From contig JALDTO010000215.1 in NCBI GenBank assembly GCA_023515725.1, forward strand, positions 62,001 to 126,000: a DNA stretch of 64,000 nt, read 5' to 3'. Every line of letters begins with the position of its first letter. Positions within the stretch are counted from its first letter, which is position 1. This stretch comes from Amoeboaphelidium protococcarum X5 (lineage: Eukaryota; Fungi; Aphelidiomycota). Below are positions 1-64,000 of the stretch, one piece after another. Both the position numbers and the translations under genes were made by a program. Below the pieces are notes generated by a model. It was not told the origin of the DNA. It did not search any database and saw only the letters and a list, made by a program, of their open reading frames with translations.

Positions 1-1835
1 TGCTTACAAAGTTGTGCAGCACAGTACCAAATGAAACTTAATGATACCAACATTTTACTATTATAGACGCTATTAACTACCTTATCCAGCAGAAACTGCA
101 TAAATCTCCACACAATACGAGTGTGTTTCTCAACTAACGAATCCTTGGCATATTTCTACTCAAACAGCTAAAAAATCCCAATAGCTTCATCATAAAAGTC
201 CAATTGATTCAAGACTTGATGAATATCATCATCGCGGCACTCCAGCATTGATAACTCAAACATTTTGCAGAATCCATCAAAAACTTTCAATACTTTATAT
301 GAATGTAACGCAGCAGACATTTCAGCCTTCAGAACTGTCAATTTCTCCATTTGCATTAAACTGTCCACAGAAATAATTTCTCGCAATAGAATAAATTCAA
401 CAGACGCATTAAGAGACTAGAATGCCAATTTACACTTTTAAATCAACTCTGAATGCCATGACACTTGCGTAGGATATACCTATGAGGCCATCTTGTAAGC
501 GAGCCAATAATATACACAAGCCAGACGTTGATCACCAGATTCAAGATATCTTTTAAATATATGGCAAAGATAGCTTTGAAATTACCCTATCACTTAAAGC
601 CAGATGTCGTCATTCTCCAAATGTACATCATCATTGGAACTAAAATGTATCATTACTAAAAGGAACGCTTACGATAGCCATGTGAGAACTTTATCATCGT
701 CAAGCTTAAGACGGATTCCTCTGTCAGAAAGTTATCGAACAAACTCAGCAACTTTCACACAATCACAATGAGGCAGCACAGTTCTTTGATTAATCAGAAG
801 CCTCACAGTATCAAGAAATACCTAAAGAATCGATTTATCTCCATCAATAAAAGTAAAAGACTGTAAATGCTCTGAGGAGAGTAGAATATCACTCTGCTGA
901 GATAGAAGACCTTACCATTCAGCCATCTAAATCTAATCTTTCTAGGAACCTGCATCAGATACCGTCACATGTTAAGATCTCTCGATATGATAAAAGTACT
1001 CTCTGACATTGAAATATAAGTCTTTTTCAATGTCCTCGTTACTCAGCTAAAGAGACTCCACCAAAGCTTCGCTCAGATAATAATGCTCCAGAAGATCATC
1101 AAGCTTCTACTTTCTCTTATTAGGACGATTAAGAGTTCTTCTAGACTATCTGATACTTTGCCCCTCCTCGTGAGGATTATCTTCCTACTACTCAGGTATA
1201 GTCTCATCAACAATGGCCATAACATCTTGCACTTCCACACTAAGAATAAGCCGGCAGTTCCCGTTCTACTCAAATAATCTAATGAGAGATTCTAATAAGG
1301 AACTTAATGAATTAGGCAGAGTAAAATCCAATTTCACGTTATGATGCTCAACAATGCCAACGTCCACTGGCATGACATCGCTCAGAAATTCACCGTGTTA
1401 ATGCAACTGATCTTTATCATCGGTAAGCATAGCTGCAATATTGTAACATTGGATTGATAAAGCTTGCATTTTCTATTTCTGATAGTGTCTAGATAGGAGG
1501 AGCCACGACTCAATATTAGCAGTGTTAGATTGGCAATACTCAGTCAGAATTTTTTCCATGACGGTAGAATCTACATCATCCTACAGCTGCAGTAATGAGA
1601 TGTACTTTTTATATGCCAGATACCGTAACAGTTGAAGCTCGTTAGTGTACACCTGGAGATAATCATTAGATACAACATGAGGGAGACTACGGAAATGTTC
1701 AATCACTGCACGAACCTTCTTCACATCATTACCACTATCTTTAAAGAGTTTAAACACGTTCACTTGCACTTAATCTTTCTTTTTAAGTTACGTACTTTAA
1801 GTACTTGATTTCTCAATTTAGTTGAGCACTTTCAT
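1..1835 (-). CDS. Large helical/TPR-like protein, possibly Hir3/CABIN1-like; runs off the window start, start codon uncertain
   Basis: Frame stays open with TAA/TAG=Gln over the part translated; LRYLAYKKYISLL and ANIESWLLLSRHYQKQKMQALSIQCYNIA resemble the Hir3/Cabin1 N-terminal TPR region (weak). Confidence 0.5.
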
Positions 1836-2164
1836 TCTATTGTCTAATGTCTGACAAGTAGATTGAGGATAATCTCTACTGAGATGAAGAAAGAAATGCC
1901 GATTTTGCAACGCGTCTGAAACGAAAAAGTTATATCGTCCTTACTGCTCTTCCACAGGTTAAGAGCCAACAAACTTTAAATAGTACTGAGCGCTTGCACT
2001 CTTGAAACGCCATCATAATTCAAAATCTTTGTAAATGTGAAATGTCAGCCATTACGGGTGTGAATAATATCACAGTTTCAATAGAATTGAATTGACTCGT
2101 GCAAATCATAGAACTAAACAACAATGATTAAAGCACTCAAAAAACTAGATAAAACAACAATCAT

Positions 2165-2743
2165 TCATTTAATACCATCTAGATTTAAATCCTCAGTTTT
2201 AAGTTTTCTATTAGTTTTCTTCTAAGGCTTTGGCGCAGATGGGTTTTCAAGAGTGTAGAATTGTCGCAACTATAACACTGCCTCATCGCGCAAGATACCA
2301 CCAATAAACTGACAGAAACGCGGTAATTCATGGTCAGCACTCTAATACTTTGCACATCTCGCCTGGATAATCTGCGGTATATTCATTACAGATCCACATC
2401 CACCAAATCTATCGTTGTGAGCACCAAAATATACTTGTTTGACGCGTAACTCCATCAGAGCGGGTGCACACATAATGCATGGCTCCACAGTGACGTAAAC
2501 AGTCACGTCAGAAAAGTCTGTATCCACAGGGAGACTGCTGATTGCGATCATCTCGGCGTGTTTTGTGGCATTTCTGAATTAATTCGTAGCATTCGCTCCT
2601 CGAGCTATCACCTCGCCATTCCTCACAAAGACACATCCAACAGGCACTTCACCATTATCCATCGCATTTTGAGCTTATTGTAGAGCAAGTCGCATAAAGT
2701 CCTCATTGGTCATCTCCGCATCATTCCTCTTCCTCTTTGCCAT
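2165..2743 (-). CDS. TAD2: tRNA-specific adenosine-34 deaminase catalytic subunit
   Basis: GEVPVGCVFV, HAE, VEPCIMC and NDRFGGCGS motifs; 192 aa, ends TGA. Confidence 0.95.
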
Positions 2744-2941
2744 GCATGTACCGTGTATTGCTTACTTGTTACTCTTTCGGTACGCTGTGAGTCCTGCAGT
2801 AGTGTTAGCGAGTGCCCTTCGGTTTCGGTTGATTGGACGAGATTAAATTTCGTATTTTCCTAAGCGCGAAAAACAAGTGCTGATCAACTAATAGTTTTAT
2901 TAGTGGAATTCCTTAATAGATAAAAACGTATATATAATAAA

Positions 2942-3290
2942 ATGGTAAGATTGTGTTATTACCCCCATCTCATTGAACTTGGACGCATAGCGAGAGACTT
3001 ATTTCAACATGAATTTTAGTTTAATGAATATGGGGGGATATATAATGGAATGGAATACTAATTGTTTATAATTATTGTTGTTATGAGTGTAGGGAAAAGT
3101 ACACGGTTCTTTGGCTCGTGCCGGTAAAGTGAAGGGACAGACACCTAAAGTGGACAAGTAGGAGAAGAAGAAACCATTGACTGGTCGCGCAAAGAAGAGA
3201 ATGCTCTACAACAAGAGATTTGTGAATGTTGTTGCCGGCTTTGCTGGTAAGAAGAGAAGAATGAACCCATCTCCTGTTGAAAAGCCATGA
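2942..3290 (+). CDS. RPS30: 40S ribosomal protein S30 (eS30); intron 2945-3092 directly after ATG
   Basis: [28 protein letters not shown]; the conserved Q is encoded by TAG. Confidence 0.97.
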
Positions 3291-3453
3291 TCTCATTCTC
3301 AGCGATGATTAACATGCATTGAATAAAAGAAAATACTTTATCATCAGCTATTATACTGTACTTATACTTACGTGCTACGTATTCTAATTTGCCGCTGCTG
3401 GACTACTGATTTATACTTGTTCTTTGCCGATGAATGTAATCCCTTTATTAACA

Positions 3454-4548
3454 TCACAGGGCATCAAGACGCGTCTTCTCCATTAATTTACACGTCCCGC
3501 CTCCAGAAGAATCGAATTCAAACTTGAAATATTCACCATTTTCACTAATTGCAATAAGAGATTTCTCACTGTCACCAAACTATATCTTGAATCGGGCACT
3601 AGTCAGAGAGATTGAGCAACGCGCAAATGATCGCTCCGGTTGGAAGTAAGCCGGTAGCATCGGATTTATTTGCGACGGCGAAGCTTTGAGAGAATCGGAT
3701 ATCTACGCTGTATTATCTAGATGTTACTATGATGGTCTATATTGAGCACTAGAGGCAGCATCACTTTGTACAGCAGCTAGTTTGAATACATGTATTGACC
3801 CAGTGTCGCTGCAGCACGCCAGAAATCTAGAGTCTGCAGTCCAAACTAGATTGTAGATCGTCGCGTGTTCAGTACCGCGTCGAAACGTTTAGATCAGTTG
3901 ACCAGTTGTGATATCAAACACGCGTATTAAAGTCCCTTTTATGCTGGTTGTGGCAATTAAATTACCATCAGTACTAAGCTGGATGTTCTATAAGCGAGAG
4001 GTATGTGCCTATATAACAGCCATATTTCTAGTAATTTAACCATCAGATTAATTTGAATCTTGAGTATCTACTTGGAACACTTGAACTTGACCGACTTGAG
4101 TAGTTAACGATGCAACAATTATGCTATTATTACGTTATACAGCACTACAGAGACCACTATAATTTTCAACTGTATTAAATGAGTGAAGCAATCGTGGACA
4201 ACGTTCAAACGAGTATATCACAATTCTGTTAATCAACACACATAATATAGCCTCTCGAGTCGATTATACAGAAACCACATCTTGATTAAACTCAACTTCA
4301 AATAAAAACTACTTTTTAGCTTCGTCCCAGATCCTGACTAAATTCTTTAGACTTTACGGGATGAGGGCAACTATATTACTTCGCTGCATGACTACAACCG
4401 TATTAAAGGGTGCTCCTTCGGCTTCAGTTAAACTCAGATTACAAAGTGCTTGTAAAGGATCAACGTTGTAGACAGCTATAAGCTGCTAGCTCTACACCGC
4501 TATGCAAGGGGAATCTTACGAATGAAAGATTTCATATTTATTCATCAT
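3454..4548 (-). CDS. PROPPIN WD40 protein (Atg18/Hsv2/WIPI family)
   Basis: ATTSIKGTLIRVF...FRRG...CSDTGSIHVF phosphoinositide-binding signature. Confidence 0.9.
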
Positions 4549-4925
4549 GGAAAGTGATTTATATTGCAATAAAACAGAAGATATAATGAAAGATTGAAAA
4601 GCGCGTTAAAGTGCCACTGTTGAAACACAAGATTTAGTATAATGGTTACAGTACATAGTACAGACGGCAACTTCACTCCGTCTCATAGCTTACCAAATCC
4701 GCCGAGCCGTGAAAGCAATGCGAACAACCATTAGGGTGTGACTGATTCGCTGCTAAACTTATTCGTGTTTCAGAGTGACCACAATGACCAATCACGTCGA
4801 TTCTAATCTCTCGCCGTATTGGTGGATGGGATAATCTTGGCTTAGATTAAGACTTTTCGCAGACTCTTCGTTTGATTCCTAAAAAAAGATATATTAAAGT
4901 CTATTCATCAATAGTATCAAGTATT

Positions 4926-6433
4926 ATGTTTGCGGATTCTGAGCTAGTTGGGGTATTCGAGGATGCGGAGAGATAGTAATAACAACAAAGGTAAGCTCAT
5001 GTTGTCGCTCTGATTGTTTCAAATATCATGATTTTATTAGTAACGCGTGTAGTTATGGAATTCAACACTTTGGTATTGATGATTTGATTTCTGGTAATGG
5101 TGGCCAAAGTGGTCAAATGCAGCAAAGTGGCGCTCATTCTGATATCTAGTCTTTAGGACAGTCTCCGTCTATTGGGTAGTAGCCAATGTAGTACGAAGTT
5201 TAGCGCTCGCCGCAGCATGTTTCGCCTCTAAGTCCTCTGTAACTAAACTAAAGTTTGCCTACTGTCAATGAGGATCACACATAGCAGAAGCTGACTATCG
5301 ATACTTCTCTTGCATCTGCAACAAACTTTTAGTAGTCTTTGACTTCTGGACTCCTGTCATCTGCGGCTATATAAAGTGCCAAATTCCAGAGTCCACCTAG
5401 CTGGCGTCGTCGCAATACGTACAACGCTGGCGATAGCGGCCCGCATTTTACGCCAACACAGTAACATGAAACCGTGTACAGTGGAGACAAGAGCCAGATG
5501 ATGAAATTCAGTCTTACTGCAAAGCTGGATAAGGGCTTCTTCCTAGCTGACAATGACTGGACTTGCTATCGTCGCAACTATTTTCAATTATCTGCCGCAT
5601 TTCAGTCATTCGCGTCAAGTGCTGTGGCTGGTGAAAATTCCTCAATGTTTCAGTGCCCTGTTGAGGAGCAGAATGCTGTGATTGTCCAGGGAGGATAAAC
5701 AAAACGCATTTCTTCATTCAAAATTGGAGTATCAAGTCGTGTTGCCGCATCTCAGAAGTCTATTCAGTTGATTTAGCACACTAGCAAACGCGACAAAGGC
5801 CCACAGAAGGTGCCTGGGCCTCGTATCTGTCGATCTGGCGGACAGCTGTTATCTCTATCCCCATTGCACGGTGCATCTGAAGCTATATCGTGTGGAGATG
5901 ATGTGGTGTGCTTCGAGAGAATTCAGTTCAAAAGCTCCACTGCTAACAACGGCAAGAGACGCACTGCTCAACAATACTTTGTTTTGGACATTTGTCTATT
6001 TGCTGAGCTCTAGGATGGCGCAGAAGTGAGAATTGCATCCATCACCTCTGCTCCTTTGATTGTGAGAGGACGTTCACCTGGACATTACGCTGATTAGGGT
6101 AATTACGTGCAGCCAAGCTATGGAAAGTCTCTGATATCCCCTGGCATGCAATCATAGTTTCTGTATGCTAACGCCGACTCTATGTTAACTCAGATGACGC
6201 CGTAGACGCCATTTGTAAATTAGCTGCTGTCATTGCAAGAAATCCCATCTTATCAAAGTCCATCGCCTTCTGGGTTGGTAAGATCATCCTCTTCCAACTC
6301 TGATTTTGACACTTTAATGACTGGTCAGTAGTAATCTCTGTTACCTGTCTCAAATTTTGGATTCTAGTTCAATGTTGACCAATAGCAGTATGACTAGTAA
6401 TTGCAATTGGCCTAACTGAACTCCGTGTTATGA
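4926..6433 (+). CDS. Ndt80/PhoG-family transcription factor; intron 4991-5052
   Basis: WTCYRRNYFQ, LIQHTSKRDKGPQ, FERIQFKSSTANNGKRR, IVRGRSPGHY; Gln-rich flanks written with TAA/TAG/CAA. Confidence 0.93.
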
Positions 6434-6579
6434 GTTCACATTATAACGCCAGCTTAAGTTAATAACCAAAATGTGTAAATTAAATGATGTGTAATATACA
6501 ATACAAAAAAAATCTATGTCTCTACCGATCATCTTTCATTCTCATGATAAATAAAGGTTGCTTGACACTAATTAATTTA

Positions 6580-8231
6580 TCATTTATCGGGCAGTTCAGA
6601 ATTCTAGTACAATGGGTTGAAACTTTCGCTTGATGATGGTTTATAAAGAGGATTGTTCTACATCTAGGTAGCATAGAACTCCTTCTCCCATGTTTTCTAA
6701 AATCTTACCGCAGCTACGTGCCAATACAGAATCCATGCTAGTAGAAGTCCAATAAGAGCGAAGAACGCAACTCCACCAACAACAACGCCCGCGATCTAAG
6801 AACTCTATAAAGGCGGCTGAGGAGGAAATATAGGCATCTTTGCCTCAATGGTGATTGTCGCTGTAGATGAGGATAGACCATCAGAGACCATCCACTTCAG
6901 TTGCTCTTTCCCAACATTAACAGGCCGGTACTCTAGCATACCATCCTTGGCAATAGTAGCATAACCAAACTAAGGCGATGATATCAAAAAGAAGGATAGA
7001 TCAGACAGAGCAGTGTCTCGATCATAAACACTCAACTGAAATGTACTGTTCTCACCAATGTTTGCATTCACCTACTAATCACTAGCTTCAGGTGGGTAAT
7101 AAATTGCATTTACCGAAATTTATGCAAAAGCAACAGTTGAGTTAGCCTGACCGTCATTCATAATGAACTAGAAACTATCTTCACCGTTAAAATCTACATC
7201 TGGAGTATATACAATCTTGGTATTCACAGGAATCCAATTTCCTACAGGTGCAGATATAGATCCAAATGATGGTTTACTCAGAATCATGAACGACACGGTC
7301 GGGTTATAATCAGGATCATAACCTTCCAGGACAAACTAAGCTTCACTATTCTGAGACAGAAGAACAGATGTGTTCAGAGCAATAGGAGCTTGATTGATGG
7401 GCACAATAGAGGTGGTAATTTAGAACGCACTACCACTCCAATGACGTTCCGCGTGGAAGATTGTCATCTCATGAGTCAGATTCTGCAGCAGACCCAGACT
7501 GTCCAGATTAATAGAGCAGGTCAGAGTTGGATGAATAGAGCCCAAGTCGCAACTTGTAAGCTTGCCATCAATAAACACCCATAAATCATCATCACCAGTG
7601 AATGTGAATACTTCACCGCCTCTGTAATAGAATTTGGCATTGATCTCAGTGGTGAACCAGTAATTGTTATTGCGATCAGACTGACTGAACATACTTCTAC
7701 TATTCAAAGCCTCTCGCTGATATCCTAGACCATTCAAAGGGAAGAAAGAGGTGGACTTGAATTGATACAATGCAGCAGACGGATCAATCAGGTCCAACTA
7801 TATAGATAATGGATAAGCAATATTGACACCAGGAACGTCGGTGTAATACTCTTCATGAAGAAACTGGCCAAAATTTGAGATTGCAGCCGAAGTTCTAGCC
7901 TGGGTCACATTGAGTTTAGAGCAGCTGGTGTATATACCAAATTGATCCGGGCTGCGCAATTGGGGAGGTAAGAACTACGGGCGCCCGTTTGCATCCAACT
8001 TATCTTTCAGTAAACCAGTCTGCTAGTAACACCATTAAGCGGGACTCTCCATATCAGGGTTCATTGCACTACATAGAGAACGTCGGTATGTTAAAACATG
8101 TAAAGGGCATATGGACAGTATGAGGCTTACTTAAAGTCGCGAAGAAATCCTTGCAGTGTGATAAACGGTGGCAGATCTGACTATGCGTAGATGGCCGTTC
8201 CAAGCAGCATGACTTGAACCAGTTTGTTCAT
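6580..8231 (-). CDS. Single-pass membrane protein: signal peptide, fibro-slime/PA14 domain, two Ig/cadherin-like repeats, TM helix, double-NPxY tail; intron 8069-8130
   Basis: LRDFNAMNPDME, FFPL, WFTTEINAKF, FTFTGDDDLWVFIDGKL (fibro-slime); VYTPDVDFNGEDSFQFIMNDG repeat; GVVVGG TM; NNPLYKPSSSESFNPLY. Confidence 0.9.
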
Positions 8232-8492
8232 ATTAAATAACATTTAATTCGATATAATAGTGCTGTGGTGATAGTTCTCTAGAGTGGGATAGAAGAGTTG
8301 TTAAGCAAGTGGACAGCTCAATACTGTTGTTCCGCACGGTAACCATGGCAATATTCGGAGTTCTGTGCAGTGTTGCGACATTCGCTCTTTGTAATCCAGG
8401 AACTACCCTACGCTATTTGAAATATTGATAGCAAAGATATTGCAAAGACAATTAAATCCAGTTCAAGACTATATTATTATTCACAATTTCTA

Positions 8493-8933
8493 TCACTTTC
8501 CAGACTATTCATCATCGCGATTGAATAAAGTTGTTCCAGTAGGCGAGTGTCTTTAAGCACCTAGATTCGCTTATGTGCTAACGGAATCAGACAGCCTTGA
8601 CATCCAAACATTCTCAGGAATCTATTTGGCCCAGTGAGGAATACAATGGTCTGGCACCGTAATCTTATCCATAGTCTCTTTGATTATACTCAAATCTTCT
8701 ACACACACATCCGTCGCTGAATGTTGATCATTTGTTTCGCTCACATTTAAAACACGCTTTAGAACATACATACCTGCAGTAAATTCGCCACCTGGCAATT
8801 CTTACTTATCCTCTGAAATCTATTAATATTCCGTTGCTGATGAAGAATCTTTTGCATCTTCTGAATTCAGTATATTCTAAGACATGTCAGGGTCAGAAGA
8901 TTATTGTTTAAAGGCCGACTCTTATCCCAACAT
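8493..8933 (-). CDS. MEA1 (male-enhanced antigen 1)-like protein; probable intron 8699-8773
   Basis: IIKETMDKITVPDHCIPHWAKQIPENVW resembles the MEA1 core. Confidence 0.7.
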
Positions 8934-8995
8934 TGTTGATGAATCGAATTTTCTCTACTGCTCGGAAGAGAATGAAATTTACTATCGGACCAACA

Positions 8996-9752
8996 ATGGA
9001 GATAGAGGTGAAGTTAAATTTGCCGGATAAAGCTGCCCATTAACGCGTCATTGAACTCTTGACTAAAGAGGCTAAACCGCTGGGTACGGAGATTCAGACT
9101 AACAATTTCTTTGACACCGAGGACAATGCGCTGTAAGTTGTTGATCCATTGTCGCCCGCCATTTAGAATCTTATCTCATATCATTATTATGTGTGTAGTT
9201 AGAAAGTGAGAAATGTAATGAGAATTCGATAAAAGATCAAGTCTGGCGGGAGTGAAAGTTACGTTCTGACATTGAAAGGTAATGCTGTATTAGAAAATGG
9301 AGTCAGTCGTGTTGAAGAGGTAGGTATGCTTACTTGAGTGTTGACCGCTGTGATATCTTGACGGACGTAAGTTTAGAGTGTAGAATGAAGAGACTTTAGG
9401 TAGCGATGAGGCTAAACGTTTGATTGAAGATCCATCTTAGATTGCTGAAGCAACATCTGCATCTAAATCTGCGCTGTTGAAATAGATTATAGAAAAATTT
9501 GATGACAAGAGCGGATGGGAGAAGGTTGGCTCATTCAAGAATTAGAGGCAAAAGTTTTAATGGAAAGATTATGTTCTGGAGGTTGATGAGACCATGTTTT
9601 AACACGGCACTTGTTATGAGATTGAACTTGAGCATGTAGATGCTATTACTGCCAAGTCTCATTTGGAAAACTGGCTTACCACTCATGGTATATAATACTC
9701 ATACTCCAAGAAGAACAAGTATGCCAACATGCTAGACGGAACTTTGGTTTGA
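8996..9752 (+). CDS. CYTH-domain triphosphate tunnel metalloenzyme (TTM3-like); introns 9133-9198 and 9320-9383
   Basis: N-terminal MEIEVK (ExExK), QTNNFFDT, LTLKG, GVSRVEE, LEVDET, YEIELE, NKY. Confidence 0.9.
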
Positions 9753-9793
9753 TTGTGAAAGAATATACATCAAGCTACCAAGTTATAAATTCA

Positions 9794-10470
9794 TCATTTT
9801 TATAATCTCTTCATTCTACTATGAGCTTCAACTTTAAACGCGTCAACCATCTTTAAGGCAACTTCATTAAAAAAGAATCCAGCCATGGCATCATGAAGAA
9901 CAGACTTGAACTGATAATCAATCACAAATTGTACTCGACAAGCATCATCAGTAGAAGAATTAGCATCGAGTGGCATAATAGTCCACCTAGTCTTCAGCTA
10001 CTTGAACACTTCACTCTCTGATGCCACAGCGATTACTTCATATCGATTGAGTCGATGATTTTCAATGCAGGTGACGCTACTCGTGTACCGACCTTCTGAA
10101 TTCTTGAATCCGACTCCAAGTACTCCCTTAAATGACTATTACAACACTTCACCTTCCTCTCTATTCATCAATCGCCTTGATCCATCTATAATTCTGGATG
10201 ATGTGCAATAGGGAACGAACGTCTTATAACTGTTCACATCAGACACAACGTCATAGAACTATCTCGGCGATATTGATCTACACTTACAAACATGACGGCA
10301 GGTTTAAGACCATCAAAGATACTGAATAGCTGAATGACGTACCTGATCACGTCTGTATTTGAATAATGGTGTAATTTGGGAGAGCTGATTACCTGAGTAA
10401 GGTGAGAGATATCAGGCAATCTAAATATAAATCTCTTCTGATCGAGTCGCCGAATCTGCAAATTCATCAT
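9794..10470 (-). CDS. COQ10: Coenzyme Q-binding START-domain protein; intron 10278-10342
   Basis: FYDVVSDVNSYKTFVPYCTSS, LGVGF, YTSSV, FKQLKTRW, MVDAF. Confidence 0.88.
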
Positions 10471-10530
10471 GATTTGTTTATAAAGAGAGAGAAGTTTCTA
10501 AGAAGTACAACATTGAGTGTAAGTATATTA

Positions 10531-12114
10531 TCAGCGACGATCACGATTATATTAATTGTACGATGATGACGATGAATGCTGAGACTAATAGTAATCTCTG
10601 TACTTTCCATGCGGACGCGAATACTAATAACCATTAGATTGTCGTCTTGGGCGGTGTTGGAAATTTGCCATATCTTCGGTCGGATCATAGCGACTACCAC
10701 TTGCCTACTATTAATGTGGTGGCGGTCGTTAATCTTCATGAGGCGGCTATTACGGATACGGTGGAGGTTGCTTATCAGCTACTTCATCATAACTGATCCT
10801 ACTACGTGACTCTCCCCGAGGTTACTCTCCTCCTCGGTGCTTACTTTGAGATTCTGTAGGTCTACCGCGAACTCTATCAACTTATCGATCATCTTCCACT
10901 CTCTATTGCTAATGATACTACTAAGACGCAGTTTGGCCATAATGATGATCTTCATAACTTCTATACTACGATTCATAAGCATCGCGTGGATGTTGATATC
11001 CACTACGCTGATAATCTTCCGGGTATCGATAGTAGTCATCGTAGTACTATCGTGAATCCCGGTAATGAGCATCTCTATAATAATTATTTTAAGGTGGTGA
11101 CCCCTGGTGTCTTCCTCTATCTTCACGTACATCCAAATCTTGTCTCAGATGCCCATTAGAATCATATCGACGCGGCTACTAGTTAGATTACCTCTATTGA
11201 GGTGGCGGCTTACGGACAAATTACCTGATAGGATGCAATTTGGCATACTCCTAATACTTTTGCTTTAAATCTTTATACTTGGCAGTCTCCATATACGCCT
11301 CCTTCCTCTAACTACCTTAGACGGACTTGTTATAGAATTCATACACATTATGCACGTTATAAAACTAATCCTCATCCATATTACTATCATCAGATTGCAT
11401 TTTATCAGCACCTTACTATAAGCTCTGGGTAATACTACCAACACTATTTGCATCCAAGCGCTAAATACGATCCACGTTGTCATGTAACATTGAATGGAGC
11501 ACTTGTTCAAATTGCACAATAGCATCATCATACCGGCTGACACCATTCAGCGTATTACCGAAAACTATCTTGGCATACATATTATGTGGCTACAGTTCTA
11601 TAGCCTGCTTAAAATATTTAATTGAACTCTCCTTGGCCTTTTTACGCTCATCCCCCATCAGATCCTTGACACTATCCAGCACCAGCAGCCCATCTCTGAG
11701 ACATCCACACGCCCAGTCTTCTTACTGCTTCTATCGCAGCGAGACATAATCTACAACTTGGTCGTCATCCTTAATATCACCAACATCACCATCTTTACCA
11801 AGGACGGCATTGAAATCAACATGCCAATTACCGCACGCTCTGTAAAAGGCAGAACCATCTTAGATATCTGGATGCTGAGATGTTGTCATTTCCTTTACGT
11901 ATACGCGATCTCTTTAATCTGTAGCATAATGCCCAAATTTATCGTGCAAATTGGATATTATCAAAGTGAGGTTAGAAGGATCATCAATTATAGAGGATTA
12001 GCTCCTTTATTACCACTAACCAACTATATCCAGGATCTAACTCTCTCTTGATGCGACAAAATCGCGAATAAACTCTTCACACTAAACAGAATTATTCCGA
12101 TTCAAATTCGCCAT
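10531..12114 (-). CDS. TPR protein (TTC14-like) with R/D/Y/Q-rich low-complexity C-terminus
   Basis: 527-codon frame under table 6; LRQKQQEDWA followed by TPR KYFKQAIELQPHNMYAKIVFGNTLNGVSRYDDAIVQFEQVL. Confidence 0.65.
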
Positions 12115-12441
12115 TATAAAACCTCAGTCTTGATCAATGTGAAGGTTTTCCGATGGGATGGTCGATTATAAAGAAGGGACTTAACACTGAGAGCAGTACT
12201 GTATAGAGAGAGATAAATGAATGAATAACTGAGTGACTGTGAGCTCGCCAACCAGCAGAGAGGAACGACGAGAGAAGAGATTGAACGAGCGAACGAAACG
12301 ACGCTCCGAGTATTGAGCGAGCCGGCCTGTCATAGTGTGTGAATCTCTCAGGTCAGCGAGCGCGTCAAGTTGTCTTTGTTAGAATTGTGTAAGATCGATC
12401 AACTTGGATCACTTTTGCAAGTCATTTCATCACTTTTGGAA

Positions 12442-13239
12442 ATGACCAGCGGTAAGGATATATTTGTGGGATAGAGTGCAGAATCTATTGGATTGGCTGC
12501 CGTTGAAGAGATTATAAGAATACAGGCGTAAAGTATTGAGTAGCGCGGGAAGTTTTCAATCGCATTCAGTGGAGGATCTTTGCCTAAAGTTGTCGGTGGA
12601 CCTCTGATTAAAGCCGCTGAAAGAGGTCGCATAACTAGAGAGCAACTTGATAAGTGGATTGTCTTGTATGCTGATGAGCGATTCGTTTTACTGGATGATG
12701 GCGATAGTAATCACAAGCTGTGTGAAGACCAAGTTCTCAGTTAACTGTACACTCGCGGACTGAGAAGCTAATCAGTGTTGACAGTCGATGAAGATTGTGT
12801 CAAGCGCAATGATTTAACCGGTGCTGCGTAAACATATTAGACCAAGTTGTAATCTATGCTGGGCAGTCTTCATCCTCAGATTGATCTCATTCTACTGGGC
12901 ATGGGTCCAGATGGTCATACGTGTTCCCTATTCCCTGGACATGAACTGCTCAAGATTGACAATCGCGATACACTGATAGCTTGTCTAGATGACAGTCCAA
13001 AGCCACCGCCAAAGAGAATTACGTTCACCCTGCCACTTGTCAATGACGCGCACAATGTCTACTTTATAGTCACCGGAGATGGTAAGAAGGATGTGCTCAG
13101 CCACGCATTGAGTGATGGGGCCTAGTAGGACGTCAAATATCCTGTTCAATTAGTTGATCCCCGCCGCGGAACTCTAGTATGGTTCCTCGATACTGCCGCT
13201 GCATCCAAACTAAGTTCATCTCTATACAAATCACTGTGA
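12442..13239 (+). CDS. 6-phosphogluconolactonase (SOL/PGLS)
   Basis: [46 protein letters not shown]. Confidence 0.96.
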
Positions 13240-13327
13240 TATTTTGAATAATTCAAATAATGAGAAGTTATATATACAATCCTATATTTATTTTCTGGAT
13301 AAATACTACTGCACTGTATCAGACGTA

Positions 13328-14398
13328 TCATTCAACGGCAACTTCTTTACCAGTTCGCCAATGACCGGCAGAGGTGAGCCATCCCAGAAGTGTTAGAGGA
13401 GCAAATTTACGCGGCGCCGGTATTACCTTCTCTATGGAATGCTCATCTATCAACGCCATCTAACCATCCATGAATCTATATACAAACACGCCATTGTAAA
13501 TGATTTTCTGCTCAATTATATTCTAATCCGAGGGTAATCTACCAATTTCACCGGAATTAGGACTGCTGTGATTAAAGTTGCCACCCATAAGATTTCCGAT
13601 TGACTTGAGTCTTGATGTCAACCAGTGGCTGGCGATAGAAGCGCGACTGATACCCTCAAATTGCCAGTGGATTGACACCTTACCAACACTATCACTCGCG
13701 TTTATAGAGTTTGAACCACCACTTAATCCTACTGAAGATGATGATTAAGCCGCTCGCAACTCACCAAGCGACTCTGCGCGAGGATGCATCACTATATTCG
13801 TAATCTTAAATTGATACTACTAGCAATAGACACTGAGGACTGATCTGGTTGCACTCATTAACCATTCATATTTTTTCAATCCGGCGAGATGCAACCTGTA
13901 ATGATGTGGTTCCCTAATAACAATATCAGGATGATAAATACTCGTATCCAGCTAGTCTAACTAATCAAAATCCTCCTCTGTGATATCTGCATCTGTCTCC
14001 GTGGAATAATCGCGCTAATTATTACCATTCCATGCTGTGGTGTGATTAGAATTGTAAGAGAAATATCTAGGCAGTTGATAGCGAAGCACTTCAATAGCAT
14101 GGCCTATGCGTCTGTTCCTTTCCAAAGGCTATTTGTCTATACCGTCATCTTGATCATCTTAGTTATCAACATACTAAACGCCAGATGGCTCATTGGCAGA
14201 GGGATGGAATTTCTAATGTGTAGTGCCTAATGTCGCGTTCCCAGTATGATCAGATTCAATCTTCTTAATTTACTATTATTAGACTACATGTCTGACTGAT
14301 ACGTACCCAAAAGGCTTCAACTATATTGGCTTAATTATCTGTCTAATCCATTAACTCTCCATTGCATTGCATTTCAATACATCCTTACCGCCATTCAT
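13328..14398 (-). CDS. DUF2358/C6orf136-like protein
   Basis: Start and stop in frame for 356 codons; LRYQLPRYF and IYHPDIV motifs resemble the family. Confidence 0.55.
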
Positions 14399-14592
14399 TT
14401 GTAACTATTAATAAACTTTTTACGAGTTGATATTTATCAACGGGAATAAGTTTTGCTCTATCACTTTCTCTCTACAACTCAGAGAAAACTGGTTATAACA
14501 ATATCAAAAGTTGATCAATATAATTATTATAAAAAATATAATCAATAATAGAGAGTAAAAGAAATCAAATTTATAAAGCCATCCGCTGTTCA

Positions 14593-15855
14593 TCAAGACA
14601 GAATAGAGCTACCAGTCTTGGCAACGTTATCCAACAAAAGACGGCTGACAATGACACGCTGAATCTGCGCAGTTCCCTCATAGATCTAAAAAATCTTGGC
14701 ATCACGCATCAACTTCTCCACCGGATACTCAGAGTTAAAGCCATTTCCACCAAAGATTTGAACAGCATCAGCGGCATTCTTGTTTGCAATATCACCTGCA
14801 TAAGCCTTGGCGATAGAGGCATAGTAAGTATTTCTCTTACCCTCATCGTACGTGCGCGCACTGCGCCAAACCATCAATCTGGCCAATTCAACGCCCATGG
14901 CCATCTCAGCTAGCATGAAAGCTACAGCCTGGTGCTCACAGATTGGCTTACCCATAGTCTTTCTCTCCATGCTGTACTTGGTGGCCTCCTCCAGAGCACG
15001 TCTTGCCAGACCAACTGCACCACTAGCCACAGCTGGTCTTGTGATATCAAAGGCACCCATAGCAATCTTAAATCCCTGTCCAACATCACCCAGTCTGTTC
15101 TCATCCGGAATCTCCACATCCTCAAAGGTGATGCCACGAGTATCGGAACAACGCTGACCCATGTTCAACTCCTTCTTACCGACTGTAACACCAGGAGCAT
15201 TGGCATCAACAACGAATCCAGTAAATGCTTTACCAGCCGGTGCACTGGCATCAGTCTTTGCCAGCAAGAAATACCAGTTGGCCTTTCCACCATTGGTGAT
15301 CCACATCTTCTAGCCATTGACCACCCACTTGTCTCCCTTCTTCACAGCCATAGTTCTTGCACCGGCCACATCACTACCCGCTTGAGGTTCAGTAACACAG
15401 TAGCCAGCCATAAGAGGTTCCTCAGTCATTCTACCCAAATACTTCTTCTTCAACTGGTCATACTTTGGATCAGTGACCACATGCAGCGGTGCTTGAGCTA
15501 AACTATTAGCCTCAATAGCAGTCTACATACCAGTACAACCGTACGCCAACTCTTCAGTGATAATACAAGAGTCAAGTACACCCAGTCCAAGACCGCCAAA
15601 TTTCTCTGGAATATGAGTGTTCATCAGGCCCAGTTCCCAGCATTTTTTGATAATCTCCACAGGGTACTCACCAGTTCTATCATGCTCTGCTGCATTAGGG
15701 ATAATGTGCTCAGCGGTAAACTTGCGAGCCAATTCCTGGTATTCCTTCTACTCGGCAGTCAGATTGAATCCAATATACTCTGCAGCAGGCAACTTGGCCT
15801 TTGCCAATCTAGAAGCAGATCCCGATATAAACTGCTTTCTCAACAAGCTATTCAT
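14593..15855 (-). CDS. ACADM: Medium-chain acyl-CoA dehydrogenase, mitochondrial
   Basis: [58 protein letters not shown] (conserved Q as TAG). Confidence 0.97.
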
Positions 15856-16064
15856 CTTTGTTACTACTTTAAGGACTAACAAAAAGTCAAATTTATATTC
15901 AACACACTGCGTGAAATTAAAAAAAACTTTGGAGGAAAGAAAAGGAAAGAGAGGAAAGAGGAGAAATAAGATTCCAAGCAAGGCAAACGTCATTGTGGTC
16001 GCCTCGACAACGATGATGCCTCGAAAGTATTTCGTCGCTCCTTTGTCTCTCTTTATATCCCTTC

Positions 16065-16120
16065 ACGCGTTTAAAGGGAATACACTTTTCGCGTGTCCCG
16101 TCGTTTGTTCTCTTACGCGC
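16065..16120 (+). promoter_or_regulatory. Cluster of MCB/E2F-like CGCG elements upstream of RNase H2A
   Basis: ACGCGT, TTTCGCG and ACGCGC within 56 bp, 115-170 bp before the ATG. Confidence 0.3.
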
Positions 16121-16233
16121 TCTGAAGCAGTGTGGTCCACTTTGTTTCAGTCCTAGTAAATACTTATTACATTCTTATTCATTTTCTTTATTATTACTTT
16201 TGCATATTCTTGATACTTGTATAACATATCGAA

Positions 16234-17329
16234 ATGAAGACATTTACGGTGCATAAATTTTCCTAGTCAAGTGATGATAATAAACTGGATTTGAAAGACC
16301 AAGAGGAATACTGTATGGGCATTGATGAGGCAGGTAAGTGCGTCCAATACGAGATCGTATCCACAATTTACTATAAACTTAATGTATGAATTATGTAGGG
16401 AGAGGCCCAGTTCTGGGACCAATGGTATATGCTGTGGCTTATTGTAAACTCTCTGATAGATAGAAGTTGAATGATGTCGGGTTCGATGATAGTAAAAAGT
16501 TGTCAGAGTAGCAGAGAGATGAAATGTTTCAGAGCATAAGTGAGAGCGACTGGTTGCAGTACTCCTGCACGGTACTCAGTCCTCAGGATATCTCTAATAA
16601 GATGTTGCGACGATCAAAGTACAATCTAAATCAACTAAGTTTTGACACTGCAATTGATTTAGTGCGCCATGCATTAAGTAACGGCTATAACATTACTGAA
16701 GTAAGATTGTTTATGAATTTAAATGTCAGACTCGATCATTGTTTAACTTTCCGTCATTAAAAGTGTAGTTGTATGTTGATACAGTGGGAAGTCCGTAGAA
16801 ATATACAGAATTATTGCGCAAGACATTCCCATCAATTGACAAGATTTGCGTTGAGAGTAAGGCTGATGCAAAGTACGCGATTGTGAGTGCGGCATCAATC
16901 TGTGCCAAAGTGACGCGCGATGCTCAACTGAAACAGTGGAAGTTTCGCGAGAATAGTTTCACCAGTGTCGGTGAGATGGGCTGTGGATACCCGTCTGATC
17001 CTATCACTAAACAATGGCTCAGGGATAATTTTGATCCTGTATTTGGATTTCCGTCCCTGATCAGGTTTAGTTGGGCCACCTGTTATAACTACATTAATGA
17101 TAATGGTGTTGCAGTATTTTGGCCATTGGAGGAACAGGACCAGGAGAATCAAGCCGTGGCAGCTGGCAAGAAGAGGAAACAATCATCATCTTAATCTTCA
17201 TAATAGACGACTCTCAAGATGGATCAAGCAGTTAGTACTTCCACTACGAACAATAAGGATGATACAAAAATGAAGTCTGCTTTTATGCAATCAATCAAGG
17301 CAAATCTATTACAAGAGTTCAAACTGTGA
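16234..17329 (+). CDS. RNH201: Ribonuclease H2 catalytic subunit A; introns 16334-16398 and 16701-16768
   Basis: GIDEAG/RGPVLGPMVY, DDSKKL, YVDTVG, KADAKYAIVSAASICAKVTRD, GYPSDP. Confidence 0.96.
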
Positions 17330-17385
17330 TGTAAATGATGACTACCGCTAATATGTACAAATACTGGGTATAATAACATTCCACT

Positions 17386-18501
17386 TCAGTTTCCTAAACC
17401 CCTTCCTCTACCCCTCATAGTGGCAGCGATAGGTTCCTTAATTCCGTTCGATCCCTCATTACCCAGAGATTAACCAGTCGACCAACCCATTTTGGTGAGT
17501 AACTGATGACCAACATTAGTGCTAGCTAACGGCTAAGCGTTCTACCCGACAACTTTACCGTGTTAAGTCTTTATAGCATCACCATCATCTTTAGACTTTC
17601 TACCAGACGGCCTGGATCCATTACTCACAGACTATCTCTTTCCAGACTTCTACTGCCTAACACCCTTTTACTATTACGCACCTTTAGACTTTCGTCTCTG
17701 CTATTATTACATCTATAGATTAGACTTCGACTTTTAATGACCACCAGGCTTTCTGCCAACTTTTCTCATAGCCTTCTTACTTAGTCTCAAAGCCTTTTCA
17801 TAATTTGCATCATCATCAAAACTGTCGTAATCGAGATGATAAACGTCCCTCTACCGTCTTTACTTTGGAGCAGATGTATTCTATTCACCTTTCATCTGCA
17901 TACAAAGTTTGTTAATATGACCAACATCATGGGAGAAGAGTTCAGATTTTAGCAAATGAAGTGCGCCGTCATACTTGGAGCAGATTGAGATCTCCTTCAA
18001 GTCCATAACCAAATCAATCAACTTACTCCTAATACGTTTAGTCAAACTCTCAGCTTGTACAATAAATAGGCTTTAATTATCATCCAATAGATATCGCTCA
18101 ACTTCAGTCAATGCAATATCCATCTTGCGTCTATCATTATTCTATTTATCGGAGGTGGTTGACATCATATTAGCATCTAGAGGTATAAAGTCAGCATCAG
18201 AGCCATTAAGAACGTTTTGCATATAATCAGCCAGAGCTTCATCATCTATAACATCTCCATCCATACCACTATCGTCATCATCATCATTATCCTCTGTATC
18301 TTCAAAATAATCACCCTCATATGAGCCACTATCTTGACTATCTTCCAAATCTGAATCATCGTCATCAAATGCGAGCTCCTAATCCATCTAAATCTTCAAT
18401 TCCTTCTTCATGTTTCTATCCAAATATCGACTAATCTAAGGAAGATCCACCGTCTCTGTAATATCTTCAGCGTACTCTAATTCAGCGTATTCCAATTCCA
18501 T
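17386..18501 (-). CDS. G-patch domain protein (Sqs1-like) with acidic N-terminus
   Basis: C-terminal NVGHQLLTKMGWSTGQSLGNEGSNGIKEPI...RGLG; DDEALADYMQN. Confidence 0.75.
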
Positions 18502-18824
18502 ATTGTCCAAATTTCTGATGTAATACTATTAAAAGTGATCTAATGAGAAGACTGTACGAAGAAGAATCGTTCTCTTACACACACGCTCTCGATTTTAACA
18601 AAAGAGAGGCATACACACACGCTCAAGGAAAGGAGAGAGGGTAACAGATGAAAGAACAGACTGGCTCAACGAGGTCGTTCGGAATTGAAATGGACGACGA
18701 CGCGAATTGGAAAGTCTCGTTCTACTCAGTCGGACGCTTCAGCTTTTCCTTCTCTATTTCCAAGGCTTATTTTACTTAACGACTAGTACATCACAAGTTT
18801 AGCTTGTTAGTTAAACATCATAGT

Positions 18825-23585
<4,761 letters not shown>

Positions 23586-23759
23586 ATTAAAGATGAATTT
23601 ACAGATTTAATACCATAAATCACTTCAGCTTATTCAGTCGTTAGAATCTTTCGCTCATTGTTCGGCATTTGATCTTATCGATTTTCATCTTCGGCTTTAA
23701 ATTGCCTTCTCTTACTGTCCAATTACCAAAAGTTAGTTTAATATCAAAAGTAAACAATT

Positions 23760-25007
23760 ATGTCGTAGGAAAATCATTTGGAGACTATTGCAAAAAGTGT
23801 GGAGCACATGAAGGTGGCTAGTAATTAGCCTGTGAACAATGCTGCAGACGGTATGTCTTTTGAAGAGAAGATGGACTTGATCACCCGCAATCTGCAGGAA
23901 GTCCTGGGCCGCGATCAAATTGAGGCTGTGGTGAGGGAACGTTCGCTGAAGATGTATTGGGGAACAGCTACTACGGGAAAGCCTCATATTGGATATTTAG
24001 TACCTCTGAGTAAACTCGCCGACTTTCTACATGCTGGCTGTGTGGTCAAGATTTTGCTGGCCGATCTGCACGCGTATCTGGACAATCAAAAGGCGCCATG
24101 GGAGTTGCTCACCTACAGAATCAAGTATTATCGCGCTCTGATTGAAAAGACTTTATTAGCTCTTGGTGTACCTATTGATTAGTTGCAATTTGTTGTGGGA
24201 ACCTCGTTTTAGCTGAGCGAGAAGTACACGCTGGACAGTTATCGATTGGCGTCAGTAGTGACTGAGCATGATGCGCGTAAAGCCGGCTCTGAGGTTGTGA
24301 AGAATGTCGAACATCCGCTTCTTAGTGGCCTCATTTATCCAGGATTGCAAGCACTGGATGAAGAGTATCTGGATGTGGACGCCCAGTTTGGAGGCACGGA
24401 TTAGCGAAAGATCTTTACCTATGCCGAGAAGTATCTACCCGTGCTGGGCTATAAGAAGCGAGCGCATCTGATGAACTTTATGGTTCCCGGACTGATGGGC
24501 TCCAAGATGAGTTCATCTGATGTTGATAGCAAGATCGACTTATTGGATGATGCCAAGACAGTGGAAAAGAAGATCAAGAAGGCGTTCTGTGAGGAGGGTA
24601 ATGTCGAAGATAATGGCCTGCTTTCATTTGCCAAGTTTGTGCTATTCCCGCTGTACTCTCTGCAGAAGAAGACTGAGGGTCTAGTTATTACGAGAAAGGC
24701 AGAGTGGGGAGGTGATTTGCAATTTGGCACGTATCAAGAGCTTCATGACCAGTTTGCTAGCAAGTAACTGCACCCAGCTGATTTGAAGAAAGGTATCGCT
24801 GATGCAATCAATAGCCTTCTGACTCCAATACGCGAAATGTGGAATGCTGATCCTGAGCTGGTGAAGCTGACCGAGTTGGCTTATCCTCCACCTCCACCGC
24901 CTGTGAAGGCTGAGAAGGTATCCAAGAAGCAGTAGAAGAAGTAACAGTCAGCTTAAAAGGCTTCTGTGCAAATATCAGACGCGTCCGCCTAGTAAGACAC
25001 TGCTTGA
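23760..25007 (+). CDS. TYS1: Cytoplasmic tyrosyl-tRNA synthetase
   Basis: [35 protein letters not shown] (Q as TAG), KMSSS. Confidence 0.97.
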
Positions 25008-25914
25008 TGTATAACTAATATAGTCAGGCTTCATAATAACTGTTTTGCTTCCTTTATTATATTTTAGTGTTACTATTAGATGTACAGTGCTATACGCGAT
25101 CACCTGCTCGATTTGAATCTGACAATCTCCCATCAGAATATTCAATGCAGTTACTGTATAGAGACACATGTATTGCAACAATGAAATACTTTACCGACTG
25201 ATAAATGTACACACAAAGTTAGACAAGGCACAAACATATAGTTCCATATTAAAAAGTCAATGACACGCATCTAAAGATGGAGTGTATAGGTTGCCGCAGT
25301 CTTAAGACTAATAATCACGCTATTGATCAAGCCCCTTAATGAGCGACAGACAGACAGGACTGGACGCGTTGAGATTGAGAGATGTCGCCTCCATCGGATC
25401 AACCTCCGACATTTTCTCTCCGCTCCGAAAAAAACTAGTATAAACATCTCTTGGTAGATAAGAAGATCCATTCGATTGCACAAAGACATACTTACAACGT
25501 AATCAAATACGCACAGTTTATTTTTATCGCTGCTACTGCAACACTAGTCTATTGTGTCTGCCGCTGAATACTCTATAGCATTGTTATTTTATCAATTATT
25601 GTCTGATAGGAGTTTATTTGTATACCATCTCCTGCAATCTACCTACCCAGTAACTAATATTGTGAAGAAGAGATTTCTGTTTTTTGATCAAGATTTTGTG
25701 CATCTCATTCTTATTAGCAAATATTTGGATTGTACAAGTATTATTATCTGATACAATTGAATCTCTGCTGGTATTACATATTTATACTTTGTCTTTATTT
25801 ACTGGAACAAGATTAACTCCCCAGGTTTAGATTGTATTATTATACATATTTTATACCGTCTACTCCGCTTATACATAGTAAGTTATATATTATACAAAGT
25901 CAGATTAACTGAAG

Positions 25915-26826
25915 ATGCCTACCACTAGAAGTGGGAAACAGAGCAATGGTGACCTGCCTAAGGATGCTCCGCTGAGTAAAAAGAAGACGACTGCCGAGAT
26001 TGTGGATCTTGACCATAAATCGACTAATTATTTCCTATTTACAGACATGACACCGAATAGCTCTGTGCTCTGGGTGAGTCCATCGGTCACTGATCTGACT
26101 GGATTCACACAAGAAGAGATGATTGGGAAGAGTTCATATGCCTTCTTCCATCCGGATGAGATTGAGGCTATACAGCGAAATCATGTGGTCAATCTATCCG
26201 AGTCTGTTATTGCGCGTATAATGACTGTGCGTTTTTTGAATAAGAGTCCAGATGGGCAGCTGTTTTATCGTAAAATGGATTTTCTCATAAACACATGCTA
26301 TGACTGCTGTGTAGTTGTCGGTGCACATCATGAGTTTAATGCCAACAGTATATCGTTCCGGTAATCGGCAGAGGATATTGTCAAGATTGGTCCGCAGGGA
26401 TTGATTGAGGTTGAGAACTGGTCCACTAGGAAGACTGTGATTATGTAGATGCTTTCTGACACTCTGACGTGGGAAAATCAGGCAGATTCTTTAAAAGAGC
26501 CTCGTGTCTGCCTCATACTGAATAGATACACGTACAAGGCCACGATAATGTTTGCCAGCATGGGATCACAGGAAGTGCTTGAACACTCTGACTAGGAGCT
26601 GATTGGATAGAGTTTCTTTGACTTTATTATAAACACGCCAAGTGATGAGTCTCATGGTATCAGTACACTTGAACGTGTGAGACATGATGTGGATTACGTA
26701 AAGAGTTGTTACAACGTGAATCATTTGAGTTTTGATTGGCAGTCTTCCCCCTCTCCTGTGCATTGTGAAGCTGTTATGACTGCCACATGGGATGGCATAG
26801 TCTGTGTTATAAGGCGCAAAACGTGA
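25915..26826 (+). CDS. Tandem PAS-domain protein with no recognisable output domain
   Basis: WVSPSVTDLTGFTQEEMIGKSSYAFFHPDE; second PAS EPRVCLILNRYT...LIGQSFFDFI. Confidence 0.85.
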
Positions 26827-27993
26827 ATTTTAGTTTGTAATAATAGAACATACCGTAACTATTCATTCAGAATATTCGATGAAATTTCGGCTTCATTTGC
26901 TTAGCCCTATAGCTGGGAACGGTGTTCCATGTAGTGGCTTCCACTTAAAGGTACGCGGACGCCTCCTCTTACCTGAGATTAACGCGCCGCAGTCTTCGCC
27001 TTATTTTTGACAGTCTTTCCGTGTCAATCCTACCGAGTCAACAAACAAATCGTCTTGTTTTTTAATGACCGACGGTTCCTCTCCCTGATTCCGGTTGGTT
27101 ATTGAGGATGAGATGGAGCAGAGTGGTCGTTTAACCTGCGCTATGGATTCACATAATGTGAAGCTTAAAATTTTACTTTGGGCACCGCTGACTTTGCTAA
27201 TGATTCGCTGGAACCACTGTAAATGTGGCAGGCGAACTAGCGAAAACAGATCACCATAGAGAGGGTCCGTCGGATTAACTGCCAATTTTAATGATTCTGT
27301 TTAAAATGAAAGGGAAGCTCTATACGCCAAATATAGAAATTATTGGCCCTAAATATTATCTGGCTGGTTTTACGGTGTAGACATTGCAAGTCTGCGTCTA
27401 CTATTATATGTGGAACTTGTCGCTGTGTTTCGATGCTCGTCAATGCACGCTTAATCAGTGTCGCTGCGATTAGTCAGTCACTTTGATGAGTGTCTGAAGC
27501 CATTTTATCAAATTCTCTCCTGCTTCTTGTGAGATTGAGTTTATAGAATAGAAGGTTATAGATATAGATGGTAACGCTTGAATGATGATGATTTAAGTTA
27601 ACAGCGTTGATCTTCACTGGCTCAGCACATTATGGTGCTGTGTTGTGTTGTGTGCTTGAGCATGTGATTGTCTAGATTTCTGGCTCATAGCTGCGAGTGA
27701 TGATTGTTTTAATTCACATGCCTGCAAAGTTGAGATACTTTCCACCAGAGTGCCTCTATTCGCAGGTTGTACTTTACTGCCCTTATCGATCAGGTCAATG
27801 CTTTGGTTTGTCAACTAGTTTTATGATGCTGATGTATTTAAATACTGCTGATATTTATTTAAATTAAATGCCCATGAGCAAATAGATTCTATTTAACAAA
27901 TCCTTAAGTCAAAATCTTAACAACTCTTACTTTCTCTCGCATGATGTACAATTTGTGCAAATCTATTTAATCAGACTACAAGAAGGCTATAAA

Positions 27994-30564
27994 TCAAAGA
28001 CGATCTCTACGTTCTAATCTAGGCGTAAATTCTCTTTCACTATGACTGACATCAAAAGGTGATACTGCTCTGTTAGATTTCTTGGATCCACTATTATCAG
28101 ATCCATCATCGCCGCCATTGCCGCTATCCATTTACACCATCTCCACGTCCACATCCGAGCCATTATCCTCCCTAATCTCAAATGGGAGCGGAATCTCCTT
28201 GATGGCTCTAAACTGACCGCAGTTGTTCAAGTGCTCATTCTCCATTCGGAAGAAATTCCACTGGAATCTTCTCAAAATTTCCATTAAGGCCAATGCATAA
28301 AGCAGAGCTCTAATATCAATACTCTATCCCCATAGACCGACAGATACCTGCCACACCCACGATATCCTGAGAAAGAAATTACTCACAATCGCAAAATAAT
28401 ACACCCACTTATGCTCGTAAAACAGATCATTTCGCAAGTACTTGTTCTTTGATCCCTTGGCAAAGAAACCCCAATCCATCAGAATGTCCCAATTGTAAGC
28501 GTAACACGTCGTGAGAATGGTAGAAATGATCCATATAGTCAGAGTGGCTGTGGTCCTATTCTGATTATAAATCATAGAGAGCCATCCAGTGAGCATCGCG
28601 ACAAAATACTTGCCTCCATTGACAAGATGAGGAAACGCTAGACGGGTATCATACCAACGACGCAGACACTATAAAAATCTAATCCATGACGGAAGGAGAT
28701 TGATGGCCGGAGAGAACGCAGCTGCACCGATATTACACACTTTGGCAGTATCATTAAAATCATTAATGTAAACACAGACGAATAGCTATATACTAGATAG
28801 GAAATAAACCATAGAACACAGTTCATCAGCGATAAAGAAATCTCTATACTCCACAGCATACGTGGGGGACACCAGCAATCGGAATAATGTCTGCAACATC
28901 CATCTACGAGAAGTCCAATAAAACAAAGGTACCGGGGTGACAAGAAGTACGACAACTACGCATAGAAATATCAAAGGATAGTACAACCTGATATCAAAGA
29001 AGGATTCGAATGGATTCGCAAAGGTGAGATAGACAAAATAACTCCACACCATGAACAGGAAAGCTCCAAACTCGGTAAACTAATGATAATCTAGATTATC
29101 TCGCGGATCCAATTCAAAGATAAATTTGTAATTAATATTAGCCATTGTCCAGCCATACTGATTAATAGCAAACAAGAACATGAATATAATCGGTATACTA
29201 AACCCGGCATAAATTTGAACGAGATCTGATGTCTCTGGAAATCTCTAGCGATAGTCAAGATCAATCAGCTGCGCAAAAGTCCTAACCAGCACAGGAATAG
29301 AGAGTCCGATGTAAAGACCAATCCTCCACATGGTGCTATGATGAGTCTTCTACTTGTAATTAGGGAGCCGCAACTGCTACCTTGCCTCCTTCTTATTACC
29401 GCCAGCGAAAAACTTGAGAAATAACTACTCTGTCTGAGATAGAAATCCATCAATAACATTGGAAGTATGAAAGTATTTCGCATCGACTTTGTGCATGTAC
29501 AACGCCTAACTCTTCCATCCGGCAGTCTTGTCAAACTTTTTCAAAATCTTCACGAATCCAGTGTAATTTAGAATCTGGAAATTCTTCAACAATTCAAGAT
29601 AGCGATAATACTCCATCAGAGCATTTCTTAACTAAGCTTTAGCATTTTTAGACGATTTAAATGCGCGCTTATAATTCAAAGAGAAGGCACCAGAGCGAAT
29701 AGTCATCAGATTCTACTCTTCATTATCAGCTGCCGATTATGCACCTCCAGCTCCGCCTTGGGTATTATTATTACTATTATCTTCGGCCGATCCTGCTACA
29801 TAACCTGACTTTTACAGCTGCTTCTTCTTTACGACTTCCTCCTCGTAAATTGCACATTAATTCTAAAGCGTCTCCAACTTTTGTCGACAGTCATTCTCTC
29901 TCTGGACATAGAAATCATTAATCTTCTCCAATTCTTCATCCAAAAACTAAAAAAACTTGCGCTCCTATTCACTTTTAGTAGCCAGAATTGATTATAAAGT
30001 TTCCGCCTCATCCATGGGCTTAACTCCAAGAGGAGATACAACATTGGTTTAATATTAAGAGCGACTGCGTCCACGGGCTCTATCGATAAAATTTCTAATT
30101 GACGGTGAATATCTCAGTTTAGATGGAGAAGGTGCCTATTGTTATTACTACAGATTTTCCTTTGTAGACTTGCTCTTGATAGTATCCTTTGTGTCCACAG
30201 TTAATTGCTTTTGACTTCCTCCATCCACAGCTAAAGGATCGGACTTTGCAGCGGACACCGCATTCAGGTACTTTTCACTAAAATCACTTTTCAAACTATC
30301 AGACCTGGATGGCAAATTCTAGTTACTCGAGGATTATTGCTATAATTTATCACCACTTCCAAGAAATGGAGATGGTAATCTAGTGAAAAATATTGAATTT
30401 TGCCTCTGCAGCCCAGACGTAGAAGATTGAGACGACTCCCTCTATGCCCTCTCCATGGCAATTTTCTCAATAACCTTGAGCAGCTTCTTCATATATTTGT
30501 AATTAATGTACTTTCGCCTCCATTCAGGCACACTTTCTGCCGCCAAATATTTAGCGAATTTCAT
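27994..30564 (-). CDS. SYG1: SPX-EXS phosphate exporter (XPR1/Syg1 family)
   Basis: MKFAKYL...[11 protein letters not shown] (SPX); [15 protein letters not shown]; [10 protein letters not shown]; [22 protein letters not shown]. Confidence 0.96.
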
Positions 30565-30849
30565 ACTAATAATATTTACTGAAAATTGCAGAGTGATTAC
30601 AATGAGAAGGGGAAAAAAGAAAAATTGTCTTGATCAGATTCATTCCTTCTTACTTTTCTTTCACATGATCCGTAAACTTGGTGTAACGTTCCAGTTGCTT
30701 GCTCTGTAAAATCGTCGTTTCAGGTTTGATTCGATTCGGCCGATTTAAAAATATCGAACGACTACAATGGTCATTTCATAAAGCAAAAGCATTTTTTTCG
30801 TTTCAAGTTATTTCCTTTAGTATTGCGATTATAGTCACAGTGATGCTCA

Positions 30850-32601
30850 TCATAGAGAACATGGATGCATTCTCCATTGTTGTCTTAATGAGCGTTTGTT
30901 GATGGTCTATGCAACAACTTTATCAGAGTCTGTAGATGCCAGAGCATACGCGCCAACCATGGACTCAAATATGACAGTGTCATTCTATGATTCATGCATG
31001 ATCCATCTTTGATTGTTATTATCAATTGCCTTCTTCTCATAGCAAATCACGTCAAATTTAAACTTGTATACTGCCTGAAGAACAGAGAAACCACAAATGT
31101 CAAGTACTTACGACATGCTTGATTAGGCAAATAGGAATCCATCATTGAATGTCCACATTTACTCAGGTGCATTAATAAAAGGCTCTTCAACAGAAATATT
31201 GCCATTTCGCAATGTTAAAACTTTGCCATCAAATACGGAAACCAGGGTGAACACATCACTTTTCAGAGCACTTGAATTCAATGTCGGCTGAGTGGAATGA
31301 TAATCTTTCGCCGTTTCGATGGCAGGCAAGTCTTTATCAAAATGTGACGCGTTGATTTCTGTCGAGTCTTGCTCTTCATCACCACTTTCTTTATCACCAC
31401 TTTCTTCATTATCACTCTCCACGTCATCACGTTCATAGTCAAGACTGTTCAAAGTCAATTGTTCAATTGATGCTTCATCCTCGGAAGCTCCATCATCAGC
31501 TTCAATTTCAGAGGATTTTGAAGCAGCTGGTTGCCCATCAGTTTACTACAACTTTTTGCCTGATCGTGATTTCAAATGATAGACATCGCTCAATTCGCTC
31601 CACTACTTGCATTTAGAGCATTGCCATTTGATTTGGACGGTATGACTTGTTTTTGTATCCGCCTTGAATTTAATCAGTTTATCCTAAGTTTTAGCGCACA
31701 TCGTGGCATCGACTTTGATTTACATATGCCCCATCTTGCTTTAGACTTATTTTGAGGCGGACCATACAATTTGAGCCTCATCAGATGATTACTTGATCCA
31801 AAATACTTTCGCAATCTTCATCTGCGGGTGCTTTTTGCATGGCCTAAGCTGAGCAACACTGTCTTGGGCTGCTTAATAATTCTTAGTCGTTACCACACCG
31901 CGTGCATCCTTATCAACCTTAATAGAATTTCCCTTCTTATCCTCCGCAGGTCTTGGATTTTACTTGCCGGATAGTTTTACTGGTGCAACATTATCTATCC
32001 TTTGCTACTTGTCACTCTTGTTGTTGGAGGTGTTATTACGTTTACTAGCAGAATTCTCTCTTGAAGCATTATTTACCGAACTACCACCTTATTGATTATT
32101 AGATGAATGACTGCTCGAAAAGATTGACACCAGGAGCATGACATGACACAAAATATCGAAAAATTTACGGTGATGCGCGTCCGTAACCATTTCATTCTCT
32201 TCATGAGCAGCTGCATTTCCGACTTTGCGTAGCTAGTCAAGAGATGCCATAACCTGCAAATGATTATCAGGAGCATAAGGTAGAGTAGGGCCTTTGTAGA
32301 AAGTGTTCAGCGGAGACTTTTAGGTGATGCTCGCTATTCGGTCTGCAAAGGACGCGCCTTTACAGCTCAAACCGTATCCATCCTCAATCATAGATAGACA
32401 ACAGTGTACAATCTGACGCGTCTTTATCAGAGCATTTCGAAAGTCTGTCTTATGTAAAGCGTCTACAGCTGCATGGAGAAAATCATCAATACTTTTTACC
32501 AAGCTGGCATTGGACCTCATGATCTCCGTCTCACTCATAATCTGTTGCACAAACGATTCAAGCAGTCTCTATCTTTTCACACTTATTAATCCTGAGCTCA
32601 T
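30850..32601 (-). CDS. Uncharacterised protein with C-terminal ricin-B-type (QxW)3 lectin-like domain
   Basis: Start and stop in frame for 583 codons; EQMW, VLDI, NQRW and QQW repeats after an acidic linker. Confidence 0.6.
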
Positions 32602-32843
32602 TGTGAATTTATTTCAGTATTACAGAATTTATTAAAGACGACACAGTTAAACTTATGGATCAATGAAAAATAATGCTTATCGTAATATGAAGCACGTCGA
32701 TTTATTAATAGCTCACTTCTCTATCAATTGAAGTTGCAATTGTAGATCAAAATTGGAAACCAAAATTAAAATTCCAAATTGTGCATAGTAAACGGTGCAC
32801 CGCAGTCACATTTAAATCGTAAACTTCATATAAAAAATGCTAA

Positions 32844-35084
32844 TCAATCATTTAACGAAACAACATCACCTACCATTTTAATTCCCGGAGATCTCTTGCC
32901 TTATTGCTCAGACTTGACTTCTCGATACAAAAGTCTGGAACCTACTTTTACGTATTCCGGCCACCGTACAAATCTGAATTTGATATTGTACCTCTTCCCT
33001 GTGAGTAAATTGACTTGCTTGACTATAACAGGAACATCAGACGCGTCAATATCAGCATTAGTGGGAGTCACATCTTTCTCGAGGGGAACAACATCAACAA
33101 TCACAGCAGGCTAATGGATGGTGCCAATGTAAATGTGACCCCATCGCGGTTTTCTCAATCTCTCTGGACTTTTGCGACCGTTGTGCTGATCATCTCCGCC
33201 GCCATGTCCAGTGCTACTGCTGCTCTTTCGCTTCCTGCTAAATTCATCCAACACTGCCTGTAATCCATCAGGGGAGCAATTGACATTAGCCGTGCATCCC
33301 GTGGCAGCGTAAAGAACACATACGTCAGCTTCAAAGTATAGACTAGATTTTAACTAGGAATTACTAGTGATAACCATACCCCGCCGGAGAGCGGTATTCT
33401 GACCAAGACTTGCCAAAGCTAAAGTTGCAACTTGTCCAGCACGGATAGCTTTCACTGGTCGCCTCTGCCTATGAATTGACGTTATACCAACAGGTATGAA
33501 CTTACCACCTTACTCATCGATTGGCCCAACATACAGCTAGTTTTACGCATTAGTGATAGTATCGGCAGCATTCTTATCATCTGCATTAGTATCAACACTA
33601 ATAGTATGCAATTAATTGATGATCTGCCCACTTTCCATCCTACCGCCTACGACAATACCAACATTAGGAACATTGAAGATATCTTCAATCACAAATTCGA
33701 TATCAGCATCAAGCAGAGACTAATACTCGTCAGACAGAGCTTCAGTTGTGTGCAGAATCTACTAATGATCTTTACTTGGCAACAGGTAAAGGAATCTCTC
33801 AAGTAATTCCATATTATCACCAGTTACAGAAGATGTCAGAAATATGGGAACAGATTGATTAGCGGCAAACACTTTTGCGCATTAAGCCACATCCTCCATG
33901 TTCTTCACAATCTTTGGAAGCCGCCTAGTGCCTGGCAGCATCAGCAATTCTATTAAAGACTGAATGGTGGACTTTAAGACGGCACTATCAACCACCATGT
34001 CCATTTTACTTACCACTATGAAAATAGGAACATTTAGAACCAGCGAAAGGCCAAGCAATTCTTTAGTGGTAGAATCAATAAAACCACTAGATCCATCTAC
34101 CAATACACACGCATAATCAGGATTATAAGATGTCAGCCCTTATATGGTGGTCTGAAGATACTTTGGGTGGCCACAGGTGTCTAGCATCATCACAATCTTG
34201 CTAGCCAAATCGACAATCTGCCCCTCACACCAGTCTCCCAATCCCTTATTACGGTCTGCATCATTGAGTGGATCTCCATCCTGGAACGCGCCAACATTTC
34301 CCATAGTCGCCCCATAATTTAATAACTCCCCATGATCACTAAATCCAATTATAGAATGCGATATAGATGACGATCTGCCACTTTCAATCTCATGTCGATG
34401 CCGGAGTAAATTTAGTCTAGCCTTTCCACTACCATTGTCCAATTCCCCATGTGACAGATATCCCAGCAGTGTAGATTTACCGCAATTGGTATTGCCTAAA
34501 AATGCAATTCTAATCTCTTGGAAGTTCTATTCATTCCTAATGGATTTGATTGTGACTTCAGCAACATAGAATTTAGTATCATCGTTATTGTTATCACCTT
34601 TACTACTTTAAAAAGCACCAAATTCACTATTTACAGAGAATTCATCTCCATTTTTATCCACCATCAGTTAGCTGTTACTAACCTTTTTACCAGTGGAAGG
34701 TGTAGATTTACTCTATCGACTCTTATACTCAAAGTAATCAAATCTTTAATCAAGAGCCATTCTTCTAAATTCTACTGGAACCTACTTGCGATTAATATCA
34801 GCAACCTCTGCACCAACCTCTTTCGCCATAACACGCAATCGCTCCAAAGAATGCTCCATTTCATCATGACTAAGTCCAACCAGCCTGCCATTGTCTTGTA
34901 CTCCGAGTTCATAATACGCCACTCCATGTCCCTCAGACATGCGCCATTTCATCTATGTACACAATGAATGAAACCGATCCTCTCTGACGTCATTATTGAG
35001 CATCATTTTGTACTCAACATTACCCTCCTCAATCTCCTGTGGCAAGTTGACTCCCTTGGCCAGACTATATTCTAGTAACGACAT
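32844..35084 (-). CDS. Translational GTPase of the GTPBP1/GTPBP2 family
   Basis: LPQEIEEGNVEYK, QMKWRMSEG, GKSTLLG, LDNGSGKARLNLLRHRHEIESGRSSSIS, DTCGHPKY. Confidence 0.93.
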
Positions 35085-35761
35085 TCAGTGCTAGCTTGAT
35101 AGAGATGATATTTACGATAATAACAATTTTCAACAAATGATAACAATACAACAAGAACAATCAATTTATCAGAAGAAATAAAAAGGAATGAAACTTGAAA
35201 AATATTCTCTTAACAATGCTCCGATGAAGGAAGAAGATTGGCGAGTGGGAGGAAGGAATCCGATTAAGATGCAGATCCGTTGAGAACAAGATCGAATTGC
35301 GTCACCTGACAACCACTCATTCACTCATTCGGCATTAGACTAAATATGCATTGTCATGACGCGTGTACTTTAGATAGTTGAAATGTTTCAATCCCTACAC
35401 TCGAATATAACGAGTGTATTTTCATTCTCTTCATCTCTTTATCATCGTGTCAGAAAAAGATATCAATAGTCAGCTGAGTAAACGTTTCACTTTTAATACA
35501 TATTAGGTAACTAATCTCAGATAAAACAATCAACGTATTTCAATACAACTAGGAGTAATTATTCAAAAAAGCTATCTGTAAGATATATTAGGAGATGCTT
35601 TAATTGCAACGCATTTGATAATATCTCTGTCTTAACCAGTTAAAGCGAAGTACTACTGTTTTCAAGGTTTTGTTCTTCTCAGCTGGAATCTTTCCGCTCA
35701 ATAACTTTCTTATTCGAGCCGTTTATTACACGCGGTAGTTAATATTAACATCAATAGTACA

Positions 35762-37014
35762 ATGTCTAGCAAATAATCAAAGTATTTTTATTACATGATA
35801 GTTATGACTTTTATTTATATCATTTAATGTAATGCTGTAGGAAAGGATAAGAGTTTCTGTGCAAGGTTCGATACAAGAATTAGCTGCCTCTGCTCCCAAT
35901 GCCTCCAAAGATGCTCTCGCTCCAGAATCCTAATGAGGCTCTGGAGATGATGCAGTATGTTTAGTCTGATTATTACAAGAAATAGCCTATAGAACCACTT
36001 GCAGCAATGACACTTGGTCTGGGTATAGATTTTGTAGATTTACAATCGTTGACTATCGCCGATAATGATAGTGACCACCTGGCGTAGACTAATGGATCTG
36101 TAAATAGCTTGCCGCGTACTCATACTGTGGATGAATAAGATCTGGCCATTCTTGAGCCTTTTAAAAGCCGCAAAGTTGTCAATGAAGAAGATTCATTAGA
36201 TGCAAAGAATGGCGGTAAGAGACCAGTTGTATCTTGGCTCCGAAGAACAGAGTACTTCAGTGCCGACAGCACCAAGAGTATGGGTAAGAGTGGTTTGGGT
36301 GATTTAAAGAGACACTTGAACAGATAGAGAAAATCAATTCTGGGTATGGATTTCAGTCGTGATGGATAGATTAAGATTATCAATGATACTTTTGATGATT
36401 TGCAGCCATTAGAAGAATTAAAGCATCCGTAGGATGAATCTCTGCATGCGGTGGAAGAATATGTACTTTAGCCAGATATGGCTATGGACTCTATTGTACT
36501 CACGAACTGCATCTTTGATCAAGATCCTACGCCACCGACTTCTCTGTATCCTAATGTAATTTAAGATGGACCTAGATTTCTTAAACCTCTATCTAATCCC
36601 GATAATCCTAATGATTAGTTTATGATCTTCTTTTGCTCTGTGCCTGTGGAGAATATTAATTCAGAAGACAGTATGGACGTGGATAGTGGAAATCAATAAC
36701 CGGATGGTCAATTACCGACTGATTAGGCTGTCGCTATTAGAAATTACAATTTTAGAGTTAGCAAGGAGCAAGATTAGAGTAAAATGCTGGTGAGGATATA
36801 AAAGTCTGGTCGAGTGGCCAAGTTCTCTTCAGTCTCTGCTCGCATTCAGCTATAGAAGAGAAGAAGATAGAATGTGGATAGATTTGGCCGTACAGGTGCA
36901 TCTAATATGAACGATATTCCCACTGATTTGCTCATTAATAGAATAGAATCAAGTTAAAGTGACTCCAAGGCATAAGCTGGGGATTAACTGGAGGAAGTAG
37001 ATGCGTAAAAGTGA
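35762..37014 (+). CDS. PAF1: RNA polymerase II-associated factor 1; intron 35782-35840
   Basis: FLCKVRYKNQLP..P.PPKML, VSWLRRTEYF, LKHP. Confidence 0.9.
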
Positions 37015-37169
37015 AAGTAAAGAATAAAATAAAGCTGCCGTTTGTATTCATATACTTAGTATTATTGCCAATATGGACGTTCAATAATAGTAATTATTAA
37101 TCATTTTCACCCTTTATAACCATGGTTATGATGATAATAATGATGAGCAAGTGTGCGCATAAAAACGAC

Positions 37170-37679
<510 letters not shown>

Positions 37680-38014
37680 TTTGTATGCAAATTGAATGCT
37701 TTATTATTATTAATTGATCCTAACGATGCGTGTAGAAGGACTAAAAGACGTTGTTTTACGGGCGGAACGAGACGGAACGGAATTGTTGTTCGTTCGCTCG
37801 TTTCGTTGTTGTTGTTTGACGGGCAACAGGGCGAAACGTTGAAAGAGGCGGGACGCGTCGATTCTTTCTCTCTGCTTGCTCCCTCCTTGTTTAATGGCGA
37901 TTGTTCATTCACTGGAGCGTCTTCTCTTATCACGTACTAACGCCACACTTTCCACAATGAAGTGTTTCGTTGCGTAAATGAAGCAAAAGGTAGTATTAAG
38001 ATCAACATTGTTAT

Positions 38015-40300
38015 TCAAAAGGAATACATCAAAATGTCAATCGGGCCGTATTCTTCTTCTGACCATTATTTACTGAGAAGCCAGAATCGTGCTTCAACGT
38101 ATGCAGCCAGTTTCAACATCAGTCCACCCTTCTGTGCATAGAATGCAGCCTTTCTATTTAGCAAGAATGGCCTAGCGGATGCAAACAAATCCAAGTCCGG
38201 ATCCAGAGATCTTCCAAGCCCTTCGATAATCATAAGAGACACGACCAGATTAGTAAAGTCGGATTCGATTTTCACGTGATGATTACGGACCATATCCAAG
38301 ACTTGAGTCAGTAGTTCACTTATAGAAATGTTTCCCAAACGGAAAGTCTGCAATTACACATCTGACACCAGTTGACTCATCTTTTACTAGAAACCAGAAA
38401 AATTGCTGCACTTAGCCTCCAGAACTTGTTCAAGGCGCAAATGCTACAGGTCTCGGAGTTCTGGTCTTCTGCGCAACTACCTCTCCGGTATTCTGCTTCT
38501 CTCCACCATCAATCGCGCGGCTAGAGCTCCATCTCCATCAGCGAGAGCACTGAATAAGTCTAAAAAGTTATTCAAATTCGTGTCATCCAACGTGGTAGTT
38601 AGTCCAGCATCTATAAATATTAGTCTAGGCTTAGTATATCCATTCTATATAGCCTCTCTCACTCTAAGCCTATTCACTTCATGTTTAGCTACTGCGGATT
38701 GCATTGGCAAGCTCGACTGCATGGAAGGGGAATACTGATGACCTTCGCTGTTGAACAGTTGCACAATTATGTTCCCAGGATGAAGATCGGAGTGAATAAA
38801 ATTATCATCCAACATCATCTTGAGGAAAGCTAATAGACCAACATTAGCAATCTTCTTCTTTACCAATTCAACTGATCGATTGAGTTACTTTCTTGTTGTC
38901 CTAGCTTAATGGTCATCCTCGGATTGAAGCAGATCTTCGTTCTTCTAGCTATCACCTTCATCGCTATCACCGTATATAAAAGCTTTGATCGGAATACCGT
39001 CAGCAAAAGTCTCCGTGAGAACATCCTCAGCGACGTACTATTCAATTACGGAAGGAAATGAGACTTAAGTACAATCCATAGCCCCAGTGGCAGAACCGAT
39101 CTGCGATCCAATGTTCAAAGCCATATCTATAGTGTTCTCCTTCCACTTCTTCCACGAGAATATCGAATCTGAATCTTGTCCATTATCGGGAAACGAGTTA
39201 TCTGATACTAAATCCTAATTTATATCCCGATCCTTTAATCTCTTCTCATCAGCCTGATCAGAGTAAAAGTTCCGTCTAAAAGTTCTCAAATTCTCAGCTT
39301 CATGTCTCAAGTCAACCTGCTCCATCATGAATCTTTCAAACATTTGCACCTCTTCAGTTATACTCAGATACTCAATATTCTTAATCGGAAGCGCATCAAT
39401 TAGTAGCGCGGCAAAATTCATCAGCTATAAATCCAGGTTGATGATTCTTGCAATGTGAGGATGTCGTACCTTCACGGCCACAATGCCTTGATTCTCTTCA
39501 TCAGGCCATAGACGATCAGCATCAGGATGAGAGAGCCGCAGCTTTGCAATCGCGTCTTGAGACAGCTTCATCTTATACACAGATGCAATACATCCGCTGC
39601 CAATTAGTTCGCATTATTCAGTCACATCATCAAATATATCCGACGTTGATACCCCAAACTGTGTTTTAAAAACGCGTTCTAAGTACTTGTTTTCATCTTT
39701 CTTATGTCTAAAGGAGCTACCTACATTATCATGAAGCTCAGTCAGCGTGTAGCACACCTCTTTACTGAACAGATCTGGTCTTGTTGCAGCCCATTGCCCC
39801 AGCTTGATAAATGTTGGTCCCATTGTAATTAGAGTGGTATGAAGGATATGAGGAAGTTTCCCATTCAAATATTTATAAAATTTACTTTAATCTAGATGTA
39901 GATAGTTTAAGGATATCAAGACCGATGATGTGAGAAATAATGGAGTGATAATGATAGCAAGTTACACAGCACGCAGAGAACACTTTATGACATCAATGAG
40001 TAATTGCACAGGACGGAGTAGCAAATGCAAACATGATTTCACTTTATTCCATAAAGTACTTTAGTTCGATGGCTATTCTTCTCTATGATTATGATTACTC
40101 TAATAGACAGCCCTGGAATATTACGAGGGAACGTCCGTATTATACGGGCACCATTAGTCTTGATTAAGGAATCTAGAGTTATATTTCTGAGCACTAACAC
40201 TGTAAATAGTACGGATTCTGCTTAATTGATAAAAGCTATCATGCATCTACCTGCATCGAAAAAGTCTATTTACAGGCAAGAATTTACAGGCTCTAATCAT
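38015..40300 (-). CDS. ABC1/UbiB-family atypical kinase (ADCK2/Cqd1-like)
   Basis: GPTFIKLGQWAATRPDLF, AVKVRHP, QVDLRHEAENL, NFIHSDLHPGNI, IEGLGRSLDP. Confidence 0.93.
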
Positions 40301-40447
40301 AATTAAAGACCAACTTATGGAATATTACGCAACTCCCTGAGATTAAAATAAGATGAAAATGAAAAAATCGAGATCCGTTAATCTTCGCGATCTTAAATCA
40401 ATCGAATGAATGCAGTTTTGTTATTGCAATCACCAATTATTTTAAAA

Positions 40448-41032
40448 ATGATTAATCTTTAACCTCTTTAGTTTCTGAGTAGAATATTGTTTGATCCTAA
40501 ATTATTACGACCATCAGCAAAAATTGTATCTCCGGCGACTATCGATACTGCAGCGAAATGGTAATAATTGATGGAATCTGGTGTGGGAGTTAAGACTGGA
40601 CAGAATGTGATATTATTGATTGATAAAGACAACTGCTGGTGTCATCCGCGTCAAGATTCTGTATATGAGGAATATCGATAGTCTTTTACAGCGATGAGCG
40701 AGTCATTTCAGAATGTTTATTGGCTCAGTAATACCATTTCTTTGGATCCTCAGTATCGCGATTCTAATTAGAAGTTTGAAGGCCTTGAAGTGATTCCAGT
40801 CACTTCTAAAAAGCCAGCATGTGGAGAGGAAGTTGAGAAATTCCTGCGGACGCGTCACTTTGACTTTGAATATTCTCAAGTCGTCATGATGGGTGATAGA
40901 GTGCTCACTGATGTCCTGATGTCTAATGATCGAGGATGGAAATCAATTCTGGTATAGACGGTGATCGACGAGTCAGCCGAAGGTTATGGTGCTTTTATAT
41001 TTCGAAAGATTGAGCGAATGTTTTTAATTTGA
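40448..41032 (+). CDS. GEP4: HAD-IIIA phosphatidylglycerophosphatase (Gep4/YqeG-like)
   Basis: IDKDNC, LSN, KKP, MGDRVLTDVLM motifs. Confidence 0.85.
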
Positions 41033-41407
41033 TACAGTAATAGACTTCAATTGCTATTAAATTAATATTCCCTCATAATTTCTTTACCTACATTGATGTT
41101 TATTAGATTTCTGTACACGTTACCATAGATGTATTCAACGTGATTCAGCGCAGGTACCGATTCCTGATTGAACGAACCTGTGTACTGTTCATCATAGACA
41201 TAGCACAGTAATATCTTGACACGATTTGAAGAGCGCATTTACTGCAAACTATCTGTTAAAATTTGCTAGTGGGTCCTACAATAGACTAGTTCCATTGTAC
41301 ATGTGAATTTGACAGAAAGGGGAAGTGATTGATCAAGGGGCCAATGAGCTGAATAGAAAGATTGTTTGATAATACCACTCAGCTCTTTTCTAAAATTCAG
41401 CACAAAA

Positions 41408-42523
41408 ATGGCATAGTATTTCTTTGCATTTGTGCTGCTTATAGCTCAAGCCTGTAATGCTACTCCGGTGGTCGAAGACAAGCTTGTTCCGGTCTTGGAA
41501 GTTTCTGTTTAGCTACCTGAATTTAACTCGTATGCGAAAGTGTGCCCTCCTGCACTGGAATATAAACTCTAGCCTGCTGCTTTGAGATATCCATTCCAAG
41601 CTCAATGCAGTATCGTGGTTTAACCTCTCTGTTCTTTTGGCCAATAAACTATCGACTTTGTTACTTTATACCAATAATATAAATTCAATAAATTTTTGGC
41701 GTTCAAGGTCAGATGCGCTCCATCCATGGTAAAAATGCTGTCCGTTTATAAAGTTGAATGGCGCGTAGATATCGAATTTCCCGGGGAGACTGATGCTCAT
41801 GGTACAGGGTCTGAGTACTGCAGTGATGTCAAGTTGCAATAGCCGACTGAAATTGAGATTCGGAATTTGGAAATTGCAAATTTGAACGAGAGAAGGATGT
41901 TTGTCCCCAAGTTATCAGTCACCGTTTACGGTACTTAATCTTAGTACGATTAAGTGCTCAAATGGCGTGATTTGACTCAAAGTTTTACTTTTTCGTCACT
42001 GGGGCAAAATTTATGGACCCAAGTACTTGATTAAGATTCTCATTTGGATTCAGAGTCCGATTCCGACTTGGATATACAACTTGTTACGCGAGATGATCGC
42101 ATCAAGTGCCATCTTAATGTGTTAAAGGCGTCAGCAGGCCCAGGCTCTTATTTTACCATTGTACCAAAAGGAACTTATAAAGTATCTCTGGATTTGTATC
42201 CATCGAATGTGGTGTTTTCGGCATTGTAAATGATCTACATTGGGGAAACTGATATCGCCTCCGCCAAAATGTCTGGGATGACTTTCAGTGACAAGATTGA
42301 TTTTGTGGGATTAATCTACCGTTTTGGAGTCAAATTTGCGTTTGCTAGCGTGATATCCTTAAGCGTCTTCTTATTGAAGAGTTTGACTAATTCAGAGAGT
42401 GTTGGTAAGATTGGCGCCATATTAACTCTTGATAGTTCCGTAGAAGGTGACAAGTTCTTGTAGTAGATGTACAATGTCGCTGCACTCAACTCTGTAGGTT
42501 AGTCACTGCTATCCGGAATTTGA
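41408..42523 (+). CDS. Signal-peptide-bearing protein with C-terminal BTB/POZ-like domain
   Basis: MAQYFFAFVLLIAQACNA/TP; DIQLVTRDDRIKCHLNVLKASAGPGSYF...VFSALQMIYIG. Confidence 0.75.
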
Positions 42524-42661
42524 AAGTAGATTTATCAGAATTTAAATATTAGAAAATTGATTATAATAGAGAATTTAACATTGTTTTATCTTATATTACA
42601 GTTACCAGTGAACTATTACAATCGTGAGGAAACTCTAAGGTATTAAAACCCACATGTAATG

Positions 42662-44014
42662 TCACTCAGTATTACTTTGATGAACAGTGTTGACATATGA
42701 TCGCTCCACTCTGAATATCAACCAAACGTTACGCCGAAGTATCTCAACAATCATCAATGTGTACATTGACCAGTTCGGATGCAAGTTATATCCATAATAC
42801 TCGATCATTATCTTTATGAGCCAAGAGAACCGCGCCAGGAAGTTGAATAAGCAGAGCGCATAATAAAGACTGTGAGACGATTAAAGTTTAGAACTTCCAC
42901 TTGCAATCGTATGTTGACCAGCCCGTCGAGGTGAAGATAGAACTAGATCATTCTAGTCCTCTCCAATTAAAGGTTAGACCAACATCACTTTATTGTCGAT
43001 GTAAAGTAAAGGATACACGATAAAGTGATGCCATTAAACGAGCAAGTGCTGTCTCAGGTAGCCAAATCGACGCTATCCAAGTTCCCAATCGTAAAAAATA
43101 TCCCAGTATAAACTAAACGATGAATTGAATATTGCACATACAAACCATGCAGCCAAGATGTAACTGTTTTGTTTATTATCAAATATCCGGAGAAGATAAG
43201 CACACGTTAATACAGGAAGGATACTGCAATATTTAAGACCGTTCCAAAATTGATGCTTCTGCCCACAGCGATAATCGGCGACACATTATCGCAATCGTAT
43301 GAGGTACGGAGTTGAGATGAGCATGAATACAAAGATTGAATTATTACAGCGTGAGCTCTAGTAAGAGTCCAAATCGTACGAAGTTAAAAATGAACACATG
43401 ATGACAGATAGATCACCAAATGCTCTAGAGTAAGAAGTGAGAACATCCGCGAATAACACTTAGCTGAGCTTAGTTTACTGCGTCATGGGAGAGTATACAG
43501 CGGTGGATATTAGGTAAGACATGAGTGCCAGAAGATTGGAATTCTACCGCATAATGTATAGAGCAACGCCAGCGAATGAGACACAAGACATCAATATAAC
43601 AAAGGCTTCATCCAAATCAGCTAAACTCTGCGGATGCTAGCCAAAGTTTTATTATTAATCTCTGATAAGGGTGAAAATCACCATCCAGAACAGTGTAAGC
43701 GCGGTAAGCCAGAAGCTCAGCAGTCTCAGCGACCGCAGTAGCTGCACAAAACTAGACTCTGAGTGACTGGACTCATACTAAATCAACCTCAGAAAATCAA
43801 TTCCAGCATTAGCGAGCACTTGCAGACTTAGAGCGAATAAATATATGCCTAGCGTTATAAGCAACATCGATCGATACATGGGTGGCAGAATCTACTCCAA
43901 CTCGACATCAAGCCATGAAACTGGAAGCATGAGCCAGGACAGTCCAATGAAGGACACCAGAAGGATAATGTACAATCTGTTTCGCTAATAAAATGGCTTC
44001 CCCCCTGCTGACAT
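42662..44014 (-). CDS. ERD1: EXS-family membrane protein without SPX (Erd1-like)
   Basis: LFADVLTSYSR, PYLIRLRQC, NGLKY, SLYWDIFYDW, EILRRNVWLIFRVE. Confidence 0.88.
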
Positions 44015-44168
44015 ATATGGCATGTATTTATTTCTATACTTGTTTCAAATCTTTATAGCTTCAACTATAAGTGGGAATACGGATATATCAATGAGAAACG
44101 TTACTAAAGGAGAAAGGTTGATAAATCTCTCGTCACTCGATCACCGCAGAATTTCAATTGAAGACGAG

Positions 44169-45052
44169 ATGAAGTTGAATGAGGATACAGTATTGGTATT
44201 CTTTTTTTATTGTCATCTTCTTACAAAACATATGTAAATATTGTAGTTGAATGGCGATATAATGCTTGTGCCGTACACTAGAGAACACGTTCCTGCTTAT
44301 CACTAATGGATGCAGGATCCAATCTTGAGAGGTAATCTGCCAGATACGCGTCCGCTGATTAACCTCATATAATTAAAGACGGTAGAGTAAACTGCAAGCG
44401 AACCTCTCACGTTAGATGAAGAATACGAAATGCAATAAAAATGGCGACTAGATGATGATAGTAAGTCACAGCGTTATATTATCCGAAGAATCATTTAATC
44501 GTGTAGAACTGACGTTTATCATCATGCATCGCGATAACACTCTGAAAGTGTAAAACGAGAGCGCGAGATTCAACTATGGAAGTAAGCTATTTGTACTTTA
44601 CATGATCAACTTTATCATCTCTCAGTAATTATAATAATCTTCTTTTCCAGGTAGACATGATTGGAGATGTGAATATATTCTTGCACAAAGAACAACGGGA
44701 TGAAGGCAGTCCCGCAGACAACGCTAATCAAGAAGATCAAGTGGGCGAGATTGAGATTATGATCGCTGAGAGTGCGGCAAGGAAACGCGGAATCGGTCGC
44801 CTGTGTGTCTAGATGATGCTTCTTTACGCGTAGAGGAATTTACAATTGAAACGAGTGATGGCCAAAGTGAGTGAGAACAATCTCGGATCACTGGCGCTGT
44901 TTCGCAATCTTGGCTTCACTCAGTGTGCATACAGTAAGGTATTTGAAGAGTACACATTCGAACTGAGTCTCACCGAAGATGATATTAAGGACTATCCGCA
45001 ATACTAGAATTTAAGATATTCAGAAATTTTGGGTATTGTTGATAATAAATGA
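44169..45052 (+). CDS. NAT9: N-acetyltransferase 9-like GNAT; introns 44196-44246, 44332-44385, 44461-44506, 44582-44654
   Basis: LVPYTREHVPAYHQWM, TASEPLTLDEEYEMQ, DDDKLTFII, MIGDVNIF, GEIEIMIAE. Confidence 0.93.
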
Positions 45053-45354
45053 TCATCAAACAAAATACTCCCCCGTGTCATGCTCTGAAACGTTTTCTCT
45101 TCATTGCACGCCCAAAAGAAAAGCTTATCTCATTGGACAAACGACTCGACGATCTGCTTTCCTCGAGTTTTTCATCCGTGTCTGCCACTTTGCATTTCCT
45201 CCCATCGTCTTACAGTATTTAGTATAGTCTTTGGCTTTAGTTCATATTTGAGATTTAAGATTTATTATTTATTTACATACATTACCCATTATTACTCCTA
45301 GAGATTGATATATAAGTATATTCTAAATAATTCAAGTCTTCTAATTCTAATATC

Positions 45355-48300
45355 ATGCCGAACTAGCAGTATTCACTTACTCTGGCCTCTAATGCCACAC
45401 CTGGTAGCATGCGAAAACGTGAGAATGGTGTCTTGAAGGCAATGAAGAAAGCAATGAGGTTTATCATGGACTGTCTAATTCACATTTGGGAATTCTTGAC
45501 ATTTACTAGGCGGACTCCTACCTTGAAGGAATAGCGGACGATTTATATTAATTAGGAGCCAGATTCTGCTGAGATTGTTAAACCGCGCTCACTCTTGTCC
45601 AAGATATTGCCGTCTTTTGGTGGTGGGAAGGATAATACTTAGTCGCATCATTAGCTGCCGAGGTATCCATCGAATGCAGTATATACTACCAAGTACAATC
45701 TGATCACCTTCCTGCCCAAGAATTTATTCGAGCAGTTCAGGCGACTGGCTAATTTCTACTTTCTCGCCATGGTGGTTGTTCAATCGCTACCATAATTCTA
45801 GTAGACTAGTCCCTTCTTCTCTGCTCTGCCTATTACGTTTATTGTGCTTGTAACTGCTGCTAAAGATGCCTTTGAAGATTGGCGACGAAGAGTTAGTGAC
45901 TCGGAGATGAATAACAATACCTGCTACATCTTGGACAATGTCAGGAATCACAATATTCTGCATGATAGATGGTCACATTTAAAGATGAGATTTAATGAGC
46001 ACAAGGCGCGATGGATGCAAAAGTTGAGAAAATAGGATGATAAAGATGGTGCACCTAGTGTACATTCTCTTATACACGACGGTGAAGAGTCTGTTAAAGA
46101 AGGTGGTCCTTATTGGCGTTAATCAACGTGGAAGAATGTACGCGTTGGAGATTTCGTTAAGTTGTCTAATAATTAGTCAATTCCGGCGGATATACTTGTC
46201 TTGTCCACTAGTGAGAGTGACGGTGTGTGTTATATCGAGACCAAGAATTTGGATGGAGAGACCAACTTGAAGTTGCGTAGTGCTTTGTAAGAGACGCAGC
46301 ATATTGATTCCGCAGCTGATTGCAGTAGATTCGAATGTAAAATTGTAGCTGAGCCTGCGCACGTTAATCTCTACTCTGTATAAGCGGCGCTCACTGTCAA
46401 GTTGTCTGAAGAAGAGACTAAAGTATATCCGCTGACTATAAAAGAGACGCTTCTTCGTGGTTGCACTCTTCGTAATACCAAATGGGTCATCGGAATAGTG
46501 ATGTACACTGGATCAGAGTGTAAAGTTATTCTGAATGCAGGCAAAACTCCATCGAAGCGTAGTCGTGTTGAAAAGTTGATGAACTTGTAGGTGTTGTTGA
46601 ATCTTCTCCTGCTGGTCATTCTGTGTGTGCTGATTGCTCTTATCCATGGCATAGTTTCCGCGGATGATATCAACGATGGCTCAGCTCTGGATCGACCACC
46701 TCAAGATTTGGTCACGTCTAGTTTGGCGGTTTTTGTTGTCAGTCTGATCATGCTGTAGAACTTTGTACCCATCTCGTTGTACGTCACGTCTGAAATTGTA
46801 AAGGTTGCATAGGCTTACTTTATCTGGCAAGATTTAGACATGTACTACGAGGAACTTGATCTGCCTTGTGTACCAAAGACTTGGACTATATCTGACGACT
46901 TGGGTCAAATTGAGTATATCTTTAGTGATAAGACTGGTACCTTGACTAGGAATGTGATGGAGTTTAGATAGTGCTCCATTAATGGTGTGGTATACGGTGG
47001 GTGTTAGGAGGATGAGGTTGAAGAAGAAGTTGCCCAGCCTCTTCCATCCAGCCGTTAACGTTTATCAAAGCAGGAGAGCATTGCCATGTCTGAGTAGAGC
47101 ATGATTAGAGATTTGGAGAATTTTTACAATAATCCATACGCTGACGATAAAGTTACCTTTGTTGATCCTAATTTTGTGCGTGATTTGCATTACGGATCTC
47201 CAGATGACTAGTAGTAGAAGGAGAAGATTAAAGAGTTTTTCATGCATCTGGCCTTGTGTCATACAGTTCTTAGTGAGCAGAGCAAAGATGAAGATGATAA
47301 GCCGCATATCCTTTATAAGGCTTAGTCTCCTGATGAAGCAGCTCTGGTAGCTACTGCCAAGAATGTTGGCTTCACGTTTCTGGAGAGATCTGGGGACGAT
47401 TTGATTATCGATGCTCTGGGTTAGAAGATTAGAGTCACCGTGCTAGAGTATCTGGAGTTCAATAGTGCGCGAAAGAGAATGTCTGTCATTGTTCGGCACT
47501 AGGATGGGAAGATTGTTCTGTACTGCAAAGGCGCGGATAATGTTATCATGCAGAGGTGTAAATCCGGGCAGGATGCTATGAAATAGATTGTCGGGGATCA
47601 CTTGGAGCAATTTGCTGCTGAAGGTCTGAGAACACTCTGTCTTGCAAAGAAGGATATTGATGAATAGTTTTTCAAGGAGTGGTATGTTCGGTACTAGGAA
47701 GCAGCGTCTTCGCTTGATAATAGAGATGATCAAATGGATGATGTTGCAGAGTAGATAGAGACAGACATGGAGCTCATAGGCGCTACAGCTATCGAGGATC
47801 AGTTGCAAGAAGGCGTGCCTGAGTGTATTTAATTTTTAAAAAGAGGTGGAATTAAAGTGTGGGTGCTTACTGGTGATAAGATGGAGACGGCTATTAATAT
47901 CGGTTATTCATGTTCTCTGTTAAGTTAAGGCATGTAGTTGATTATAATTAAGGCTGATAATGAACAATAGGCTGCGTATTAGTTGAAGATTGCTTTAGAA
48001 AAATGCTTTCACCTTGATGTGAAGTAGCTGTTGCAGCATTATTTCTAATAAGGTCTCTTGGATGAAGCTTATTATCACTCACTGCAGCACCACAATCATT
48101 CTGTAGATATGAATGATGTCCTACCTGAGATGGACTCTCGGAATGATGAGGACGATGATAATGATGCATTCGGTGTTAATGGTCCTTAAAAGTATGCAAT
48201 TATCATTGATGGAGATGCTTTAAAATTTATGAATGATATGCTGGTGTCTCGACTATTTCTGGAGCTGAGTGCTCGAACTACGGCTGTAATATGCTGTAGA

Positions 48301-49824
48301 GTCTCTCCCAAGTAGAAAGCCCAAGTGGTCGATCTGGTGAAGAAGAATCGTCGCGCTATGACTTTGGCTATTGGTGATGGTGCCAATGATGTGTCCATGA
48401 TATAGAAGGCCAATGTGGGGGTGGGCATAAATGGAAAGGAAGGTATGTAGGCTGTGATGGCCAGTGATTATGCCGTTGGACAGTTTCGGTATTTGAGTAA
48501 ACTGCTGCTGGTTCATGGTCGATGGTCGTATTTCCGTATTGCTGAGATGGCGTTGCAAATGTTTTATAAGAATATGGTTTGGACTGTGGTGCTCTTCTGG
48601 TACCAGATTTATTGTGGATGGACAGGTACGATTCTATATGACTTCTTTCTGATTCTATTTTACAATCTATTCTACACTGGCCTGCCTCCTATCATCATTG
48701 GAGCGTTCGACAGAGATATCAATGACAGGCTTTCTATGTTGGTGCCTGAGGTATATGTTCACGGTATAAAGTAAAAGTTGTACACTTACAAACAATTTAT
48801 ACTGTACATCATTGATGGCGTTTATTAGAGTTTAGTCTGTTTTTACATTGCCTTTCTGGCAGCTGGAAATGGAAGTATAGTTTATGATGGATACGTTGCA
48901 GATAAGGCCGTTTTAGGAACTCTGGCGTCTACCTGTGCTGTACTGGTTGCCAATCTGTACATGGGCTTTGATAATCTTGCTTGGACATGGCTGTCTTTCT
49001 TCTCATATGGGATTGGTATTCTAATCTATTTCCTGATGGCTATAATTGTTTCGTTTATTAAAGGCTCGTCACTGTATGGTCTTGGATTTCAATTATTCGG
49101 CTCGCCCGTGTTTTATCTATCTGTCATACTGTCTGTGGTGATTTGTATGCTGCCTCGGTATTTGTATAAGTACAGCTAAGTTCTGATTAGTCCTAGTGAT
49201 ATAGATATTCTCAGAGAAATTATAAAGTACAATCTGGTTGCCGAGCGTAACAAAATCCATGGTGATCGTGAGGATGATTTGATTAAAAAGTATGTGCCAT
49301 CCAACATGGCTTCAAGGGAGGATATGTCTCAGGCCCTGGGAAGTAGTTAAGTGATGGAGATGTAACCTATCCCGCCGCGAAATCTTTCAATGGGACATAG
49401 AACTTCCTCGTTATAGCGGTTGAATGAAGAGATTAGGAACAAAGTGGTCCGCCCGCTTAAGAAGAGCCTCCGTGATCTGCGCACGAAATCGCTCCTGGTT
49501 ATTGGTGGTAATGCTTCGGAGCCTAATAGAGGATTTGCATTCTCCCAAGAACCGGGAATGGCTTTGAGAATATAGCGCGTTCAGAGTCGATCCGATAATA
49601 TGTCTGACCGTAACGCGTCAAGCTCTTTGCGAAAACAGTCTACTGGTGCGTCTATAGGCTAGCAGATATCTCCTCTAACCCCACTTGGTCCTATCAGTCC
49701 GCCAAGTCCTATTATACCGTCGCGCCATGACAGTTTGAAAGAGTCCACTGTACGAACATTCCTATCATAGCAAGATGACCACGACACTGATAACACTGGT
49801 GGTAAGGCTTCTAGTTTATAATGA
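45355..49824 (+). CDS. P4-ATPase phospholipid flippase (Dnf1/Drs2-type)
   Basis: [63 protein letters not shown]. Confidence 0.97.
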
Positions 49825-50130
49825 ATGCATTTCAAGAAGAATGAAGAAGAAATACATTTACACTATCTGTCGATCTCGAACAAAATAGACCTCAATTAAT
49901 TCATTTACCAATATCATTCTTTTCGATTACGGGATATAGCAACTTAATATTTCTTACTCGATTTTTTAGATGAAATCTAAGCTATTCGAGCTCTTGTGAT
50001 ACACCTTGGTGTATCGTTATTGTAGGATAATCCAATCGATTTGACATCTACCGGTTAACATTAATGAATCTCAGGGGAGAGTAATGCCCTTATTCAGACT
50101 GAAAACGCAATTTAAACGAAACATATTAAA

Positions 50131-50682
50131 ATGCCTAGAGGAACCAACACCGATTCCGCTAGACGAGATAATGATGTTGATATCAACACAATGATGATGA
50201 TCTCAGATCCGAATAATCCACGTAATGACGAGATGTGGTCCAATACCGAGTACGCAAAAACAGTCTGTGTGGAGTACCTTGGACCCGCTAACGTTATCCA
50301 TGGTAGATTATGGGGACAGCCTGAGTACTATTACATTAATTTAGTTGTACAAGCTGCAGATTACACAATGCCTGCGCGCAATGTAGTCTTTATTGTGGTC
50401 ACCGGATCTAACAAGACGCGCCTGTCTGCTGAGGTGATGAAGGCTTTGTTGCCAGCTGATTAGCCTGTGCCTCAAGAGTTGGACGTGTGCTTTTAGAATC
50501 GCAGAGATTTGAGAATTACTGCAAAGTTATCGGATTGTGCGATTCCATCTTCTAGAGGAGATAACAATATTCTGGGAACTGACTTTTTACATAGATGCTG
50601 CGAAAGTTACCAATTTGGACATGGTGTCATAACTTTAACTTTGCGTGCCGAGTCGCGCATCATTGAGTCGTCACCACAGTGA
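50131..50682 (+). CDS. Retropepsin-like (clan AA) aspartic protease homolog, catalytic Asp replaced by Val
   Basis: VFIVVTGSNKTRL in place of DTG; downstream NILGTDF motif. Confidence 0.65.
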
Positions 50683-50897
50683 GAAATTGTACTAACGTAT
50701 TTAGCTAATAACAAATTGTTGAATGTTGAATAGTGGAGGAAGTTTTAAAGATTATAATTATTTCAATTAGACTGCAGGCGTGGACTTCTCTAAGGAAGCG
50801 CAAAAGGCTTTAACTTCATAAGCAATTGTTACATCATTGGCGTACCATACTAATTTCATATATAAAGTTCATAATTTTACTACCGCCAACATTATAA

Positions 50898-52928
50898 TCA
50901 ACCGTGTCTAGCGATTTCACGTCCAAAAGCAGCAGCCATGAACCAGTCTGATGCCAGACGAACTCTCTGTCTTAAGCTGACCACCTCACTTAGGTACACA
51001 CCTCTCCACAAATACAGAGTCACCAATCTTCCAACCAAGCCTCCGCGATCAGATGAGCCAAAAGTGTATCCTCCGCCAAAATCAATCACTGCTCTCGACA
51101 TTCCAAGATATGCCAGAGATCCCAAATGATGATACTAAAATGCCGGATAGAAGTTGTGATAATCAATTTTGGCGTCAAAGCGATGAGTATCACCAAACTG
51201 TTGAAACTTGCCGACGTATTGATTGACTAATTGCTTCGATTTTCGCCAGGCGCCGATATCTTCGCCGGATTGCAATTTCTGTTATTCCAGCTGATAGTTT
51301 AGGAACTTTGCAATATATTTTCCCTACTGCTGAGCCACCTGAGCAGTAGCCGGATATGCTTTTAACTTGTTGTTGATGTCAGAGACCATTTACTCAAACT
51401 CTTTGTACTCTAAGCTTCCGCTCTGATTTTGGTCATATTCAGAAAATACGTGCGTCAATTTCTGCAGATATACTTGAGTTTGAGGATACTTTAATATCAT
51501 CACCTGAGCGACTTACTAGAACTCACTAAATGTAAGCGATTAATTCTACTCCTTACCGGCTTGTCTAAATAAATCCAGAATCTAATCAACCAACTTGGGC
51601 ACCTCTACTGTAGAACAATCACCAACTGCAAAGATATTACCATGACAAAAGTCATCCTCAAGTCCAGTGGATTAAGAAGACTAATTTTGGAAGCCTTAAT
51701 ACACTCCCTTAACGCGTAGTCTATCATCAACTACAATCGCTCTAGAATGTGACTGACTGGATATCTTTTGCACTATCCTCTCTGTCAATGGCTGCATTCC
51801 GACTCCAGTAGTCCAAACGCATAGACCATAAGGGATTTTGATAGTCTCCACCTTCTTGGTATCTCTGTTGGAGAACTCATACGTCAGCTGATCCTCTTCA
51901 ACCTGCGTGACTTTAGATCTCAACAGCACTTCAATACCATCCCGTTCAAATTTCTCCCTGGCATATTCAGAAATCTTCTCATCGTAAGTGTTCAGTATGT
52001 GATCCACACTTTGGATGATACAAACTCTGACGTGCTATTTCAAATGGGGGAAGAAACGAGAGAGGTCATCATTGAGATAGTCATACAATTCGGCGGCGAA
52101 TTCAACTCCAGTCGGACCTCCACCACAGATGACAAAGGTGAGCAACTTCTTCACCTGATCCTCACTCAGCAATGGAACGGAAGCCTTTTCAAAATTCTAA
52201 ATAATTTTGGCCTTGATCTTTCTAACATCCCCGGCAGTCTTCAGAAAGCTGCAATACTCACCGACACCCTTGACGCCAAACGTGATGCTTTTACTCCCCA
52301 CAGCGATGATACACTTGTCAAATGGAACGTAAAACTTTCCACTTTCTGCAGTCTCGCAGAGAACTCTATTGCTACCATTAGGGAACTTTACAGGGTCATA
52401 GTATTCCAAGTCAACAGCGGCTCCTTCAATATAGCTGTATTCAACTTCGTTGATATCTCCATTGTTAGAAGTCCACCCACTCTTCTTCATGATGTTACGA
52501 ATAGGTTCAGTCAGAGAGTTGATCTACGTGGTACCAACACAACATGATGGAAGGAGAGGAGTAAATAAAAAGTAATTAGTGGGAGATATCACAGTGATGG
52601 TGTGATCTTTACTCAGATTCTTAATCAGCGCTACACTGGCCCATCCGCTTCCCAGCACAACGACGTGAGGCTTTTACTTGTTTCCAGCCACATTCTGCGG
52701 TATGAAAGTTGGGTACTAAGAGGATGATTATTGGTCGGGGATCAACTGATTAGATCTTGGAACCGATGGTGTAGAGTCTTGATGCAGTTGTGACTTGTAA
52801 GAGGTGTTGCTCAGTTTTCGACTTAGATTCAATGTACATACAGCAGATGCAGATGCAGCCAGTATTTTAAAGCACTTCAGTCTTGAACTATTTCGCATAA
52901 CAACTTGTAATGCACTCGATTTTAGCAT
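50898..52928 (-). CDS. Type II (alternative, external) NADH dehydrogenase with EF-hand insert
   Basis: [50 protein letters not shown]-hand [13 protein letters not shown]. Confidence 0.95.
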
Positions 52929-53213
52929 TTGGTAGAGATACAGTTTAAAATAAAGTGCGAGCTATTATGATATGACTCAGTCAGCGATGATAGCAGATTT
53001 TAATACCATGAATGAGATAGTTCAAAAAAGCTGCACCATCGTTTTAAGGAAGAGAAAAGCTTAAAATTGATTAAACACACTGCATTGTTTGTGAAATCGT
53101 AAGTGTGAGTTCCTTCCACATATCTCATGGTGGCATTCACCATGAAGCATACTAAATAGCAATAATACTACAAAATATATACTGAAATTTTGTTCACTTT
53201 CATCCAAGTACAA

Positions 53214-53295
53214 GTCAACATGCGATAGCGGTTATTCGGTTGCCCTGCTAAGGTAATGCCCTCCGGGCGCGCAGGTTCAAATCCTGCTGTTGACG
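53214..53295 (+). tRNA. tRNA-Ser(GCT)
   Basis: Acceptor GTCAACA/TGTTGAC, G73, anticodon arm TTGCC-CTGCTAA-GGTAA, long variable arm, GGTTCAAATCC, T-run downstream. Confidence 0.93.
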
Positions 53296-54995
53296 TTCTC
53301 TTTTTGCATTTTTGAGACTTGACTAGTATTTTGAATTGTAGAGTGTGAATTTCTACTGCAAAGGTGAACGAAGGAGATATTATACTCATCTCGCGTCGAG
53401 ATTGAGTTGAATCTTGCGGGAGAAACGCTCTTTTGCTTTGTCTATTGTTGCTGTGTAATCACTTTTAATCAGAACCTGCCTGATATAACGTCAAGGTGAG
53501 CAGTAAAGCTGACTATTTAGTTCGCGTTTTGTCAAATGTCATCTTTACATGTACAGCTCTACTTCGATTGTTGATAGCTGAGCTATAGCGGAATAAATGT
53601 CTATCATAACCTTCAAGCATTGTAAAGCTTCTTCTTAAATACATCTATGCTGTAGTGAATGAGTGTCAATCATCGATGAAAATGTAAGAAATAAGATATG
53701 TATATATGATGGGTATGAATATATATTAAGGTCACCCACTTCATAAAAATGTACCAATGCATACGAGATGGAGACTGAGTGCTTCATGATATGATTGACG
53801 GCAAGTAGTTGCACTCAGCCACCAACTATATAAAACTACTACTGACAGAGAGGGAGAGAGGAATCATTCAACACGCAATCTACACAAAACAGAGTCTGGA
53901 AATACATTGCATCATACTGAAACCAAATACTTACGTTAGTCCGGAGGTATTCAGCGTCCACTTGTAATAAATGATGGCAGGAGTGCATGAGGAACCTACA
54001 GTGACAAGTTAGAGTTACAGCACACACAAAGGCACGCACACAGACACTTGGTAAATAGGCATCCCCTTACCGAGAGCCATCCATCCAGCCATACCAGTAC
54101 CATCCACCAGTTAATCTAGAGTTTGGCAGCAAAGTCCCCCACGGTCAATGCTGCCCAAAGTTGCCCGTCATCCGAATGCCCAGCACCATATATATTGCAT
54201 CGTAATGACGTTCTTGAGGCAAACTCTGCTTCAGCGCAAGGCTGTCGACGGGGTTTCGGCGGGCTATGGCACAACGCAATTAGTGTCGCTGCACCCGCTT
54301 ACTAGGCGGCCGACACCACGCTGGATGTACCTACATACAGACCGGATACAGCTGAGAGAGGTTCCCCGACAAGGAACTTATTCAGGGCCCTTGGGTCGCA
54401 TGCAGATAAAACTTGCATGGTATGAATGTTAACGAGACGCATGGCGACAAAATCGGAAGCCAGACTTACAATCGGACTCATTCTACCGGCGAGGCCAGAC
54501 ATTGGAGGCACCAACAGCACCAAGTTGTATAAGCCACCAATGTCGTACTTGCAGCAAGACCTCACCCATCAGCATACTAGTGAAACGCTGATTAATTACG
54601 AGTATAGTAGCTGGAGCCGCCCGACCAGACCATGTCGAGCAGGCAATCAAGATAGTGGACGGAAGTGCTCCAAGCTTCATTCTTGAGCCACCACTTGCTT
54701 TGAACCCCGCTCCGATGCTAACGCTCAAATGAGACTACCAATAGGTTATAGCACATATAAGAGCAGGGCCAGAAGCTACCGGTTTCAGGAACAACGGGCA
54801 AGACTCCCAACAGCCATCTCGAGCCTTGCCTTGTGATCAGTTGTTGTCCTGCTTCAGTGGATGACATACCGCACAATAAATCATGCATTGGTAAGACGAT
54901 CTGAACTGGGGTGACATCGTATGAACTCAGCACCTCCGGTTAACAGAGAGCAGTTCTGATAGTGACCAAACTTGCAGGTTGGTGGGGGGTACAGA

Positions 54996-54998
<3 letters not shown>

Positions 54999-55034
<36 letters not shown>

Positions 55035-55087
55035 CAGATAGCAGACAGATAGACAGACAGACAGGAGAGAGGAGGGAGAGAGAGAGA
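54999..55087. repeat. (GA)n / (GACA)n microsatellite tract
   Basis: Directly visible; about 16 GA units followed by GACA/GATA and GA-rich units. Confidence 0.95.
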
Positions 55088-55360
55088 TGAGCAGAGGAGC
55101 AACACTTAATGTGCCAACTAGGAAGAGAGTGAGGACATACAATACACAAGTACACATCGATCGGAATGACAGTGTCATTCGGTAAGTAGAGCTAAATTTA
55201 CAGATGCTTACCCAAGTTGGTAGCTCCCAAATAATTGAGAGTCGTACTGATCAGATGCTTCCTTAAAGTATGCCTCTAAACCGGTGGGTCCTCTCTTCAG
55301 AGTTGTTTGAGGATAAGAAGTGAACGCGCGAACCAACTCCACCTTGTGAGAGTATTACCA

Positions 55361-55439
55361 GTTTGTTTGTTTGTCTATTTGTTTGTTTGCTCACCCCCAC
55401 ACGGTCCTCTCACACACACACACACACACACAAACACAC
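55361..55439. repeat. (GTTT)n and (CA)n microsatellites
   Basis: Directly visible at 55361-55389 and 55411-55439. Confidence 0.9.
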
Positions 55440-55817
55440 GCGTGATCATTCACATTGTTTGCCACTGATCTGGTTGGATACGATCAATAATCGATCAAAA
55501 ATGGGATATGCTGGAATATCACTCATAAATGATTAAACAACTTCTCAGTAGTGTATCTAGTCATGTATATTATTAATTATGGATTCGTTTGATATAAAAA
55601 TTATTTAAATTGTACATAGCATGGTATGTCACCCAGTCAAAGAGAGACATACTGTACTGCGGACGGCTAAGAGGGACTTAAGTATACTCATTAATCAAGT
55701 TGAAGTAAGCTGCCTTACAAGGTAGAGTAAAAAGCGCAAGTTTGAAAATTAATAAAACTTATCTCTCTCTTTGCGAAAGTGCTCTAAACATGACTAACGA
55801 CTATCATATTTCATCTC

Positions 55818-57077
<1,260 letters not shown>

Positions 57078-57287
57078 ACTTTGATTGCTGATTTAACGCC
57101 TTGATTGAATAACTTACACTGTCTCAATTGGGAACAAAGACGCGATGGATCGTTAAAGCGACGCGAGTCATGTCATGTGCGATCAAAGTTCGCGCGCGTT
57201 TGAGAATCATCCGTCATTATCATCGGCAGTCAGTCACCTTTAGAAGAATGTTTCAATGCCATTTAAAGGAACCGCGAGATAATAGAA

Positions 57288-57806
57288 ATGTCTGTAAGAT
57301 CAACTGTATGACCAAAAGATTACAATTTATTCAGCCTTATGTAGGATGGACAGTATAGAACGAATGTGCGGCATGGCAATGCTCATTGGTTGAACTTTCA
57401 GTCTGAGGAATTGAGACTGGCGTTGAAGAGTGTCAGGGCGGAGTAGTCGATTCTTGTGGCCCCTCAGTTTCAACCTCCAAATCCTGAGGATCCCGATGAT
57501 GAGTCTATGGAATAGTATCGCTGTAAATTTGGCAAATAGAAGAAGTCAAGTCACTGGCAAGAAGATGGTCTGGATCTGAATGGAAAGATGGAAAAGTTTT
57601 TAAATCATCAGTAGAGCAGTGTGGATGAATTCTTATCTACAGTCAGCGAGTAATTTCTGCCTCAGTCCACTGGTGATCCTTAAAAACAAAAGTCTTCATC
57701 ATCACAGTAGTAATAATAAACCGCGCGTTACTCTAGAAATTCTCGCGCCAGTGTAGACAGCTCCATCGTGTCCCCTCAAGACTTTGACATTTAACTAGAC
57801 TTGTGA
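57288..57806 (+). CDS. Probable anaphase-promoting complex subunit 13; intron 57294-57344
   Basis: ILVAPQFQPPNPEDPDD...FG...WQEDGL resembles the fungal Apc13 motif. Confidence 0.6.
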
Positions 57807-58032
57807 CTTGAATGAATAAACTTGTATATTTAAACTTATGGAGACTTTAGATTGTAACTCTCAAAGGTCAAATGATTCGTACTCGTTCGATTCATCCATC
57901 ACACGTTTTCTCTTTAATTTTGAGTCGTTTAAAAGTTCTGGCTTTTGTCGTCATTACAATTGCACACTGAATAAGAAGCTTTAAGTTTTATCAGCTATTT
58001 AAATTTTTTGAACAAAATAAGCAATCTAAAAA

Positions 58033-59577
58033 ATGATATAGTAGGAAGTAGCGAAGGATATTGTGATTGTTGGAGGAGGACTTGTTGGCAGTCTTTTGGC
58101 CGTGGTGTTGTCTCAAAAGCCGTGGAAGCCCAATGTTAGAGTGTATGAACAGCGTCCAGATATAAGGAAGGAGAAAATGTCTGCCGGTAAATCTATTAAT
58201 CTGGCACTTAGTCATCGTGGATTGAAGTCGCTTGCTCTTGCTGGAGAGGATGTGCTGCGTGAGGTGGAGAAGATTCTGATCCCTATGAAGGGACGTATGC
58301 TCCATGTTAATGAACACGATCTGTAGGAGGTGCTATACGGCGTTCACGGCGAGTGTATCAATTCTGTTGATCGTAAAAAGTTGAATTGTATTCTATTGGA
58401 TGCTTTTGAGTAGCTTTAGCCGGGTAAGGTGTACTTTAAGCATGAGCTGTAGACTGTAGACTATGATACTAAGAAGCTGACTTTTAAGGATGCTGAAGGT
58501 TAAATTGTGGAGATTGGTGCTGATTTGATTATTGGCGCAGATGGAGCGTACTCCTCAGTGAGACGGGAGATGATGAAGAAGAATCGTATGAACTTCAAGC
58601 AGGAGTATATCGATCATGGATATATGGAGTTGAATATACCTGCCTCAGCCGAGACTGGTTCGTATCAGATGTCTAGTAATCATCTGCACATTTGGCCAAA
58701 GAAGACTTTCATGATGATTGCCTTGCCTAATACTGACAAGTCTTTTACCACGACATTGTTCATGCCATACGCTGATTTTGACCACCTGAGAGCCAGCAAG
58801 GATGATCAGTTGATTATTGATTTCTTTAAGCTAAACTTCCCGGATGCTGTGCAGTTACTCGGTGGTGAACAGGCAGTCGTTAGTGCAATGAGAAATAATG
58901 TTGTGGGATCTCTAATCTCTATCAAGTGCCATCCATACAATTATGAGAACTCGGTCATTGTTGGCGATGCCTCCCATGCAATGGTTCCATTCTACGGGTA
59001 GGGAATGAATGCTGGTTTTGAGGACGTGTTGGTACTTGATGAGTTCTTGCATGGCGAATCTCTGCCAGCTCAATACGGAATCTCGCAGCGTCTATCTCTG
59101 TACTCCAAGGCGAGACGTGATGATGCACATGCTATTTGCGATCTGGCATTGTACAATTATGAGGAGATGAGAAATGACGTGTTGACTCCCGTTTATAGAA
59201 TTAGAAAGACGGTAGAGAGTCTGATGAATCGTGTGGCGCCCGAGACTGTCATTCCCCTGTATAGCATGGTCTCTTTCACTTCGATTCCATACTCTCGTGT
59301 GGTGCGTCGCTGGAAGAGATAGAGTCTGATTTTCAATGCTGCGGGTGGTGCATTCATTGGTATATCGCTTGCAGTTGGACTTGTGGCTTTCAGAAGATTA
59401 TTTGTGGGTTCCAACTCTGCCGCAAGTCAAGTAGTTCGCAAGATTCAAGATGGAAGTGCCGCGGGGTAAATCTCTTTAGCTCCCGTGCAAGATTCCATAT
59501 TCAACTTGTACTTCAAGGTGGAAGACATGAGCAAGAATGCCTTTGAAAATGTCAAAAGTCTATTTCGCTTCCAATGA
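58033..59577 (+). CDS. BNA4: Kynurenine 3-monooxygenase
   Basis: [52 protein letters not shown] (Q as TAG). Confidence 0.97.
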
Positions 59578-59701
59578 AATAGATATTAAACTTTAAGAGA
59601 GACTGTGACCATTTATAATAATAATATTACCAGAAAGGAATTTAAATATCAGGTTGAAATATAAATTTTCTCAATTGCATTTCACTAAAGGATCATATAA
59701 A

Positions 59702-59971
59702 TCACTCATCGTCCTCGTCATCGTCCAGTGGACCAACCAAGTCTTCGTACGATCCTTGTGCAGGAAATTCAGCAAAAGCCTCAGCCAGAGACTCCTTCTT
59801 CAACTTGCGCTCCTCCTCAATTAGGGACATGACAAAGTTTCTACGCTGCACCTTTGGGATCACATATCCATGCCAGAACCACTCTGATAGTGCAAATCCA
59901 ACGATAGAACTGACGACAATGTGCTATAATAATGACTTTCTCAATGGATGATAAATTCTTGGTGCCACCAT
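59702..59971 (-). CDS. COX9: Cytochrome c oxidase subunit Cox9/COX6C-like
   Basis: LRKSLLQHIVVSSIVGFALSEWFWHGYVIPKVQRR: single TM with WFWHGY. Confidence 0.75.
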
Positions 59972-61012
59972 AATTTACTAAATTTCCAAGACAGTAATAC
60001 AGCAGGCTAACTAGCTTGATTAATAATACTGGGATTAATAAGAAGAGCTCAAAGAACGTTGAATAAAATTCACTGAAATTCTGACGTTGCGCCTGCTCGA
60101 TTATAAACGTTCAAAAGAAAGTACTCGAGGTGAACGAAAGAAAAATTTTTGATCAGCGGCAGATTTCGGATTTAAAGTGAGAACGGGCAATAGAAATATT
60201 GAAAGACTGACTACTTATGCAATTGGATTAATTGTTAGATCAATTTGCAGTCAAAAGGTGCGTTACCAGCAGTTCACGGATTTGTGACGGTAGGCGTTGG
60301 TTGACAAACGCTCTCTAATGCATACATCTTTTTCAGATTACGCACTACATTGCACATTACAATGTTGGACCTCTGATATGCAACAGATCACACATCTCCG
60401 GAGCCCGTGTCAGTCACTAAATCTTCTACCTGCACCCGATTCAATGCTAGTTGAACCATCTGCAGCGAATCCGGCACCTCCAATAACGAACTTGGAGACT
60501 CAGAACGACGATCAGAATATCTGCTTTCGATCTGCTTTCTTGTGCATAGCGGATAACTTCGAATTAGCCCCCCCCTCCACCGTTGAATGGCGAACGAGAG
60601 GCACCAGATCGGCGATTATCGAAGTATCCGGAACTGACACGTTCCGAAATAGCTTGCAAAAATGAGTCTTCAATTGCTGATAATTAAGTGATGGTTTATA
60701 TATGTAAAATAAAAGATTACGCGTCGATAAGTCACTATCATGTTAGTCGCGAAAAGAGAATTCATTACATCACCTTGAGAATGCTCAATTATTTCTATTT
60801 GCGCGAGTCATATAAATCTAAGAACGAATGCAAAGTTAAATGTTTGCCTGTCGTAAAGATGAGCCTGCCAGAAGGACTCGGAACTGACTTACGGTCTCCC
60901 CTGCATTTTGGGAGTCAAATGCGCCCCTTGAGATTATATAATTTGTGGAATATGCATCTTGCTTATAAATCAGCGGCTGATTTGTCTTTTCACCACAATT
61001 ACCGTCCACACC

Positions 61013-61682
61013 ATGAAGATGTTTCTTAATTTAGCAGTGATTTGCATTGGCGCATTATACGCATTGCCAAATCAAAGTTTAACACTTGTGTTAAGCTAAT
61101 CAGTGTCTGAAGGCATTCTGCCAATTCCTGACCAGTATCATGTTAAGTCCACCGCAGAGAACTTTTTTACCGGCACATATCCTGTAGAAGAAGTGTATGA
61201 TTATGAGAATTTGAAGTTGAAGATGGAGCGTCACTTTTGACAATCTGAATCAAACTGTCATTGTGAAGAATGGACAAACTGCTCTCTATTAGAAAACTAT
61301 TGATATTCCATATTAATGTTTCGTGTATAAGGGTATCCCACGTGGCGCGTTTAAGAAGCCAGAGTATCTATTTACGCGCCTCACTGAGTTTGCCGGTAAG
61401 AAAGTCAAAGAGTACGCTAATGCGCTTAACAATCGCGATTATGCCGACTTTAAGAAGTGGCTATATGTTGATGTTGAAACTGGTGATCGCGTTGGTGCAT
61501 TGGAGAAGAACATGCTGATCACCGGAGATTGGATCGAAACCATCAAATATGTGGATTACTATTCTGAAGGAGAGCTTGATGAAAGTGTATTTCAACCTCC
61601 GGTTGATATAGAATGCCAAAATGCGGGCACCTTGCTAGAGTCGATGAGCTAAAACTTTCAATAGTTCGTTATGCAACTCTGA
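61013..61682 (+). pseudogene. Secreted ependymin-related/LolA-fold-like protein with a 1-nt frameshift near 61238 (pseudogene or assembly error)
   Basis: Signal peptide, YDYEN, C-terminal DESVFQPPVDIEC; removing one T from CACTTTTGAC joins the two frames. Confidence 0.55.
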
Positions 61683-62812
61683 TCTAAGTATAGCTAATGT
61701 TCCCATCAATTGCGGATTATAAGGAGGATCAGTGAGATGACTTGATTAACTATGAATCAATAAATATTTTACTTAACTCAATGCGTGGTTACCTCGGTAA
61801 AGAATGTCATTCATGCCGAATATTCAATTCTTTTTAATGCACACTTGAAAGTCCATTCTCGCGCAGTCTTTTTCAATCTCACGGTATATAATGACGGCGA
61901 TGGAATTATGGATGTCATCTCAAATTACGAAAGCTTCAATGCGTCTACTTTGCTGGAGCCGTATGCTCAGCAGAGGAAGAGATATAAGAAGTCTGTGTTA
62001 AATTCTTCCACGGATATCTCCAGTAAGTTAAAAAGCCGTTTGATTTGATGTAGGTGAATGTATGATTATTATACGGAGCTGTCCAGGTTCTCGTTTCCAA
62101 AAGTTGGGCTTAGGTGACTTTATTCGAATTGTGTGTGTTGGAAGTGATGTTCAAGCACGTCTGCCCCTGAACTGAAGTTAGAAAAGTTTTTCACAAGGAT
62201 CAAGACGCCACTCATTTTGATTCTTGATCCTTGAATGATAGACATCAGCCACACGGCATATACATTTGATATTTCTTTGTTTCACTTCATTGATTTATTT
62301 CAACAGTGTGTCTTATTGTAGTGCGATAAACCAAAACCGCAAGGTGGGTGAGGCGGATTCTCGGTCATGTCAAACCGCTAACAATTATAAGACAATCAGC
62401 TGTAATGGATAGTAGAAAGGCCTACAACGCGTACGACTACATTTATGTCATTTTATCTGCGTTAACAGTTCAGTATTTAGCACCGCAAATATTACATTTT
62501 CGATTATTGTTAAGTGCTTTTTACACTTCATACTAGGACTTATAATATCGTCCCTTTGCTGGAAAGTTCCGAACGTACAGTGCAATAAAAGTCGCTTTAA
62601 ATCTCATGATTACGATTACAGAGTATCGCTGTTTCTTACAAACCATCAAGTTGACTATATCAGCTTACTTATGGGGATCTCACAATGAAATGTCATAGGA
62701 ACTTAAGTGCAACTTCAAAGCAAGCAAGCAAACTTATAGTCGTTACAAATCATATAGTGTAGTACTTAGTGAATATATACTGCATAAAACTTCATTTTCA
62801 TCCAAAAACCGA

Positions 62813-62894
62813 GTCGACATACCAAAGCGGTTAATGGGTTCGATTAGAAATCGCATGCCCTCCGGGCGCGCAGGTTCAAATCCTGCTGTCGACG
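62813..62894 (+). tRNA. tRNA-Ser(AGA)
   Basis: Acceptor GTCGACA/TGTCGAC, G73, anticodon loop TTAGAAA (one stem mismatch), long variable arm, T-run downstream. Confidence 0.9.
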
Positions 62895-64000
62895 TTCCTT
62901 TTTGGCTTTTTTTATTTCTATGCAAGAATGAGCAGTTAGTGAATTGTAAGTTCAGTAGAAAGAGGCGTGTGGTAATATGCGTACGATTGTCTTTAACGCG
63001 TTCCATCATGTACCGGCTACATGTTTCCAATTTTTGGGCATTTTACACAATGTATAAAATCACTCGGGAACTCTAAAATGGCTGGTATAAACTAAATGTA
63101 TTATCGATTAATTTACTTTCAAGACTGTTAGAGGGAAATAGAGGGAAAATAAATTTGGTATCAACTGCAGGAGTCGCAGTGTTGGAGAAGTTGGACTTGA
63201 CATTTTCCAATGTGTTGATATAAAAATCGTGCTGTGAACAAACTTAAACTCCCATATTTGAGTTACCTCTCGCGTTATGATCTGAGGCAACAAAGGTTAC
63301 AATGAGATTCTGTTTGTCTGTACCAACATCTTTGAGTAGAGAAACTCTTTGTCTCAAGTGTTGATAATGCGATGCATTCTGCCTTTTACACTTGTCAGAT
63401 ACCCACCGATATTTTCAGCACCGGAGCATTGAGAATACAAAAAGAAGAAATCAAGGGTGGATTTGGTGTATTCATCGTGAAATGCAATATCGATATCAAA
63501 TACATGTTGTTAATTGGTCTGGACGCACAGTATTTGGTCTACGATAAATGATATATACAACGAAAGCACTAGCTAATTTTATCTGCTGACCCTTTGGATG
63601 TCTTGTGATCGCGTTGTATTACTGAGAACACTGCTACTACTGTATATATGCATCGAAAGTAACAAATTGATGAGCGACTGAACAGTGATAAGCTGTACAC
63701 CATGAATATTTTTCCCTATAAGTATATTATGGTAGTTTTACTTCCCTGCACTTCAATAACATTATCTCTGCCAAGCCGTTGCCATTGTCGCGAAACTGCA
63801 GTATAAAAATAGATTCTGCATAATTTAAACATCAATGAGAGGATACACTTGTTACACTCTTCAAGCCTTGATTAATACTATATACTCATAATCAAGTGAC
63901 CATTATGAAAGTATCGGATTATAACTTATTCGTCCAAAAGCTCAATGATGAAAGCACCAAGACTGGATTCGGTACGGTTTTAGCATATTCACTTGAAACA

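What the first reader, a model, noticed from the sequence alone, without database searches (positions are those of the whole stretch)
6580..6800. Integrin-beta-like cytoplasmic tail on a non-integrin receptor in a fungal relative
Seen: a GxxxG TM helix, a charged membrane-proximal segment (RFQKTWEKEF), then NNPLYKPSSSESFNPLY, i.e. two NPxY motifs 8 residues apart with a Ser-rich spacer. Established: integrin beta tails have this layout (beta1 NPIY-8aa-NPKY; beta3 NNPLYK) and bind talin/kindlin FERM domains; Dictyostelium Sib proteins use a similar tail on a different ectodomain; canonical integrins are not known from fungi. Inference: an integrin-independent, talin/FERM-coupled adhesion or phagocytosis receptor for amoeboid crawling or host attachment. 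Best candidate for an undescribed system here.
Basis: partly seen in the sequence, partly recalled or inferred. Interest (0 to 1): 0.85.

Follow-up and report, generated by a model that had tools for sequence, protein, structure and literature searches.

The report
Integrin-like tail on fungal lectin receptor
An algal-parasite relative of fungi, which has no detectable integrins, encodes a lectin-headed surface receptor whose tail has the same two-motif layout as an integrin beta tail. The tail is conserved in several zoosporic fungi, so this receptor is a good candidate for the unidentified membrane partner of fungal talin.

Summary
On the minus strand, read with TAA/TAG as glutamine, a two-exon gene (8243..6580) encodes a 533-aa type I membrane protein. 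This is the public 'hypothetical protein' KAI3632783.1 of Amoeboaphelidium protococcarum.

- **Architecture:** signal peptide, fibro-slime/PA14 head, two bacterial-type Ig/cadherin-like repeats, a G-x3-G transmembrane helix, and a 46-aa tail with NPLY-x8-NPLY.
- **Not chance:** the motif pair occurs 4 times in the 23.6-Mb genome against 0 in the control, always at the C-terminus of a type I receptor.
- **Conserved:** the whole tail aligns without gaps in full-length homologues from metagenomes and five Blastocladiomycota. The distal NPLY, the 8-residue spacing and a membrane-proximal F/W/E stripe are invariant or nearly so.
- **Partners present:** the genome has full-length talin (F3 about 70% identical to mammalian talin over 80 residues, RRW strand kept) and vinculin. 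No integrin beta head, PID or SNX17-type domain was detected.
- **Docking:** a control-backed complex model places the tail peptide on the canonical F3 strand (0.64 against 0.11).

Best reading: an integrin-independent, talin-coupled lectin adhesion receptor. It is a new variant of the kind founded by Dictyostelium SibA. Binding is inferred, not shown. A second, VWA-headed receptor family in the same genome carries the same tail module.

The parts
8131..8243 (-). Exon 1. The first ATG is at 8243, as in the public model; a second ATG lies at 8231. It encodes the signal peptide and the start of the fibro-slime domain, and ends in phase 2.
   Evidence: P0001 starts MLFNMNKL and matches this exon.
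8069..8130 (-). Intron of 62 nt, GT..AG.
   Evidence: A contig of a related strain (run X11) carries exactly the joined form with two substitutions. The homeolog's intron is 61 nt. The public protein reads across the junction as ...RDFNAMNPD....
6580..8068 (-). Exon 2, including the TGA stop at 6582..6580. It carries 18 in-frame TAG/TAA codons read as Gln across the CDS.
   Evidence: Five small contigs of a freshwater metatranscriptome (X14) all lie inside this exon.
8184..8243 (-). Signal peptide (MLFNMNKLVQVMLLGTAIYA).
   Evidence: Read directly from the sequence. The AF2 model has an N-terminal helix at 5-19. Homologues also start with hydrophobic leaders.
7399..8168 (-). Fibro-slime / PA14-type lectin-like head (spans the intron), with the conserved G-D-D-D-L-W-V-F core.
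   Evidence: NCBIfam TIGR02148 scores E 1.9e-24, above its cut-off. Pfam PA14 scores E about 5e-4. 4336 relatives were found, mostly bacterial fibro-slime proteins.
6847..7395 (-). Two bacterial-type Ig/cadherin-like repeats (Big_9 / Cadherin_4 / Cadherin_5) forming the stalk.
   Evidence: Pfam on P0001: Big_9 3.1e-17 (2 stretches), Cadherin_4 1.2e-9, Cadherin_5 6e-8. The AF2 model shows two beta-sandwich domains with pLDDT above 90. Foldseek matches the adhesin SraP and cadherins.
6721..6795 (-). Glycine-rich transmembrane helix with G-x3-G.
   Evidence: The AF2 model has a continuous helix at 460-506. Homologues also have G-rich TM helices.
6655..6720 (-). Membrane-proximal cytoplasmic helix carrying the conserved A-x-[KR]-F-x3-W-x2-E-[FWY] stripe.
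   Evidence: In alignment A1, Y1 and W13 are invariant and A6, F9 and E16 are at least 90% conserved. The AF2 helix runs on from the TM to just before the first NPLY.
6643..6654 (-). Proximal NPLY motif (NP[LM][YF] across the family).
6619..6642 (-). Eight-residue spacer (KPSSSESF). Its length is invariant in the family, and a Glu three residues before the distal Asn is invariant.
6607..6618 (-). Distal NPLY motif, invariant in 10 of 10 family clusters.
   Evidence: This is the part docked on talin F3 in the complex model.

Best explanation
The gene encodes a type I surface adhesion receptor of Amoeboaphelidium protococcarum.

**Shown:**
- The domain order, outside to inside: a fibro-slime/PA14-type head on a stalk of two Ig/cadherin-like domains, then a glycine-rich TM helix that continues as a membrane-proximal helix, then a flexible NPLY-x8-NPLY segment.
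- Conservation of the tail in homologues.
- Presence of talin and vinculin in the genome.

**Inferred:**
- The head is probably a glycan-binding lectin module that grips the algal host wall or the substratum.
- The NPxY segment binds the PTB-like F3 subdomain of the organism's own talin by beta-strand addition, as integrin beta and SibA tails do.
- Talin's rod and I/LWEQ domain, reinforced by vinculin, then tie the receptor to actin. This would let the amoeboid zoospore pull on what the head holds, for crawling, host attachment or engulfment.

The glycan ligand is unknown.
For: **Gene model and code:**. The model is identical to public protein KAI3632783.1.

**Ectodomain:**
- TIGR02148 E 1.9e-24.
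- Big_9 3e-17 and Cadherin_4 1e-9.
- AF2 model with two well-folded Ig-like domains and a TM-plus-proximal helix at 460-506.
- Top Foldseek hit is the staphylococcal adhesin SraP, a lectin module plus cadherin-like modules.

**Motif specificity:** 4 genomic hits against 0 in the control, all in tails of type I receptors.

**Purifying selection:**
- 97 synonymous against 10 non-synonymous codon differences between homeologs; 9 against 0 in the tail.
- All 6 listed TM/tail differences in a related strain are synonymous.

**Deep conservation:**
- The tails of 10 clusters align without gaps. These include Blastocladiella emersonii, Sorochytrium, Paraphysoderma, Coelomomyces and Catenaria. Ectodomain identity to this protein is only 28-49%.
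- NPLY, the 8-residue spacing, W13 and E34 are invariant.

**Partner:**
- Full-length talin in two copies.
- F3 is about 70% identical to talin-2 F3 over 80 residues, including RRWAA.
- Vinculin in two copies.
- Talin F3 is by far the best IRS-type PTB domain in the genome.

**Complex model:**
- ipSAE 0.64 (runs 0.63-0.66) against a best control of 0.11.
- The mark was reached by 51 of 78 solved complexes and 2 of 108 mismatched pairs.
- Runs agree in at least 95% of contacts, and the partner's pLDDT is at least 67.
- The contacts are F3 strand LTTLRRWAAA and the C-terminal F3 helix with peptide SSSESFNPLY.

**Likeness to integrin beta:**
- The tail profile searched against all PDB sequences gives 6 integrin beta tails among 8 hits (beta7 E 0.022), aligned NPxY-x8-NPxY.
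- Integrin_b_cyt is the only Pfam hit on the isolated P0001 and P0008 tails and the better of two on P0009's (E 0.02, 0.008 and 0.09), all below the cut-off.

**Precedent:** SibA-talin force coupling in Dictyostelium (PMC12686525).

**Independent second case:** a VWA-headed family in the same genome carries NPLY-x8-NPL[YF] at the same distance from the membrane.
Against: - No experiment supports binding.
- The complex model used a 17-residue peptide, shorter than anything in the tool's calibration, and a talin F3 split into two chains at a TAG codon.
- Talin-integrin complexes are solved, so the pass may reflect memory of the likeness.
- The model docked the distal motif. The proximal motif had no upstream context in the peptide, so which motif binds talin is open.
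- In integrin beta3 an aromatic residue sits 5 residues before NPxY. Here the nearest conserved aromatic is 8 residues before (the beta3 position is from my own knowledge).
- Integrin_b_cyt scores stay below Pfam's cut-off.
- Four other FERM proteins exist that could be the partner.
- Expression evidence is thin: five low-depth metatranscriptome contigs.
- Lectin activity of the head is inferred from family membership only.
Confidence: 0.6

Rival explanations
1. The NPxY motifs are mainly trafficking signals: endocytosis or recycling through PTB or FERM-like sorting adaptors, as in the LDL receptor or SNX17 cargo. They would set surface levels of a lectin receptor rather than link it mechanically to actin.
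For: - NPxY is a classical endocytic and recycling signal (established knowledge).
- The distal motif is preceded by an aromatic residue (F/Y/H-NPLY) in most family members.
- Surface levels of SibA are themselves controlled by sorting (PMC3279395, listed).
- This role is not exclusive of talin binding.
Against: - No PID-type PTB domain and no SNX17-type FERM_C were found in six-frame genome searches. The same method found FERM, talin, vinculin and IRS domains (against 12-14, 47, 86). Absence is not proven.
- The invariant 8-residue spacing, the fixed distance from the membrane and the conserved proximal helix are features of integrin-type tails rather than of single sorting signals.
Confidence: 0.15
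2. The tail's main partner is a FERM protein other than talin, giving motor coupling or Rho signalling instead of a talin clutch. Candidates are one of the two MyTH4-FERM proteins, the FERM-SH3-RhoGEF protein or the small FERM protein.
For: - Four further FERM-bearing loci, each in two copies.
- In integrins the distal NxxY is read by a different FERM protein, kindlin (PMC3488048, listed).
- In this family the distal NPLY is the invariant motif.
Against: - Only talin F3 scores strongly as an IRS-type PTB domain: 1e-28 against 1e-9.
- Talin F3 keeps the integrin-binding strand.
- The docking model passed with talin F3.
- None of the other FERM domains was tested.
Confidence: 0.15
3. The motif pair is a chance or lineage-specific feature without function.
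For: Short motifs do arise by chance, and Pfam's Integrin_b_cyt model does not reach its cut-off.
Against: - Genome-wide enrichment is 4 against 0.
- Only synonymous change is seen in the tail.
- The layout is invariant across aphelid and blastoclad homologues with ectodomains 28-49% identical to this one.
Confidence: 0.02
4. It is a true, highly diverged integrin beta subunit or a Sib family member.
For: - G-x3-G TM helix and two NPxY motifs 8 residues apart.
- The best PDB sequence matches of the tail profile are integrin beta tails.
Against: - The protein has no VWA or beta-I domain, no PSI domain and no Cys-rich stalk.
- No Integrin_beta hit in the genome.
- The head is fibro-slime/PA14.
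- Sib proteins are defined with a VWA domain.
Confidence: 0.03

Closest known systems
Dictyostelium SibA-E (Similar to Integrin Beta)
   Same: - Type I receptor in an organism without integrins.
- Glycine-rich / G-x3-G TM helix.
- Short tail with two NPxY motifs that binds talin and carries pN forces.
- The ectodomain contains bacterial-type repeats (my recollection of Cornillon et al. 2006; the paper could not be opened).
   Different: - SibA has a VWA domain and is about 1900 aa (the length is from memory). This protein is 533 aa, has a fibro-slime/PA14 head and no VWA.
- It is from a different supergroup lineage: Holomycota, not Amoebozoa.
- Kang et al. saw no Sib proteins outside Dictyostelia.
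- The VWA-headed family elsewhere in this genome is the closer architectural analogue of Sib.
Metazoan and protist integrin beta cytoplasmic tail (Pfam PF08725)
   Same: - NPx[YF]-x8-NPx[YF] with identical spacing. Beta1 reads NPIY, then 8 residues, then NPKY in the alignment.
- NPLF, as in beta2, is the proximal motif of the blastoclad members.
- The TM helix continues into a membrane-proximal helix with a K-F ... W pattern.
- The first motif lies about 22 residues after the membrane.
   Different: - Scores stay below the Pfam cut-off: 15-16 bits against 23.4.
- There is no HDR(R/K)E hinge.
- The conserved aromatic is 8, not 5, residues before the first NPxY.
- No beta-I, PSI or EGF ectodomain was found, and I did not look for an alpha subunit.
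- Common descent of the tail is possible but unproven.
Lectin-type receptors with integrin-like tails in amoebae (Entamoeba Gal/GalNAc lectin, Acanthamoeba mannose-binding protein)
   Same: A carbohydrate-binding adhesin with a short integrin-like cytoplasmic motif, proposed to use talin in integrin-less amoeboid parasites (Discussion of PMC12686525).
   Different: - The ectodomain folds are unrelated.
- For the Acanthamoeba MBP, quotes one potential NPXY motif rather than a conserved double-motif module. I did not see the Entamoeba lectin's tail.
- I did not compare sequences.
Bacterial fibro-slime domain proteins (TIGR02148; Myxococcota and others) and Dictyostelium PA14 proteins
   Same: The head domain is 40-50% identical to bacterial fibro-slime domains, and the G-D-D-D-L-W-V-F core is conserved.
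   Different: The bacterial proteins end after the domain or carry other modules. None examined has the Ig-TM-NPxY part.

Membership tests
Integrin beta subunit | Beta-I (VWA-like) head domain, Pfam PF00362 | tested here: not met
   Pfam scan of P0001 shows no VWA or Integrin_beta domain. The six-frame genome search found no candidate (absence from the genome is not proven).
Integrin beta subunit | PSI domain and cysteine-rich EGF-like stalk | tested here: not met
   The stalk is two Big_9/cadherin-like Ig domains, with no Cys-rich repeats in the sequence.
Integrin beta subunit | Cytoplasmic domain matching PF08725 above its cut-off | tested here: inconclusive
   It is the only Pfam hit on the isolated tail, but it scores 15.0 bits (E 0.02) against a cut-off of 23.4. 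The P0008 tail scores 16.3 bits. The family profile's best PDB hits are integrin beta tails, best E 0.022.
Integrin beta subunit | Two NPx[YF] motifs 8 residues apart after a single TM helix | tested here: met
.
Integrin beta subunit | Heterodimer with an integrin alpha subunit | not tested
   No search for FG-GAP or integrin alpha was run. The literature reports none in fungi (PMC5042518).
[quoted passage not shown] | Extracellular VWA domain | tested here: not met
   The other receptor family in this genome does have one: VWA_2 E 6.8e-9 with D-A-S-G-S.
[quoted passage not shown] | Glycine-rich TM helix and a tail with two NPxY motifs | tested here: met
[quoted passage not shown] | Tail binds talin | tested here: inconclusive
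   Only a predicted complex is available: 0.64 against a best control of 0.11, with the caveats the tool states.
Fibro-slime / PA14 domain proteins | Match to TIGR02148 above its cut-off | tested here: met
   85.9 bits against a cut-off of 45, E 1.9e-24.
Bacterial Ig / cadherin-like repeat proteins (Big_9, Cadherin_4) | Pfam matches above their cut-offs | tested here: met
   Big_9 63.7 bits against 23.6; Cadherin_4 39 bits against 25.1.

The most novel reading that the evidence does not exclude
The TM-plus-tail module may be a surviving piece of the ancestral integrin beta subunit. After the integrin ectodomains were lost in the lineage leading to fungi, the module would have been kept and re-attached to new heads: a bacterial-type fibro-slime lectin head in this family, and a MIDAS-bearing VWA head in the other. 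These receptors would then be the unidentified membrane anchors of the talin-vinculin adhesome in aphelids and zoosporic fungi.
Probability: 0.2. Interest if true: 0.85.

Novelty: new variant of a known kind. Interest (0 to 1): 0.66.

Why it matters
Zoosporic fungi and their relatives keep talin, vinculin and other focal-adhesion scaffold proteins but have no integrins. The literature states that their membrane anchor, and even their function, is unclear (PMC5042518).

A small receptor family conserved from an aphelid to five blastoclad fungi carries an integrin-type tail with invariant geometry. That gives a concrete, testable candidate for the anchor. It extends the principle that talin couples non-integrin receptors to actin from Amoebozoa (SibA) to the fungal side of the tree.

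Several carriers are parasites of algae, mosquitoes, nematodes and tardigrades (my background knowledge of these species). The lectin-type head could therefore be a host-attachment determinant.

Every public copy whose name I saw is 'hypothetical', 'PA14 domain-containing' or 'fibro-slime domain-containing' protein. I found no paper linking such a receptor to talin.

Tried and rejected
- **First gene model, rejected.** A 179-nt intron (8130..7952) was replaced by the 62-nt intron after reads of a related strain showed the joined form.
- **Genome searches with Integrin_b_cyt, Integrin_beta, PID and SNX17_FERM_C.** None gave a candidate. The tool warns that this does not show absence. For the 44-position tail model the blank is uninformative, because the tail itself is in the genome.
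- **Metagenome scan with the PA14 piece.** It returned only GC-rich bacterial fibro-slime genes without a TM or tail.
- **Tail-only search in the 5.8-billion-protein set** (region 463-533). It found only the query, so it is too insensitive for a 71-aa region.
- **Reads.** All runs were served as contigs, so no transcript ends, strand or expression level could be obtained.
- **Cornillon et al. 2006 (PMC1479592)** could not be opened. SibA features are cited from later papers.
- **Limits set by the reassigned code.**
  - Tools did not take reading frames with TAG/TAA, so early searches used stop-free pieces by reference.
  - The spliced, read-through model was built only inside scripts and never typed into a search tool.
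  - Later searches used the public protein P0001 that a search returned.
  - Because of a TAG codon, talin F3 had to be handed to the complex tool as two chains, and only the 17-residue stop-free tail piece could be used.
- **Public versions of the VWA-headed family** could not be fetched, for the same reason.
Full report
**What is in the sequence**

The finding lies on the minus strand. Read with the standard code, the frame is broken by many TAG/TAA codons. Read with only TGA as stop, it is one long open frame.

The gene has two exons:
- Exon 1 is 8243..8131.
- A 62-nt GT..AG intron is 8130..8069.
- Exon 2 is 8068..6583, followed by TGA at 6582..6580.

My first intron guess was wrong. It was corrected by a contig of a related strain (run X11) that carries exactly the intron-less joined form with two substitutions. 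In the homeolog the intron is 61 nt.

Evidence that TAG/TAA encode glutamine:
- The CDS uses 15 TAG + 3 TAA beside 10 CAG + 7 CAA.
- A related strain swaps TAG and CAG at two codons.
- The public protein has Q at every such position.

The product is identical to KAI3632783.1, 'hypothetical protein MIR68_008858 [Amoeboaphelidium protococcarum]', 533 aa. That species is reported to read TAG/TAA as glutamine (PMC6299283). So the 'fungal relative' is an aphelid, an amoeboid parasite of green algae.

The coordinates:
- TM helix with G-x3-G: 6795..6721.
- Membrane-proximal segment containing RFQKTWEKEF: 6720..6655.
- NPLY: 6654..6643.
- Eight-residue Ser-rich spacer: 6642..6619.
- NPLY: 6618..6607.
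- Eight more residues, then the stop.

The motif pair is not chance. The degenerate DNA pattern for NPxY-x8-NPxY occurs four times in the 23.6-Mb genome against none for the reversed control. All four sit at the C-termini of type I membrane proteins.

The genome holds most genes in two diverged copies; for this gene the copies are about 91% identical in DNA. Between the two copies there are 97 synonymous and 10 non-synonymous codon differences. In the tail the counts are 9 and 0.

**The rest of the protein**

- Signal peptide.
- A fibro-slime/PA14-type head: TIGR02148 E 1.9e-24, above its cut-off.
- Two bacterial-type Ig/cadherin-like repeats: Big_9 3e-17, Cadherin_4 1e-9.

An AlphaFold model built on the family alignment gives two confident Ig-like domains. 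It also gives a single helix, 460-506, that runs from the membrane span straight to just before the first NPLY. The NPxY part is unstructured. This is the arrangement known for integrin beta tails.

Foldseek's best match is the ligand-binding region of the staphylococcal adhesin SraP, followed by cadherins. The head's nearest relatives by sequence are bacterial fibro-slime proteins (Myxococcota and others) that lack everything after the head. The earlier first-stage note on this ectodomain (s1-563866) agrees with these results.

**Conservation, the key new result**

An exhaustive HMMER search with the head of the homeolog, then a full-length search with the public protein, found proteins with the same architecture:
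- Four metagenomic clusters.
- Blastocladiella emersonii, Sorochytrium milnesiophthora, a Paraphysoderma sedebokerense-like sequence, Coelomomyces lativittatus and Catenaria anguillulae.

Their ectodomains are 28-49% identical to the aphelid protein. Yet the tails of ten clusters align without a single gap. The shared layout is:
- a G-rich TM helix;
- an invariant Tyr at its end;
- A-x-[KR]-F-x3-W-x2-E-[FWY];
- seven residues;
- NP[LM][YF];
- exactly eight residues, with an invariant Glu;
- an invariant NPLY;
- a short end.

The blastoclad proximal motif is NPLF, the same as in integrin beta2.

**Is there a partner?**

- Talin is present full-length in two copies. FERM_M, IRS-type F3, Talin_middle and I/LWEQ lie in order on C205 and C155.
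- An 80-residue stretch of its F3 domain is about 70% identical to mammalian talin-2 F3 and keeps the RRWAA strand that pairs with integrin tails.
- Vinculin is present in two copies.
- No integrin beta head, no PID-type PTB domain and no SNX17-type domain were detected. These blanks do not prove absence.
- Other FERM proteins exist: two MyTH4-FERM proteins, a FERM-SH3-RhoGEF protein and a small FERM protein.

**Docking test**

Because of in-frame TAG codons, talin F3 was given as two stop-free chains and the tail as its 17-residue stop-free piece, NNPLYKPSSSESFNPLY. The results:
- The model supports binding: ipSAE 0.64 (runs 0.63-0.66) against a best control of 0.11.
- That mark was reached by 51 of 78 solved complexes and 2 of 108 mismatched pairs.
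- Runs agree in at least 95% of contacts, and the partner's pLDDT is at least 67.
- The contacts are the canonical ones: F3 strand LTTLRRWAAA and the C-terminal F3 helix against SSSESFNPLY.

The tool's own cautions apply:
- The peptide is shorter than anything in its calibration.
- Talin-integrin complexes are solved, so the pass may show likeness rather than binding.
- The proximal motif had no upstream context, so which motif binds is open.

**Likeness to integrin beta tails**

- A profile of the ten tails was searched against all 177,635 distinct PDB sequences. It gave eight hits at E up to 10, six of them integrin beta tails (beta7 E 0.022, beta2 0.16, beta1 about 1.3). They align NPxY-x8-NPxY residue for residue.
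- Pfam's Integrin_b_cyt is the only hit on two of the three isolated tails scanned and the better of two on the third, but it stays below its cut-off: 15-16 bits against 23.4.

The protein therefore works like an integrin beta tail in layout. Membership in the integrin or Sib families fails on the ectodomain, and common descent of the tail is unproven.

**A second family in the same genome**

Relaxing the pattern to NPx[YF] revealed four more genes per genome copy. Their architecture is:
- signal peptide;
- VWA domain with a D-x-S-x-S MIDAS motif (VWA_2 E 6.8e-9);
- an unnamed middle domain;
- a long Ser/Thr-rich stalk;
- a TM helix;
- NPLY-x8-NPL[YF].

A profile-profile comparison aligns the two families only over the double motif, but at the same positions counted from the membrane: 22-45 against 22-45. 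Two unrelated heads carrying the same module at the same depth argues for one shared cytoplasmic reader. This family is the closer analogue of Dictyostelium Sib proteins, which Kang et al. did not find outside Dictyostelia.

**Mechanism proposed**

- *Shown:* the architecture, the conservation, and the presence of talin and vinculin.
- *Inferred:* the head binds a glycan on the host wall or substratum; the tail recruits talin F3; talin and vinculin couple the receptor to actin for traction, attachment or engulfment.

Rivals:
- The motifs act chiefly in trafficking (0.15).
- Another FERM protein is the main reader (0.15).
- Chance (0.02).
- A true integrin or Sib member (0.03).

**Comparison with what is known, and novelty**

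The principle is established for SibA, which binds talin and bears force in an integrin-less amoeba. It has been proposed for lectin receptors of Entamoeba and Acanthamoeba (PMC12686525).

For the fungal side, the literature says that basal fungi keep talin, vinculin and paxillin, lack integrins, and that the anchor is unknown (PMC5042518). I found no paper that links aphelids or blastoclads to such a receptor.

I rate it a new variant of a known kind, with interest 0.66.

**Handling notes**

- The joined, read-through model was made only inside scripts.
- Search tools received stop-free pieces by reference or the public protein returned by a search.
- Read laying was given 2,001 letters.

Noticed in passing
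G000:C155:146969 (L104:2416-4251, minus) and homeolog C155:858745; G000:C205:679303/683026/689460 (L126, L127) and homeologs C233:36185/39853/49415: A second receptor family carries the same tail module. Its architecture is signal peptide, VWA domain with a D-x-S-x-S MIDAS motif, an unnamed middle domain, a Ser/Thr(/Glu)-rich mucin stalk, a TM helix, and NPLY-x8-NPL[YF] at the same distance from the membrane. It resembles Sib proteins, which were reported only from Dictyostelia. There are three tandem copies plus one dispersed copy per subgenome.
   Followed up: partly
whole genome G000 (e.g. window gene against C264:1884100-1885800; talin on C205 and C155; vinculin on C214 and C213): Every gene examined occurs as two diverged copies. 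For this gene they are about 91% identical in DNA, and coding differences are almost all synonymous. This is consistent with two homeologous subgenomes or a hybrid.
   Followed up: partly
window 7798-7800 and 7900-7902 (codons 124 and 90 of the 529-aa script model; 128 and 94 in KAI3632783.1 numbering): A related strain has CAG where the window has TAG, and TAG where the window has CAG. This is direct population-level evidence that TAG is a Gln codon here.
   Followed up: yes
window 8069-8130: Contigs of 'organism B' (run X11) lack this intron exactly. They are either spliced transcripts or an intron-less allele; the run's library type is not on record.
   Followed up: partly
public models KAI3630598.1 (homeolog, 726 aa) and KAI9137795.1 (Paraphysoderma, 408 aa): The homeolog's public model looks over-extended at the N-terminus, fused to an upstream frame. 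The Paraphysoderma model stops before the TM helix and tail, while a 550-aa version from read assemblies (P0008) has both. The models of Blastocladiella britannica (P0017) and Gonapodya prolifera (P0030) also end without a TM or tail and may be truncated.
   Followed up: no
G000:C98:1213965 and C249:235031 (L132, L133): A second MyTH4-FERM protein whose F3 scores as an IRS-type PTB domain (E about 1e-9). It is another possible reader of NPxY tails.
   Followed up: partly
window 4943-6430, plus strand: A convergent neighbouring frame with an ...RRNYFQ... motif that recalls NDT80/PhoG-type DNA-binding domains. This is from memory only, not tested. Its 3' end lies about 150 nt from the receptor's stop.
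   Followed up: no
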